Assembly: GCA_019057385.1 (NCBI GenBank)
Contig: JAHQJS010000007.1
Span: 448,001 to 512,000 of the forward strand
From: Candidatus Borrarchaeum weybense
Lineage (GTDB): Archaea; Asgardarchaeota; Sifarchaeia; Borrarchaeales; Borrarchaeaceae
Reading direction: 5' to 3'
DNA length: 64,000 bases
In this document: positions 1-64,000 of the stretch, in pieces
Layout: every line of letters begins with the position of its first letter
Numbering within the stretch: position 1 is the first letter of the stretch
Position numbers and translations under genes: made by a program
The notes under the pieces: model-generated
What the model was told of the DNA's origin: nothing
What the model saw: the letters and a program-made list of their open reading frames with translations, nothing else
Database searches by the model: none

Positions 1-3000
1 AGAGTGCCACGTAGATGTGTCAAGATTTAGACTATAATCAGGGCCAGTTAATGTTTGATTATTATGTGCGGCAAGATATTCACTCGAAGTGAAATTATAG
101 ATCCGATACCATACAGAATGAACCGTTTGTTCAGAATCAAATGCGTCTATATCAATAACGACTTGATCGGTCCACCAGGTATCATTGGCAAAGTTACCTA
201 CATCCCAATCCAATGAGGGCGCCACATTATCAATCCTATAGAACCGAGCATCGTTTCCAAGTAATTGTGCTTCATTACCAGCTGTATCATTTGCAAAAAC
301 TTCTACTTTATAATAGATGTCAGCAGAATGCCACCCTGAGGTATCGATATCAATAGTGTAATCAGGGCCTGTTAGCGTTTGATTATTGTGATTAGGAACA
401 TAGTCACTTGAGGACACATTGTAGATTCGATACCATATTGTGTGAATACTAGATTCTGAGTCGAAAGCACCCACGTCGATTGTAACCGGGTCAATCCACC
501 AGGTATCGTTAGCAAAATTGTTGGTATCCCAATTAAGCGTAGGCGGATCTCGATCGATACCAAAGAACCGTGCATTGATCCCGATCAGTTGTGCTTCATT
601 TCCTAATGTATCATTGGCGAAGATTTCTACTATGTAATAGATGTCAGCAGAATGCCACCCTGAGGTATCAATAATAGTCGTGTAATCAGGGCCTGTTAGG
701 GTTTGATTATTGTGATTTGGAACATAGTCACTTGAGGACACATTGTAGATTCGATACCAGACTGTGTCGACTAATTGTAGAGAATCAATGGCAGCTACAT
801 CGATTGTGACTTGATCTATCCACCAGGAATCATTAGCAAAATTATTGGTATCCCAATTTAATGTAGGAGGTGCATTATCAACCCTAAAGAATCGAGCATC
901 ATTTCCGATAAGTTGGGCTTCATTACCAGCAGTATCATTAGCAAAGACTTCTACACTATAATAGATGTCAGCAGAACGCCATCCAGAGGTATCGATATCA
1001 ATACTGAAATCAGGACCTGTTAGAGTTTGATTATTGTGATTGGGAACATAGTCACTTGAGGAAACATTGTAGATTCGATACCAAACCGTACTTAATTCTA
1101 ATAAATCAGAGACGTCCACATCGATTGTGACTTGATCGGTCCACCAGGTATCATTAATAAAATTATTCGTGTCCCAAACAAGGCTTGGAGGGTCTTGATC
1201 GATTCTAAAGAAACGTGCAGCAAGCCCTATCAACTGTGCCTCATTGCCTAACGTATCGTTGGCAAAAACTTCAACCCTATAATAGATGTCAGCAGAATGC
1301 CACCCAGACGTATCAATATCAATAGTGAAATCAGGGCCTACTAGGGTTTGATTATTATAGTTAGGAACATAGTCACTTGAGGACACATTATAGATTCGAT
1401 ACCAGACTGTGTCGACTGATTGTAGAGACTCAATGGCAGCTACATCAATTGTGACTTGATCAATCCACCAGGTATCGTTAACAAAATTATTTGTATCCCA
1501 AACAAGGTTTGGAGGGTCTTGATCGATTCTGAAGAAACGTGCATCTAAGCCGATTAATTGCGCTTCATTACCTAATGTGTCATTTGCAAATATTTCTACT
1601 CTATAATAGATGGCAGCGGAACGCCATCCAGAGGTATCGATATCAATAGTGAAATCAGGGCCTGTTAGGGTTTGATTATTATAGTTAGGAACATAGTCAC
1701 TTGAGGAAACATTATAGATTCGATACCAGACTGTGTCGACTGATTGTAGAGACTCAATGGCAGCTATATCAATTGTGACTTGATCGGTCCACCAGGTATC
1801 ATTAGCAAAGTTGTTGGTATCCCATGTTAATAGAGGTGGAGTATTATCTACCCTAAAGAATCGAGCATCATTTCCGATAAGTTGAACTTCATTACCAGCC
1901 GTATCATTTGCAAAAACTTCAACCCTATAATAGATATCAGCTGAATGCCACCCTGAGGTGTCAATAATGGTTGTGAACTCAGGTCCAGAGAGAGTTTGAT
2001 TATTGTGATTAGGAACATAGTCGCTTGAGGAAACATTGTAGATTCGATACCAGACGGTATGAATAAGATGTTCAGAATCGGTTGCATCTACATCAATGGT
2101 TACTTGATCGATCCACCAGGTATCATTAACAAAATTATTGGTGTCCCAATTCAAAGTAGGTGGATCTCGATCAACTCCAAAGAATCGTGCATCTAATCCA
2201 ACCAATTGTGCTTCATTGCCTAATGTATCGTTGGCAAAAACGTCTACTCTATAATAGATGTCAGCAGAATGCCATCCAGAGATGTCAATGATAGTAGTAT
2301 AGCCAGGGCCTAGCAAAGTCTCGTTATTTTGTCCTAGAACGTACTCACTAGCAGAAACATTATAGATTCTATACCAGACTGTGTCAACTGTGTTTACTAA
2401 ATCAGAAACGTCAACATCGATTGTGACTTGATCGATCCACCAAGTATCATTAACAAAATTATTTGTATCCCAAACAAGGTTTGGAGGCTCATGATCGATC
2501 CTAAAGAAGCGTGCATTAGCATCTGTTAACTGAACTTCATTTCCAGCCGTATCGTTAGCAAAAACTTCAACCCTATAATAGATATCTACGGAATGCCATC
2601 CAGAGATATCAATAACAGTTGTAAACTCAGGGCTCAACAAACTTACATTATTGTGACCCTGAACAAATTGACTTGAAGAAACATTATAGATTCGATACCA
2701 CACTGTACTTAATTGTAGCAAATCAGCTGCATCCACATCTATTACAACTTGGTCGATCCACCATGTATCATTTGCAAAATTGTTAGTGTCCCAGTTTAAT
2801 GTAGGAGGCGTATTATCAACTCTAAAGAATCGAGCGTCTGCGCCTAATAATTGCGCCTCATTGCCTAATGAATCGTTTGCAAAGATTTCTACTATGTAAT
2901 AAATGTCTGCAGAATACCAGCTCGATATATCAACATTCAGAGTGTAATCAGGGCCAGATAGAGTTTGATTATTGTGGCCAGGAACATAGTCACTCGAAGA

Positions 3001-4440
3001 GACATTGTAGATTCTATACCAGACTGTGTCGACTAATTGCACAGAATCAATGGCATCCACATCAATAACAACCTGATTTGTCTGCCATGTATCATTTTCA
3101 AAGTTGTTCGTATCCCAACTCAAAATAGGGGGCGAATTATCAACTCTATAGAATCGGGCATCGAATCCGATCAGTTGGGCTTCATTTCCTAATGTATCGT
3201 TGGCAAAAACTTCAACCCTGTAATAGATGTCAGCAGAATGCCACCCTGAAGTATCTATAATTGTCGAATAATCAGGACCTACCAGGGTCTGATTATTATA
3301 CACGGGAATATACTGGCTTGAGGAAACATTGTAGATTCTATACCAAACCTTGTGTACGGTATTTTCTGAGTCAGAGACATCCACATCTATTGTAACCTGG
3401 TCGGTCCACCAGGTATCATTAGCAAAGTTGTTCGTATCCCAATCTAATATAGGTGCCGCATTATCAACTCTAAAGAATCGAGCATCAATTCCAATTAATT
3501 GGGCTTCATTACCAGCGGTATCGTTGGCAAAAACTTCTACTCGGTAATATACATCTGCAGAATGCCAGCCTGATATATCAACATTAAGAGTGAAATCAGG
3601 GCCTATCAAAGTCTGATTATTGTGACCCAACACGTAGTTACTTGAGGATACATTGTAGATTCGATACCAAACTGTATGAACATCATGTTGTGAATCAGAC
3701 GCGTCTATATCGATAGTAACTTGATCGTTCCACCAGGTATCATTAACAAAATTATTGGTGTCCCAATTCAAAGTAGGTGGATCTCGATCAACTCCAAAGA
3801 ATCGTGCATCTAATCCAACCAATTGTGCTTCATTGCCTAATGTATCGTTGGCAAAAACGTCTACTCTATAATAGATGTCAGCAGAATGCCATCCAGAGAT
3901 GTCAATGATAGTAGTATAGCCAGGGCCTAGCAAAGTCTCGTTATTTTGTCCTAGAACGTACTCACTAGCAGAAACATTATAGATTCTATACCAGACTGTG
4001 TCTATTGTTTGTTCCGAATCAAGTGCATCTACATCAATAACGACTTGATCAGTCCACCAGGTATCGTTGACAAAATTGCCTACGTCCCAATTTAATGAGG
4101 GTGCCGCATTATCAACTCTATAGAATCGGGCATCGAATCCGATCAGTTGGGCTTCATTTCCTAATGTATCGTTAGCAAAAACTTCGACCCTGTAATAGAT
4201 ATCTGCAGAATGCCACCCTGACGTATCTATTATCGCGGAATAATCAGGACCCACTAAAGTTTCATTGTTGTATCCTGAAACATACTCACTTGAGGAAACG
4301 TTGTAGATTCTATACCAAACTGTGTCTATTGATTGTTCCGAATCTGATGTGTCAATATCAATTATGACTTGATCGGTCCACCAAGTATCATTGGCGAAAT
4401 TATTGGTGTCCCAGTTCAAGACTGGTTGTTGATTGTCTAC
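1..4440 (-). repeat. Coding tandem repeat, 324/321-bp unit, 13 full copies plus 1 partial in window
   Basis: The TWW anchor (tccacca-like on +) recurs at 171, 495, 819, 1140, 1464, 1788, 2112, 2436, 2757, 3081, 3405, 3729, 4053 and 4377. Consensus: DxxPPxLxWDTNNFANDTWWxDQVTIDVxxxDSxQxVxTVWYRIYNVSSSDYVPNHNNQTLTGPDFTIxIDTSGWHSADIYYRVEVFANDTxGNEAQLIGxDARFFRV. Confidence 0.97.
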
Positions 4441-6120
4441 ATACACGAAAACACTGGAGGAATTCGAAACAGGGGTTGTGTTTGTATTGTTTGCCCAGAT
4501 TGTGTAGTTATAGCAGTAACCATCTAAAAGCAGTGTTGTATCATCTGGTATGCTTATAGAATCGCTCTGCAAACCTCCAGTGAAATCAGCCTCCGCAATA
4601 ATTGTCCCATTCCTGTAGACGATATAATGATCCAAATCAAAAGGAGTTGTTGATGTAATATCCCAATCAAACGTTTGTATTCCTGAAATCCAACTAAGAT
4701 TTAATGGTGGCGAAATATAGTCAATGTTAACTGGATCAACAATAAAAGAATAATACAGACCAAAATTATCGTTTATTGCATGAGCTCCGAGCGTGGTATT
4801 ATAATAGAAATAATATTCGATAGTAGCTTTAGCTGCTTGCCCTGGAATTGTTCCAGTATAAATGAAATCTTCACAATAACTATTCATAACTATCGAATCG
4901 TTGTGAGTTGTCCAGTCTCCATTAATTGAATAGAAAAGAATAAGCGTATCAATTTCTAGGTCATTAGAAATCGTCGCATTAATTTGGACATCTTCATTTA
5001 GGATTGGTATTTTGGGAATTCTTTGTGTATCAGGATTATGACTAAAACTCGCTTGCAAAATATCTATAGAGAATAAGATGGCTTTTTCATCGTTTAAAGC
5101 ATATGTGATTCCTGAAGTGGTGTTTCCAAATGCCTCAATTCGATATAACGAACCTTCTTTCCAACTGCTTACATTTAGTTCAGTCGCATATGTAGGGCTA
5201 GCAAGAATCGTATTGTCTATTACGATCGATCCTTGTGCCCCTGATGTTTCGTTTATTACGCGATACCAAACCGTATCCATAACAGAATCAGGATCAATGC
5301 ACTCAATATCAACCCATACAGTACTATAATGGAATGAGTTGTTTAACGGCTCTGCCCACTCAAGTTCAATTCCTGTTTCATCATTTTCATCAGCTGGATT
5401 TGTTGTAGAAGATTGCGTATCTTGAGTATCTACTGAACTTTGAGAGATAGAAGATGAAACATCTAGAAGACCAGAATACAGAAGATAAGAATTATCTGAA
5501 TTTTTTATTTTTACATTTACATCGCACAAATCAGAGCGACCGAAAGTGTCTAACGTCTTCACTAGAATTGTTTGCTCACCGTCAGAAAGGCTTTTTGTAT
5601 TCCAGGTGAAAGTATATTTCCCGAAATAGTCGTCACCACCTTCTTGTTCCATCAAACTCCATGAAACGCCTTCGTCAAAACTAACCTTGACGTAGCAAAG
5701 CGGGTGTCTAGATTCTACTTCTGCTTCAATTTCTACGGTTCCAGAGACCGATTGGTTGTTTTGTGGATTGTACACATTTACTTGGGGGGGCATTCCGCTA
5801 ACAACAACAAAAATTGCCATTCCACTTAGAAGCAACACTAATGAAAGAGTTAAAATTCTAAGTTTTGTAAATCTCATTTTTTTCGTTTGTATTAGACGAA
5901 AACGTTGGAATGAATGATTAAATGAATGTAAAAAACCTATGACGACAAAGGGGGCAATAATCCAACAAGCTAATGAGAGAATTGGGAAATAAGTTAACAT
6001 TTTCATTATTGAAGGGCTTAAACTAAATGATGAAGGCAAAAGATAAATTAACAAATACTTTGTTAACCAATATGATCCCTTCTCTAAATGTGAGGGATCC
6101 ATCTGTAAAAGAGTTATCAA
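1..6120 (-). CDS. Giant membrane-anchored surface protein with tandem Ig-like repeats (partial, 3' end outside window)
   Basis: Blocks of the minus strand translated by hand (1-420, 4381-4440, 4801-6120 and parts of the repeats) are all in one open frame, and repeat spacings are multiples of 3. Possible starts: TTG 6120 (after GGGGG), ATG 6102, 6006, 6000 or 5877. N-terminal hydrophobic segments (LTYFPILSLACWIIAPFVVIGFL; LRILTLSLVLLLSGMAIFVVVSG) are followed by an Ig-like domain (PQNNQSVSGTVEI...FTWNTKSLSDGEQTILVKTLD), an S/T-rich linker, further beta domains and the 108-aa repeats. Confidence 0.9.
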   Translation of the reverse strand, partial: MITLLQMDPSHLEKGSYWLTKYLLIYLLPSSFSLSPSIMKMLTYFPILSLACWIIAPFVVIGFLHSFNHSFQRFRLIQTKKMRFTKLRILTLSLVLLLSGMAIFVVVSGMPPQVNVYNPQNNQSVSGTVEIEAEVESRHPLCYVKVSFDEGVSWSLMEQEGGDDYFGKYTFTWNTKSLSDGEQTILVKTLDTFGRSDLCDVNVKIKNSDNSYLLYSGLLDVSSSISQSSVDTQDTQSSTTNPADENDETGIELEWAEPLNNSFHYSTVWVDIECIDPDSVMDTVWYRVINETSGAQGSIVIDNTILASPTYATELNVSSWKEGSLYRIEAFGNTTSGITYALNDEKAILFSIDILQASFSHNPDTQRIPKIPILNEDVQINATISNDLEIDTLILFYSINGDWTTHNDSIVMNSYCEDFIYTGTIPGQAAKATIEYYFYYNTTLGAHAINDNFGLYYSFIVDPVNIDYISPPLNLSWISGIQTFDWDITSTTPFDLDHYIVYRNGTIIAEADFTGGLQSDSISIPDDTTLLLDGYCYNYTIWANNTNTTPVSNSSSVFVYVDNQQPVLNWDTNNFANDTWWTDQVIIDIDTSDSEQSIDTVWYRIYNVSSSEYVSGYNNETLVGPDYSAIIDTSGWHSADIYYRVEVFANDTLGNEAQLIGFDARFYRVDNAAPSLNWDVGNFVNDTWWTDQVVIDVDALDSEQTIDTVWYRIYNVSASEYVLGQNNETLLGPGYTTIIDISGWHSADIYYRVDVFANDTLGNEAQLVGLDARFFGVDRDPPTLNWDTNNFVNDTWWNDQVTIDIDASDSQHDVHTVWYRIYNVSSSNYVLGHNNQTLIGPDFTLNVDISGWHSADVYYRVEVFANDTAGNEAQLIGIDARFFRVDNAAPILDWDTNNFANDTWWTDQVTIDVDVSDSENTVHKVWYRIYNVSSSQYIPVYNNQTLVGPDYSTIIDTSGWHSADIYYRVEVFANDTLGNEAQLIGFDARFYRVDNSPPILSWDTNNFENDTWQTNQVVIDVDAIDSVQLVDTVWYRIYNVSSSDYVPGHNNQTLSGPDYTLNVDISSWYSADIYYIVEIFANDSLGNEAQLLGADARFFRVDNTPPTLNWDTNNFANDTWWIDQVVIDVDAADLLQLSTVWYRIYNVSSSQFVQGHNNVSLLSPEFTTVIDISGWHSVDIYYRVEVFANDTAGNEVQLTDANARFFRIDHEPPNLVWDTNNFVNDTWWIDQVTIDVDVSDLVNTVDTVWYRIYNVSASEYVLGQNNETLLGPGYTTIIDISGWHSADIYYRVDVFANDTLGNEAQLVGLDARFFGVDRDPPTLNWDTNNFVNDTWWIDQVTIDVDATDSEHLIHTVWYRIYNVSSSDYVPNHNNQTLSGPEFTTIIDTSGWHSADIYYRVEVFANDTAGNEVQLIGNDARFFRVDNTPPLLTWDTNNFANDTWWTDQVTIDIAAIESLQSVDTVWYRIYNVSSSDYVPNYNNQTLTGPDFTIDIDTSGWRSAAIYYRVEIFANDTLGNEAQLIGLDARFFRIDQDPPNLVWDTNNFVNDTWWIDQVTIDVAAIESLQSVDTVWYRIYNVSSSDYVPNYNNQTLVGPDFTIDIDTSGWHSADIYYRVEVFANDTLGNEAQLIGLAARFFRIDQDPPSLVWDTNNFINDTWWTDQVTIDVDVSDLLELSTVWYRIYNVSSSDYVPNHNNQTLTGPDFSIDIDTSGWRSADIYYSVEVFANDTAGNEAQLIGNDARFFRVDNAPPTLNWDTNNFANDSWWIDQVTIDVAAIDSLQLVDTVWYRIYNVSSSDYVPNHNNQTLTGPDYTTIIDTSGWHSADIYYIVEIFANDTLGNEAQLIGINARFFGIDRDPPTLNWDTNNFANDTWWIDPVTIDVGAFDSESSIHTIWYRIYNVSSSDYVPNHNNQTLTGPDYTIDIDTSGWHSADIYYKVEVFANDTAGNEAQLLGNDARFYRIDNVAPSLDWDVGNFANDTWWTDQVVIDIDAFDSEQTVHSVWYRIYNFTSSEYLAAHNNQTLTGPDYSLNLDTSTWHS

Positions 6121-6501
6121 GGCATGCCCCCAATATTAACTAAAGCGCTGTAATTTCTTTCAGTTTGACTTTTCTCTCTTCTCAAAGACTTTATTTATAT
6201 AATTATGTTTTTTATAGAACTACACCAAATATCTGAGCCAAAAAAAAAGATCTTATCGCATGAAGGGGATTTTCAGAGGGCTTAAGAAACAATTGTACAA
6301 ATTGAACAATCGAAAATAGAACATTGTCTCTTTTCCTAACTACGTCTGCTTTGTTTTTCATGTTGAGTTACTTTAGATAAATAAAAATTAGCCATAATCA
6401 AAAGATAAGATATAATAAATTAAATGGCGCTATAGAAAGAGGGAGATAATTTCATATTAAAATTTAGTATTTTAGGATGAGTATTCGACAATACGGTAGT
6501 A

Positions 6502-8739
6502 GTGAATTCTATGGGGATTCTCAGTAAATTCAAGAGATTTATTCAACAATCTAAGGACAAATCCACCAAAGATTTGTTTAATAATCTATTAACCGTCCTT
6601 TCGAATCCTGAAGATGAGTTTGTCTACGTCAGGACATTATCTTTAGTGGATGAGAGTCACCCTGATCCAATTAAAGATTCAATTGTCGAGAATCTAAAAT
6701 TACACTTGAAAGTTATTAGCGGCGAAGTTGAGCAAGAGGAAATTTTAGATATTCTTTTTCAACTTAGTCAATCATGGGATTTACTTTCATATGACTTGGA
6801 TAATAAAGGAATGCATAAAGAAGCAAAAATAGCAGAAATGTTCAAACATCTCACAGCAAATGTTATTGAAGTTCTAACACTCCAAAAAAATACTCCATTC
6901 CGCTTAGCTCGATGTGCAGAAATTGCAGAAGAATTTTTTGAAAAGGATCTTTTGAAAAGTTTCTGTTATACAACTGGAGTTTCTTTTCTTCAGTTTTCAT
7001 CTCTAGTCAATGATGATATTACCAAAAAGAACTTTTTAGAAGAAGCAACTCACTATCATAAACTTGCTATAAGTCTATCTGAAGATATTGACGAAGCCTA
7101 TGCACTGAACTCTAATAGCCTTGGAATCATTTTTCTTCAATTAAGCGAAATAGAGATGGATAAAACCAAAAAAAGAGAACTTGTACAGGACGCAATTAAT
7201 AGTATGAAAGAAGCGCTAGATGCAGTATTATTACTTTCCGATATAGAAAAAATCGAAGATTTCTCAATTTCAGTCGCCCATGCTTATTCAAAACTTATTG
7301 CCCTCGATGTGAGTCTCAGAATAAAAAAAGACGCTTATCAGGCAATGATTAAGTATTATCACAAAGCTCTTGAAATTGCACAAGAAAAAAACAAAGTAAG
7401 TGATCAAATAGAATATGAATATTCAATAGGATCAATTTTTCTCTATTTAGCAGGTATTGAAAACGATATAAAGAAAAGAACTGGGTATATATCCGAAGCT
7501 GAGTTGTATTTTCAGAGAGTTACCGAAATTGCTCAGAAGAATAAACATCTTGAAGGACTTCAAGATTATCTCAAAGGCCTGGAAGAGTTTGGCTATTCTT
7601 TGTTTTTAGAAATAGTCGAAACTGAGCCTACTATCGAAGGAAAGAAAATTTTACTCGAAAAACTCATTCGAATCCGAGAAAACACGTATCAAGTCAATTC
7701 AGAGTTAAAATCAAGTAACAAAAGAGAATTACTGCAAGAAACTAAGACAATTAGTGAAATGTACGAAAAACTGACTAATATGTACTTAAACCTTAGTGCT
7801 AAGAGTATGACACTAAGAAAGGCAGTAGAATTTCAGTCAAAATCGTTAGAATATGCTCTTGTTTTGAAAGACATAGCTGAGGTTAGAGAGAGAAGCAATA
7901 TTCTTTCAAATCAAATAGAGTGGTTGATAACTGTAGAATCTAATATTTCAGTAATGCAAGACCTTTTAATGAGTGCTATTCAAACATTTAAAAATCTGCT
8001 GAGCATAATTAACACTTTAAATGATAAAACTGTGGAAGAAGTTAGTTATTGTACTTTAGCATTGCTCCAAAGCGTATTTGCTGTAAATGAACCAGATTCT
8101 GAAGAAAAAAACTCTAAATTAACTAGCGCTTTGAACTTTTCCTCTGAAGGATTGAAGAGAGCGATAGAAAACAAAAATGCACAAGGAATTGCTCGCAATT
8201 ATTATGTCATGGGAACGATTTTAACTAACGTATTATCTTACACTGATCAACTACAAAAAGAAAATCTTTACATTAAGGCAAAAAACTGTCTCTATGAGTC
8301 ATTAAAACTATCTTTTTCAATGAATGATGAAAAACAATCGCAAAAATGCTATCAAGTTCTCGGTAGGTTGTCAATGAGTTTCAGCAAAGTGTCTGAGGCT
8401 CAAGATAAAATCGAAATAATGGAAGAAGCTTTAGGCTACTGGGATAAGGCATTAGAAATAGCATTAAAATTGAATGATTTCGTTTCATTGCCTATTTATT
8501 CATTTGCAGCAGGGAAATGCTGGTTCGCTTATACTAAGCTAGAAAACGATCCTAGAATACAAAGCAATTATTGTTCAAATGCCTTACAAAAATTTGATGA
8601 GACGATCAAATATGGTAGAAGGTTAGGAAATACAGATATCATGCTTAAAGCTAGTGAAAATATGCTAGACGTAATGGCTTTTGAAAATAAGGTGTTATTA
8701 GAGACTAAAACTCAGATTCGGACCTTTAAAATAGACTAG
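6502..8739 (+). CDS. TPR-like alpha-solenoid protein (~50-aa helical repeats)
   Basis: 745 aa; recurring Axxxx(K/E)ALxIA helices paired with LGxxY/F helices (EEATHYHKLAISL, AMIKYYHKALEIA, EEALGYWDKALEIA). Confidence 0.8.
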   Translation: MNSMGILSKFKRFIQQSKDKSTKDLFNNLLTVLSNPEDEFVYVRTLSLVDESHPDPIKDSIVENLKLHLKVISGEVEQEEILDILFQLSQSWDLLSYDLDNKGMHKEAKIAEMFKHLTANVIEVLTLQKNTPFRLARCAEIAEEFFEKDLLKSFCYTTGVSFLQFSSLVNDDITKKNFLEEATHYHKLAISLSEDIDEAYALNSNSLGIIFLQLSEIEMDKTKKRELVQDAINSMKEALDAVLLLSDIEKIEDFSISVAHAYSKLIALDVSLRIKKDAYQAMIKYYHKALEIAQEKNKVSDQIEYEYSIGSIFLYLAGIENDIKKRTGYISEAELYFQRVTEIAQKNKHLEGLQDYLKGLEEFGYSLFLEIVETEPTIEGKKILLEKLIRIRENTYQVNSELKSSNKRELLQETKTISEMYEKLTNMYLNLSAKSMTLRKAVEFQSKSLEYALVLKDIAEVRERSNILSNQIEWLITVESNISVMQDLLMSAIQTFKNLLSIINTLNDKTVEEVSYCTLALLQSVFAVNEPDSEEKNSKLTSALNFSSEGLKRAIENKNAQGIARNYYVMGTILTNVLSYTDQLQKENLYIKAKNCLYESLKLSFSMNDEKQSQKCYQVLGRLSMSFSKVSEAQDKIEIMEEALGYWDKALEIALKLNDFVSLPIYSFAAGKCWFAYTKLENDPRIQSNYCSNALQKFDETIKYGRRLGNTDIMLKASENMLDVMAFENKVLLETKTQIRTFKID

Positions 8740-8843
8740 TGGACTAGTCCTCTTAATTTAAGTGTTTTTTGTTCTGTATCATAAAAAAAGAGAGGTTTTG
8801 AAATATTTCTCTAGATTGTTCAAGTACCTACTAAAAGCCTATT

Positions 8844-9041
8844 TCATGTGTAAAGATGTTCAGGGGGTTTATTTACTCCAAATATTCTGATAAATTCTTT
8901 ATGCACGTAGAGTGGCTTAAATTCATACATTATCAGATTCCAATCGATCATTTCTCTAATGAAATATTTCATTTCGAGTTTAAATGAAATATCATCATCC
9001 TCAAACCATTTAATATATGGCGCTGGAGGCAAAGATATCAC
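8844..9041 (-). CDS. Small hypothetical protein (65 aa)
   Basis: GTG start preceded by AGGTGA Shine-Dalgarno; co-directional with and 67 bp downstream of the coiled-coil gene; fills an otherwise empty gap. Confidence 0.6.
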   Translation of the reverse strand: MISLPPAPYIKWFEDDDISFKLEMKYFIREMIDWNLIMYEFKPLYVHKEFIRIFGVNKPPEHLYT

Positions 9042-9108
9042 TTTTCATCACCTTCATTGTTTATATTGCTTGAAATCGATATAAGTTGATACAAGTTTGA
9101 TTGCGAAA

Positions 9109-10455
9109 TTATCTAATCATCAATTTTTCGAATTCTTCCATTTTATCTAACAAAGTAATCCGAAGTTCTTGTAGCATCGTTCTATACTCTCTAAGAGTAG
9201 AAACTAAATTCGCTTGGATATTTACAAGTGAAACTTGTTCTTCCTTTAGTGTTCTGAGTTTATCACCTAAATCTTTGGAAGAGTTCTCCAACATCTTCTT
9301 AACACCAACTAATGTACTTGAGTCTAATGAAGTACTTTGTGTTGGTAAAGCTGAAATAATCGTCTTTTTTGTATTGTCTATATCTAAAGATATTGCTTCT
9401 AGATTTTTTGTTAACCTATCAACATATGCAATTTTTAAGCTATCAATCGTTGAATGTAATGTTTTGAGACTTTCTTCGGAATCGCTACTTACTGTACTAA
9501 AGCTTTTTATTAATTGATCCAATGAATCATTTACTCGGCCTTCTAGAACCTCAAATCGACTTGAAAGTTCATCTCTTAATGTTTCAAATTTCCAGTGGAT
9601 CGTGTCATAAATCTCAGAGATCTTTTTACCTGATTCTAATTGATTTTCCTGGGCTTTATTAAAATCAGCTACTAATTCACTTAAGATAGTGTATGTTTTT
9701 TCGAATTCATCTAATTGACTTGAAAATTCTGCCGTATATGTGTCTCTCATATTTTGAATGTTTTGATTCGCTGACTTCAAGTTCTCAATAATTTTATCTC
9801 TTGATTCAGTAGATTCAATTATCATCTGTCTTAAATTCTCAAGAACAGTATCTTCTGTTGCTTTAAAGCGATTTAACATGCTGGTATCTAAATTTGACAC
9901 TTCTTTGGAAATCCTTTGGTCAAGTGCTACTAAATTTGCAGTTAGTTCTGTTTTGTCTATACCATATCCTTTAGTATGTTCTTCAAAGACTGTAGAAAGG
10001 TTTTCAGTCATAGAAATCATTTTTTCTAGTTGAGTGCCGGTGTTATTCCTAACATCATCAAGTTTAGCAACTAAATCTATCTTCAGCTTGTCAATCCCTT
10101 GAGAAGTCTCTTTCTTGATAAGCGAAATTTGGTTTTGAGTATCCTCATTATGAGAGCTCAATTCAGTAAATTGGGATTTCAATAATTCAACTGTTTGGCC
10201 AATCTTTTTTTCTAATTGATCAGTCTGACTTAGTATATCTTTACGAAGTCTGCCAGTTTTTACGGCGCGACTCTTATTATATTTCTCCATCGTTTTCATT
10301 ATTTCATTTAACGTCTTATTTATTTTATCAAGAGTTGTTCCGTTCTTACTAACATCTTTTTCTACCTTTTCTATCCGTTTAATGATATCAACCATTTTAC
10401 TTTCGATTAGGTCATCTTCGCCTTGTTTTTCTTTCGACGACAAGTATCTCACCAA
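9109..10455 (-). CDS. Long coiled-coil protein
   Basis: 448 aa rich in E/K/L/S with heptad periodicity, almost no Pro, no TM segment, no P-loop. An alternative TTG start at 10443 follows GGTGA. Confidence 0.8.
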   Translation of the reverse strand: MVRYLSSKEKQGEDDLIESKMVDIIKRIEKVEKDVSKNGTTLDKINKTLNEIMKTMEKYNKSRAVKTGRLRKDILSQTDQLEKKIGQTVELLKSQFTELSSHNEDTQNQISLIKKETSQGIDKLKIDLVAKLDDVRNNTGTQLEKMISMTENLSTVFEEHTKGYGIDKTELTANLVALDQRISKEVSNLDTSMLNRFKATEDTVLENLRQMIIESTESRDKIIENLKSANQNIQNMRDTYTAEFSSQLDEFEKTYTILSELVADFNKAQENQLESGKKISEIYDTIHWKFETLRDELSSRFEVLEGRVNDSLDQLIKSFSTVSSDSEESLKTLHSTIDSLKIAYVDRLTKNLEAISLDIDNTKKTIISALPTQSTSLDSSTLVGVKKMLENSSKDLGDKLRTLKEEQVSLVNIQANLVSTLREYRTMLQELRITLLDKMEEFEKLMIR

Positions 10456-10655
10456 TTCAAATTAAACTTAACTTTGAGTATTTTACTATAATTTTTTGTA
10501 TTCTATTTTGGATTTTTTGATAGAACAGAAATTCACATAACTATTTACTTGCTAAGATCTATTTCTACTGAGTCTAACCTTTAAAAACTAAATAGACAGA
10601 TCAATATAATATCCAATTCGTTAACTTGATGTAGAAATTTTTGTAGTTCCTATTT

Positions 10656-12125
10656 GTGATTATAATGAAACACAGTCGTATAATTTACAGGATATCTTGC
10701 CTATTTATTATCATTGGATTGATGCTATGTTCATGCACAGTCCATGCTGTGTTCTCAATAGATGGTTCGCAATCCAATTCTACATCGATAATTTCAAATG
10801 ACGTAAGCGATCACCCTAAAAGCTCCACAACTGTGTCATCAATTAAATTCTGTTCTTATGTTAAGGGAACTGGTAGTTATACAGAGGTTGACGATGCTAT
10901 CTTTACACCAAATGGTCGGTTGTTTATTTACTTTGAAATCTATGATGCTTTTCGACATCAAATTACAACTACTATTACTGTAACAGCCCCAGATGGTTCA
11001 ATCTATCTTGAGGAAACAGAAAAAGAAAGTCCACTTTTTTATACTTATGCAAAGTGGTGGGAAAAAGAAATTGATAGCTTTGACTTTAATGGGGAATATC
11101 GAGTACAAATTCAAGTTACTGACAGAACTAAAAACCAAAACTTCATTGAAACAGGATCCTTTTTTGTTCGTGATGCTGCACCTTTAATTGCAATAACTAT
11201 GGAAGATCTTCCTGTGCAAATGGGCATAGGTACTTATCAGAGAATAAAAGTTAATCTCTATAACTTGGATCCGAGCTTCGTTGGAACGTCTACTATAACT
11301 GTTCGTCTGTCAGGTTCTGCTTTTGGTTTTCCTGATGGCAATGCAAGAGCCATCACATTGGGACCCAATGAGCGCCGTGATATTTATTTCACTGTTATTC
11401 CAAATAGTTTTGGAATAAAAACCCTTCGTGTTGAAATTCTGTTTAAAGAAAATGTGATTTCATATGAGGATTACTCCATTTCAGTTACCGTTGGGTACAT
11501 ATATGCAATTCCAATTGCAGCTATTATTGGAATCATTTTAATCTTCTTCTTTAAAAGATCGAAGCCACAGATTCAAATTACTGAGATGAAAAGTAGTGTT
11601 ATCTCGTCTATAGACGAATCTGATGAACAAGATGTCATAAAAGATGACATTCTACCGAGAGATATTTCTAAAGAAATTACAGAACCTTCACCTACTGAAA
11701 CGATATTACTTAACAGAGAAATGCTCTCAAAGTCTCCTATAGATCATCAATATGAAGATTCTAATACAAAAAAATATTTTGAGTTAGATACAACAGCAAA
11801 GGACACACATAAGAAACTTGTTAAATCATTAATTAAGCATAAGAAGGAAGCAGAAGGTATCAAGCTCCCTAAAATAGAAAAAGAAATTCTGAAGAAAGAA
11901 ATTCTATGTGCAAATTGTGGTAATTTAATGCCTGAAGGTACGTCAATCTGTCCCGCATGCCAGTCGGATCAGATTTCATGCCCTATTTGCTTAAGACCTA
12001 TTATTTTTGGTGAGACGATAATCAAATGTTCTTATTGTGGAGTTTTTTCTCACGAAGATCATTACATTCAATGGGTAGCTACAAAAGGATATTGCCCTAA
12101 ATGTAAAACAAAAATAAGGGGTTAA
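10656..12125 (+). CDS. Single-pass membrane protein: signal peptide, Ig-like ectodomain, TM helix, cytoplasmic zinc ribbon plus RING-like domain (putative E3 ligase)
   Basis: Hydrophobic N-terminus; beta-rich CARDB-like ectodomain (ITLGPNERRDIYFTV); TM YIYAIPIAAIIGIILIFFF followed by KRSK; CANC..CPAC, then C-x2-C-x12-C-x2-C-x4-H-x2-H-x3-W-x6-C-P-x-C. Confidence 0.8.
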   Translation: MIIMKHSRIIYRISCLFIIIGLMLCSCTVHAVFSIDGSQSNSTSIISNDVSDHPKSSTTVSSIKFCSYVKGTGSYTEVDDAIFTPNGRLFIYFEIYDAFRHQITTTITVTAPDGSIYLEETEKESPLFYTYAKWWEKEIDSFDFNGEYRVQIQVTDRTKNQNFIETGSFFVRDAAPLIAITMEDLPVQMGIGTYQRIKVNLYNLDPSFVGTSTITVRLSGSAFGFPDGNARAITLGPNERRDIYFTVIPNSFGIKTLRVEILFKENVISYEDYSISVTVGYIYAIPIAAIIGIILIFFFKRSKPQIQITEMKSSVISSIDESDEQDVIKDDILPRDISKEITEPSPTETILLNREMLSKSPIDHQYEDSNTKKYFELDTTAKDTHKKLVKSLIKHKKEAEGIKLPKIEKEILKKEILCANCGNLMPEGTSICPACQSDQISCPICLRPIIFGETIIKCSYCGVFSHEDHYIQWVATKGYCPKCKTKIRG

Positions 12126-12144
12126 GATAGATTATTTCTTCATT

Positions 12145-15100
12145 CTAGTCGCTTTTAAAGAATGTTAGTTGCAAATGTTTTTCTTCTTTACTCCAAATAA
12201 ATGTTCCATCGATTTCTAGTCTCTGAAGTAGTACTAAGCGAAAAATCAACTTCAGTATGGATTCTCTTGAGAAATTATACTTACTAGTAAGTATTTCAAC
12301 TGTTGATTGTACACCGTTACAATTCAATTCTTTCAAAAGACTTTCAGTAGAGTTTACAACAGTGTTTAAGGCAGTTTTGTTAAGATTCAAACAATCACAA
12401 AGCGCAACAAAAGCTTCTTCAAATTTTTCTGCATCTATTAGAGCTCTTCCTTTTAATAGAGCTTTCTCAATTTCTCCAGAATACTCTTTAGAGATATTAA
12501 ATTTCAGAATGTCAAAATCTTTTAGGATTTCCTGTATACGAGCAGTTGTTTGCTGGGAATTTTTATAGAGATCTTTTAAGAAGAGTAATGCGTGTTCATC
12601 AATTTCTTCTTTACCATCCGCACTTTTTCTTTGATTAATGATCTCTTCATACTGTTCCTTCACAAGAGCATTTTCTAATTCAGAAAACAGTGACTCTTGA
12701 GCTTCTAATTGTGTTTCTAAATCAAGAGTTTGTGACAACGTAGGTGACTTTTCGATAAATCTTTTAATATACTCCACTGATTTTTGTATCGCTTTTATTG
12801 TCTCTTTTGCGTCCTTCTGAATCATAAGTCTTTTCTGTATTTCCTTGTAGCCCTCGACGAATTCTTTTTCGTCTTTTAACATTTCAAATTGTTTTGTCGC
12901 ATTATTATAGTATTTCTCAGCCTTTTGTATTGCGAAAATTGTAGCATAATCGCTCGCTAAATCTAAATTTTTAGAAATTTCATTGATCTGTGATAATATC
13001 TTTTCTTTCAAAGGATCATTAAGTGCAATTTTTGATAAGTATTCATCCTCAATTGCTTGGATTTCTTCAATCTCTTTGATTACTGAATCCATTAAGTTAT
13101 TTCTTTTCTCAGAAATGAGTTTAATTCTGTTTTCTAGATTTGTTAACCTTTTTTCTATTGATTTATAGCGTATGAGTTTCTCAATGACTGGTGAATAGTT
13201 TATTTGTTCAATATGTGTCTGTAAACTTAACAATTTATCTTGAAACAAATTCAACAACTGGCCTGGCAAATCTTTTTTTATTCTTTCAATTTCTTCAAGA
13301 AGCATAGTCTTTTTCGCTTCAGGTTGAACATCATGGTAATAAGGTCTCGGGATCTGTTCATCTCTAATTATTACTCCTTTTCCTTCCATGAGTTGAAGCA
13401 AATATGCTACGTTTGTAGAACGTGAAGGGACACAAAAGAAATTACGACTGAGTTCAGAGATGCCTAGCGCTCCTTCGCTTTCAGCTAATAGATTATAAAG
13501 CTTGTCTTCCCACACTGTGCTTGTTTTAAATCGAAACTTTTCATTAATGTTCTCCAAGAGACCCATTTGAACAAGGTTTTCAATCCATTGTTTGCATGCC
13601 TTCTTATCAACCGTTATTTTTTTGGCATCTTCTAATTCAAACAAATCAGTCAGAAAGTTATTTGCTAGTTTGCCAATTTCTTGGCCCATTTTTTTTCCAA
13701 TCCATAAGTTTGGAAGGATTAGACCAATCTTTTTCAAATCTTCAATCATTCTTGCAGAAGACATGGCAATTTTAAGACGATCCTCTAATTCTTGTACGAC
13801 TTCTTTCTTTACATCTGCTGTTAAGCCTTTACTATTAAGTTTCATTATATGATGAAATGTTTGATCATCTAGTTCTCTTACTAATAGCAAACGACTAATC
13901 GGAACTTCTCGATATGTTTTTCTGTATTGATCTGAAATAACCGGCCCTCTAGAAAGAATAAATGTGAAGTCTGATTTCCTTTCCGTCATAGCGTCAAGTA
14001 TTTTAAGTTTATTAAATTTTAAAGAAAGCATCGTTGATTTTATGCTTTCCTTTGAAAGATTAACACAAATCAATACCTTTGAGCTAATACTTGGATTCTC
14101 TTTTGTACTAAATTCGAGAGAGAACACTGCTTTGCTATCATCAAGAGTAGAAACTTTGCCAAAATTAACTGATCCAAATATAGTCTGGAAATAATTCTTA
14201 AAACTTGATATTGCAGCTTCAATAGATACTTCTGGTTCAAGTATGACTGAAGATTCATCCTTCTGGAGCTCTACAGTAGTTAATATTGGTTGTTTCTTTC
14301 TTTTTGATACTTCTTCAAATTTTATCCCACTTCGTATGAATTGACGTTTCACTACTCCTTCTGTTATCTCCTGAATCTTCTCTAAAGCGGCTTTGTAAAT
14401 TAGAATTTGACAAGCTTTGAGTACTCGTCTTGAGTTGCCTTTCAAACTCTCATGAATGAAATGAATTGCATCATCTGAAAATGGATAACATCCTTCAATT
14501 TCTGCAGTTCGTGTGCTTGATAAATAGGAAAGAATCAATTGTTGAGTATCATCTGCAGAAATAAGAGGCGGGACTTCTATATGATATAAGAACCGCTCAG
14601 GCAACGCTTTTTGAAATCTAGATACTGCATATTGCCAGGCTTGAGGAGAAACTGACAAAGTAATCATAAACGGAATGTGGTGAATTTCAGTTCCTTTGTG
14701 ATAGATGCGCCCTATATTATCCAAGAACTCACGAAAGTCGTGTAATCGTGCCTCACGCTTCTCTAACCCTATAACAAGCAGTTCTTGTTCAACTTCATCA
14801 AATGCTAAATGAATGAAGTTATATTTTAGACGCTCGACTAGATTCTTACCAACTAAATTCAGAATCATTGTTTTTCTAAGAAGTTCGTTATTAATATTAG
14901 AAATAAAGCCTGATTTTGTTACTTCTTTGATTATTTTTTCAGTGATTTCTTTATCCGAGGGGTCTACAATATTTGGTAAGTTTTCTAAAATTTGAGTTAG
15001 CTGATCTTTGAAAGATCCTTTAAATACATGCCGTAGTCCAAGTCCTTTGATTTCAGCAGGAAAACCCTCAGCATCGTAGTTTAAATTGCCTTCTCGTAAT

Positions 15101-15321
15101 TCTTGATTAAATTTCATTAGTAATGTTGTCTTACCAACACCAAAATCTCCATGAAGTGCTAAGGCTCCTGGTTTTCCATGTAAAGAAACATTTATTGCAA
15201 GATCCTTTAAAGCAGACATTGCCCCTTTTTGGGCTGTCGTCAAAGTAAAAATATTTGATAATCCACTGGGAAGAATAGGAAAAGGATTTTCATTTAGATA
15301 AAATATTTTGTAGGGATTAAT
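12145..15321 (-). CDS. Large AAA+/ExeA-like P-loop ATPase with winged-helix and coiled-coil regions
   Basis: Walker A GDFGVGKT, Walker B HLAFDEVE, Arg-finger-like ALPERF, lid YPFSDDAI..GNSRRVLKAC, wHTH-like GISELSRNF..YLLQLMEGKGVI, long C-terminal coiled coil. The ORF track starts at TTG 15243, but the frame is open to ATT 15321 (INPYKIFYLNENPFP) with a GGGGGG SD. Confidence 0.8.
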   Translation of the reverse strand: MNPYKIFYLNENPFPILPSGLSNIFTLTTAQKGAMSALKDLAINVSLHGKPGALALHGDFGVGKTTLLMKFNQELREGNLNYDAEGFPAEIKGLGLRHVFKGSFKDQLTQILENLPNIVDPSDKEITEKIIKEVTKSGFISNINNELLRKTMILNLVGKNLVERLKYNFIHLAFDEVEQELLVIGLEKREARLHDFREFLDNIGRIYHKGTEIHHIPFMITLSVSPQAWQYAVSRFQKALPERFLYHIEVPPLISADDTQQLILSYLSSTRTAEIEGCYPFSDDAIHFIHESLKGNSRRVLKACQILIYKAALEKIQEITEGVVKRQFIRSGIKFEEVSKRKKQPILTTVELQKDESSVILEPEVSIEAAISSFKNYFQTIFGSVNFGKVSTLDDSKAVFSLEFSTKENPSISSKVLICVNLSKESIKSTMLSLKFNKLKILDAMTERKSDFTFILSRGPVISDQYRKTYREVPISRLLLVRELDDQTFHHIMKLNSKGLTADVKKEVVQELEDRLKIAMSSARMIEDLKKIGLILPNLWIGKKMGQEIGKLANNFLTDLFELEDAKKITVDKKACKQWIENLVQMGLLENINEKFRFKTSTVWEDKLYNLLAESEGALGISELSRNFFCVPSRSTNVAYLLQLMEGKGVIIRDEQIPRPYYHDVQPEAKKTMLLEEIERIKKDLPGQLLNLFQDKLLSLQTHIEQINYSPVIEKLIRYKSIEKRLTNLENRIKLISEKRNNLMDSVIKEIEEIQAIEDEYLSKIALNDPLKEKILSQINEISKNLDLASDYATIFAIQKAEKYYNNATKQFEMLKDEKEFVEGYKEIQKRLMIQKDAKETIKAIQKSVEYIKRFIEKSPTLSQTLDLETQLEAQESLFSELENALVKEQYEEIINQRKSADGKEEIDEHALLFLKDLYKNSQQTTARIQEILKDFDILKFNISKEYSGEIEKALLKGRALIDAEKFEEAFVALCDCLNLNKTALNTVVNSTESLLKELNCNGVQSTVEILTSKYNFSRESILKLIFRLVLLQRLEIDGTFIWSKEEKHLQLTFFKSD

Positions 15322-15636
15322 GAATTGACCCCCCGTAATTTTTTAACAATTACCCGTCTTTACGTTTGTCAAGGTATTATCTAAGTATATCGCGTATCAA
15401 TATAATCAATATCCCCATAGTATTATAATCTTACGATTTTCGTAAGGACTTCTAAATACTGAATTTAGAAAATCGCTAATTTTTCTGCACCAAAATAAAA
15501 ATTTCTTATAATCTACTAAAAATCAATCTTGTTTTGATTTTGTATTTTGATCTTACCTTAATTCCAAAGTTGTGTTAGCTTAACTCGGCTTTTTCTTAGA
15601 AATAGCTCAGTTTTTTGATTTAATTCTTCGTGAAAT

Positions 15637-16218
15637 TTATCTATCAATCATCAGCGAGTCTCTCACTTTACTTTCCCTAATTTTAGCTTTATTCTTTTGT
15701 GCTTGTTCTACTAGCATATTATTTAGTGTTCTAAAAATAAATTCTACATTTTCCCCTGTTTTTGCTGATGCTTCGAAAAATGGACAGTCTATTTCCTTTG
15801 CTATCTTTTCTCCTTCTTTCGAAGAAATTATCCTTGCTTCCTCTAAATCCGATTTATTTCCAACCAGTATGATAGGTATCCCTGCGCTGTGCTTTTTCAC
15901 TTCTTGATACCATTTTTTGACATTCTTGAATGATCCCTCATTTGTAATATCATAGACTATTAACGCACCTCGAGCTCCTTGAAAATAATGAGAACGTATA
16001 TTTGTAAAACGTTCTTGTCCCCCAGTATCCCAAATAAATAACCTCGTCTGGATATCTTCAATAGTGTACCTCTTGATCCTAAAATCAACTCCGATTGTAA
16101 CTTTATAATTTTCAACAAAGACTTTTGTAGTACATCTTAAACTAAGTGCAGTTTTTCCAACGCTTCCATCGCCTACAATGATTACTTTGAAAATATAGCT
16201 CATCGGATACTTTTCCAC
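15637..16218 (-). CDS. Rab-like small GTPase (Ras superfamily)
   Basis: G1 GDGSVGKT, G2 TIGVDF, G3 WDTGGQE, G4 NKSD, G5 SAK; RabF-like IGVDF, RLFIW, RFTNIR, YFQGA, IVYDIT; no C-terminal Cys. Confidence 0.95.
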   Translation of the reverse strand: MEKYPMSYIFKVIIVGDGSVGKTALSLRCTTKVFVENYKVTIGVDFRIKRYTIEDIQTRLFIWDTGGQERFTNIRSHYFQGARGALIVYDITNEGSFKNVKKWYQEVKKHSAGIPIILVGNKSDLEEARIISSKEGEKIAKEIDCPFFEASAKTGENVEFIFRTLNNMLVEQAQKNKAKIRESKVRDSLMIDR

Positions 16219-16301
16219 CAGTAACTTGTGTCTCTTGCCCCTCTTTTGTTAATTTGTTTCAAAAGAATTTTTGTATTTATGAATTATCCTGTTAATTTCA
16301 C

Positions 16302-18014
16302 CTACATTAAACTTGTGATATGTTCTATTTTATTCTTAATATCAATTAACCATGAAAACTTAGAACGAAGAAATTTAGAAAAAACTGTTTCTAGAAACTG
16401 TGGTTGGGTGAAAGGTGACTCAATATTATTTAAGAAATGGTACCATTGTTCTGCTATACTTAGAGCGTCCATGTTTACGAGATAATCTATTATTGAAGGA
16501 TATATTCTAAAAGATCTTGCAGAATTATTCAAAACTGTTATTTTATGTTCAGTCTGCTGTATTTTGGTTTTTAATTTCTTCTCATTATTACTAATTTCTC
16601 TTAAATTAGAAATAATTTGATTTCTAATTGACTCATTTTCTGATTTACCTAGGTCATTTTTCAAAGAAGACTTTTTACTTTCCCAAGATTCAATTTGATG
16701 ATTTAATTCTTCTACTTCACGAATTATCTGAGTATTTAATTCATCATACTTGAGTAAAAATTGATTGTAGGAATTTAGTTTGAGAACTCTATGAATTTGA
16801 TTGTAAGCATTAAATTGCAAAACTCCAGTGTAATAATCTTTGTTAAACCATGTAAAAATAGGTGGAAACCGAAAATCAATAATCTCTGCAATCTTTTCTG
16901 CTATTGACGTATAAAGAGACCCTGCTTGACCTCCAGCGTAAAAGGAGACACCAAGTCCATCGAAAGTTATGTAGTGTCGGGGTATTGCTCTTGGACTGAT
17001 TCTTTTAGCAATTCCACTTAAATTGGGGTTTTCTTGGTTCTCAAAGTCATAACTATATAATGTCTTACATGAAAGACATTTTTCCTCTAATTGATTTCCT
17101 CTTTGTTGAAGGGGAACTTTTCCTTCACATGATTTACAATGATACCAAAAAGGAGCATAATCTTTCAGGATTTTATCTAGATTATATTGATCAGCAAAGC
17201 GATTGTAAAGTGTTATATAGTCAGTACTACAGGACAAGAGACGACTAAATGATTCTTCAAAGGCGCTTAACCCATCTGAGTATTTAAAGAAAACTATTGA
17301 GCAATTCATTAAATCATTAATGATTTTTGAGAGAATAATCGCATTCATATCCGCGAAATTTTCTGCATTTTGATAAGCTTCTTCTAAAAGATCTACAAGA
17401 TCACCCCATTTCTTTTGGAAGGGTATCTCAATGTTTTGTTTAAAATCTGAAATGTTCTGACTGGAAAATTCCCGTTCCAGTTCTCTAAGGCAAGTTTCAT
17501 AATGAGTCTGAATATACTTAACAATATTTTCCCAGGTCTCTTGAGAGGGTTTTTGGATTGCGTACATGCATTTTTTTCTGTCTTTTTTTGCTATTTTTAA
17601 ACCTACCTTTAAGTAGCCACTCTTAGAAAGATGCGGAAAGCGATTGGACGCAAACCACTCATCATCGGCAAAATCAGTATCTACTACACTAAAAAGGCAT
17701 ACAACTGAATGTCCCTGCTTCTCTAAATGTTGTGCAATATGTTCAAGCAATATTGTTTTCTTAAAAATTCCACTATAAGGCAAAAAGTTGGGCTGATGAG
17801 CAGTTTCGAGTAAAATCGTATTTTTTTTAACAAGTTTCTTAAGGACGTCTTGGAGAGAATTTTGTAGTGTTCTTGTGTTCTGATGAAATTTCGCAATGTG
17901 TCTTGTAAGTTCTTTGCTTACATTTACATTCTTTATTGTTCGAGGGTTTTGTTCGGAAAACTCAATTATCTTTGAGACTAATTTGTTCAGAAACTCTGTC
18001 ATACAACTCCTCAT
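16302..18014 (-). CDS. BshC-like putative amino-acid ligase with a CxxC..CxxC insert and coiled coil
   Basis: LLETAHQPNFLPY..KKT..VVCLFSVVDTDF and ISPRAIPR..FYAGGQAGSLY resemble BshC motifs (VTGQQ..K..VPVFW..EDHD; SPNV..RP..GPGE.AY). C-terminal coiled coil. Likely start is ATG 18002 after GAGGAG. Confidence 0.6.
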   Translation of the reverse strand: MRSCMTEFLNKLVSKIIEFSEQNPRTIKNVNVSKELTRHIAKFHQNTRTLQNSLQDVLKKLVKKNTILLETAHQPNFLPYSGIFKKTILLEHIAQHLEKQGHSVVCLFSVVDTDFADDEWFASNRFPHLSKSGYLKVGLKIAKKDRKKCMYAIQKPSQETWENIVKYIQTHYETCLRELEREFSSQNISDFKQNIEIPFQKKWGDLVDLLEEAYQNAENFADMNAIILSKIINDLMNCSIVFFKYSDGLSAFEESFSRLLSCSTDYITLYNRFADQYNLDKILKDYAPFWYHCKSCEGKVPLQQRGNQLEEKCLSCKTLYSYDFENQENPNLSGIAKRISPRAIPRHYITFDGLGVSFYAGGQAGSLYTSIAEKIAEIIDFRFPPIFTWFNKDYYTGVLQFNAYNQIHRVLKLNSYNQFLLKYDELNTQIIREVEELNHQIESWESKKSSLKNDLGKSENESIRNQIISNLREISNNEKKLKTKIQQTEHKITVLNNSARSFRIYPSIIDYLVNMDALSIAEQWYHFLNNIESPFTQPQFLETVFSKFLRSKFSWLIDIKNKIEHITSLM

Positions 18015-18023
18015 ATATTTTTA

Positions 18024-18049
18024 CGTGAAATAAATTAAATCATTTCACG
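18024..18049. promoter_or_regulatory. Intercistronic inverted repeat (hairpin or operator)
   Basis: Perfect 8-bp inverted repeat CGTGAAAT-N10-ATTTCACG in the gap between the dehydrogenase and the BshC-like gene. Confidence 0.4.
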
Positions 18050-18050
18050 A

Positions 18051-19445
18051 CTAAAAATCCTTCGGATTCCTTCCAACACCTCTATAGACTAACTTTGCCT
18101 TTAATACATCAATCGGATCAAAAACATTTCTTGCGTCAACAATCACGCCAGGCATCTTCATTCTTTTACTAAAATCATCAAGATTTAGATTTTTAAAAAC
18201 AGTATGAGCCGTGATCATCACAACACAATCCGCTTTTGTGATCGCTTCTTCCAGAGTTTTTGCGAAATCAAGATTAAAAAACTTCAACACTTCATCTCTG
18301 TTTAATAGAGGATCGTATGCAACTAATTCAGCACCTATACTCCTCAATTTTTCAATAATTACACTTGCTGGAGTATTTACACAAGATTTAGAATCGCTTC
18401 TGAAAGTTAAGCCAAATATAGCTATTCTCGCCGTCTCAGGGTTTTTTCCAGCCTCTTTTAATCCATCAGTGACTAGGTCAATAAGGTGCAAAGGCATCCT
18501 TTCATTAATTCTTCTTGCAGTTTCCATCAGCGGAGAAGTTATTCCTACCTTAGTAGCGGCATCCATGACAAAATAGGGATAATAGGGAATACAGTGTCCT
18601 CCAACTCCTGCTCCTGGAATGTGTATATGTGAAAACGGTTCTGTATTTGCTGTTGCAATAATTTCAAAGATATCTAATCCTAAATTTTCTGCAATTAGCG
18701 CAAGTTCATTTGCCAATGCGATGTTTACATCACGATATACGCCTTTAAAGAGCTTAACAGCTTCTGCTGTTTTTGCATCTCTCACTTTAATCAATTCATT
18801 TTTAATTACGCTCTTATAAAGAGCAATTACAGCATTTGCACTTTTTTCATTTATTCCGCCAACTATTTTGGGGTATTTTACTGTAAAGTCTGCTATAATG
18901 CTGCCTGACATGACTCTTTCAGGACTGAATGCTAGACCAAAATCAACGCCCGCTTTTAATCCTGAACGTCTTTCTAAGATTTCTTTGACAAGCCCTTCTG
19001 TCGTTCCTGGTGGTACAGAACTTTCAAGAATAACCACATCATTTTGCGAAAGACCTTTACCGATGTATTCAGTGACATTTATTATAGCTGATAAATCAGG
19101 GGTTTTATATTGGGTAAGAATAGTAGGAACAGCTATTATCTTCACATCACTATTAATTGCACCCTTGAGAGTATCGGTAGTGGCCGTTATCCTTCCTTCT
19201 TCATAACTCTTCTTGAACATCTCCATTAGTTCTGGCTCATTTTCGATATAACAAATACCACTATTAATTAAGTCTACGCGTTCTTCGTCTTTATCTACTC
19301 CAATAACTTTCGCACCCACATTTGCAAATATTGATGCAATAGGAAAACCAATATTTCCAAGACCGAAAACTGTTATTGTAACATCACCATTTTTTACAGA
19401 ATTCAAGATATTCTCTTTTGATTGAGAAAAGATCTTAACCAACAT
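18051..19445 (-). CDS. UDP-N-acetylhexosamine 6-dehydrogenase (WbpA/WecC family)
   Basis: GLGNIG Rossmann motif, ESSVPPGTT, FSPER, catalytic GAGVGGHCIP. Confidence 0.92.
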   Translation of the reverse strand: MLVKIFSQSKENILNSVKNGDVTITVFGLGNIGFPIASIFANVGAKVIGVDKDEERVDLINSGICYIENEPELMEMFKKSYEEGRITATTDTLKGAINSDVKIIAVPTILTQYKTPDLSAIINVTEYIGKGLSQNDVVILESSVPPGTTEGLVKEILERRSGLKAGVDFGLAFSPERVMSGSIIADFTVKYPKIVGGINEKSANAVIALYKSVIKNELIKVRDAKTAEAVKLFKGVYRDVNIALANELALIAENLGLDIFEIIATANTEPFSHIHIPGAGVGGHCIPYYPYFVMDAATKVGITSPLMETARRINERMPLHLIDLVTDGLKEAGKNPETARIAIFGLTFRSDSKSCVNTPASVIIEKLRSIGAELVAYDPLLNRDEVLKFFNLDFAKTLEEAITKADCVVMITAHTVFKNLNLDDFSKRMKMPGVIVDARNVFDPIDVLKAKLVYRGVGRNPKDF

Positions 19446-19491
19446 AAACCGCCTCTTTTCCTTATACTTAACGCTTATTCTTTAATTCATG

Positions 19492-20475
19492 CTAAAATTT
19501 GGCATTTGCTGATTTTAAAGCATTCAAGGCAATTTCTAAGTTTTTTAAACCTTCAATTCCGTTAACTATTGGAGTCTTATTTTCTCTTACACATTTTATA
19601 AAATGTTCTAACTCAAGTTTTAATGGTTCTTGCGTCTCTATCTCTGGTTTTTCTATCTTTGGATCACCAGATTTTGAAATAAGGTCTAAATAATCTTTAT
19701 AGTCGGTTTCGAGCATTTTACCATACACTAGAATATCTTGCGTAATATAGTCTACAGTTGCGAATCCATCAGAAAATGTCAAACTAAGATTTCTAATTTT
19801 TGTGGGTGTCAATCTGTTTACTTCAATGCTACCAAGTATACCTGTTTCAAATTCGAGAAGGATAGATGCATAATCTTCATATTTTGTTGTTTTTGGACCT
19901 ATCTTTGCATAAACGTTCTTTACTTTCTTTTCAGTTAAAAAACGCATGACATCAATATCGTGAATTGCTAGATCTATTAGAACGCCAGTATCGCGTGCCC
20001 TATGTATATATGGACCGATTCGCCTTGCCGAAAGGGAAATAATTTCTCCTAAATATTCTTCTTCTATAAGCTCTTTCATCTTAAGAATTGCAGGATTAAA
20101 GCGTTCAATATGTCCTACCATAAGAATTAATTCTTTTTGTTCAGCACTTTTGATTAAAGATTTAGCCTCAGCTACACTAATTGTTATTGGTTTTTCAACA
20201 AGAACATGTTTCTTGTAAGAAAATACATCCATGATTACTTTCTTATGAAGTGGAGTTGGTACTGCTATACTTGCTGCATCAATATCCTCATTTTTTAGCA
20301 ATTCACTATAGCCAACATAGCCATTTACATTGAATTGTTTACTAAGTTGTTTCACGAGTTTTTCGTTAACATCCGAGAATGCAATTAATTCTACTCCTTT
20401 CATTTTTGAATAAACACGCATATGATTTTTGCCCATATACCCAGCGCCAATAACTCCCACCTTAATCGTTTCCAA
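19492..20475 (-). CDS. Gfo/Idh/MocA oxidoreductase, UDP-GlcNAc(A) 3-dehydrogenase-like (WbpB/GnnA type)
   Basis: GVIGAGYMG, HVLVEKP, VGHIERFNPA, DLAIHDID; next to the nucleotide-sugar dehydrogenase. Confidence 0.88.
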   Translation of the reverse strand: METIKVGVIGAGYMGKNHMRVYSKMKGVELIAFSDVNEKLVKQLSKQFNVNGYVGYSELLKNEDIDAASIAVPTPLHKKVIMDVFSYKKHVLVEKPITISVAEAKSLIKSAEQKELILMVGHIERFNPAILKMKELIEEEYLGEIISLSARRIGPYIHRARDTGVLIDLAIHDIDVMRFLTEKKVKNVYAKIGPKTTKYEDYASILLEFETGILGSIEVNRLTPTKIRNLSLTFSDGFATVDYITQDILVYGKMLETDYKDYLDLISKSGDPKIEKPEIETQEPLKLELEHFIKCVRENKTPIVNGIEGLKNLEIALNALKSANAKF

Positions 20476-20891
20476 GGACTAACCTCAGTTATGCTATTTC
20501 ATTCTTACTAATTTTAAATTTTAATGGCATGTTTTAGATAAATCAAACATCTTTCTTTCGAAATAGTCTATAATTGAAACCTAATATCACTAGTTGCATC
20601 AAAAAGTGCACAGATTATAAATTTTGGGGAAGATATTCGCAGAATTTCAAGACACATATATTGCCGAATGGCTTTGTTAAAACTTAGATTGATTACTAAA
20701 TAAGAGAGTTTTTGATAAAATCCCTGCTAAAATGATTTAAAAGAATTAAAATATTTAAGAAATATACTCATTGATCCCCTAAAAGTAATTTATGACTTGT
20801 TGTTTATTAATTCTAATTAAAACAAATTTTTGCGGAAATAACGAGATCCTTGATTTAAATCATACAATCTGTTTGGTTAGGCAACCAAAAC

Positions 20892-21599
20892 CTACCATCG
20901 GACAATCCATAGTAATTCAAATGCTTCACAGAAACGTACATTCTGAGAATAACCTCTAATCTTCGCAAGTCCTTCGACCAAATCGCATTCCATATAATAA
21001 CTTGAACTTTGTGATGCGTAAACTCGAATTGCATCCAATTTTGTTTCAATCGTATCCTCAACATTGACATAAACTTGGGGAGTGAAAGAAGGAAGTATGC
21101 TCGGAGTCTCGTAAAGAAGAACTTGGGGAGTCTTTCTACAGGCGACTCTAGTTGCAAGAAACGCTCCTAAATGATCTTGATGTCTTTCATGTTCAGAATG
21201 CGAATATACTATATCTGGATTAATTTGTTTAACAAGTGCTTCAATAGCTAGTATAGTAGCCCTTAAATTCTCGAAAATATAAGTATCCTCTAAATCTGCA
21301 AAACTTAAAGACTTTATGCCAACTATACTTGCCGCTCTTCTAACTTCGGACTCTCTTATAAGTGGATTACCATGTTGTCCTCCACCCGTTAGAATTAAAC
21401 CATGGATAATATCTCCCCTCGCTTTATGCTTAGCTAAAGTAGCTCCACATCCAATTTCAATATCATCAGGATGCGCCCCAATAGCTAGAACTACTTTTTG
21501 TTGCCTATTTGAGTTTGTCTTTACTTTTGTATTCGAGAAATTCTTGTAATTAGTTTTTGTCAACAGATCTCTCTCAAAGTTCATTTCGTTAATATCCAT
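20892..21599 (-). CDS. PIG-L/LmbE family de-N-acetylase
   Basis: GAHPDDIE and HQDH metal-binding motifs, YASQ near the C-terminus. Confidence 0.92.
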   Translation of the reverse strand: MDINEMNFERDLLTKTNYKNFSNTKVKTNSNRQQKVVLAIGAHPDDIEIGCGATLAKHKARGDIIHGLILTGGGQHGNPLIRESEVRRAASIVGIKSLSFADLEDTYIFENLRATILAIEALVKQINPDIVYSHSEHERHQDHLGAFLATRVACRKTPQVLLYETPSILPSFTPQVYVNVEDTIETKLDAIRVYASQSSSYYMECDLVEGLAKIRGYSQNVRFCEAFELLWIVRW

Positions 21600-21773
21600 G
21601 AGTATCTACCATGAGAAGAGTTTCTAGCGCTTATTAAGAATGAAATATATTATTTCTTACTTTTAAATACATATTACATTTGTGTAGATACCCTTCCATT
21701 TTCTTAAAATAGTTAATTAGTAAGAAAACTGTTAGTTTATACTTTTTTTGTCACGATTTCAAATAGAGACGTT

Positions 21774-22889
21774 TCATTTTAATCCTTCGAGTTCCTTTTG
21801 GCTTTCTTGAATTACATTAACAATATATTCTTGATCTTCGCGTTGTAGATAGGCATGGATCGGTATGCATAGCACCGTTTCAGATGCTTTTTCTGCAACT
21901 GGGAATTGTCCATACTTAAACCCATAAAGTCTTCGAAAAATAGGCTGAAGGTGAAGTGAAGGAAAGGCGATCCTAGTTTCTACTCCTGCATTTTCAAGAA
22001 TGGATTGTAAAGCGTCTCGTTGTGCTTGATTACTTGTAAGAACTGAAAAGAGCATATAGGAATGCAAATTATATGATCTTACAGTTTGTGGGCGAATAAA
22101 GTCAAATTCGCGAAAGATATCGATGTAATATTCAGCTAACTCTTTTTTGTGTTTTAATATATGATGAATTCGTTTTATTTGAACTAATCCTATTGCTGCA
22201 ACAAGATCCATCATTTTATAGTTCCAACCGATTTCTACATGATGATATCTCCCATCTTGTCCGTGATTGAGTAAAATTCGTGCTTTTTTTGCGAGTTCAT
22301 CATCATTTGTTGTTAACATTCCACCCTCGCCTGTTACAATATTTTTATTTGGATAGAATGAAAATGTCCCTGCATCGCCCAAATTTCCTGCTAGTTTCTT
22401 CTTGTATAATGAACCGTGAGCTTCCGCAGCGTCTTCTAAGACAAACAAATCGTATTCTTTTGCAATGCGGATTATTTCATCCATTTCAGCACATTGTCCA
22501 GCATAATGAACTGGTATTATAGCCCGTGTATTTGAGGTTATAGCTTCTTCAATAAGCAGAGGATTGATGTTTAATGTTTCAGGATCAATATCAACAAAAA
22601 CTGGTTTTGCGCCAAGTAAAACTATAACATTCGCGGTTGCGGCGAAAGTAAAGGGAGAGGTTATAATTTCATCCTTTGGTTTAATACCCTTAGCTGCTAA
22701 ACCTACCTGTAGTGCTGCTGTGCCTGAATTAAATGCAATTGCATGATTTGTTCCAACATATTCTGCAAAGGATTTTTCAAACTTTTCAACATATTCACCC
22801 TGACTCAATCTTTTTTCTTTCAATACTTGAGTTACAGCGGCAATCTCTTCAGCTTCAATGATAGGTTCAGCTATATTTATTCTTCGCAT
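21774..22889 (-). CDS. DegT/DnrJ/EryC1/StrS PLP aminotransferase (WbpE-like)
   Basis: NSGTAAL, EDAAEAHG, SFYPNKN (PLP lysine), TGEGG. Confidence 0.93.
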   Translation of the reverse strand: MRRINIAEPIIEAEEIAAVTQVLKEKRLSQGEYVEKFEKSFAEYVGTNHAIAFNSGTAALQVGLAAKGIKPKDEIITSPFTFAATANVIVLLGAKPVFVDIDPETLNINPLLIEEAITSNTRAIIPVHYAGQCAEMDEIIRIAKEYDLFVLEDAAEAHGSLYKKKLAGNLGDAGTFSFYPNKNIVTGEGGMLTTNDDELAKKARILLNHGQDGRYHHVEIGWNYKMMDLVAAIGLVQIKRIHHILKHKKELAEYYIDIFREFDFIRPQTVRSYNLHSYMLFSVLTSNQAQRDALQSILENAGVETRIAFPSLHLQPIFRRLYGFKYGQFPVAEKASETVLCIPIHAYLQREDQEYIVNVIQESQKELEGLK

Positions 22890-23045
22890 TCTTCCTACAA
22901 CCGTTAAGAAACTTTTGTTGATTTTACGTAAAGTATTTTTTACCCATAGTATCTATTATAATTGCAACTATGCTTCTACCACTACCTTGCGTAGAAGAAG
23001 GGGTTGAGATTTTATTAGAACTGAAATAAAGTATATCCATTTTTA

Positions 23046-23082
23046 ATACATATAGAATATGTAGAGATACTTCTGTATGTAT
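23046..23082. promoter_or_regulatory. Inverted repeat in a divergent promoter region, candidate operator
   Basis: ATACATATAGAA-N13-TTCTGTATGTAT (11/12 complementary) between the divergent genes 21774-22889 and 23192-23971. Confidence 0.35.
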
Positions 23083-23103
23083 ATCCGCTATGAATTTACA
23101 CAA

Positions 23104-23117
23104 TTTATAAAACTCAA
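23104..23117 (+). promoter_or_regulatory. TATA-box-containing element
   Basis: TTTATAAAACTCAA upstream of 23192; the identical 14-mer occurs at 62321-62334 upstream of 62362. Confidence 0.4.
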
Positions 23118-23191
23118 AAATGATTTTTGAGTTAAGTATCTGAAATTATTTCGTAAAAAGAGCTACTAAATAAACGAAGGTCGGGTTTTTA

Positions 23192-23971
23192 TTGAAATTA
23201 ACAGATTTTTTACAAAATTTATTTCTCTTATCGTGCTTATTTGGCGCAGCCTTATTTATATTTAGTTTCATTACTCAAACACCATTTGTGGGAATCATTG
23301 CGATTGTTATATTTGCAATAAGCATTCCTTTTCTACTAATAAAACCTCAACAATATTCTATAGATGAATTATTTGAAAACCTATTTTTGACAAATTTATT
23401 AAACTTGAACAACTTTCTTGAATCTCTCAACATCAAAGGGACCGGGATTTATCTTCCTCCTAAAGCAAATGAACCAGACAATTATGTCTTTGTTCCATAT
23501 GACAAGTATGATCCTTTAGGCAAATTATCATCAATAGAAAACAATAGAAAAAAAAGCATACTTTTCAAAGAAGGGATTTTGTTACGCTCAACAGGTTCTC
23601 CCATCATAAATTCCTTAGAAAAGAAATACGATGTCAATTTTTCAATGTTGGATTTAGAATCACTAAAAGAGACTCTTTCTGAACTTTTTGTGAATGAATT
23701 GGGCTTAGTGAATGATGTCTATGTAGAGATTTTAGAAAACAAAGTTTATTGTATCTTTCTTGGATCAATTTATTTGAATCTTTGTAAAAAAATCCATATT
23801 GAAATGCCTGAGCTTTGCACGAAACTTGGATGTCCACTAAGTGGTGCTACAGCGAGCATCCTTGCTAATATCACAGATAGATATGTTTCGATTGAAAACT
23901 GCGAAATTAATTATAGAGAAAGAAAAATTGAAACAGTATATAGATTACTTGTCAAACGCTATATGGTGTAA
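23192..23971 (+). CDS. Membrane-anchored hypothetical protein (2 N-terminal TMs, Cys-containing C-terminal domain)
   Basis: Two hydrophobic helices, then a soluble domain with LC..LC..GCPL. Confidence 0.75.
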   Translation: MKLTDFLQNLFLLSCLFGAALFIFSFITQTPFVGIIAIVIFAISIPFLLIKPQQYSIDELFENLFLTNLLNLNNFLESLNIKGTGIYLPPKANEPDNYVFVPYDKYDPLGKLSSIENNRKKSILFKEGILLRSTGSPIINSLEKKYDVNFSMLDLESLKETLSELFVNELGLVNDVYVEILENKVYCIFLGSIYLNLCKKIHIEMPELCTKLGCPLSGATASILANITDRYVSIENCEINYRERKIETVYRLLVKRYMV

Positions 23972-24141
23972 GTTTTGAACTAAAATGTATAAAACCAGTC
24001 AGAAATGCTGTTCTTCATTTTAAAAGAGCAAAAATTATCTATTCTTAATACTTTAAATAACGAATGACGAAGAGCAGAGAAAATACTACAATTCTGCTTA
24101 AATTACATATGTAAATGAACTACCTACAAAGGTGAATTTTT

Positions 24142-25302
24142 GTGGATATTGAGGATTTAGCACTTTTTGGAGGTGAACCAGTAAGAAAAACACCTATTTC
24201 ACTTTCTAAACCTTTCATAACTCAAGAAGAGATAGACAATGTAATAGAAGTACTTAGATCAAATTGGATCGTACAAGGTCCAAGAGTTGAAGAATTTGAG
24301 AATAATTTTGCAGAATATGTGGGAACAGAGTATGCTATTGCTGTTAGTTCAGGATCAGCAGCATTGCATCTAGCATTACTTTCTATAGGTGTGAAACCTA
24401 ATACTGAAGTTCTTATTCCGGATATAACCTGCATATCAGTACCCAACGCAGTATCTTACGTTGGAGCATTTCCTAGGTTTGTAGATGTTAATATGAACAC
24501 TTATAACATTTCATTGGAAGCGTTAGAAAGAAACATTTCAAACAAGACTAGTGCTGTTATTCCTATTCACCTTTATGGTCATCCTGCCAGTTTAGATGAG
24601 ATTCTAGACCTTTCAAATAAATATGGATTCTTTGTGATTGAAGACTGTGCTCAAGCTCATGGAGCGGAATATAAAGGCAAAAAGGTGGGATCATTTGGAG
24701 ATATTGGAATTTTTAGTACGTATGCAACAAAAAATATGACAACTGGTGAGGGAGGCATTCTTGTGACTAATAGACGAGAGATTGCAAAAAAGGTTAGATT
24801 TCTAAGAGATCAGGATAAATCATCAAATATTCCAATTCTTGCTTATAATTACAAGATAACTGATATAGAAGCCGCAATCGGATTAGCTCAATTAAATAAG
24901 TTGGATAAACTTAATGCGCAAAGAATTAGCAATGCTATGCTTCTTTCATCTCATCTTAAAGATATAGATGGTGTCAAGATTCCTTTTATTTCAAATTATG
25001 TCAAACACGTATTTCATAGATACACATTATTTTTCGAACCGCAAAGATTCAAAGGATCAAGAGATGAACTAGCTAGTGCACTTGAAGCTGAAGGTATTAA
25101 GAATGGTATACTGTACACGCCTCCAGCACATCGTTACCCATATTATCATAAAAAATACAATTTCAATGACAAACAATTTGAAAATGCTGACTTAATCTCA
25201 AAGTCTATTTTGTCAATTCCTGTCCATCCAAATCTTGAAAAACAAGATTTAATTGATATTGTGAATGCTACCAAAAAAGTAACAATGCAATATTGTAAAT
25301 AA
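24142..25302 (+). CDS. DegT/DnrJ/EryC1/StrS PLP aminotransferase
   Basis: LALFGGEP N-terminus, SSGSAAL, EDCAQAHG, STYATKN, TGEGG; AGGTGA SD. Confidence 0.93.
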   Translation: MDIEDLALFGGEPVRKTPISLSKPFITQEEIDNVIEVLRSNWIVQGPRVEEFENNFAEYVGTEYAIAVSSGSAALHLALLSIGVKPNTEVLIPDITCISVPNAVSYVGAFPRFVDVNMNTYNISLEALERNISNKTSAVIPIHLYGHPASLDEILDLSNKYGFFVIEDCAQAHGAEYKGKKVGSFGDIGIFSTYATKNMTTGEGGILVTNRREIAKKVRFLRDQDKSSNIPILAYNYKITDIEAAIGLAQLNKLDKLNAQRISNAMLLSSHLKDIDGVKIPFISNYVKHVFHRYTLFFEPQRFKGSRDELASALEAEGIKNGILYTPPAHRYPYYHKKYNFNDKQFENADLISKSILSIPVHPNLEKQDLIDIVNATKKVTMQYCK

Positions 25303-25329
25303 ATTTAATATAAATTTCCTAAATCATTT

Positions 25330-26526
25330 TTATACATTTCTAATATGAGGATACGAATTAATCAAAAACATATTAAACCATAACGATCCAATTAAACAAA
25401 ACACAAGGGAAACAGTCATAAAAATATATAAATTTCTTTCATTTTGTATTTCAGCGATTTTTAAACTTGCAATGATGATAACAGGAATGATGAAAAAAAT
25501 CCACGCACGATAAGCTTGTTGGGCATAGGTTCTTCCAGAAAATAGACTGTCGATAACTATATTGAGTACAAAATTGATGAACATTGAGATTATCCAAAAA
25601 ATAAGAAAAATGTGGGAAGTTTCTTTTTGATATTTTCTAAGAAATGGAATGAAACTTATGATCCCAACAAGTGTGATTATTAGAGAGCCTGCATTCATTG
25701 CAACTAAATTCAGTAATGAAGAAGATCCTTGGGTTGTGGTATAATGCTCGGTAAATCCTTCGGGTGTTGGTGTTGATGTGCCACTCAAAGAGATTAATAA
25801 TGCTTCAATATTTAATGCAAGAAAATTGCCTATAAAGCCTGCATAATCAACTTCTTTTCCCCAGAAAATCCAGATAAAAGATAAACCAATGCTTAATATT
25901 ATGAAACGAAGAGATCGTGAAACTGGTAGTATTTCTCTTATCCTCGTTTTGAATGTTCGTGGAAGTCCAAATGCTAGTAATGTAAAAAGAAGCGGAATCA
26001 ATGTCATTGTTGAAGTGAGATTATGCATCGAACATAAGCAGTAAAACAGGATAAAGCAAATAGAGGCTTGACTCCATTCTCTTTTTGGATAAGGGTCTTT
26101 AAAGAGGTAGAAAAAAGTTAGTAGCATTAAGTATACAGCAAAACCCTCTGGAACAAGATATGACTGCCGTAAGACTATGATTTCCATCGCTGAAAAGAAA
26201 ATTGTTGAAATGAATGCGGCTTTTTCATTTTTAAAAAACTCTCGCACAAGCAAATACATAGGTAAAATCGACAGTGAGTTAAACAATGGTGGAAATAGCA
26301 AAGAATATTGCAGAAGGGGCAATCCTGTTAATGTATATACTACAATTAAAAGTGAATAAAAACCTGGATGGCCACGTCTGAATACTTCGTTACTTAGATA
26401 TAACTCTCCAGTTGTATAATCTAAAATCCCATCATAATACTCCCATGGATCGTAAAATGGTAAACTGCCTAAAAGTAGGAAAGGAATTAATCTAAGGAGA
26501 ACTGCGATTATATAGCTAATTATCAA
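25330..26526 (-). CDS. Polytopic membrane protein, GT-C-fold glycosyltransferase or polymerase-like
   Basis: About 10 TM helices; YDPWEY acidic motif after TM1, HPGF, LPMYLLVR..AAF pattern seen in STT3/PMT-like GT-C enzymes. Confidence 0.6.
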   Translation of the reverse strand: MIISYIIAVLLRLIPFLLLGSLPFYDPWEYYDGILDYTTGELYLSNEVFRRGHPGFYSLLIVVYTLTGLPLLQYSLLFPPLFNSLSILPMYLLVREFFKNEKAAFISTIFFSAMEIIVLRQSYLVPEGFAVYLMLLTFFYLFKDPYPKREWSQASICFILFYCLCSMHNLTSTMTLIPLLFTLLAFGLPRTFKTRIREILPVSRSLRFIILSIGLSFIWIFWGKEVDYAGFIGNFLALNIEALLISLSGTSTPTPEGFTEHYTTTQGSSSLLNLVAMNAGSLIITLVGIISFIPFLRKYQKETSHIFLIFWIISMFINFVLNIVIDSLFSGRTYAQQAYRAWIFFIIPVIIIASLKIAEIQNERNLYIFMTVSLVFCLIGSLWFNMFLINSYPHIRNV

Positions 26527-26740
26527 ACCAATGAATAGATTTTGTTTTTCTAACTTAATCTACTCCTTGAAATCATTTGAAACTTATAGTAATATTCGAA
26601 AATGAACATTTTTTAACATTATATAATCTTAAAAGATCTCCTGTAAAATCTATTTAAAATATATTTATTATTATGTGTCTTTTGATCATTGGAATATTAT
26701 GATCCGAAAAAAATTACATGGTTTCTTTTGAGGTCACTTC

Positions 26741-27886
26741 ATGAAAATCTTACAAGTTACTCCTTATTTTTTCCCTAGTGTGGGAGGCATAGAGAATCAT
26801 GTAGAAAATTTGGCGAAACATCTTGTTAAAAACGGACATGAAGTCACTATCTTTACTTCAAATACTCATTCTGCTTTACAATATGAAAGAAGAAACGGAA
26901 TCGAGATTTTTCGATTTGATCCTCTGCTTGTTTTATTTAAGAATCCTATCTCTTTAAAAATTCTATCCAAACTTGAAACCATAAAAAAGTACGATGTAGT
27001 CCATGCCCATGATGAACATGGCTTTCTTACAAATTTAACAGCTTTCATACGAAAAATTTGCAGGATTCCTTTAGTTGTCACATGTCATGGAGATCTTGTC
27101 CCTGAGACCTTTTTTGAGAACATCATAATAACTACGTATGAAAAAACATTGCTTTCTTTTACTTTTAAAAACGCTGATTCAATAATTGCTCTTTCGAATG
27201 CGCATAAGATCAGCCTACAAAGATTTAATGTGTCTGCAAAAAAAATCTCTGTGATACCTAATGCTGTAATTTCTCCGAATCTTGATACTATAAAGGGATC
27301 AAAATTCATTAAAAAACATCGCTTACAAGGAAAAAAAATAATATTATTTGTAGGACAACTTCTTCAAAGGAAAGGTATTCAATATTTATTAAAAGCGATG
27401 AGAAATATCAAAAAACATGATCTAAACTCAATTTTAATCATTATTGGAAAAGGTCCCTTTCAATCTGAGTTAGAAAATATCTCGAAAAAACTAGGCATTG
27501 AAAAATATGTTAGATTTTTTGGTTTTGTTACAAAGGATGAATTATTAGAAGCTTATGCAGCAGCAACGGTCTTTGTTTTACCATCTCTTGCAGAAGGTTT
27601 GCCAACAGTAATATTAGAAGCAATGGCTTTTTCTAAGCCTGTAGTAGCAACCAAAATCAAGAGTTATCCTAAATCATTTGACAAGGTTTTAAAATTTGCT
27701 CCAACAAAAGATTTTGAAGCATTAGCGAGTGAAATTATTTCAATTCTAAAAGATCAAAGCTTGGCTCATAAATTGGGGAGATTAGGTGCTTCATTGGTTG
27801 AGAAAGAATTTAGCTGGCCTAGTGTGACTACTAAAACTATTGCATTATATAGGTCACTTCGATATAAAATTGCAAATAGAATCTAA
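26741..27886 (+). CDS. GT4 glycosyltransferase
   Basis: MKILQVTPYFFPSVGGIE, ILFVGQL..RKG, EGLPTVILEAMA. Confidence 0.95.
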   Translation: MKILQVTPYFFPSVGGIENHVENLAKHLVKNGHEVTIFTSNTHSALQYERRNGIEIFRFDPLLVLFKNPISLKILSKLETIKKYDVVHAHDEHGFLTNLTAFIRKICRIPLVVTCHGDLVPETFFENIIITTYEKTLLSFTFKNADSIIALSNAHKISLQRFNVSAKKISVIPNAVISPNLDTIKGSKFIKKHRLQGKKIILFVGQLLQRKGIQYLLKAMRNIKKHDLNSILIIIGKGPFQSELENISKKLGIEKYVRFFGFVTKDELLEAYAAATVFVLPSLAEGLPTVILEAMAFSKPVVATKIKSYPKSFDKVLKFAPTKDFEALASEIISILKDQSLAHKLGRLGASLVEKEFSWPSVTTKTIALYRSLRYKIANRI

Positions 27887-27944
27887 GAGTAATATTAAAA
27901 ATTTCCTTTAATTTATTAAAACAGAGCCTGGAGAAAAAAATAAT

Positions 27945-29138
27945 ATGAGAATAGGAATCGTTGCAATGAGCGGAATATATCCTGCAAGCATCGGTGGACC
28001 TGAAGTCTATATTTATTATTTATCACGAGAGTTGGCATCTCAAAATAATGAACTACATATATTTACTAGGGTAGAAAATCGGAATGATTTAAACAAGTTA
28101 AAACACATTTCTGAAGAAATCCCTAATGTTCAAATCTATCCTTTGGTTATGAAGTATAATATTTCAAATTTATTGAATCTGCCCGTATTTCTACGTCAAT
28201 TTAAACAAATAACACAGATGTTTAAAAAAACTGTAAAAAAACTAGATGTGATCCACTATAATGCACCTCCTGTTGATATAGCATTTATTTTCGCATTATT
28301 TGCAAAGCGGCATTCAAAAATTCAAACATATTTTTTGCATCATGGACTCTTCGCTGAAATGGGCGACATTCTTTCAAATTATGGAATGCCAGCTCAATTT
28401 GAGATAGTTTTCCAAAATCTTTTTAGATTTCTTGCAAAAATGAAGTTCTTTACTCGTGTTATTGTTCCAAATAATTATGCTCTTAATTTAGCAATCAAAA
28501 ATGGGGTCTCTAAGGCTCAGACATGTCGAATTCGTGTTGGAGTAGATATATCAAGATTTCAAAAAGCAGATCCTTTTAATCTAAAAGGAAAACCAAAAAT
28601 ATTATTTGTTGGACGACTTGCTAAGATTAAAGGTATTGATGTCCTTTTGAAGGCGTTTAATAAATTACTTCCCAAATATCCAGAATCAATACTATATATT
28701 CTAGGAAAAGGCGAATATAGACATTATTTAGAACGACTAGCTCAAAAGTTAGACATTGAGAAATCAGTTAATTTTCTAGGTTTCGTGTCTGATGATGATC
28801 TTCCTCGATACTTAAAATCATGTGATATCTTTGTTGTCTCTTCTTTTAGAGAAAACCAACCGATTACAATTCTAGAAGCAATGGCTTCTCAAATTCCAGT
28901 CATCGCAACGAATATTGAAGGAATCGATGAAATCATAAAACACGAAGAAAATGGGCTTTTAGTCCCAAAAAATGACATAGAATCACTTGCAATCGAAATA
29001 ATTAGACTTTTAGAAGACAGGCAGCTTTTTGATGCTCTGACAAAAAATGGTTTTACTACTGTTGAGAAAAATCATTCTTACAAACATATTGGGTCAAAAT
29101 TCACAGAATTATTTGAAGAATTACTAAAGAATCGATAA
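27945..29138 (+). CDS. GT4 glycosyltransferase
   Basis: YPASIGGPE, ILFVGRLAKIKG, ENQPITILEAMA. Confidence 0.95.
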   Translation: MRIGIVAMSGIYPASIGGPEVYIYYLSRELASQNNELHIFTRVENRNDLNKLKHISEEIPNVQIYPLVMKYNISNLLNLPVFLRQFKQITQMFKKTVKKLDVIHYNAPPVDIAFIFALFAKRHSKIQTYFLHHGLFAEMGDILSNYGMPAQFEIVFQNLFRFLAKMKFFTRVIVPNNYALNLAIKNGVSKAQTCRIRVGVDISRFQKADPFNLKGKPKILFVGRLAKIKGIDVLLKAFNKLLPKYPESILYILGKGEYRHYLERLAQKLDIEKSVNFLGFVSDDDLPRYLKSCDIFVVSSFRENQPITILEAMASQIPVIATNIEGIDEIIKHEENGLLVPKNDIESLAIEIIRLLEDRQLFDALTKNGFTTVEKNHSYKHIGSKFTELFEELLKNR

Positions 29139-29227
29139 TTTAGTTGTAATAAAGACACTTTGAAATTATAACCTATTTTATAAAAACTGCTGAGAATCGT
29201 TTTAATTAATATAAAAAGTGTTTACGA

Positions 29228-30352
29228 ATGAAAATTCCAGGAGAATTAAGTGAAGTTTGTAATAATATTGCTACAATTTGTCCTTGGAACATCTTAGCAA
29301 TAGTTCTTATTGGATCCTTTTCTACAGCAGAAGGTACCTTTTTCCAAATTCATAAAGATGAAAAAAAGTCACTTAGTGACTATGATCTTGAAATTCTTGT
29401 GAAATTTTATGACCCTTTTCTTCTAAAAAAAGCCAATTTTATTGCTAGTCAATCCAATTTAAAAATTTCAATCGGAATAATGCCGATTAGCCAACTTAGT
29501 AAATTAAAAATGATTCAAACATATGATATGAAAATGAAAGGCGTTTTCATAATTGGCAATAAAGAATTGTTAGATAGTATACCAATGGAAGTTCCTTCAG
29601 ACATTCCAAAATATGAAGCGATTCGTCGTTTATTAAACAGCGTTATGGAGATGAATGAAGCAATCGGAAGTTGTGAATATCTTAACTCTTCAAAACGCTC
29701 TAATCTCACTGTAAAGATTAAATATTCAATAGCGAAGTCTTATTTAGCGTGTTGCACAGCTTTACTCACATTAGTAGGAAAATATCTACCTACATACCAA
29801 GAGCGTAATCAATTATTCTCTAAGTTATTTAAATCATACTTTAAAGAATTGCATAGAAAATACCCTTCTTTCCCAATCAAAGTCCGTTTGGCGTTGAAGT
29901 TTAAATTGAACACAAAATCCACTGAATTGAGCGAATTCCCACAAGAATGGTTTGAAGCACGAGATTATCTTTTAAGTACACTTAAGTATGTTTTATCAAA
30001 ATATTTTAGAGCCTCAAATACAAACCTTTTCAACTTATTAAAAAATTTAGAAGTTTTACCACCAAAACCATTCCTTAATATCGCTTATGCGTTAAGTTTG
30101 CTTTTTAAAAAGAAAATACCACCAATTAGGGCATTTTTTATTACATCAATGCTTGAAATACAAACTGCTGGTGTGTATTTGATAAAATCCATAAATGAGG
30201 ATGGATCTATTAATGAAGAACTATTGAATAAGGCTCGTGAAAAGATAAAGAAGTTTTATCCGATCAATAAACGCTCTATAAAAGATTGGAATTCAATAAA
30301 AAATGTAATTGTCCATGCATGGAATATTGCACCTGATTATTCGATGGATTAG
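29228..30352 (+). CDS. DNA-pol-beta-superfamily nucleotidyltransferase with a helical C-terminal domain
   Basis: IVLIGSFS..EG and SDYDLEI (GS plus DxD) motifs; 9 bp from the next gene. Confidence 0.7.
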   Translation: MKIPGELSEVCNNIATICPWNILAIVLIGSFSTAEGTFFQIHKDEKKSLSDYDLEILVKFYDPFLLKKANFIASQSNLKISIGIMPISQLSKLKMIQTYDMKMKGVFIIGNKELLDSIPMEVPSDIPKYEAIRRLLNSVMEMNEAIGSCEYLNSSKRSNLTVKIKYSIAKSYLACCTALLTLVGKYLPTYQERNQLFSKLFKSYFKELHRKYPSFPIKVRLALKFKLNTKSTELSEFPQEWFEARDYLLSTLKYVLSKYFRASNTNLFNLLKNLEVLPPKPFLNIAYALSLLFKKKIPPIRAFFITSMLEIQTAGVYLIKSINEDGSINEELLNKAREKIKKFYPINKRSIKDWNSIKNVIVHAWNIAPDYSMD

Positions 30353-30361
30353 GAGATTAAA

Positions 30362-31474
30362 TTGTCTGAAAAACTATTGGTTATAGTGATTGATGCATTC
30401 CGATATTCTTACTTGAATAAAAAACTGACTCCTAATCTGTTTGAATTGGCTGAAGCAGGATCCTTTGCTAAGTTAGAAAGCGTTTTGGGTTATTCTGATA
30501 CTGCTAAATTTTCCATGATCACAGGAGCGTATCCTGAAGAAACTGGTATCTGGGCAGAATTTATTTTAAAGCAAAAAACATCTCCAACTCGCCTTGAATA
30601 TTTACCTTTAGATTATTTCCCACATTTGATTAGCGCACCTATAAAATTGCTTTTTTCCAGTTTTTTAAATTTAAATTTAAGAAACATTCCTCTGAATCTT
30701 TTGAAATATTTTGAGCCCGCAAAAGAACATAAGCATATGGTAACTCTTTTTGATCTTTTTAATAAACATTCCATTTCTTACTTTGATTACGAAGAGAGAA
30801 ATCTTAAAATTCTTGAGCGAGGAGTTATAAAAAAGATTGAAAGTACGGATATCGATGTTGTTTTTCTTAAAATTCCCGATTTAGATCTTCAAGGTCATAT
30901 ATGGGGAGTTAATTCGTCATCCACAATAAAACGAATTGTTAGTGTTGATAAACATATTAAACGCATTTTAAACTCTTTCAAATCAGAGGTATGGAATGAG
31001 GAGTTTAACACGATTATAATGTCTGACCATGGTATGGTTCAAGTAAAACAATATATTGATCTAGCAAATGTTCTCAGGCGTTTTTGTAAGGAAGAAAAAG
31101 ATTTTATTGCATTTTATGACGCTACTCTTGCTCGCTTTTGGTTCAAGAATGCTTATGCCAAAGATAAAGTGTCTAATTATCTTAACAGTCTTAAAATTGG
31201 AAAAATCTTAGATGAAACAGAACTGAAAGAATTTGGAGTCTATTTTCCAGATAAAAGATATGGTGAATTGATCTTTCTTCTTGACCCTGGATACATCATT
31301 TTTCCAAATTTTTATGAGGTTTTACCCTTCCCGCCTAGAGGAATGCACGGATATGACCCAAAATTCAAAGATATGTTAGGAATACTCATTTGTTCCAATG
31401 ATTTAAGCAAGAATACTGTAAAAATTGTGGATATTTTCCGCATAATTCTAGAAATGCTAAATATCTCATATTAA
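30362..31474 (+). CDS. Alkaline phosphatase superfamily, NPP/type I phosphodiesterase-like
   Basis: VIVIDAFR, GYSDT..SMITG.YP, DLQGH, SDHGM, GMHGY metal-binding motifs; AGGAG SD. Confidence 0.88.
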   Translation: MSEKLLVIVIDAFRYSYLNKKLTPNLFELAEAGSFAKLESVLGYSDTAKFSMITGAYPEETGIWAEFILKQKTSPTRLEYLPLDYFPHLISAPIKLLFSSFLNLNLRNIPLNLLKYFEPAKEHKHMVTLFDLFNKHSISYFDYEERNLKILERGVIKKIESTDIDVVFLKIPDLDLQGHIWGVNSSSTIKRIVSVDKHIKRILNSFKSEVWNEEFNTIIMSDHGMVQVKQYIDLANVLRRFCKEEKDFIAFYDATLARFWFKNAYAKDKVSNYLNSLKIGKILDETELKEFGVYFPDKRYGELIFLLDPGYIIFPNFYEVLPFPPRGMHGYDPKFKDMLGILICSNDLSKNTVKIVDIFRIILEMLNISY

Positions 31475-32253
31475 CTCAAGAATTTTTGAAATGTAATACG
31501 TAATAAGGCAAAAACAATTTTCAAACCATCTAAGATTGTTGTTCCCTTTTCGATTGCTTCTTGTACCAAATTATCTTTGATTGGAACCTCAACAATCTTC
31601 AACTGCGATTTAGCAGCCTCGATTATCATTTCACTCTCTATTTCAAATCTATTGCTTCGCAAATTAAGATCAAGCAATTTGTCACGTCTAATAGCTCTAA
31701 AACCGCATTGTGATTCCTTAACTGGGTTACTAAAACCAGTAAATAGATTGGTTATAAAAGTCAATATTTGATTTCCAAATACTTTGTATTCAGGTATAGC
31801 AGATTTGCCGTCTTGGATGAATCGACTTCCAATTGCCAAATCCGCTTTTCCGTGCAAAATAGGTTCAGCCAACTTAGGAATGAAATCTGGATTATCTTGG
31901 CCATCTGCGTCAATAAAAACAATAACTTCAGTTTTATTATTTTTTAGTGTTTCAATTGCTGTTCTAATAGCATTACCCTTACCTAAGTTCTTTTTGTGTT
32001 TTACTACTAATGCTCCTAAAGAACGAGCCACGTCAGCAGTTGAATCTATACTACCATCATCAATTACAATAACTTTTTTTGAGAATCTTAAACAGTTTTT
32101 GACTATAGGCGAGATACGATTTTCCTCATTATAGGCTGCTATTACTGTGATTATATTTCCTTTTTGCCCTCTTTTGTTTAAAGAACCAAATTCTAATAAT
32201 TCGCCACTAGAATTGCTTTTAACTCTTTTTGCTTCCACGGTAGCAACCCACAC
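31471..32253 (-). CDS. GT2 polyprenol-phosphate glycosyltransferase (DPM1-like)
   Basis: AAYNEE, DDGSID, NLGKG, DADGQ, GSRF, ESQCGFRA, FEIESEM. Confidence 0.92.
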   Translation of the reverse strand: MWVATVEAKRVKSNSSGELLEFGSLNKRGQKGNIITVIAAYNEENRISPIVKNCLRFSKKVIVIDDGSIDSTADVARSLGALVVKHKKNLGKGNAIRTAIETLKNNKTEVIVFIDADGQDNPDFIPKLAEPILHGKADLAIGSRFIQDGKSAIPEYKVFGNQILTFITNLFTGFSNPVKESQCGFRAIRRDKLLDLNLRSNRFEIESEMIIEAAKSQLKIVEVPIKDNLVQEAIEKGTTILDGLKIVFALLRITFQKFLS

Positions 32254-32390
32254 TAAAAACGATTCTCATCAATATCTTTCTTTAATTTTTAATTCAAAAT
32301 ACAAATTAAAATATGTTTTTATGAATTCTAACTGAGTATTTTTCTACGAAAAAATTATTTGACGAATCAAAATATTCATTCTTTGGAATT

Positions 32391-33473
32391 TCATTCCTTC
32401 AATTGTAGTATTCTGCTTTCTAATTGATTTATCTTAATCTTTAGTTGTCTGGATGCAAATACTCCTCCGCCACCAATTGATATTAATATAATTAAATTCG
32501 CTATAACATAGTAAAACAAAATTGTAAAACGACCATAAGAAAGTCCTAACCATTCAATAAATCTCAAAATTAGTGGTAGTGGCGCATATATTCCCCATAT
32601 ATATGAAATCACAAAAATCATAAGCAATGCCACACTGAGATAAGTTAAGGAAGTGAAAAATAATAGCCTCGACTCAATTCTTTCTTTGTAACAATATATA
32701 CAAAGATTTTGGTAGTTTAAGCTGCATAATTCACAGATAGATCTTGTACATCTTAAACAGGTCATTTGAGGTATTTGCGAAGGATGAATTTCGCAGGTTT
32801 TTTTATCAAAAATTTCTTTAACTTTTTCTTTAATTATTTCATCGTCGTCATGCCTGCTTTCTGTCAATACTTCCATTTTTGCAATGTATTCAAAGAGGAA
32901 TACGGTAAAAATGAAAAAAATTGAAATCTCAATTAGAATTGGAAAAACGTAAGAAATTATGTTGAATTCAATACCAATTGCAACAAGAATTAATAGAATT
33001 GAAAACAAAACAACAGGGAACTTTAAAAATAGCCTACTTAGCTTTCCTTGTTTTAACACAATTTTTAGTTCATTCGTGAAGAAAATCAAAAAGAAGATGA
33101 TAATTAATAATGAGATTGTTAGACTAGTCGTTAATAATAAAATTAGGGAGGCAATTATTAGTAGGGAAATATAAACACTCCTTCTATATGCTAATATTGA
33201 CTCAACGTTCCTTCTTTGGTTCAGCACATACTCAATCGTCTTTAGTCGCGGAATAATCGCTAGTAGTATACAACTAAACAACGTGATTTGAACAAACGTG
33301 TAATATAAATAATTAAACGATTTTTGAATTAAGAAATAGAATAGAAATAAGAATATCAAAGAAATGATTGAAATCAAGAGATATTGATTATTTCTTTGAA
33401 TTTGTGTATCAAATAGTGGATTTATATCCTTTAAAGCAGTTTGCATTAATTGATTATCTTTTTGATGGTCCAC
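32391..33473 (-). CDS. Polytopic membrane protein with a B-box-like zinc finger
   Basis: About 6 TMs, then C-x2-H-x8-C-x2-C-x4-C-x2-C-x7-C-x2-C (32692-32795), then 2 TMs. Confidence 0.75.
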   Translation of the reverse strand: MDHQKDNQLMQTALKDINPLFDTQIQRNNQYLLISIISLIFLFLFYFLIQKSFNYLYYTFVQITLFSCILLAIIPRLKTIEYVLNQRRNVESILAYRRSVYISLLIIASLILLLTTSLTISLLIIIFFLIFFTNELKIVLKQGKLSRLFLKFPVVLFSILLILVAIGIEFNIISYVFPILIEISIFFIFTVFLFEYIAKMEVLTESRHDDDEIIKEKVKEIFDKKTCEIHPSQIPQMTCLRCTRSICELCSLNYQNLCIYCYKERIESRLLFFTSLTYLSVALLMIFVISYIWGIYAPLPLILRFIEWLGLSYGRFTILFYYVIANLIILISIGGGGVFASRQLKIKINQLESRILQLKE

Positions 33474-33496
33474 GAAAGCACCACAAGGTAGAAATT

Positions 33497-34087
33497 TTAT
33501 CTTTGAAATCTAATTAGATTAATCATGTTTTTAATGAAAAAACTTGTACCCACAAACATTATTATTATGCAAAGGTAGATTAGTTCTGGGACAGGATTTA
33601 AAGTCTTATAGTAAATTGAAACGATTCCACTTCCTGTAACAGGGACGATTATAAACTCAGCAAGTGGATAATCAGTAAATATTAGTTTATCAAGAGAAGG
33701 CGGATTGATTGATACTTCAACTGTAATATGTTCTATTGATGATTCAGAATTCATTGAAAGGGCATATAGTACGCTTGAAGATAGATTTTCCCTTACAAAA
33801 AGAAAAATATCTACGTCCAAATCCCCAGAAATTGGCTCAGTTGCAACTTCAACAATACTTCCATCCTTTACTCGCAATTCGACTGACATTTTTTGATCCA
33901 GGATTAATATTTCACTAACTGATCTTTCTCCCGTTAATTCCGTTCGCCTCGAATCAAGATAAATTTGTTGTTCGCTGGAATATTCTATATACTTAAAATC
34001 AACAGTTAATTCAGCGATGACAAAAGATGAGAGCAATATAAAGAAAAACGCGAATACTAGTTTGATTTGTCTTGATCTCAGTTTCAT
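33497..34087 (-). CDS. Hypothetical protein with N- and C-terminal TM helices around a beta-rich domain
   Basis: Hydrophobic ends; 23 bp upstream of the B-box gene on the same strand. Confidence 0.7.
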   Translation of the reverse strand: MKLRSRQIKLVFAFFFILLSSFVIAELTVDFKYIEYSSEQQIYLDSRRTELTGERSVSEILILDQKMSVELRVKDGSIVEVATEPISGDLDVDIFLFVRENLSSSVLYALSMNSESSIEHITVEVSINPPSLDKLIFTDYPLAEFIIVPVTGSGIVSIYYKTLNPVPELIYLCIIIMFVGTSFFIKNMINLIRFQR

Positions 34088-34225
34088 CTCTTCTCACATT
34101 TTTTGTACTGAACACATTCTTAGAATCTGTTATATTATTCAATGTTCTTTTTTATGATAGAACAAAGACTAATACTATTACGTTAAATATTTCACTATTT
34201 AACTCAAAATAGGCGGAGAACATTC

Positions 34226-35449
34226 TTGAGAATTTGTATAGTTATTCCGTATAATGTCGTAGAAAGTCATCATGGGAACGCCATCAGAGTAATGAATTTG
34301 ATACAATTTCTCTCAAGAAGACATAAATTAACAGTGCTCATGTATGACCTTTTCAATAAACGAAGGGGACTAAAATCACAAAAAATTGATTCTTATTTTC
34401 TATCTGTTGATTTATGGATTACATTCGCCTCTTTTTTTTCTAAAAATTTTTTAAAAGCATCATCTTTTGATTTATTGTCCTCTACTTTTCCACCTTCTTA
34501 TAAATTCAAATCTACTTTGAATAAAATATTAGAAAAGAATAATATTGATATTCTACAGTGCGAAAATGCTTGGACTGTCTCAAATTCAATTACACCTGCA
34601 AGAAATAAAGGCATTCCCGTGATAGCAACCCTTCACGATGTTTTAAGTGAAAGAGTGCCACAGCTATGTAAGAGTCTCAATACACCCCAAATCATAGCTA
34701 AGAAGCTAATTTCTAAAACAAAAGATTTCGAATTGAAAGCTATCAATCAAACCGATATGAATGCATGTGTTTCAGAAGAAGATATCAAAACATTTACCAG
34801 TCTTGGATGTGATCCACAAAAGTTTATTGTTATCCCAAATGGAGTTGATACCAAACTCTTTCGTCCCATGTATAAGAACCATGATTTATTAAGGAAGCTA
34901 AAGTTATTGGATGCAAATCCTATCATTTTATTTGCAGGAAGCGATATGTATCAAAACAGGATTGCTGTAAATGAAATAATTACCAAGATACTCCCAAATC
35001 TAATAAAGACAAGTAAAGATGCCAAAATTCTGATTATTGGGACAATTGGGAAATATCTCAACAAATTACTCCAAAAAGTTCCATCAATATCAAAATATCT
35101 TATAAGTATTGGCTATGTAAAAGAAATTCTGCCCTATTATAGCATTTCAGACGTTGTTATCTTGCCTCTTAACTTCGGAACTGGAACAAAATTAAAGATG
35201 TTAGAGGCAATGGCAGCTGGAAAAGCAATAATTTCTACAAATATAGGCGCAAAAGGTATCAAACAAATTGTGGAGAAAAGTGTAATAATTGAAGACAATC
35301 TGCAATATTATTATCGCCACATTAAAGGAATAACTGAAAATGAGGAATACAAGACTGAACTTGAAAAAAAATCAAGGACAACAGCGCTCCAATATGATTG
35401 GAGAAACATTGCTGTGATGTATGACAAATTATATAGAAAAATTACTTAA
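34226..35449 (+). CDS. GT4 glycosyltransferase
   Basis: HGNAIRV, IPNGVD, GTGTKLKMLEAMAAGK. Confidence 0.93.
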   Translation: MRICIVIPYNVVESHHGNAIRVMNLIQFLSRRHKLTVLMYDLFNKRRGLKSQKIDSYFLSVDLWITFASFFSKNFLKASSFDLLSSTFPPSYKFKSTLNKILEKNNIDILQCENAWTVSNSITPARNKGIPVIATLHDVLSERVPQLCKSLNTPQIIAKKLISKTKDFELKAINQTDMNACVSEEDIKTFTSLGCDPQKFIVIPNGVDTKLFRPMYKNHDLLRKLKLLDANPIILFAGSDMYQNRIAVNEIITKILPNLIKTSKDAKILIIGTIGKYLNKLLQKVPSISKYLISIGYVKEILPYYSISDVVILPLNFGTGTKLKMLEAMAAGKAIISTNIGAKGIKQIVEKSVIIEDNLQYYYRHIKGITENEEYKTELEKKSRTTALQYDWRNIAVMYDKLYRKIT

Positions 35450-35628
35450 TTGATTTCATGGAATTACGAATTTTCACTATGCATCCTCAAAGACCGCATT
35501 TTAAATTAAGTTTTGCTTTTTCTTCTTTGTAGGTTCTTTAATTAAAGTTTTTATACCATCTGTTAATAATAAAGAGACTAATACCTTTAACTGCTTGTCT
35601 AGATATTTTTTAATGAACTGCTCAAAAT

Positions 35629-36930
35629 TCATTTGATTAATAATAATTTTGAGAGTTTTAATTTAGTAAGTAAGTTGTATGGCTTTTCAGCATATAGTAG
35701 ATAGATGAGAATAGGCGAAACAACTTGAATCATTAAATAGTATGTATAAGTCAAAATTGTTCTAAGTAAGGAGATTGGAAGCCCCCATGCTATTATCTCC
35801 AAAAACCATGCTAAATGTAATATAATAGTAGGTATTTTGAATTCTTTAGAATAACTAACAAAAAGTAGCGCCATAAACCACATACTATAGTGTAAATAAT
35901 ACAATCTATTGAAATAAGTAATTGAAAATAAAGATAAAGTTGTTAAACGCACTAATATTTCTTGAGAATTATATTTCTGAATTGCAAGAAACAAAACAAG
36001 CCCTAACTGAACTAAGAAAGGCATAAAAATTAATAATATTGAGGGCACACCTAATTTCAATAAGGCAACCCAAGGCGAAGCACCGCTTATGGGAAGTTTT
36101 GTTTCTACCAGTACTGCCCCACCTCTAGTTAATAAAACATAAGAATACAAAACTCCCTCAGGACTTAAAATAAAGTATGGCAAATAAGCAAAAAGACATA
36201 CCAGTAATGTGAAAATAGGATATTGGAGAATTTCATAACTCTTAGATTTATTATCGTATAGATACTTAATAAAAAGAGGAAGAAGAAAAACAGGAAAATA
36301 CTTGAGCATAATTCCACAACCTAAACAAATTGCAGAGAGATTAAGCTTTTTATTCAAGAAAAAATACAATGAAAGAACCGAGAACAACATAGCAATATGA
36401 TCGTGATGTTGTGCTTCAGCATAAACTACTATTGGCGAAATCGTATAAAGTAGCGATAGATAAAACGCGAGATTTTCGTTCTTCCACATCATTAAAACAG
36501 TTTTATATATTAAGACACATAATAACGTCCCAAAACCAAAATTAAAAAGAGGAACAAATACATAAACAAAATTGTAAAAGTTCCAATTTGATAAATAGCA
36601 TAAAAACAGAATATAGGTTACTCCTAACGGTGGAAATGAGCATTCATAATCCCTATAGGGTATTAAGCCGTATTGGGATAGACTATATCTAGAATACCAC
36701 TCAGGTACATCAACACTAAAAAGATTGCCTCCTTCTAAACCAGGATATATCGGAAAGTTCGGTCTAACAAAAAAATTTAGTATGATAAGATAAACTAGTC
36801 TCACGATCACTGAAAAAATTGTTAATTGTATGAGCCTATTTGCCTTCAGAATATTAGTCAATAGATTAACCACCCACTCCAAAAATAAATTATTGATTTC
36901 AGAATTCAATTGAATTGATATTTTCACCAA
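35629..36930 (-). CDS. GT-C glycosyltransferase (GT87/PimE/PIG-M-like)
   Basis: About 11 TMs; DVPEWY, PYRDYECSFPPLG, HDHI, G..LKYFP motifs. Confidence 0.75.
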   Translation of the reverse strand: MVKISIQLNSEINNLFLEWVVNLLTNILKANRLIQLTIFSVIVRLVYLIILNFFVRPNFPIYPGLEGGNLFSVDVPEWYSRYSLSQYGLIPYRDYECSFPPLGVTYILFLCYLSNWNFYNFVYVFVPLFNFGFGTLLCVLIYKTVLMMWKNENLAFYLSLLYTISPIVVYAEAQHHDHIAMLFSVLSLYFFLNKKLNLSAICLGCGIMLKYFPVFLLPLFIKYLYDNKSKSYEILQYPIFTLLVCLFAYLPYFILSPEGVLYSYVLLTRGGAVLVETKLPISGASPWVALLKLGVPSILLIFMPFLVQLGLVLFLAIQKYNSQEILVRLTTLSLFSITYFNRLYYLHYSMWFMALLFVSYSKEFKIPTIILHLAWFLEIIAWGLPISLLRTILTYTYYLMIQVVSPILIYLLYAEKPYNLLTKLKLSKLLLIK

Positions 36931-37010
36931 GATTGTTTTTAAAATATTGTGAATGAGAAAATTAAAAAGTTAAGTTGTCAATTGACTTTTTTTAATGAGT
37001 TTTTTGCTCA

Positions 37011-38504
37011 CTAAAAACTCGTCAACCTTGTTTTTTCTTTTAATGAAATATATGCACGAGTATACACAAAACATACCAAAATAATGGAAAAAATGGCTAT
37101 CACTAATATTCGATAGAATCCGTTTTCAAATAAAAATTCAATTGCTCTAAACAATGGAACAGCGTTTAGCCAAAATTTGGGATAAATACCTAATACCATA
37201 ACAAATGTACTCCAAAAGAATAGGATATTAAAGATTATCTTTGATATCCTGGTTTTATTGGTATCGATTACAATCGATATATGAATAACTAGCAACGGAA
37301 TCATCTCATTCAAGTATCTTGTCGACCATTCCCATTCTCCAATTGGCAATATATACGCATAAATTACCGCGACTAGAATAAAAGAAGTTAGAGAAAAAAA
37401 TGAGATGTCGAATCCTTTTTGTTTAATTGTTCGGTAAATACCCAATAATGAGAAAATAAGCACTGGAGAATAGAAGAAGAGCCCTCTAAAAGGACTAAAA
37501 AGTAAGATAAATAATCCTACGAAAATATGTAATCCAGAATAAGATTGCTTTAATTGCCACCATAAGTACACATACGAAGGATAAGTGGGTTCTCCCGTAG
37601 ACATAGCCACTGAAAATGTAGTGATCCATGGACCTGCGTAGGTATATATCGTAGTAAATGGATTTCCAAACAAAATAAAATTATACAACATATGAACAGG
37701 AATCATTGTACAAAATCCAGCCAAAAAAAGCGAGAATTTGCTGAGTTTTTTATTTAACAAGAATACAAGTAACATTGGAAAGAGGATGAAAGTGTTTGAA
37801 TATCTTACAATTGTAGAATAACCCAATAACAATCCGGGAAAGATAAATTGTCTGTTTGTATTTTTTCTTCCTTTAATAATCTTCAAAACTTCATAAAAAC
37901 TATAAAAAACTAACATTGTACCCAATGAATGGTCGAAAAACGATCTTGCATAAACTAAATTGACTGTTGCGAAGGCAAATACATAAGACGATAAAAAACT
38001 AGCTTTCTCACTTGCACCAAGAAATTTGCATAGTTTGTAAATTAATAAAACAGTATACGAAGCAGATAATACATTCACTTGGCATACAAAAAAGAATAAA
38101 ACCCGTTCGAGGAGGACACCTTCTAAATTTAATAATCGTGCAATTAATGTACCAAGAATATAAAATGGAATGCCAAAGAAGGCGAGACCTGGTAGGTAGC
38201 GAATATACACGTTTCCATTAAGTACTATAAGATCCAATGGCTCTACTAATAGTACATTTTCAGCATAGGGAGTAATAGCAAAGCTATAGTTTTCAACAAT
38301 TGTCTTTGTTAAAAAATAAGAGTCAATTTCATCCGATGCGGTATAATCTGCGAAAGGAGGTATAACTGACATGGCCATGAAGATTTCTAAAAATGCTAAA
38401 ACAGTATAGATAAACCAAGGCAAAAGAAAAAGCCAAATAACCTGCTGTTTTCGGAGAGTCGATAATTTTGCTACTAGCCTACTTAAGTTCTTTCGAAACA
38501 ACAT
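37011..38504 (-). CDS. GT-C glycosyltransferase (PMT/ArnT-like)
   Basis: SDE after TM1, Y.PG, YARSFFDH, GNPF, LFSPFRGLFFYSP, RY motifs; about 11-12 TMs. Confidence 0.75.
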   Translation of the reverse strand: MLFRKNLSRLVAKLSTLRKQQVIWLFLLPWFIYTVLAFLEIFMAMSVIPPFADYTASDEIDSYFLTKTIVENYSFAITPYAENVLLVEPLDLIVLNGNVYIRYLPGLAFFGIPFYILGTLIARLLNLEGVLLERVLFFFVCQVNVLSASYTVLLIYKLCKFLGASEKASFLSSYVFAFATVNLVYARSFFDHSLGTMLVFYSFYEVLKIIKGRKNTNRQFIFPGLLLGYSTIVRYSNTFILFPMLLVFLLNKKLSKFSLFLAGFCTMIPVHMLYNFILFGNPFTTIYTYAGPWITTFSVAMSTGEPTYPSYVYLWWQLKQSYSGLHIFVGLFILLFSPFRGLFFYSPVLIFSLLGIYRTIKQKGFDISFFSLTSFILVAVIYAYILPIGEWEWSTRYLNEMIPLLVIHISIVIDTNKTRISKIIFNILFFWSTFVMVLGIYPKFWLNAVPLFRAIEFLFENGFYRILVIAIFSIILVCFVYTRAYISLKEKTRLTSF

Positions 38505-38788
38505 GATTAAACCTATCCTAAGTCATAGTGGAAAATAGACGGATTTTTTTTCTATTAATTTTCCGCCTTCAATGCTCGCAGGTGTTTTTAGGTATTTAAG
38601 AACTAAATATTTTAAAAAGTAATGATTTCTGCAATCTGTGTTCTTGTGTGCCTATTAAATTAGAATTTTCTTATTCAAAACCATTCATTAAAACAGTCCG
38701 AAAATTTAAGTTTCGCTAAAATTTGTGATTTTGCAAACGGTATTTGCTATGATGACAAAATAATTCAATGAGCCTTAGATGGTTAAAA

Positions 38789-39721
38789 TTAAGCGATATT
38801 TCCTTTTATAAAATATCTTAGCGTTTCAAACAAAAAACCAGACCAAAAGATCCATTTTGTAAGCAGTAAGTACGGAGCACACAACAAGAGATACTTTCTT
38901 GGAGTACTTTGTTGTTTTAGAATATGAAATAAGAAAAATAGATTAAGAAAAATGAAAGGAGATAAAAAAAAGACAATTCCTGTGAAAAAAAAGAAAATGA
39001 TAGTTACTATACTTGCAATAATAGCTAGCGGGATAACTAAGGATCGTTTAAAATTACCAAAATATCTTCTACTATTATGAACATAACTCTTGCCTCCAGC
39101 AAAGTATTTACGCAGAGTAACTGAGCTCAAATGAGTGACTCTAAACGATGGATCTAATAATGTTTCATATCCGAGTTCATTAATTTGCCGAATTAAGACA
39201 TTACCCTCAGACCATTTAAATTCACCAAACTTACATCCTTGATCAAATACTCTCTTCTTAAAGACGGCATTACCTTCTCTGAATCCCTCGTGAAATCCTA
39301 TTATTTTTTTATTACTAAATTCTTCATTTAGGACTTTTTGAATAAGGTCTTTCCCTCCCGAATAATAACCTAATATTCCAACAATCTCTGGATGCTCATT
39401 AAACGTATCGATAATTCTTTGAAACCAATTCTCAGGAATGATGCAATCGACGTCTAAAAATGCTATAATTTCACCCCTAGCTTGTTTGATGCCAAAATTT
39501 CTTGCTAAACCCGCTGAATTACATTGTTTACAATAAAAATATCTTACCCCATATTCCATGCAAATATTTTTTGTGTTATCAGTTCCACTATCTACGACTA
39601 CTATTTCATAGGAAATAGGTGATTTCTGTGCAATTAAAGCAGAGAGACAATCTCGGATGAATTTCTCTGAATTAAATGTTGGAATTATTACACTCATTAA
39701 TTGATAGGATGACAATTCCAT
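38789..39721 (-). CDS. GT2 glycosyltransferase with C-terminal TMs
   Basis: SVIIPTFN, VVDSG, ARNFG, FLDVDC. Confidence 0.92.
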   Translation of the reverse strand: MELSSYQLMSVIIPTFNSEKFIRDCLSALIAQKSPISYEIVVVDSGTDNTKNICMEYGVRYFYCKQCNSAGLARNFGIKQARGEIIAFLDVDCIIPENWFQRIIDTFNEHPEIVGILGYYSGGKDLIQKVLNEEFSNKKIIGFHEGFREGNAVFKKRVFDQGCKFGEFKWSEGNVLIRQINELGYETLLDPSFRVTHLSSVTLRKYFAGGKSYVHNSRRYFGNFKRSLVIPLAIIASIVTIIFFFFTGIVFFLSPFIFLNLFFLFHILKQQSTPRKYLLLCAPYLLLTKWIFWSGFLFETLRYFIKGNIA

Positions 39722-40010
39722 AACTCCAAATTTGGAAATCTACTACTTTTCAAAGAGCAATTTAAGTCTAGTTTCTTATTAAAAATGAAGTTCTTTAAAC
39801 CTCTTTTTATGTAGTTTATTCATAGAATGAAATTAAGAGTATCTTCATTATTTCGAATAACTACCTCGTTTTAGGCTTTTTTAAAATCTCAGAACGTCGC
39901 ACAAGAAACATCGTTGTTTTAATTAGCAGTATTAGAAATTTTTTATACCAATAATGAACACTTAAAAAAAAGAAAAACCTGATTAAATAAATGCTATAAT
40001 AGGGAGAATT

Positions 40011-41222
40011 ATGAGAGTTTGCTTTGTTTTTTTGTCAAAAAATCCTTGTTTGATTGATACGAAGTTTGGGGGAGGAAGTGAATATGGATTATATTTTCTT
40101 GCAAAAAACTTAGCAAAAAAGGGAATAAACGTTCATATAATCGCCAATCTACTAGAGAACGAAAATTACGTTAAAGATGGAATTTATTTTCATAATATTC
40201 CAATAGGAAAAAATGCTCTTTGGAGAAATCTTAAGATATTTAATTTTCTTTATGGACTAAATAAGAAATATAATTTTAATATTCTAAATCTTTTGAATGC
40301 AAATTTTGCTATGCCGATTCTCCTTTTCGCAAAAATGGAACATGTACCAATTATCTATTCAGAATGGAATCATTATCCTTGGCTGGAAGATAAGTGTAAG
40401 ATCAATCCTCGAATTTATTGGTTGTTGATTAAATTAACTTTAAAACGATCTAAAGTTGTAACAGCAGCAAGTAATGTCTTAAGAAAGAAGATTTTAGACG
40501 AAATTAAGATTTCCGAATCAAGAATTAAAACTATTCCAATGGGAATGGACTTAACAAGTTTTCAAATAAAGAAATCTAATTTCGCAAAGGAAAAGCACGG
40601 CTTTAATGAAGACGATCCTATTTTGTTATCGGTTGCACGCATTGTGCCCCATAAAGGACATAAAGATTTAATTGAAGCAGTTGCAATGGTTAGGGAAGAT
40701 ATTCCTAATATTAAAGCATTATTAATTGGTCCAAGAGAAGAAAAATCTGCTTTTAGCATTAATGATTCTCCCTCTAGTTATTATTTTCAATTAATTTCAT
40801 TAATTAAAGAATATGGTTTAGAGAAAAATGTTTTTTTCTTAGGCACTGTTCCTAGAGAGGATTTATCACTTTATTATTCCTCTTCCGATATTTTTGTTCT
40901 TCCCACAAGGAAAGAGGGTTTTGGAACAGTTTTTATAGAAGCAATGGCCTCAGGCCTACCCATAATTACATGTAAAATTGAACCGATGACCCAAGTTGTT
41001 GGCGAAAAGGTTGGCATTTTTATCGAGCCATCTAAAACAAAAAATCTAGCGGGAGCAATTAAAAAAATTCTCAACAATAAAGATTTAGCCACTAAAATGA
41101 GTTTGAATGCAATTGAAAGAGTAACACGCTACTATAGCATAAATGTGGTAGCGGAAGAAACTCATAAACTCTTCTTACAAGTTTTAGAGCACCTTAAGTC
41201 TATGAAAAAATCCCATATGTGA
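40011..41222 (+). CDS. GT4 glycosyltransferase
   Basis: FGGGSE, SVARIVPHKG, EGFGTVFIEAMA. Confidence 0.95.
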   Translation: MRVCFVFLSKNPCLIDTKFGGGSEYGLYFLAKNLAKKGINVHIIANLLENENYVKDGIYFHNIPIGKNALWRNLKIFNFLYGLNKKYNFNILNLLNANFAMPILLFAKMEHVPIIYSEWNHYPWLEDKCKINPRIYWLLIKLTLKRSKVVTAASNVLRKKILDEIKISESRIKTIPMGMDLTSFQIKKSNFAKEKHGFNEDDPILLSVARIVPHKGHKDLIEAVAMVREDIPNIKALLIGPREEKSAFSINDSPSSYYFQLISLIKEYGLEKNVFFLGTVPREDLSLYYSSSDIFVLPTRKEGFGTVFIEAMASGLPIITCKIEPMTQVVGEKVGIFIEPSKTKNLAGAIKKILNNKDLATKMSLNAIERVTRYYSINVVAEETHKLFLQVLEHLKSMKKSHM

Positions 41223-41251
41223 TTCTTAAGATGTAGTATAAATGATAAAAA

Positions 41252-42400
41252 ATGAGATTGATAAAAATAGAGAGGAATTCTTTGAAAAAATTGAATGTGT
41301 CTTTTATTAGCTGTTGGTATCCTAATATTGGAGTTTCTGATTACACTTGCGAACTTATGAGCGCACTTCAGGAACTAAAAGAGATTGAAAAGATTAAAAT
41401 TGTTTCAGGTAGTTGTTGGTGTGAAGCTAGAGTGAATAAAGCTTCAAAGCAGGGATGCAATTCTTGGTATCCATCAGCATGGGAGAAAATATTCAAATTC
41501 TTCTTTAGAAAGTATTATAATCTGCCAAATAGTATTTTGCGGGCAATTTGGACGAATTTCAAAACTTTAAATAGTGATATTGTCCACTATCAACTATGTG
41601 CAGGTAGTTTTGGATTTATTAGTCTTTTATCTTTTCTTCTTCTTCCGAAAAAAGCAAAAAAAGTTGTTACTCTACATGAAATTGTATTTAGCAATAGATT
41701 TTCTAAAATACTAAAACCTATAATTGAGAAAATTGATGCAGTCATCGTACATACGGATTTTTCTAAGAAAAAATTAATTCAGATTTTCCCTTATTTAGAA
41801 AGTAAGATTAGAATAATCTATCATGGAGTTAAGATCCCCGAACTTAAACATTACCTAAGGGACAAAATAACCTTTTTTGGTCCGCCTGTTGAATCTAGAG
41901 GCATTTATATTCTTTTAAATGCTATGACAATTTTAAATGAAAAAAACACGCCTATTACTCTTCATATTTATGGCCCTGTGCTCAATTTTGAAAGGAAAGA
42001 AATAATGAATTATGCTGAAAAGAACAAGATTACTGAAAATATTGTATTTGGTGGAGAATTATCTGAGAATATATTTTTTCAAAAATTACAGAAAAGTAAA
42101 ATTTTGATCGTGCCCCGTCTTGAAGCACATGCTAGTAGTACTATAATAAAAGCAATGGCTTGTGAAACACCTATTATAGCCACCAACATTGGAGGTATTC
42201 CTGAATATCTTGGAAACGCAGGTATCTTGATTCCACCTAATAATGCGGAGGTTTTAGCTGATACAATACAAAAACTGAATGCTGATGAAAAAACTAGAAA
42301 AAAAATTGGTATTTCAGGCCGGAAACGAGCCAAGAGAATTTTTCAATGGAGTAAAATTGCTGAAAAAACTCTAAAATTATATAGATGTCTAATGTTGTGA
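41252..42400 (+). CDS. GT4 glycosyltransferase with a divergent EX7E motif
   Basis: GVSDY, VTLHE, IYHGV, EAHASSTIIKAMACETP, GGIPE. Confidence 0.88.
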   Translation: MRLIKIERNSLKKLNVSFISCWYPNIGVSDYTCELMSALQELKEIEKIKIVSGSCWCEARVNKASKQGCNSWYPSAWEKIFKFFFRKYYNLPNSILRAIWTNFKTLNSDIVHYQLCAGSFGFISLLSFLLLPKKAKKVVTLHEIVFSNRFSKILKPIIEKIDAVIVHTDFSKKKLIQIFPYLESKIRIIYHGVKIPELKHYLRDKITFFGPPVESRGIYILLNAMTILNEKNTPITLHIYGPVLNFERKEIMNYAEKNKITENIVFGGELSENIFFQKLQKSKILIVPRLEAHASSTIIKAMACETPIIATNIGGIPEYLGNAGILIPPNNAEVLADTIQKLNADEKTRKKIGISGRKRAKRIFQWSKIAEKTLKLYRCLML

Positions 42401-42425
42401 AAATAAGGAGAGGAAATTTGTAAAA

Positions 42426-43625
42426 ATGTTGAGAATTTGCATGAATGGAATGATATCACTGCCGATTCCTCCAAAATTTGGTGGAGGAACTGAGCAAATG
42501 ATATACGATTTAGCAAAGTATCTTTCTCAAAAAGACCTTGAAATTCATATAGTTGTAAGTCAGAAAAATAAAAAGATCATACAAGATAAGCAAATTTTCT
42601 CATATCATGGAATTCCTTATAATAAAGATACTTTTCATTTTCCTAAGGCTTGTTTACAATATCCAATTACATTTCCAAGTTTTTTACTTTTGGATGCAAA
42701 ATATAATTTCGATTTATTTCATATTTTTCATGGATGGTCTCCTTTGTGTATGAAATTAACAGCCAAAATGAGATCAAAACCTTATGTTTTTTCAGAATTT
42801 AATCATTATCCATGGCTGCAATTAGGAGATGCCGCAAAACTACATATCAAAATAGCTTCAATGATTTCAAAATCTGCTGCAGCGGTCATAACGCCAAGCG
42901 AGATCATTCGGCAGAAAATCATCGAGAATGTAAAAGGGATTAATCCAAATACGGTCAAAATGATTCCCCATGCTATCGATACTATGAAGTTTAATCCGAC
43001 GATTAATGGAAATATTATAAGAGAACGATTTAAAATAAACGATAAACCTCTAATACTTTCTGTTGGAAGACTTGACCCACATAAAGGAGCGAAAAATATC
43101 ATTATGGCATTTAAATCTGTTAAGAAAGTTATTCCTGATGCGATTTTAATGTTTGTTGGACCAAAATTGGAGAGTTTTCATCATACTTTCGAATGCAAAC
43201 ATTCAAAGTTCTATATCTATTTATCCAAATTAATTTCCAAGAATAAACTATCGGATAGTATTATTTTTACTGGTGTTGTTCCGAGACAAGAACTTCCCTA
43301 TTATTTTGCAGCTTCAGACATTTTTGTGTTGCCTTCAAAAATGGAAGCATTCGGAGTTGTTTTTATTGAAGCAATGTCTTCAGGTAAACCCGTTGTTACA
43401 AGTAATCTTCCTCCGATGAACACTCTTATTGATGATGCGAGTGGCATATTGATTAATCCCGATGACTATGATCAATTATCAAAATCAATTATATATCTAC
43501 TAAATGAACCCAAATTAGCTAAAAAGAAGGGAATGGCGGGAAGGGCTAAAGTTGAGAAAATATATAATTGGGATTTTGTTTCTGAACAATATCTTGAAAT
43601 CTATAAAGAAATATCCAATAAATAA
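42426..43625 (+). CDS. GT4 glycosyltransferase (paralog of 40011-41222)
   Basis: FGGGTE, SEFNHYPWL (vs SEWNHYPWL), GRLDPHKG, EAFGVVFIEAMS. Confidence 0.95.
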   Translation: MLRICMNGMISLPIPPKFGGGTEQMIYDLAKYLSQKDLEIHIVVSQKNKKIIQDKQIFSYHGIPYNKDTFHFPKACLQYPITFPSFLLLDAKYNFDLFHIFHGWSPLCMKLTAKMRSKPYVFSEFNHYPWLQLGDAAKLHIKIASMISKSAAAVITPSEIIRQKIIENVKGINPNTVKMIPHAIDTMKFNPTINGNIIRERFKINDKPLILSVGRLDPHKGAKNIIMAFKSVKKVIPDAILMFVGPKLESFHHTFECKHSKFYIYLSKLISKNKLSDSIIFTGVVPRQELPYYFAASDIFVLPSKMEAFGVVFIEAMSSGKPVVTSNLPPMNTLIDDASGILINPDDYDQLSKSIIYLLNEPKLAKKKGMAGRAKVEKIYNWDFVSEQYLEIYKEISNK

Positions 43626-43704
43626 GTTCAGAAGTTCACTTAAGCGGATTCTGATTATTTAAGGGACGCAGAAGATTATTAATTAAAAATAGACAACAAT
43701 TTTG

Positions 43705-44883
43705 TTATTTTAGAAGTGAAATAAAAAGTGCTTCATATTTTCGTGAAATATTTCTCCAATCATATTTTTGAACGAATTCCAAAGCATTCTGGGCAATTTT
43801 ATATTTTAAATTCTCATCCTTCCATAAATCTTCTACGATTTTTAAAATAGAAATAGGATTTAAGTCAGTTAAAAATCCATTTTCAGAATTTTTAATTAAT
43901 TCTTCGAAGGCAGGCAGTTCTGACGCAATTACCGGCTTTCCAGCAGCCATTGCCTCAAGGATTGGCAATCCAAATGTTTCTTTTCTTGAAGGAAATATGC
44001 AAATATCTCCACCTTTATATAAAGGAATAATATCATGCAAAGGCAGTTTTCCGTATAGAAATATGTCTAATTTTCTGAGTTTACTTACTTTTTGCCTACT
44101 AAGACAATGATGACCCACAAGATGTAATTCAGCTTCAGGAAATTTCATTTTGATTTTTTGAAATGCGATTAGTAATATATCTATGCCTTTTCTCTTTTCA
44201 AAATAGCCAACATTTACGATTGATGGTTTTCCATTCAATAATATAGTTTTAGATTCTTTAAAACTTCTAATATCAACACCATTTGGAATAGTAACCATTT
44301 TTTTCGATATAAACCCTTCTCTTTTTAAATTATCTAATAGGAATTTACTGGGAGCCACAACAGCATCTAAATATCTCCATGCAACACGAAAAGCGAATAA
44401 TCTCAATCTTTTTAAAATGGATGAGAATTTTTTTCTTTTTAAGGCAAAATTTGTGCTTAATACAGGCGTATCGTGGCAGGTATAGATTATGTATACTGAA
44501 CGAAAAATCTTAGCTAAGACAGGATATAAAAAAGATAGATCTGAAAAACCAAAAGCATGAAAATGAATAATTTCGTAATCTTTCGACAAAATAAGTTTAA
44601 GATTTTTCGGGATGTTTCTTAATGTTTTTAAAATTAAGTTTTTGATATCGGTAGGGCAGAGAGCATACATTGATTTTGTATAAATTGGTATTAGTTCAAC
44701 ATTTTTCAATTTTGTTTTTTCTAGAATTGGTTTCAACTTTTTTCTTGTGTTTGTAGGGATGTTCATTAGGACTGTTATTTTATGCCCTAATTCGCCCAAC
44801 TGCTTAACAAGATTATATGTAACAGTTGCAATACCTCCAATTGCGAAAGGAGCAACGGTTGTATTGCATACTAGAATTTTCAT
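43705..44883 (-). CDS. GT4 glycosyltransferase
   Basis: GGIAT, IPNGVD, KRKG, ETFGLPILEAMA. Confidence 0.95.
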   Translation of the reverse strand: MKILVCNTTVAPFAIGGIATVTYNLVKQLGELGHKITVLMNIPTNTRKKLKPILEKTKLKNVELIPIYTKSMYALCPTDIKNLILKTLRNIPKNLKLILSKDYEIIHFHAFGFSDLSFLYPVLAKIFRSVYIIYTCHDTPVLSTNFALKRKKFSSILKRLRLFAFRVAWRYLDAVVAPSKFLLDNLKREGFISKKMVTIPNGVDIRSFKESKTILLNGKPSIVNVGYFEKRKGIDILLIAFQKIKMKFPEAELHLVGHHCLSRQKVSKLRKLDIFLYGKLPLHDIIPLYKGGDICIFPSRKETFGLPILEAMAAGKPVIASELPAFEELIKNSENGFLTDLNPISILKIVEDLWKDENLKYKIAQNALEFVQKYDWRNISRKYEALFISLLK

Positions 44884-45032
44884 GTTTATCCTCTTTAAAG
44901 AATTAACAAATATTCTTCATGGAACTTAGTTAAAAAATATCGACTAAAAATGGTTTGTTCTTTTTCTTAAAAGCAATATGATTTTAAATATGATGGCTTC
45001 TTCTGATTTTCAAAAAGGAAGTAAGATTTTTA

Positions 45033-46541
45033 ATGACAGAAGAATCAGCAGTTGATATTTTAGACGATTTAAATAAATTTGGGACTAAAATATCTCGCTT
45101 TTCTTCAATAATTTTAATAACCAGATTTTTTATATACGTTGAGTCTTTTATTGCACTTAAAATCTTTTCTAATGTACTATCAACAACTGAATATGGTTTT
45201 TATTCATTTAGTATAGTTTTTGCTAACACATTTGTTCTCATATTTACTTCTTTTTTTACTGATGGTATTTCTAGATATGTGATAAGTTATGAGGAAAGTA
45301 ACGAGTACAAGAAAACCCGTGACATTATATTTACTGGTTTAATTTTTCTTTTTTTTCTTGAATTAGCTGCTTGGTCGATAGTTATTGTTTTGAACTTTCT
45401 CAACATTAGAGTATTTAATCATCCTCAATATCTTGCTCTTTTAATTGCTATATCTCTCTTTGGACTAATAAGTTCATTAAACGCAATTTTTTCTAATGTT
45501 ATTAAAGCTCGTCAAATGTTAAGATGGTATATTGCCTTTGAACTTTTATCAGTATTTTTAGGTCTTATTGTGGGACTTGTTTTTGTGTTCATGTTTGCAA
45601 TGAGAGAGCTAGGAATTTTTATTGGGTTGATAATTGGTAATTTTTGTTCATTCCTTGCTTTTCTTATTTATTTTTTGTTAAAATCTGGGTCAGGCAGTAT
45701 TTCTATAGACCAATTAAGAAAAATTACAAAATTTGGAATTCCAAGCGTGAGCATGTTAATTGTTGGATCCATTCATGATTTTATAATGAATTATATAATT
45801 CTCTTGTTTGTTTCTGCAGAATCAGTTGCCTTTTTTGCAATTGGGAGTACAGTTGCTGGTCTTTTCAATCTTCCCTTTATTGGATTACAGGCTGCATTTC
45901 CAGTGATAGTTACTCAAATGTGGGAACAAAAGAAAGAAGAGCAGTTAAAAGTTTTTACTGCAAAATTGGTTCGATTGTTAATTGCATTGGGTTTCCTCGT
46001 TGTTATACTCCTTTATGCAGTATCACCTTTCTTAATTGTATTTGTAAGCAACGTAAACTACTTACCAGCTTTGATTATTATCCCATTTTATCTCCCTGCG
46101 CTTTTTTTTGGACTTATAACAACTATAATTAATACTTCCTGTTATGTTAGGGAAAGAATGGAAATCGTTGCTAAGTCATACATAATTGCACATCTTTCTT
46201 CGATGGTTTTTTTCGTATTAATTCCTTTCTTGGAATTAGTTGGCGCTGGTATCGCTGCTGTAGCATTTAGCATAATATACTTAGGATTGTCCTATAAGAA
46301 TACAAAAGAACTTTTTCAAATAAAATATGAAACAGCCAAGATTCTTTGGACAATCTTTTCCGGTCTTTTATGTGTAGGATGTTATTTAATATTAGAATAT
46401 CTTTTCATATTTAATTCTATATTAAATATTATCATTTCTTTGACTCTCTATGTCATTCTCATAATATTTTCAAAAGCTGTTGAAATTATTGAGATTAAAT
46501 TTATTACTAAGACATTATTTAGAATGATAAAATCTTCTTAG
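45033..46541 (+). CDS. MOP-superfamily oligosaccharide flippase (Wzx/AglR-like)
   Basis: About 14 TMs, LSTTEYGFYS, AAFP, VGAGIA. Confidence 0.88.
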   Translation: MTEESAVDILDDLNKFGTKISRFSSIILITRFFIYVESFIALKIFSNVLSTTEYGFYSFSIVFANTFVLIFTSFFTDGISRYVISYEESNEYKKTRDIIFTGLIFLFFLELAAWSIVIVLNFLNIRVFNHPQYLALLIAISLFGLISSLNAIFSNVIKARQMLRWYIAFELLSVFLGLIVGLVFVFMFAMRELGIFIGLIIGNFCSFLAFLIYFLLKSGSGSISIDQLRKITKFGIPSVSMLIVGSIHDFIMNYIILLFVSAESVAFFAIGSTVAGLFNLPFIGLQAAFPVIVTQMWEQKKEEQLKVFTAKLVRLLIALGFLVVILLYAVSPFLIVFVSNVNYLPALIIIPFYLPALFFGLITTIINTSCYVRERMEIVAKSYIIAHLSSMVFFVLIPFLELVGAGIAAVAFSIIYLGLSYKNTKELFQIKYETAKILWTIFSGLLCVGCYLILEYLFIFNSILNIIISLTLYVILIIFSKAVEIIEIKFITKTLFRMIKSS

Positions 46542-46582
46542 TTGCTTCAAGTTTGAACTCAATTGAGTAGTAATTCAAGCAA

Positions 46583-47938
46583 CTAGCAGCGAAATGATTG
46601 AATAATTTCTCTTACTCGGGCAATAATTTTTCTAGGAAAGATTTTAGGCCTTCCAAGGGAATATTTTGACTTCTTAGGAAATAAAAAATTCAGTTTAAAC
46701 TTGTTTTCCTTTTCTTGAATGACTGAAATGTTTTCTTGCGTTTCAATTAGAATAAAGTTATTCTTACACCTCGATATAAGAGTGGGAAATGATTTCTCAG
46801 TTATTTTTTCAAACTCAGGGATTTTTCTAGACAGCATAGAAAATAATCTGAAAACCATTGTATTCCAACCTGCGACATGAAGGTTATCTTTCCAGTTCGT
46901 TTCATATTCTGTAGTACTTTTTTCTTTATTCTTAAAGTTTATTCCGATAGATGTTCTAAATCCTCCATTGTAATCCAGACCACGTTTAATAAATTCAATG
47001 TGTTTTGAAACACTAAACTTTCCACCAAATTCGTTTAATAATAATAATGCTCTAACAACTTCTGCTGAGCCTGCAATCCAAATAGGATATTTTGACTTAA
47101 TCCATTTATTTTCTACAAATGAAAAATCGTGAGCAAAGCCGCCTTCTCGAAGTGCCATTTTTTCTAAGAACTTCCCTACCAACATTGCGGCATCTAAGTA
47201 ACGTTCATCGGTTATTGATCGGTAAAGCAATATCAAGGCAGGAATACATCTTGCATTATAGAAACTCATAACAAATGGCGTCTTGCTATTTGCACTTTGG
47301 TAGATCCCACCAAAAATCGGTTCATTTTCATTAAGAATTTGTTGAGTTAGTATAAAATCCCCTGCGGGGATGACAAATCTTCGAAGTAAATTTGCATTAC
47401 TGGAAAGCTCATAATGTTTAATCAATGCTTCAATCGTTGTTGCGATTTTATTAGGCACAAAGAAGTCTGTTCTTGTAGAATTTTTAAACGCCTTAACGCT
47501 TTTGTCAAATAATCGACTTAAGTGAAATGTTTTCAAATTTCTATCAGCAACAAAGAAATACTTCTTCCACTTTTTCCTCTCTGTTTTCAAGATTTTTGCC
47601 AACTCAAGTAAACCAATATCTACTGCAGCTTCGTGAGGTGTCCCTCCGCAGCCTGGATTTGCCTCAAATTTTGAATTTCGAAAAGATGAATTCCTAAGTT
47701 GACTTACAATGATGTCTTGAGCAACATTTTCAGCCTTTCTTAACCAGATCGTCGTATCTGATTTTTTAAAAAATGTAATGAGCCCTGTCAACAATCCTTC
47801 ATATCTCCAATCTATTCCAGGTCCAATGTATTCCAAACTATCTTTCCAATAATGGACTACTGGCCCACCATAACCGCCTTTTTGATACATTGTTTCAAGC
47901 CATGCTAAATTGCTGGTCAATATGTCAGAGTAATCCAT
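46583..47938 (-). CDS. Hypothetical protein, probable alpha/alpha-toroid (six-hairpin glycosidase/epimerase-like)
   Basis: Helix-hairpin repeats ending in Q/G..G.F (SQLRNSSF, QQI..GGIY, ERYLDAA..G.FL, DYNGGF); last gene of a minus-strand operon. Confidence 0.6.
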   Translation of the reverse strand: MDYSDILTSNLAWLETMYQKGGYGGPVVHYWKDSLEYIGPGIDWRYEGLLTGLITFFKKSDTTIWLRKAENVAQDIIVSQLRNSSFRNSKFEANPGCGGTPHEAAVDIGLLELAKILKTERKKWKKYFFVADRNLKTFHLSRLFDKSVKAFKNSTRTDFFVPNKIATTIEALIKHYELSSNANLLRRFVIPAGDFILTQQILNENEPIFGGIYQSANSKTPFVMSFYNARCIPALILLYRSITDERYLDAAMLVGKFLEKMALREGGFAHDFSFVENKWIKSKYPIWIAGSAEVVRALLLLNEFGGKFSVSKHIEFIKRGLDYNGGFRTSIGINFKNKEKSTTEYETNWKDNLHVAGWNTMVFRLFSMLSRKIPEFEKITEKSFPTLISRCKNNFILIETQENISVIQEKENKFKLNFLFPKKSKYSLGRPKIFPRKIIARVREIIQSFRC

Positions 47939-48056
47939 CTAGATTCCTCGAATTTTTTGATACTAGCATTTGACGATACCTTGAAGTTCTAGGATTGCCA
48001 TGAGATTAATAATTAAAGTATTGAAACTTTTCTGATTTATTATAAAACAAATCCGT

Positions 48057-49652
48057 CTAAATTATTGAGTTATTAGGAAAGATACGTTTAATCGTCCCTT
48101 TTACTTTCAACAAGCGTAATAATAAATTGAGATTACCCTTTTGAAGTATTGTACTTATAATATCCCCCATTTTTTCAAATGAAATAATACCGGCCTTTTT
48201 TATTCTGCTAATACCTTCAAGTCGTATTTGATTTAAAAATAAACTAACACGATCTGCTAATTGTTTGGACTTAAACTCTGTTGTCTTAATCATTGGCTTT
48301 GGATTATAGAAATTATCAGCAAGTAAATAGTTTTTTGGTGTTGGATCAAAGGCAAAGAGGTTATTTTCTTTACACTCTGTGAATAAACGGGTACCATGTA
48401 AGGGTATTGCATAGTTCATGTATATTGAAACGTTATATTTTCTTTTTAGATAAGAGGCAAAATCAAAGGTTCTTTTCATAGTTTTCTCTGTCTCCCCAGG
48501 CAACCCTGTGACATAAAAGGCAGAAAGTTTCATGTTTAATTCATTACAAATCTTTGCCACTTTAATTACTTGCTGCAGGTTCAGTTTCTTTCCAATTACA
48601 TTATTTAAAACATTTTGATCTCCAGATTCAACACCGATGATAAGTTCTTTGCATCCAGCTAGTTTCATCTTTCTCAAGATTTCTCTATCTAAAGTATCTG
48701 CCCTTACTCCGTTTGGAGTTGTCCAAATAATGTCCATTCTTTCAGAAATAATTCCATCAAGAATTCTGTGAATTCTTCTCTTATTGAACGTAAGATTGTC
48801 ATCTTCAAATTGAATTTCTTCAATTCCATAATTTTTTATTAGAATTCTTAATTCTTCTAGAACGTTTTCAGGACTTCTGGCCCTCCATTTTCTACCCCAG
48901 AATGACGGGATAGCACAAAAGAAACAATTAAATGGACATCCTCGACTAGTAACTACACTCATCCATTTGTATTTAATAGCTTTTCTTGAGGAGAGATTTA
49001 CTGGTTTTCCATTAATGTTACGAAGTTTAGTTTTTCCTTTACTTGTTGCATTAAAATAGTTTTCCAGATTTAAAAGATCAATCGCTGGAAAAGGTAGTGT
49101 ATCTAAATTCTCTATATATCCTTTTATTTCATTAACACGTATCTGTCCATTCACATCTTTGTAAACTAATCCATCAATATTGAGGAATCTATTATCTTTC
49201 TTTAAAGATTTAATTAAATCAAGAAATCGAAATTCCCCTTCACCCATTATAACGAAATCAACATTTGGATCAATTATTGATTCTTTAGGCATGCTAGCGG
49301 CAAAAGATCCTCCCAAGATCGTTTTTATATTGGGATCAACTGATTTGACTAATTGTGCTACTTTATGAGCATTTGGGGATTGAGTAACAAAAGGATCAGA
49401 GATTCCTACAATATCGGGTGAGTATTTCAAAATAATCTTTGTGATTTTTTCCCATGATTCGCCAAAATGAATTAAATTATCGCCTAAATAATTGGAATGT
49501 AAGAAATTCGAAGCCAGAGCATCATATATCTTAATATCGTAGCCATTTTTTTGTAAAACACCTCCGATGTATGCTAAACCTATCGGCCAACCGATTTGTG
49601 GCAGTTGAGGATAGACAAGTGTGTGTGGAGGATTAATTAGCATGACTTTCAA
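48057..49652 (-). CDS. Cobalamin-dependent radical SAM protein (class B methyltransferase/BchE-like)
   Basis: LINPP..PIGLAY, GEGE, TSRGCPFNCFFC (CX3CX2C), GVESG, GLPGET. Confidence 0.92.
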   Translation of the reverse strand: MKVMLINPPHTLVYPQLPQIGWPIGLAYIGGVLQKNGYDIKIYDALASNFLHSNYLGDNLIHFGESWEKITKIILKYSPDIVGISDPFVTQSPNAHKVAQLVKSVDPNIKTILGGSFAASMPKESIIDPNVDFVIMGEGEFRFLDLIKSLKKDNRFLNIDGLVYKDVNGQIRVNEIKGYIENLDTLPFPAIDLLNLENYFNATSKGKTKLRNINGKPVNLSSRKAIKYKWMSVVTSRGCPFNCFFCAIPSFWGRKWRARSPENVLEELRILIKNYGIEEIQFEDDNLTFNKRRIHRILDGIISERMDIIWTTPNGVRADTLDREILRKMKLAGCKELIIGVESGDQNVLNNVIGKKLNLQQVIKVAKICNELNMKLSAFYVTGLPGETEKTMKRTFDFASYLKRKYNVSIYMNYAIPLHGTRLFTECKENNLFAFDPTPKNYLLADNFYNPKPMIKTTEFKSKQLADRVSLFLNQIRLEGISRIKKAGIISFEKMGDIISTILQKGNLNLLLRLLKVKGTIKRIFPNNSII

Positions 49653-49740
49653 AGAAATTCATCCATTTCAAATTATAAACCCTTTAAACTCATTACTGAA
49701 TAAAAGAAATTATATTGAATAATAGACATTACCATTCAAA

Positions 49741-50742
49741 CTAGGACACTTTATTAACTGGCATATTCTTTTCGGAAGATAACATAATCATCTTAGCAAC
49801 TTCCAGGTTCTTCAGTCCCTCATTTCCATCAGTAAGCGGAGTTTTATTTGATATAATGCAATTTAGAAAATGCTCTAGTTCAAGTTTGAGCGGTTCATTT
49901 TTTGCAACGAACGGTCTTCCAATGATTGTGTTGCTATATTTAAGAATCTGATTCTTAGATGCCTTATGACCTTCTTTTTCAAGATTCCCATATATCGTGA
50001 TGTCTTGATTAATGAAGTCAATTTCTGCATATCCTTTTGTTCCTGTAATGTGCATTGTGCGTATTTGAGTTGGAGTAAATAAATTAGATTCAATGATGCC
50101 TGATACTCCATTCTCAAACTCTAATATAGCGGACACATAATCCTCAAGTTCTGAAAGTATTGATTTAGTCTTAGAGTAGACTGATTTGACTTCATGTTCT
50201 ACTAAGAATCTCATAACGTCTATATCATGAATAGAAAAGTCTACCACAACATCAAAAATAGCCCTCTGTCCAGGCTTATAGTAGCCAACTCTTTTTGAAG
50301 AAAGAGATACTATTTCACCTAAAAAATCCTCTGTTAATAACTCTTTTAGTTTAAGAACTGCTGGATTGAAACGTTCAATATGTCCTACCATCAAGAGTAT
50401 GCCATTTCTTTTACTTAACTCAATCATATTTTTTGCTTGTTCTAGATTTGATGAAATGGGTTTTTCTACAAGAACGTGTTTTTTCGAATTCAATATGTTC
50501 TTACAGATCTCATAATGAGTTGATGTCGGTGCTGAGACACTTATAGCATCAACCTCTTCTTCTTGTAGCAACTGTAGATAGTTTGAATACCAATTTATAT
50601 TGAACTTTTTGCCAATTTCTTTTGCCTTTTGAGAATCTATATCTGCTATTGCAACTAATTCTGAGTCTTTAAGTTCACTATATAGCCTAACATGATTCTT
50701 ACCCATGCTACCTACGCCTACTACTGCAGTCTTAACCTTCAG
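49741..50742 (-). CDS. Gfo/Idh/MocA oxidoreductase, UDP-GlcNAc(A) 3-dehydrogenase-like (paralog of 19492-20475)
   Basis: HVLVEKP, VGHIERFNPA, IHDIDVMRFL. The Rossmann motif VVGVGSMG lies upstream of ATG 50706, so the start is placed at CTG 50742 after GGAGG. Confidence 0.88.
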   Translation of the reverse strand: MKVKTAVVGVGSMGKNHVRLYSELKDSELVAIADIDSQKAKEIGKKFNINWYSNYLQLLQEEEVDAISVSAPTSTHYEICKNILNSKKHVLVEKPISSNLEQAKNMIELSKRNGILLMVGHIERFNPAVLKLKELLTEDFLGEIVSLSSKRVGYYKPGQRAIFDVVVDFSIHDIDVMRFLVEHEVKSVYSKTKSILSELEDYVSAILEFENGVSGIIESNLFTPTQIRTMHITGTKGYAEIDFINQDITIYGNLEKEGHKASKNQILKYSNTIIGRPFVAKNEPLKLELEHFLNCIISNKTPLTDGNEGLKNLEVAKMIMLSSEKNMPVNKVS

Positions 50743-50834
50743 AGCCCTTCCTCCAGTTTTACTTTCTTGATAAATTGTAGATCGTCTAGGTTATTTTAAT
50801 ACAATAAGGAGTTGGATCTAATAAAAAACCAAAA

Positions 50835-51770
50835 TTAGAATCTTTTAGATAGATAATTAACTTCATCCTTAATTCCATCTTTTATATGGACAGTGGGGTT
50901 ATATCCAAGCATTTCTCTAATCTTAGAAATATTTGCTATTCTCTGTTGCACAATATTTTGGGCTTTTCTATACTCTGGCTGAATGTCTATTCCAGTGATG
51001 TCCTTAAGAAGGTTCAATAGTTCTTTGATTGAAAGTGAAGTTTGACTTCCCACATTGAATACCTCATTATAGATATCACTTTCCATTCCCAAAATATTTG
51101 CCTGCACCACATCAAATACATGTACAAAATCAATTGATTGTGAACCATCTCCAAATAGAACAGGCTTTGTCCTTGTTAACAATTTCTTGAAAAACTCAAC
51201 GATTACTGGCTTATAGTACTCATCTGACGTTTGTCGGATTCCATACACGGTAAAATTTCGGAAAATGATATATTTCAGACCAGATTGAGAAAAAAATCTG
51301 AAATAATATTCACTAGCAAGTTTGCTTATGCTGTAAAGCGTAATTGGATTAAGAGGATGTTGTTCATCTATTGGTTGATAAATAGGGATACCATAAACTG
51401 TAGCCGAAGATGAAAACATCACTTTTTCAACGGTGGCTTCTAATGATGCTTTTATAACGTTTAGTGTACCTTGAAGATTGCATGAAACACTTGCATCTGG
51501 AAAAGCATTACAGTAGTTTGCACAAACCGCAACTTCGTGAAAGACATATTGACTATCTTTAATTACATCCTTTAGAAGATCAAATTCAAGAATATCTCCA
51601 TTGACAATTGTAATTTTATCCTCTACGTTTTTTAAATTTTCTCTTCGGCCACGTGAGAAATTATCATAAACAAATACATCATAACCTCTATTAACAAGTT
51701 CTTCAACTAAATGAGAGCCGATAAATCCTGCTCCACCTGTAACGACAACTTTCTTCGATGACGAACTCAT
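50835..51770 (-). CDS. NAD-dependent nucleotide-sugar epimerase/dehydratase (extended SDR)
   Basis: TGGAGFIG, SSSATVYG, YSISK (YxxxK). Confidence 0.93.
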   Translation of the reverse strand: MSSSSKKVVVTGGAGFIGSHLVEELVNRGYDVFVYDNFSRGRRENLKNVEDKITIVNGDILEFDLLKDVIKDSQYVFHEVAVCANYCNAFPDASVSCNLQGTLNVIKASLEATVEKVMFSSSATVYGIPIYQPIDEQHPLNPITLYSISKLASEYYFRFFSQSGLKYIIFRNFTVYGIRQTSDEYYKPVIVEFFKKLLTRTKPVLFGDGSQSIDFVHVFDVVQANILGMESDIYNEVFNVGSQTSLSIKELLNLLKDITGIDIQPEYRKAQNIVQQRIANISKIREMLGYNPTVHIKDGIKDEVNYLSKRF

Positions 51771-51792
51771 AGGTTTTTCATTCCCTTCAATA

Positions 51793-52983
51793 TTATTGAT
51801 TCTTTTGTATATTCTTTAAAGCATTTGCAACGAATTCAACTTGGTCTAATGTCATATGGTGAAAGAGAGGAAGAGTCAAACTGTTTCTGAAAGCTATAGA
51901 AGAGTTTATTAGGTTTTTCGGATTGAAATTTAAACGTTTGTAGCATGGTTGTAAGTGGAGAGAATATGTACCAATTTGTGATTCAATACCCCTTTGAGCC
52001 ATTAATTCAATCACTTTATCTCTATTAACTCCAAATTTTTCATCTAATAGTATAACATAGGATTGATATGTATGTGTTACATGAGGTTCAATATGGGGAG
52101 GAATTATCCCTTCTACATCTGAAAGCAATTCTGTATAGACTTTAGATATCTCTTTTCTCTTTTCAAGGATTTTATCAATTTTCTTAAGCTGTATACGACC
52201 GATTGCCGCAAGAACATCACTTAATCTGTAATTGAAGCCAGGATGAGTAAAATATACTTTGTTAGATACAATGCGGATACCAAAATCTTTCATTGAATGT
52301 GCGATCTTTACATATTCATCATTATCAGTAACGAGCATGCCACCTTCCCCGGTAGTCAGAAGTTTTCTGGCATGAAAACTGAAACAGCCAATATCACCGA
52401 AAGTTCCTGCTTTCTTTCCCTTGTAAAGCGTTCCAATTGCACATGCTGCATCTTCGATTATGGATAAGTCATATTTCTCTGCAATTTCCAAAATTGTTGA
52501 CATTTCAGCTGGATAACCAAATAAATGGACAACAATAATGGATTTTGTATTTTCAGTAATCGCATCTTCTAATTTAGCTGGATCTAGATTGAATGTCTTA
52601 AGATCAATATCAACTAAGATTGGTTTTGCTCCCACATGAAATACTACATGACCTGTTGCAGGATATGTGAAGTCAGGCACAATAACCTCATCGCCGGGGC
52701 CTATTCCAAGACAAACTAAGGCAAGATGTAAAGCTGTGGTACATGATGAAACAGCAGAAGCATGTTTAATTCCTAGATATTCTGTAAATTCACTCTCAAA
52801 TAATTTGGCTGTAGGTCCTTTTGCGAGATATCCACTCTGGAAAACTTTCCAAACTGCTTCAAGTTCTTCCTTATCAATGAATGGTCGAATTAATGGAATT
52901 TTTTTGGTCTTATTCTTTTCTGTGGCACTAATTTCCTTCAAAATTTCCTCTTCAAAATCTGTAGTCTTCATATAATCTACCAC
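51793..52983 (-). CDS. DegT/DnrJ/EryC1/StrS PLP aminotransferase
   Basis: SSCTTALH, EDAACAIG, SFHARK, TGEGG. Confidence 0.93.
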   Translation of the reverse strand: MVDYMKTTDFEEEILKEISATEKNKTKKIPLIRPFIDKEELEAVWKVFQSGYLAKGPTAKLFESEFTEYLGIKHASAVSSCTTALHLALVCLGIGPGDEVIVPDFTYPATGHVVFHVGAKPILVDIDLKTFNLDPAKLEDAITENTKSIIVVHLFGYPAEMSTILEIAEKYDLSIIEDAACAIGTLYKGKKAGTFGDIGCFSFHARKLLTTGEGGMLVTDNDEYVKIAHSMKDFGIRIVSNKVYFTHPGFNYRLSDVLAAIGRIQLKKIDKILEKRKEISKVYTELLSDVEGIIPPHIEPHVTHTYQSYVILLDEKFGVNRDKVIELMAQRGIESQIGTYSLHLQPCYKRLNFNPKNLINSSIAFRNSLTLPLFHHMTLDQVEFVANALKNIQKNQ

Positions 52984-53143
52984 ATTCGTAAATTATGTTA
53001 TCAGTTCATTCCAGTCTGTATGAAATATATAAAATATTGATCATAGACTTGCTCTTTTACTTATTATTTAAGCACGAATTTCTCTTTTTAATATACTATG
53101 AAATCACTTAGTTTATGGAAATCAAAGATTAAATGGGGTACTT

Positions 53144-54508
53144 ATGAGAGGTCAAAAATTAACTGTGGGAATTGTCAGCACAAATAAATTTCTTACTAAT
53201 ATCGTAAAAGAAATTTTACACCACCTAGGTATATCCTTTGAGGAAATAGACAACAAGACTCCAGTTAATTTCCCTTGCGTCATTTTACCGGTTCAGAAAG
53301 AAGAAGATTTTTCGATTGCCTCCAAATTATGTCAAAACGAGGAAAATATTTTAGTATTTGACAACATATGTTCAATTAAGAGTTTTTGTTTGGCATTGGG
53401 GGGCTTTTTAGATCAAGGTCAAATTGCAAATAGATCTATTGAACCCAAATTAAGTGTTATTGAATTTAAATTGCTAGAGAATATTAAAGATTGCTTTTTT
53501 AGACTGGATCTTCCTTTAATCAGAAAATGGTATTGGCCAAGTTTTACAGACGCTTGCTTTGTGGTTACCCATGATATTGATTCTTTAGATCCAATTCTTC
53601 GATTTTCAGAATTAAAAGGGAAAATTGGTCTCAATTGGTTAAAATTTATTTTTAATTTCATACGAAAAAGAACAGGTCAGGAAATATTCAAACTTGTACG
53701 TGAAGAGAATAGAAGACAGATCAAATCAACTTTCCTTTTTTTTCCAGATTATGGAAAAGATCATAACAAATTTTTAGCTATTCTTGATCTCTTAAAACGG
53801 ATGAACTTTGAAATAGGCTTACATGCTTCTGAGTTCTCTTATTGCAACCAAAACATACTCGAGAACGAAAAGAAACAACTAGAAGAACTTGTTGATTCTG
53901 ATCTTAAAGGCATTAGACAACATCAATTAAACTTTCTTCCACCATTTACTTGGAGATATCAAGAAAAGATTGGTTTTAATTACGATTTATCATTTTCACA
54001 TAACATTGATTTTGGTTTTAGAAGTGACATATGCTTTCCTTACCATCCAATTGACATTATTGAGAAAAAAAGATTTAATCTAATAGAAATACCAACATCT
54101 TTTATGGATTGGACAGCCCTTTACAAAGATATAAACTACGATGAGATCTGGAGCATCCTAATGAAGTTAGATGATACTATTGAAAAACTTCATGGGTGTT
54201 TTGTGGTTAATTTTCACAATTCATATCAAAATCAGAATTTCCCCTTAATTGAAAGGCTTTATTCTCAATTATTGGATCATGTAACTAAGAAGAATTATTG
54301 GATCACTACTGCTGGAGAATGTACTTCATGGTGGCTAAAAAGAGAGAAGACAGAGTTAAGTGCCTTTTTTCTTAAAAACACAATAAAAGGGAATATTTCT
54401 TCTCCTTTACCAATTGTTATCGAAACAACTGACGAAATCATTAAGTTAGATCTAAAGAAAACTAGTTTTTCAATTAAGTTGAATGATAATGTTAATAATC
54501 CAAAATAA
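53144..54508 (+). CDS. Polysaccharide deacetylase-like protein (NodB/CE4 fold)
   Basis: WYWP..VTHDID, EIGLH, GIRQH, GFR..C.PY, EIPTSFMD, NFH. Confidence 0.85.
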   Translation: MRGQKLTVGIVSTNKFLTNIVKEILHHLGISFEEIDNKTPVNFPCVILPVQKEEDFSIASKLCQNEENILVFDNICSIKSFCLALGGFLDQGQIANRSIEPKLSVIEFKLLENIKDCFFRLDLPLIRKWYWPSFTDACFVVTHDIDSLDPILRFSELKGKIGLNWLKFIFNFIRKRTGQEIFKLVREENRRQIKSTFLFFPDYGKDHNKFLAILDLLKRMNFEIGLHASEFSYCNQNILENEKKQLEELVDSDLKGIRQHQLNFLPPFTWRYQEKIGFNYDLSFSHNIDFGFRSDICFPYHPIDIIEKKRFNLIEIPTSFMDWTALYKDINYDEIWSILMKLDDTIEKLHGCFVVNFHNSYQNQNFPLIERLYSQLLDHVTKKNYWITTAGECTSWWLKREKTELSAFFLKNTIKGNISSPLPIVIETTDEIIKLDLKKTSFSIKLNDNVNNPK

Positions 54509-54512
54509 TATT

Positions 54513-55772
54513 TCATTGAATCGAATTAGTTCGGGCTTCGTTTTTTAAATTCAAGATTTGGTAATAACAACGGATATATTCATCTGCGATCGCTGACCAT
54601 TCGTACTTCTTAATTACTTCTTTCGAATTTACTGCGATACGCGTTCGTAACTCTTCATTTTCCCAAAGTTCAACGATTCTTTTCCCAATTTCATCAGGAT
54701 TCAAAGACACTAAGACACCATTTATGTTGTCTTTTATTACTTCTTTAAAGTCACCTACATCTGGTGCTATAACGGGTTTTCCTGCTGCTAATGCCTCAAA
54801 TAAGGTAACTCCAAAAGATTTTGAACGGTATGGAAGTATGCAGAAATCTGCGCCTTTGATATATGACAATGTTTTTTCGTGACTTAGCTCACCAAAATCT
54901 TTTAAATTTTTGATCTTTAGTCTCTTTATTAGATTAGAAACGTCAACATCAGATTCTGACCCAATAAGGTACATTTTAGCTGTTGGAATTTTTTGTTCAA
55001 TTCTTTTAAATGCTTTTAATGCGATATCTGTCCCTTTTATCTTAGAATAAAGTCCTACAAATAATATAGAGGGATCTCCTTCTAAATTAATTTTTGGAAC
55101 GTCTTTGAACAAACTTAGATCTATACCAAAAGGAATAACTTTAACATTTTTTTCTGAAAGTTTTTCTTTCTTGATTATTTTTTGTAAAGTACTAGAATAT
55201 ATTGTCTTTAAATTGTAAAATTTCCAAGAAACTTTGAAAGCAATAATACTCAAATATATTAGAAATTTAAATAATTTGTTGCGTTCAGCATCCGTAGCAT
55301 TATAAAAAGGACCTCCTTTTAGAAAATTTTTGCACCCTATCAAATTATAATCGTAGCAAGAAAGTACCGTCTTCCTTCCTCGAAGTTTTGCAAGAAGTGG
55401 ATATAAAAAAAAGAATTCACTTAATCCCGTTGTTTTAAAATGAAGAATGTCATAATTTCTAGATAAAATAGGCTTAATTTGTTTAAAAAAGAGCTTTATA
55501 GTCCTAAATATTGCCAATCTAATTGGATTTCTCCATTTATCTAATGACGTGTCTATTATGGGATTTATTTTAAGTTTCTTGATCTTATTTTCTTCTATAT
55601 GTTTCTGAACTTTTTTTAAAGAAATAGATGGGTCAATCTTAAAAATAATTTCAACATGATGACCTTTCTTTGCTAAAAACCTTGGAAGAAAATATGTGAG
55701 ATGGGAGATTCCGCCAACATTAAACGGAAATGAAGAATCCGAGTACATAAGGATATTTAGCCGCTTTTTCAT
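54513..55772 (-). CDS. GT4 glycosyltransferase
   Basis: VGGIS, ILFVG..KIKG, KSFGVTLFEALA. Confidence 0.92.
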   Translation of the reverse strand: MKKRLNILMYSDSSFPFNVGGISHLTYFLPRFLAKKGHHVEIIFKIDPSISLKKVQKHIEENKIKKLKINPIIDTSLDKWRNPIRLAIFRTIKLFFKQIKPILSRNYDILHFKTTGLSEFFFLYPLLAKLRGRKTVLSCYDYNLIGCKNFLKGGPFYNATDAERNKLFKFLIYLSIIAFKVSWKFYNLKTIYSSTLQKIIKKEKLSEKNVKVIPFGIDLSLFKDVPKINLEGDPSILFVGLYSKIKGTDIALKAFKRIEQKIPTAKMYLIGSESDVDVSNLIKRLKIKNLKDFGELSHEKTLSYIKGADFCILPYRSKSFGVTLFEALAAGKPVIAPDVGDFKEVIKDNINGVLVSLNPDEIGKRIVELWENEELRTRIAVNSKEVIKKYEWSAIADEYIRCYYQILNLKNEARTNSIQ

Positions 55773-55925
55773 TCAATAAAACCTCAATATAACAATCTAA
55801 ATCCACTTGATTTATCTTAAAAGATTTGAATTTTCTTTAAAAAAAAGAGTATCCTCAGTTATTAAAACTTTAATGATTCCTGAGAAATTATAAGAATTAT
55901 CTTGAATTAAGATCATAATGTAATA

Positions 55926-57152
55926 ATGAGATTTAAATCCTTAGAGACTTCAATTGGTGGTTTCATTTTGAAAATACTGATTTACGCAGATACGTATTTC
56001 CCTACTTATGTAGGGGGAGGAGAAATTTTTTTGGATAAATTGACTAAAGAATTAGTAAAAAGAGGTTTTGATTTTCTTTTAATTACTAACAAACTAGAAC
56101 AGAATGTAAAACGTAGTGAACGAGATAATGGTCTAACGATTTTACGTGTACCTCCTGAATCATTCTATATTCCCAAATCACTTCTAAAGAAGGCCTTTTT
56201 TCAAATTAAAAAATTAATCCGTGAAATACTCAAATTTTTCGTTTTCTTTATTCAATTTCTTAATTATAAACCACATATTTTCTTCATTAACGGACCTACT
56301 ATAACGGTTCTTCCCTCTATTTTGCCGATCTCTTCTAAAATAAAAGCATGGAAACTTATTAAAAGAATCTTTTCACCTTTTACCGTTGTAATCTGCCATG
56401 CTCTCACAAGGCCCTATGGAAGTTTTCTAGAACAAGATTTGAGTGATTTTCGTGAAGCGGATATTTTAGTTTACGTCGATAAGTGGATGGAACCCTATTT
56501 GAAAAATATTCCAAAAATTTGGATACCTAATGGTGTAGACACTAATCTTTTTTCTCCAAGTCCCCTTCAATATTCTCATAAGATATTATCAGTAGGCAGA
56601 CTTTGTCATGATAGAGGAACCGATCTTCTGTTGAATGCGATTCCTAATTTAGTTAAGAGGTTTCCTGATATTAAGGTTCAACTTATTGGGTGGGGAGATC
56701 TGCAAATATATAAAAAAATTGTTAAAAATCTAAAAATTAGCGATAATGTGGAATTTATGGGGAAAATTCCGAATGAGGAACTTATAGACTATTATAGAGA
56801 TGCATACATTGTCGTAAACGCTGCAAGAGTAAGAGGGATACACATAGCCACATTAGAAGCAATGGCTTGTGGCAGAGCATGCATAAAATCCTATTATAAA
56901 CCAGATCATAAAATCATTGAAGATCTTAAGAATGGTTTTTTATTTAATGGCGAAGATGTTGCAGAATTAGTCAATAAAATTGAATTTAGTTTTGATAACT
57001 ATAATTTGGTCAAAAAAATATCTGCAAAAGCACGAGAAAAAGCTGAAAAGTTTAGTTTCACCACAAATGCACTAAAGTATGAAAACTTGTTTAATAAAAT
57101 TGCTAAATACATTCTAAGAAATGAAAAAGTTTCACATTTTAGCGAAAATTGA
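55926..57152 (+). CDS. GT4 glycosyltransferase
   Basis: YFPTYVGGGE, IPNGVD, SVGRL, RGIHIATLEAMA. The true start is probably TTG (LKILIY) after GGTGG. Confidence 0.92.
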   Translation: MRFKSLETSIGGFILKILIYADTYFPTYVGGGEIFLDKLTKELVKRGFDFLLITNKLEQNVKRSERDNGLTILRVPPESFYIPKSLLKKAFFQIKKLIREILKFFVFFIQFLNYKPHIFFINGPTITVLPSILPISSKIKAWKLIKRIFSPFTVVICHALTRPYGSFLEQDLSDFREADILVYVDKWMEPYLKNIPKIWIPNGVDTNLFSPSPLQYSHKILSVGRLCHDRGTDLLLNAIPNLVKRFPDIKVQLIGWGDLQIYKKIVKNLKISDNVEFMGKIPNEELIDYYRDAYIVVNAARVRGIHIATLEAMACGRACIKSYYKPDHKIIEDLKNGFLFNGEDVAELVNKIEFSFDNYNLVKKISAKAREKAEKFSFTTNALKYENLFNKIAKYILRNEKVSHFSEN

Positions 57153-57337
57153 AAGAAATGTGCCTTAGATGCAAAACGCCAATCTAGAGATAGCATTACA
57201 TTTAAAAATCTCTTTATTGAGTTTAATTCTTATGTTTTCAATCGTGTAAATATTGAACTTTGAAATAGTCGTAATAAAGAGAAAAACTCATCACGATCTA
57301 AAAATATTTAAGTCTATGATTTTATTTCGCTGATATC

Positions 57338-58894
57338 ATGGATTCAAAAACCCAAAAATCAGACCGCATTGTAAAACATATTTTTAAGGGAACCGCATCT
57401 TCACAAATCCTTCAAATATCGACGATCCTTATCAATATAATATATTCAGTTATTTTATTGCGTTTACTTCCACCTAGAGAAGTAGGTCTTCTAGAGCTAG
57501 CTGGTGCTCCATTTGGGATATTGTTTGTTAGTACAAATCTTGGGCTAGATAGTAGTGTAATTTTTTTCCTTTCAAAATCCAAAAAAAATACAGATTCTTC
57601 GACTACTAAAAATACTATGATTTCAGCTTTTTCTCTGCGGTTCATCATCGTCACTATTAGTGCTTTAGCTATTCTTCTTTTTTCAGAGAGTTTGGCAATT
57701 TTCTACGGAGATCCGCTTATTGAAACTTTATTGAGAATAAAAGCAATTCATTTTTTTATTGTCTCTTTAGAAATCATTCCATGTGCAACTTTCAATGCGT
57801 ATCACAAATACGAATATCCTGTCTATATTTCAGTGTCGACTCTGCTTTTATCTCTGGTTATAGTACCCTCATTAATCACTCTTGGCTTTGGTGTTATAGG
57901 TGCTGCGATTGGTGAATTAATAGCAGGGACTATTTTAACAATTGCTACTTTATTCGTGTGGAGAAAGTTTTTTCCGAAAGATAGTTCAAGTTCTAATTTT
58001 AAAGGTACATCTAAAAAACTATTAGCCTATGGATTGCCATTAGCTGTAGACAATGTTTTTTCTTCGATATCAACAAACTCGGGAAAGCTCATTTTAGGAT
58101 CATTTGGCCCACCTGAATGGATTGCTTATTATTCAGTTGCATACAACATATTTCAGCTTCCTATGAGAGCAGCAGCTACCGCCAGAGTTGCTTTGTTTCC
58201 GACCATGTCTGAACTAGAGAGTGAAAAAGAAATTAATTACTTGGCAAAGACTTTTCGAATGATTATCAACTATTTAGCAATTTTAATTGCCTTTCTCGTC
58301 GGAAGCATCTTAATTCTTGCCGATCCATTCATAATTTTACTCTATACCCAACGTTATTCGACTGCGATATTATTAACACAAATAATGGTAATTGGTAATT
58401 TATTTCGATTTATCGGCATGCCTATCGAAACTTTTCTATTAGCAAAAGGTAAACCAAAAATTATTACAATACGTAGCATGATTACACTGGGAACAACAAT
58501 TTTTCTTGAAATATTGTTAATATCAACTTTTGGCTTGATAGGTGCAAGTATAGCAAAAGTACTTAGTCCATTACCAGCAGTGATATTTTTACTTTTATTT
58601 CTAAAAAGTAGGACAAAACAGGTTAGTATTGACTATAGGTATTTGATAAAGATATATTCAATTTTTACTTCTTCATTTTTAGTTAGTTACTTATTAACAA
58701 GTTCAATTACATATTTTGGAGCATTTGCTCTTTTCCTATTTCTCTTTATATTTTTATCAATAATTCTTCGTGGATTTACAAAACAGGATCTAATCATGCT
58801 AGCCCCCGTATTAGATTTCTTTCCCTATAGGCTTTCTTTATTTATGAGAAAAATTGGTTCGCGTTTTTATTCTATTTTACGCGATGAAAAATAA
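57338..58894 (+). CDS. MOP-superfamily oligosaccharide flippase
   Basis: About 14 TMs, RLLPPREVG, LGLD, GVIGAAIG, YYSVAY, LFP, GLIGASIA. Confidence 0.9.
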   Translation: MDSKTQKSDRIVKHIFKGTASSQILQISTILINIIYSVILLRLLPPREVGLLELAGAPFGILFVSTNLGLDSSVIFFLSKSKKNTDSSTTKNTMISAFSLRFIIVTISALAILLFSESLAIFYGDPLIETLLRIKAIHFFIVSLEIIPCATFNAYHKYEYPVYISVSTLLLSLVIVPSLITLGFGVIGAAIGELIAGTILTIATLFVWRKFFPKDSSSSNFKGTSKKLLAYGLPLAVDNVFSSISTNSGKLILGSFGPPEWIAYYSVAYNIFQLPMRAAATARVALFPTMSELESEKEINYLAKTFRMIINYLAILIAFLVGSILILADPFIILLYTQRYSTAILLTQIMVIGNLFRFIGMPIETFLLAKGKPKIITIRSMITLGTTIFLEILLISTFGLIGASIAKVLSPLPAVIFLLLFLKSRTKQVSIDYRYLIKIYSIFTSSFLVSYLLTSSITYFGAFALFLFLFIFLSIILRGFTKQDLIMLAPVLDFFPYRLSLFMRKIGSRFYSILRDEK

Positions 58895-59159
58895 ATCACG
58901 AGCGCCTAGTAGAATATTTATATTTTACCAATCTTTTTCAACATTCTTATTATTTCTTTGATTCTATTTTTTTCCTCAACTTTCTGATGAAACACAGGAA
59001 AAGAGCTTCGATCTTTTAAATGATCTTTTGCAATACCATCAATATATATCTAATCCATGACTTTTAGTAATCAGATTTATTAAAATCTATAAGATAACTT
59101 ATTTTTAAATAAACTAAATTTTAAATCGAAGTTAACGAGAAATTCATGCGGTGCAATAA

Positions 59160-60491
59160 GTGTTTCAAAAACATATTAATATCCTTATTACCGGAATTAT
59201 GTTACCTCCCCCTTATGGAGGCTTAGCTAAAAGAACTCTAAATCTTGCTAATGTGTGGATTTCAAAAGGGAACCAGGTCCACCTAATAGACATAAATCCC
59301 TCTAGAAATGACTTTATCCTCTCAGGAGTAAATATAAAAGTCCATACATTCGATTACAAAAACAAATATTTCAAAATGATTTTTGCCCTTCTATTTTTAA
59401 TTGTAAAAAATCCAGTTTTCACAGTAAAATTCATCATTGAAGTTCTTGAATATCATCTCAAAAAAAGTTTTGGAATGTCAGGCTGGCAGCCATTTATAAA
59501 CTGTAGTTTTCGTGGCTCTTTATTTTATTCATTAATTTGGGTCAAAGAGATTTATCAGATAGTTAAGAAATATAAGATCAATATAATCACTTCAAATTAT
59601 GCTTTTGAGTACTCAATGCTTTCACTTAAAGTTTCTCAATTAGCAAAAACTCCTATTATAATAACAACATACTCTGAAGGTTTGTTTTGGAAGCTCAATA
59701 AAGATGGAAAGAATATTTCGCCTTACTACTCCCCGCTTTTTAAGAAAGTCTTTAACAAAGCAGATTGGATTATTGCTCCAAGTAAACATTGTATGAAAGC
59801 AGTAAACAGATTTTTAAAGGAAAAGAAACCGACTAGTGTAATTTACTCGCCTATTGATCTTACTCACATACCTGAAACAATTTCAAACAAAAATCAATTG
59901 CGAAATAATATTGGATTTTCTAATAAAAAGATTGTTCTTTTTGTCGGACAATTAAATTGGCGAAAAGGGCCAGATTATGTGATCAAAATCGCCCCTTTAA
60001 TAATTGAAAAGATCCCTAATGTCCTTTTTGTATTTATAGGTCCCGATACAGGAATGCTTAAAAAACTAAAAGGGCTTGCAATATCTCTTGATGTAATTAA
60101 ATACGTAAAATTTATTGGAACAGTTTCTGAAGAAGTATTACAGGACTATATGAGAGTAGCCAATGTTTTAGTTTTTCCATCACTTACTGATAGAGAATGC
60201 ATGGGAATGTCTCTAAAAGAAGCGCAAGCAAATGGAACCCCTGTGATTACATTTGATTCGGGAGGTGCTGCAGAAGCAGTTTTAGATAGAGAGTCAGGAT
60301 TTATAGTTCCTAGGAGAGATTTAAATAAATTATATGAATCAGTAATTTATATTCTTACAGATGAGGTACGTGCTAATAAAATGGGAAGAAAAGCAAGAGA
60401 ATGGGCTTTTAATCAATTCTCTGCTGAAAAAGAGGCTGTCAAGATGCTAAATATTCTTAAGAAGGTATTTCTAAGCAACTTAAATCGCTAA
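59160..60491 (+). CDS. GT4 glycosyltransferase
   Basis: PPPYGGLA, LFVGQL..RKG, ECMGMSLKEAQA. Confidence 0.93.
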   Translation: MFQKHINILITGIMLPPPYGGLAKRTLNLANVWISKGNQVHLIDINPSRNDFILSGVNIKVHTFDYKNKYFKMIFALLFLIVKNPVFTVKFIIEVLEYHLKKSFGMSGWQPFINCSFRGSLFYSLIWVKEIYQIVKKYKINIITSNYAFEYSMLSLKVSQLAKTPIIITTYSEGLFWKLNKDGKNISPYYSPLFKKVFNKADWIIAPSKHCMKAVNRFLKEKKPTSVIYSPIDLTHIPETISNKNQLRNNIGFSNKKIVLFVGQLNWRKGPDYVIKIAPLIIEKIPNVLFVFIGPDTGMLKKLKGLAISLDVIKYVKFIGTVSEEVLQDYMRVANVLVFPSLTDRECMGMSLKEAQANGTPVITFDSGGAAEAVLDRESGFIVPRRDLNKLYESVIYILTDEVRANKMGRKAREWAFNQFSAEKEAVKMLNILKKVFLSNLNR

Positions 60492-60527
60492 AAGAACATA
60501 TAAAAAGATACAATGACCTTAACATAA

Positions 60528-61010
60528 GTGAATCTCCTTTTAGAAGGGCAAAGTATGAGAGTACTTGACTTAAGCAAAGAACTGGACAAACTTAAAGCAT
60601 TTTATGATTCCTTAGATGAGGAAAAAAAAACATTTACACTTCCTTGGACTCTCCTTGAGAAGGCTATTATTGTTGTAGTTGAAGAAGATAAGGGAAGGAT
60701 TATTGGGATTTCTGGAATTCGCGACAACTATTTTGCCTTTACATGTATAGAAAAGCAATTTCAAGGAAAAGGAATTGGAACCAAACTGATAAAGGAAAGG
60801 AATAAAATTGTAAAGAAAAATAGAATTGGAATTCTATATGCAACTACACACAAAAATAACATAATCGCTCAGAGATTATTGGAAAAATCAGGATATAATC
60901 TCGTAAAAATTGAAGAAGATATATATCATTATAAACTCTATATTACCATGAAAGCCAAATTACTAAAATTTTTAAGTAAATGGGCCAATAAGATTGGTTT
61001 AAAAACTTGA
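60528..61010 (+). CDS. GNAT-family acetyltransferase
   Basis: FQGKGIGTKL (acetyl-CoA motif A), N..AQRLLEKSGY. Confidence 0.88.
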   Translation: MNLLLEGQSMRVLDLSKELDKLKAFYDSLDEEKKTFTLPWTLLEKAIIVVVEEDKGRIIGISGIRDNYFAFTCIEKQFQGKGIGTKLIKERNKIVKKNRIGILYATTHKNNIIAQRLLEKSGYNLVKIEEDIYHYKLYITMKAKLLKFLSKWANKIGLKT

Positions 61011-61195
61011 TTTTGTTATATAGTAAATCAATTTCAATTCCTTTCACAAGAACTCTTTTGAAAAGCCTACTTGATTGATTTAATCACGTCAACATCTTTA
61101 CGTCTGTATTATCAATATTGTTAACTAAACTTTGCCCCTAGTATATTTGCATAAAAGGACTTCATAACTGCACAAACTTCATTGGAATAAAATGA

Positions 61196-62221
61196 TTATT
61201 TAATTATTTGCGAAGTTCTACTAAAATCATATGCCTTCTCAATTACTTTTAATACATTCAAACCGTCGTTATACGAGATCAATGGAGGTGTATCATCTAA
61301 AATACATCTAACAAAATGTTTTATCTCAAAATAATAAGGATCTAAAGATATTGGTTTTTTTCTAATACAACGTCTAGATAGATTTCTTAAAGAGTGCTTT
61401 AGGTAATGACTCGTCTTTCTAGGATACTCAAGATCCTCTGATGATACACTATTAACGTCACTATATATTTCAACACGATCTGAGTACACAAAAGGATAAA
61501 ATGCAACTTGTAGTATAGCCATACATTTGTTGTATTTTAACACTAATAAAGCATAATCTTCTATGGAATCTGAGTACTGGAAGTCGAGATGAGTGAATTC
61601 TAGTGATTTCATTTCACCAAAAAACCAATTTAACAGGTCAATCATATGACACCCACTGTCGATCAGGACTCCCCCTCCCGCTAATTTTCTATCGAATTTC
61701 CACTCTGCAGGTGCTGCCGTAGGCGATGAAAACGGGCCACCATAAAAATATTGGGCATTACAACTTCTGATTTCTCCTAGTTCCCTCCTATCTAATAATT
61801 CTTTAACAGCATTGTATTTTTTTGAAAATCTGAAATGATACCCTACCATAAACTTTATTCCAGCTTTCTTCGCACTATTCATAATATTTACGGCTTCTTT
61901 AGTATTGCGACCCATTGGTTTTTCGATTAAAGTGTGAAGATTTTGCTCTGATGCTAGTATAGCTGCTTTTTCATGCAAAAAATTAGGTAAACAAATTGAT
62001 AAAGCATCAATGCTTGATTTTTGAATCAAATCCAAAAAATCTTCATAAACTTCCTTAATCCCAAATATTCTTTCAATACGTTTTCTAATGGGTTGTGATT
62101 TATCAGCAAAGGATATTATGTCAACTTCTTCAGATTTTTGATAGTTTATTAAGTGTTGAGTTCCAATCCAGCCCCCACCAATGACACCTACTCTTAACTT
62201 TCTCATAAAACATACACTCAT
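61196..62221 (-). CDS. Gfo/Idh/MocA oxidoreductase
   Basis: GVIGGGWIG, LIEKP, GGGVLIDSGCHMID. Confidence 0.92.
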   Translation of the reverse strand: MSVCFMRKLRVGVIGGGWIGTQHLINYQKSEEVDIISFADKSQPIRKRIERIFGIKEVYEDFLDLIQKSSIDALSICLPNFLHEKAAILASEQNLHTLIEKPMGRNTKEAVNIMNSAKKAGIKFMVGYHFRFSKKYNAVKELLDRRELGEIRSCNAQYFYGGPFSSPTAAPAEWKFDRKLAGGGVLIDSGCHMIDLLNWFFGEMKSLEFTHLDFQYSDSIEDYALLVLKYNKCMAILQVAFYPFVYSDRVEIYSDVNSVSSEDLEYPRKTSHYLKHSLRNLSRRCIRKKPISLDPYYFEIKHFVRCILDDTPPLISYNDGLNVLKVIEKAYDFSRTSQIIK

Positions 62222-62320
62222 ATTGATGATTAGTCAAATAAGCAAAAACACTCCTATCGCAATTTATTTTTGCATATACACATAAGAATTTAATTCAAGA
62301 TATCTTTTTGTAGATCTAAG

Positions 62321-62334
62321 TTTATAAAACTCAA
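62321..62334 (+). promoter_or_regulatory. TATA-box-containing element
   Basis: TTTATAAAACTCAA about 40 nt upstream of the 62362 start; identical to 23104-23117. Confidence 0.4.
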
Positions 62335-62361
62335 TAAAATTGTTCTTTTTTAGGGATAAAA

Positions 62362-63249
62362 TTGACAAAGAGAGATCTAGTTAGCCTGGTTGAAATAAAA
62401 AATGATAACTTGCGTGACGCACTAAATCAGGCGCTCGGTTTAATAGACATAAAAATCAATAAAGCAAATAAGATAGTCATAAAGCCTAATTTATGTTATT
62501 ATTGGCATTCTTCAACTGGAGAAACTACTGATCCTCAGATTGTATCCACATTGATTGATTTTATTAGAGACAATATTGGACATGATTCAGATATTTCAAT
62601 TGTTGAATCAGATGCTACTGCAATGAGGACAAAATATAGTTTCAAATTTTTGGGTTATGAAGATCTAGCAAGAGAAAAAGATGTTAAATTAGTAAATTTA
62701 AGTCAAGATGAGTATAAAATAAAAAAGATAGACGGCTATCATCTCCAAGAAGTGAAAATTCCTGAGACTTTATTAAATGCTGACTATTTCATTTCAGTCC
62801 CAAAATTAAAATTACAGGATCCTTCTCTAACCCCACTAACTTGTGCTCTTAAGAATCAGTTTGGGTGTATCCCTATTCAGAAAAAATCGCAATATCATCC
62901 AGTTTTATCCGAAGTTATTTCAGATGTGAATAGTGTTATATCTCCTAATCTTTGTGTCGTTGATGGCCGAGTTGTTAAGTATAATTCAAAGATTATTCCA
63001 CTAAATTTGATCATAGCGGGAACAAATTCGCTTGCTACTGACATAATAGCGGCAAAAGTGTTAAGACTTAATCCTAAAAAGATCAAATGCATTCATTTGT
63101 ATTCCAAACTTGCTGGAAATACCCAAGTCGAACCTATTGGAACTCCAATCACTTATTTTTCAAATAAGATTCCGAAAAATCAAAGTGGAAGAATATCCAG
63201 AAAATTAAAGAAATTTGCATATCGGATTTATAGATCAATAAACTATTAA
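62362..63249 (+). CDS. DUF362-like protein
   Basis: VIKPN, TTDP, VESD, SVPKLK, TCALKNQFG, VVDG, LATD motifs. Confidence 0.82.
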   Translation: MTKRDLVSLVEIKNDNLRDALNQALGLIDIKINKANKIVIKPNLCYYWHSSTGETTDPQIVSTLIDFIRDNIGHDSDISIVESDATAMRTKYSFKFLGYEDLAREKDVKLVNLSQDEYKIKKIDGYHLQEVKIPETLLNADYFISVPKLKLQDPSLTPLTCALKNQFGCIPIQKKSQYHPVLSEVISDVNSVISPNLCVVDGRVVKYNSKIIPLNLIIAGTNSLATDIIAAKVLRLNPKKIKCIHLYSKLAGNTQVEPIGTPITYFSNKIPKNQSGRISRKLKKFAYRIYRSINY

Positions 63250-63342
63250 TTTTCTTTTGTTTCATCTTTATTCAAGCTCAAAAAGATTAAAAATAGTCAG
63301 ATCAATTATAATTTTTGAATATTTTTTTTGGAGGAGTGATTA

Positions 63343-64000
63343 CTGAATAGTAAATCATTAGAAACAAAGTTTGATATTTCTGTGATAATTCCGACTAAGA
63401 ATTGTAAACGATGGATCGCCCCAAATATAAAAAGTATCCAAGAACAAAAGATAGACAAGAAATTCGAAATTATTGTTGTTGACGATAATTCCACAGATAG
63501 CATGCGTAGATTTTTAAAATTCTTGAATAAAAAATATCCAAATCTTACTCTATGCTTATTAAATAAAAGCAGAGGTTCGTATTACGCTCGAAATATTGGA
63601 GCTAAACAATCATCCGCAGATATTCTTGTTTTTACCGATTGTGATTGTGTAGCAGATGAAAATTGGATGAACAATATAACGTGCCCAATATTTTCAAAAA
63701 AGTACAGTGCAGTTCAAGGAGCTAGCAATATTCCCCTATATAATGGCTTCTGGATTACATTAGAAACTACAAGAGGTGCCCCAAAAGGACCTTTTGTTGA
63801 TACAAAGAATTTTGCCATACGTAAAGAACTTTTTCTGAATTTAGGAGGATTTGATGAGAGATATCTTTTTAGTGGAGATGCCGATTTATGCCTTCGATTT
63901 TTAAAAAAGGGATTCAAAATTGGATTTAGATCAAATGCAATTGTATTCCACTTTTGGACTAATAATCCCTTTAGGTTAATAAAAAAAACTAAATTTTACG
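63343..64000 (+). CDS. GT2 glycosyltransferase (partial, runs off the right edge; not in the ORF track)
   Basis: Manual translation: LNSKSLETKFDISVIIPTKN..EIIVVDDNSTD..ARNIGAKQSSADILVFTDCDC..GGFDE. CTG start after GGAGG, with an in-frame TGA just upstream. Confidence 0.9.
   Translation, partial: MNSKSLETKFDISVIIPTKNCKRWIAPNIKSIQEQKIDKKFEIIVVDDNSTDSMRRFLKFLNKKYPNLTLCLLNKSRGSYYARNIGAKQSSADILVFTDCDCVADENWMNNITCPIFSKKYSAVQGASNIPLYNGFWITLETTRGAPKGPFVDTKNFAIRKELFLNLGGFDERYLFSGDADLCLRFLKKGFKIGFRSNAIVFHFWTNNPFRLIKKTKFY

Follow-up and report, generated by a model that had tools for sequence, protein, structure and literature searches.

A candidate membrane-anchored RING-type ubiquitin ligase in the Asgard archaeon Candidatus Borrarchaeum weybense

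Results

The window analysed here is a stretch of 64,000 nucleotides from Candidatus Borrarchaeum weybense (assembly GCA_019057385.1, contig JAHQJS010000007.1, positions 448,001 to 512,000), and nucleotide positions below are those of the window. On its forward strand, an open reading frame extends from 10656 to 12125, with 489 codons counted from a GTG and the stop codon at 12123-12125. The database copy of its product, here called the RING-tail protein, is 100% identical, has 486 residues and begins at M4 of this frame; the orthologues likewise begin with MKHSR, that is, at M4, encoded by the ATG at 10665. This ATG is likely the true start of the gene, giving a protein of 486 amino acids. 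The residue numbers used here count from the GTG.

Originally the gene was placed beside a Rab-like GTPase and a giant surface protein. Both are indeed nearby, but they are separated from it by other genes and encoded on the opposite strand: the distance to the Rab-like gene (15637-16218) is 3.5 kb, with a gene for a 1032-residue ATPase in between, and that to the giant gene (1-6120) is 4.5 kb, with two genes in between. Because the Rab-like and giant genes are on the opposite strand, the RING-tail gene is monocistronic. Synteny around it is limited to close relatives, and the adjacent ATPase was detected in no more than 2 of the 201 Asgard genomes searched; judged from these comparisons, synteny among close relatives says little about function.

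The predicted layout is that of a type I single-pass membrane protein. A signal peptide (residues 1-31, 10656-10748) is recognized by hydropathy, with a basic n-region, Lys/Arg leading into a hydrophobic stretch that spans residues 9-33, and a V-H-A|V-F sequence that fits the -3/-1 pattern of signal peptidase; the cleavage-type motif is VHA or, in some orthologues, AQA, and AF2 models a helix over residues 2-25. A lipobox was ruled out, since a Leu precedes C25. The only other membrane segment is a helix at residues 279-299 followed by the basic stop-transfer K300-R-S-K303 (together 11490-11564; hydropathy up to 2.58; AF2 helix 285-301). Positive charges lie on the inner side, and the cysteines are distributed as one in the ectodomain and ten in the tail. 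The combination of a signal peptide with one transmembrane helix supports a cytoplasmic location of the zinc-binding tail, as had been proposed. Within the tail, an acidic, S/T-rich linker (residues 304-362, 11565-11741; pI 4.4, also for residues 302-362; pLDDT about 25), anticipated as a charged linker, is poorly conserved and leads to a conserved basic segment ahead of the zinc module (residues 363-416, 11742-11903; pI 9.2), which contains a predicted helix at residues 379-398.

Between the signal peptide and the membrane, an S/T-rich low-complexity stretch (residues 32-60, 10749-10835; pLDDT below 35) precedes two extracellular beta-sandwich domains, of which the first is Ig-like (residues about 61-175, 10836-11180; AF2 strands within 88-171) and the second is membrane-proximal (residues about 176-278, 11181-11489; AF2 strands within 177-282). 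The full-length AF2 model is poor, with a mean pLDDT of 49, and its use was confined to delimiting the domains and to a cautious search for similar folds. The assignment of two Ig-like domains rests on a middling model (pLDDT 60-76) and on generic matches, with domain 1 superposing on generic Ig-like structures at Z 10.7 and an rmsd of 2.8 A over 99 residues. An Ig-like or CARDB-like ectodomain had been expected; the Ig-like fold is upheld by the model, but CARDB lacks Pfam support, with no match to PF07705 at E values up to 1 in the ectodomain and Big_3_4 as the best Pfam match (E 0.012). The sole lead to CARDB is a language-model match of the ectodomain with a score of 0.82, the matched cluster having that domain in 40% of its members, and an Atlas feature search with the ectodomain gave best scores no higher than 0.84. 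No Pfam match to a PA domain was found at E values up to 1 over residues 30-290, and Pfam yielded no other family for the ectodomain either. The multiple N-x-S/T sites that had been reported come down to one sequon, N41-S-T, located in the low-complexity stretch and absent from four of the eight full-length orthologues, and N-glycosylation was dismissed as a notable trait of the protein. The ectodomain is restricted to about ten close relatives with 72-88% identity. It has no paralogue in the same genome by blastp or phmmer, and no sequence kinship with the giant neighbour was found. By these searches, it is an orphan, lineage-restricted domain.

The orthologue alignment indicates purifying selection on the RING-tail gene. 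Invariant columns make up 63-69% of domain 2, the basic helical segment, the ribbon and the RING; within the ectodomain conservation is highest in domain 2 (69%), the helical segment reaches 63%, and the linker drops to 10%. A search for sequencing runs listed DNA runs from sediment and none of RNA. All 12 zinc ligands of ribbon and RING are invariant across orthologues, as are W473, P481 and K484, while I444 is near-invariant.

The zinc ribbon foreseen in the tail is present as C418-x2-C421-x10-C432-x2-C435 (11904-11963), and the module model places strands at its positions 11-13 and 20-22 with high confidence. It is followed by a RING finger (11979-12107, including K484) whose spacing, C442-x2-C-x12-C-x2-C-x4-H-x2-H-x3-W-x6-C-P-x-C483 (11979-12104), agrees with the original prediction, except that the start given there, 11907, is the first cysteine of the ribbon. 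The eight ligands (C442, C445, C458, C461, H466, H469, C480 and C483) have cross-brace spacing in a non-canonical C4-H2-C2 order, in which a C-x2-C pair replaces C-x-H; in the alignments, the fourth ligand lies two residues ahead of the canonical C3 and not after it. The Pfam model zf-RING_2 (PF13639; curated cut-off 27.3 bits) scores 29.6 bits on tail residues 400-489 alone, 28.7 in the genome scan and 23.3 on the full protein.

A profile of the family to which this tail belongs (see below) matched eukaryotic RING-H2 ligases, with RNF126 at E 8.5e-8 and also RNF24, EL5, Arkadia, RNF165, Hrd1 and gp78, as well as the ectodomain-bearing membrane ligases ZNRF3 (E 3.8e-4) and RNF13 (E 3.3e-3). 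The ribbon and RING module was modelled with a pLDDT of 88.9, and this model can be overlaid on RNF165 from its complex with UbcH5b~Ub (5ulk_C) with an rmsd of 1.0 A across 46 residues (TM 0.83 by target), on RNF24 at 1.9 A over 53 residues and on EL5 at 2.2 A over 52. Profile and predicted cross-brace fold together support a true RING.

The Trp and the CPxC that contact E2 in RING ligases had been noted as retained, and the set of E2-contact and linchpin residues is present: a hydrophobic residue at C1+2 (I444), the Trp in the helix (W473), the Pro after C7 (P481) and a basic residue after C8 (K484). Among 126 family members, the position of I444 is V, I or L in 124, P481 is Pro in 125 and the linchpin is Lys or Arg in 71 (56%); Pro was outside the filter that chose these members, whereas Trp was required by it, so the conservation of Trp in this set is not independent. 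Complex prediction of the tail with a host E2 (C4:215510-215971) gave a score of 0.01 against a mark of 0.32, in a run without controls, and counts neither for nor against binding.

The host has the rest of a ubiquitin system. The genome encodes ubiquitin (C4:124607-124903), two E1/E2 pairs, with an E1 at C4:216071-217105, three E2s with the HPN motif and catalytic Cys (C4:215510-215971, C4:598198-598662 and C4:696320-696856), a JAB deubiquitinase, Vps23-UEV and Vps28. A small RING protein of 127 residues (C4:124201-124584) is encoded directly upstream of ubiquitin, which in turn precedes JAB, Vps23-UEV and Vps28. It has the same C4-H2-C2 order as the RING tail and matches it by BLASTP at E 8e-10; computationally, the RING tail is shown to be akin to the RING of the host ubiquitin operon. 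The same series, C-x2-C...C-x2-C-x4-H-x2-H-x3-W-x6-C-P-x-C, characterizes the small RING E3s (srfp) of Caldiarchaeum subterraneum and the Asgard operon, the host 127-residue protein having served for the comparison. I444, W473 and K484 align with I30, W58 and R69 of the Caldiarchaeum enzyme, where mutation impaired function (PMC5654768), so that the hydrophobic residue, Trp and basic linchpin important there are all kept in the RING tail. In addition, a Helarchaeia RING E3 from a cluster with ESCRT components, E1, E2 and pro-ubiquitin is active in vitro (bioRxiv 10.1101/2023.07.25.550441). In contrast to the RING-tail protein, which has 486 residues, an ectodomain, a transmembrane helix and a ribbon and is encoded outside the ubiquitin operon, the srfp proteins are soluble, about 100-130 residues long, devoid of the ribbon and encoded inside it.

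When Asgard genomes were searched for this architecture, the tail retrieved 470 cluster representatives at E values up to 1e-3, nearly all through residues of about 400-489 only. The strict motif is present in 129 of the top 149 representatives, and 89 of these 149 have at least one transmembrane segment upstream, many in a signal-ectodomain-transmembrane layout. Members were named from Freyarchaeota, Lokiarchaeia and Heimdallarchaeota, and no dedicated Pfam model exists for the ribbon and RING cassette. The RING-tail protein ends in the defining arrangement, a C4 ribbon and immediately after it a RING of C4-H2-C2 order that contains HxxH(L)xxW and CPxC, and an HMM built from the 126 members scores 84 bits on it over positions 2-72. 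By this evidence it belongs to a large Asgard family, within which it is restricted to its own lineage. Elsewhere in the family the cassette is joined to propellers, Ig repeats, DUF2341, multi-pass membrane domains or soluble scaffolds, in contrast to the ectodomain of the RING-tail protein, which is unique to the close relatives. Within the host, three membrane proteins have the cassette tail, including a 387-residue paralogue (C5:229320-230483) and the giant protein (C7:443459-454120), and two of the genes, that of the RING-tail protein and the giant gene, lie 4.5 kb apart. The RING of the giant protein is degenerate (His to Leu, Trp to Tyr) and looks poorly suited to catalysis.

The cassette is widespread, with the module in 88 of the 121 Asgard genomes sampled and E2 in 89. 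All 88 module-bearing genomes have E2, none of the 32 genomes without E2 has the module, and the tallies per family are equal save for one genome; this match rests on few independent lineages, and in part it follows from the method, as the small RINGs of the operon are picked up by the module search too.

Discussion

Sorting of membrane proteins by means of ubiquitin is a hallmark of eukaryotes. In archaea, soluble RING E3s are known to be active, and RING fingers are among the listed eukaryotic signature proteins of the Asgard group. The searchable literature yielded no account of Asgard RING proteins that are membrane-anchored and receptor-like, and a literature search for Prok-RING was likewise without result. 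The closest eukaryotic likeness in layout is to the PA-TM-RING proteins (RNF13, GRAIL/RNF128) and RNF43/ZNRF3, which also have a signal peptide, an ectodomain, one transmembrane helix and a cytoplasmic RING near the C-terminus. However, by Pfam the RING-tail protein has neither a PA nor a ZNRF3-type ectodomain, but two modelled Ig-like sandwiches instead, and its RING is C4-H2-C2 with a preceding ribbon, whereas theirs is C3-H2-C3. Membership in either group was rejected, the likeness being architectural only, and nothing points to direct descent, because RNF126, RNF24 and EL5 match the RING better.

We consider the RING-tail protein to be probably a membrane-anchored ubiquitin E3 with predicted ligase activity. 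Of the original prediction, an archaeal membrane E3 that links extracellular sensing to ubiquitin tagging, the membrane E3 agrees with the topology, the RING fold, the E2-contact residues, the host toolkit and the kinship with the operon RING; a sensing role of the ectodomain and its coupling to the RING, E2 binding, ligase activity, substrates and a link to ESCRT sorting are what we infer beyond these. In such a protein, the signal peptide would be cleaved, two Ig-like domains would face outward and one helix would cross the membrane, from which the flexible acidic linker and the conserved basic helix would lead to a cytoplasmic ribbon and RING module with three zinc ions. I444, W473 and P481 may then dock one of the E2~ubiquitin conjugates of the host, which the K484 linchpin would activate, and lysines of membrane-proximal proteins would be ubiquitinated. 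Candidate targets are the protein itself, partners of the ectodomain or transmembrane region, or partners of the conserved helix.

The tail could instead be a protein-protein assembly module without ligase activity, tethering a surface protein to a scaffold in the cytoplasm or to further proteins with the cassette, such as the giant neighbour. In GATOR2 and IFT-A the main role of the C-terminal zinc domains is to assemble the complex, and GATOR2/SEACAT (WDR24, WDR59, MIOS; Sea2-4) and IFT-A (IFT144/WDR19, IFT122) have a C-terminal tandem of ribbon and RING in the same order as the RING tail. Foldseek with the whole module returned the C-termini of GATOR2 (WDR59/WDR24/MIOS), the SEA complex and IFT-A (IFT144/IFT122) first, at E values of 1e-4 to 1e-3 with TM by query of 0.5-0.62 and, for IFT-A, an rmsd of 3.3-4.0 A, and the family profile spans both ribbon and RING of WDR19/IFT144 (E 1.8e-6, positions 9-88). 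The set of three host membrane proteins with this tail, two of them close together and the giant one with its degenerate RING, would also suit an assembly role. The GATOR2 and IFT-A subunits are coat-like, non-membrane proteins with a beta-propeller and an alpha-solenoid, neither of which the RING-tail protein has. Against a purely assembling role, the RING tail and its family keep the eight ligands, the Ile/Val, the Trp and the Pro of active RING-H2 ligases, while the RING-like domain of WDR19 lacks several of these: in the alignment it is without the second Cys, both His and the Trp, all four of which the RING tail retains. Nor was the module ever met in an Asgard genome without E2. We therefore regard a purely structural tail as rather unlikely, and assembly and ligase roles can coexist. 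A generic zinc-finger output domain that binds, for instance, nucleic acid, lipid or a small ligand and has no ubiquitin link, similar to the DZR or TackOD1 type in signalling proteins of archaea, is suggested by sub-threshold Pfam matches to TackOD1 (PF18551; 25.7 bits against a cut-off of 32) and DZR (26.8 against 27.3). TackOD1 has been described as an output domain whose function is unknown and which contains five CxxC motifs plus a single HxxC (PMC5847659). Both matches are nevertheless below their cut-offs, that to TackOD1 covers only profile positions 74-135 of 188, and on the tail both are outscored by the RING model. RING-H2 ligases superpose on the predicted fold at 1-2 A, the Trp, Pro and hydrophobic residue that are conserved here correspond to the E2 interface, and the variant is common to the operon RING, all of which makes such an output domain very improbable.

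More specific than a membrane-anchored E3 is a receptor-type E3, in which the RING would be controlled by what the Ig-like ectodomain binds (for example a partner cell, the giant glycoprotein nearby, or the coat of S-layer or glycan), and surface proteins would be tagged with ubiquitin for Vps23-UEV and ESCRT. We hold this to be unlikely. If it were true, the turnover or shedding of membrane proteins that depends on ubiquitin would have a forerunner in prokaryotes.

With its orphan ectodomain and narrow distribution, the RING-tail protein itself adds little beyond the cassette family. If the tails of this family are active ligases, Asgard cells would already have placed E3s at the membrane, in the topology of RNF13, GRAIL and ZNRF3, which would supply the ubiquitin-ESCRT link with a plausible source of membrane cargo, a possibility that would be testable in vitro with the host E1, E2 and ubiquitin.

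Results

The gene at 10656-12125 on the forward strand (hereafter the RING gene) encodes 489 residues counted from a GTG, yet its real start is probably the ATG at 10665, judging by the database copy of the protein, which is 486 aa long and 100% identical, and by the orthologues, which begin with MKHSR. A hydropathy scan revealed two hydrophobic segments. Residues 9-33 resemble a signal peptide, with Lys/Arg ahead and a signal-peptidase-type motif at the end (V-H-A before V-F; VHA or AQA among orthologues), and residues 279-299 form a transmembrane (TM) segment followed by K-R-S-K. Downstream lie an acidic linker (residues 302-362, pI 4.4), a basic, helical pre-ribbon segment (residues 363-416), a zinc ribbon (C418-x2-C-x10-C-x2-C435) and a RING (nucleotides 11979-12104, forward strand; C442-x2-C-x12-C-x2-C-x4-H-x2-H-x3-W-x6-C-P-x-C483), with one cysteine in the ectodomain and 10 in the tail (residues ~400-489). 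Across orthologues the membrane-proximal domain, pre-ribbon helix, ribbon and RING are best conserved (63-69% invariant columns) and the linker least (10%). Hydropathy and motif positions thus confirm the originally predicted anatomy, from signal peptide and ectodomain through the TM helix with its basic stop-transfer to linker, ribbon and RING spacing. The region assigned to the RING, 11907-12104, ends correctly, but 11907 is the first ribbon cysteine. The ectodomain, by contrast, had been described as CARDB-like with several N-x-S/T sites; Pfam shows no CARDB domain, only Big_3_4 at E 0.012, and there is a single sequon (N41), missing from half of the full-length orthologues. Pfam did not reveal a PA domain in the protein either.

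Pfam zf-RING_2 scores 29.6 bits on the isolated tail (cut-off 27.3) and 23.3 bits on the whole protein. A 56-sequence profile of the tail family (A2) matches the solved RING-H2 ligases RNF126 (8.5e-8), RNF4, RNF24, EL5, Arkadia, RNF165, Hrd1, gp78, ZNRF3 and RNF13. In these profile alignments C1, C2, H5, C7 and C8 line up with the canonical ligands, while H469 occupies the C6 position and a C-x2-C knuckle stands where a canonical RING has C-x-H, which explains the odd ligand order. A confident AlphaFold2 model of residues 405-489 built with the family alignment (pLDDT 88.9) predicts a RING fold: the RING part fits RNF165 from its UbcH5b~Ub complex with 1.0 A rmsd (46 residues), and the fits to RNF24 and EL5 are at about 2 A. 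In the Caldiarchaeum small RING E3, mutation of I30, W58 or R69 impaired ubiquitylation (PMC5654768); the equivalents here are I444, W473 and K484, and these, together with P481 after C7, are invariant or nearly so among orthologues, so the E2-contact Trp and CPxC are retained as proposed. Of 126 family members, 124 have V/I/L at the first E2-contact position, 125 have Pro at P481 and 71 have K/R at the linchpin; the invariance of Cys, His and Trp in this set is not independent, because the filter that selected it required those positions, and the independent figure for the strict ribbon + C4-H2-C2 RING motif is 129 of the 149 top matches. A further match, to positions 35-83 (the RING) of the cassette profile, is chain a of PDB 9fhl ('aS34'), a small archaeal protein of 72 aa associated with the ribosome (E 1.2e-5).

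Full-length relatives number only ~10 (72-100% identity), two of them labelled Promethearchaeota MAGs. When 1.84 billion representatives were searched exhaustively, 470 proteins matched at E up to 1e-3, and outside the protein's own cluster the alignment is essentially confined to residues ~400-489. At least one hydrophobic segment lies upstream of the tail in 89 of the 149 top matches; a frequent layout starts with a hydrophobic segment at the N-terminus, continues with a long central part and has a TM just ahead of the tail. Other matches are multi-pass or soluble. Named cassette proteins come from Freyarchaeota, Lokiarchaeia and Heimdallarchaeota, and the tail profile finds 1-32 copies per genome in 88 of 121 sampled Asgard genomes. 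Pfam, paralogue and feature searches assigned the ectodomain to no known family, and no paralogue of it was found in its own genome. On sequence grounds, therefore, the tail is a widespread Asgard cassette and the ectodomain a lineage-specific orphan.

The host has the expected ubiquitin system. Its genome (G000; 4.18 Mb, 8 contigs) contains 4 UQ_con, 4 ubiquitin-like and 4 ThiF matches. A cluster on contig C4 (124201-128987; loci L016, L005 and L004) encodes a 127-aa small RING (124201-124584), a 98-aa pro-ubiquitin ending in GG-NI, a JAB deubiquitinase, then a Vps23-like UEV-coiled-coil protein and Vps28; an E2 + E1 pair (C4:215510-217105) and a second E2/E1/Ub-like cluster (C4:696320-701813) lie elsewhere on that contig. 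Adjoining the latter is a 370-aa multi-pass membrane protein (C4:694379-695491) that carries an extended linker rich in Ser/Thr and a RING-like finger matching the cassette HMM more weakly (E 1e-6). In a motif scan of all ORFs of the genome, just three proteins showed exactly this RING variant: the RING protein, a 387-aa paralogue and the ubiquitin-adjacent small RING, to which the tail aligns at E 8e-10. The paralogue (C5:229320-230483; locus L014), which scores highest against the cassette in this genome (90 bits), is a compact type I protein with a signal peptide, a ~170-aa ectodomain, a TM helix then SRRK, a linker of helical character and the complete ribbon + RING. In Helarchaeia, a RING E3 ubiquitinates UEV-Vps23 in vitro, and its gene cluster encodes ESCRT components, E1, E2 and pro-ubiquitin (bioRxiv 10.1101/2023.07.25.550441). 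Of the 121 Asgard genomes, 89 have an E2 (UQ_con) and 88 the module; the two agree from genome to genome, and in the family tallies, but for one genome (G017), and none of the 32 E2-less genomes, mostly from genome families f7, f16 and f19, has the module. This fits a ubiquitin-linked function of the tail but is supportive only, because operon small RINGs are detected by the module search as well and both are absent from only a few, related lineages.

The RING gene is a single-gene unit, divergent from a coiled-coil gene and convergent with a gene for a 1032-aa STAND/AAA-like P-loop ATPase (12145-15243, reverse strand; weak NACHT/AAA_16 matches), at a distance of 19 bp measured from the RING gene's stop codon. 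Of the two genes originally placed next to it, that for the Rab-like GTPase (15637-16218; Ras family E 1e-56) is 3.5 kb and that for the giant protein (1-6120, continuing beyond the window to C7:443459; locus L015) 4.5 kb away; both lie on the opposite strand with other genes between. Two relatives (72-76% identity) share the order giant protein, 742-745-aa helical protein, coiled-coil protein, RING gene, ~1050-aa ATPase and Rab-like GTPase. Since the ATPase was detected in only 2 of 201 sampled Asgard genomes, the block is genus-restricted and its conservation says little on function. The giant protein, a surface protein with Ig repeats, reaches 3553 aa when followed beyond the window. Its C-terminal region runs from a TM helix through ~190 aa of TPR-like helices and a zinc ribbon to a degenerate RING, in which Leu replaces the second His and Tyr the Trp, and closes with a ~90-aa winged-helix-like tail, so that two cassette proteins lie within 5 kb.

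Discussion

RING fingers are already among the listed Asgard signature proteins (PMC11291895), and archaeal RING E3 activity has been published (PMC5654768; bioRxiv 10.1101/2023.07.25.550441); we found no description of membrane-anchored Asgard ribbon + RING forms in the literature searched. The RING protein is alike in build and, putatively, in working mode to eukaryotic ectodomain-TM-RING ligases. However, it does not belong to those families, because it lacks a PA or ZNRF3-type ectodomain, has another ligand order and an additional ribbon, and shows no special sequence affinity to them. Instead, its RING groups with the archaeal small RING E3s and its tail with the Asgard ribbon + RING cassette.

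What the tail does is best explained, in our judgement, by a membrane-anchored RING E3 of putative activity, a reading we hold to be reasonably likely. The main competing idea is that the tail serves as an assembly module, since the whole tandem, in its predicted fold, is structurally closest to the zinc domains at the C-termini of GATOR2/SEA and IFT-A subunits, and the family profile spans both ribbon and RING of WDR19/IFT144 (E 1.8e-6). Yet in the profile alignment the second Cys, the two His and the Trp, all of which the Asgard family retains, are absent from WDR19, and we regard such a role as rather improbable. Use of the tail as a generic zinc-finger output domain of the TackOD1/DZR type (PMC5847659) is also less likely, because the corresponding Pfam matches are sub-threshold and partial. 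As a membrane-anchored E3, the protein would hold its Ig-like domains outside the cell and, inside, a flexible tether and a conserved helix, from which the ribbon + RING would recruit and activate E2~Ub close to the membrane.
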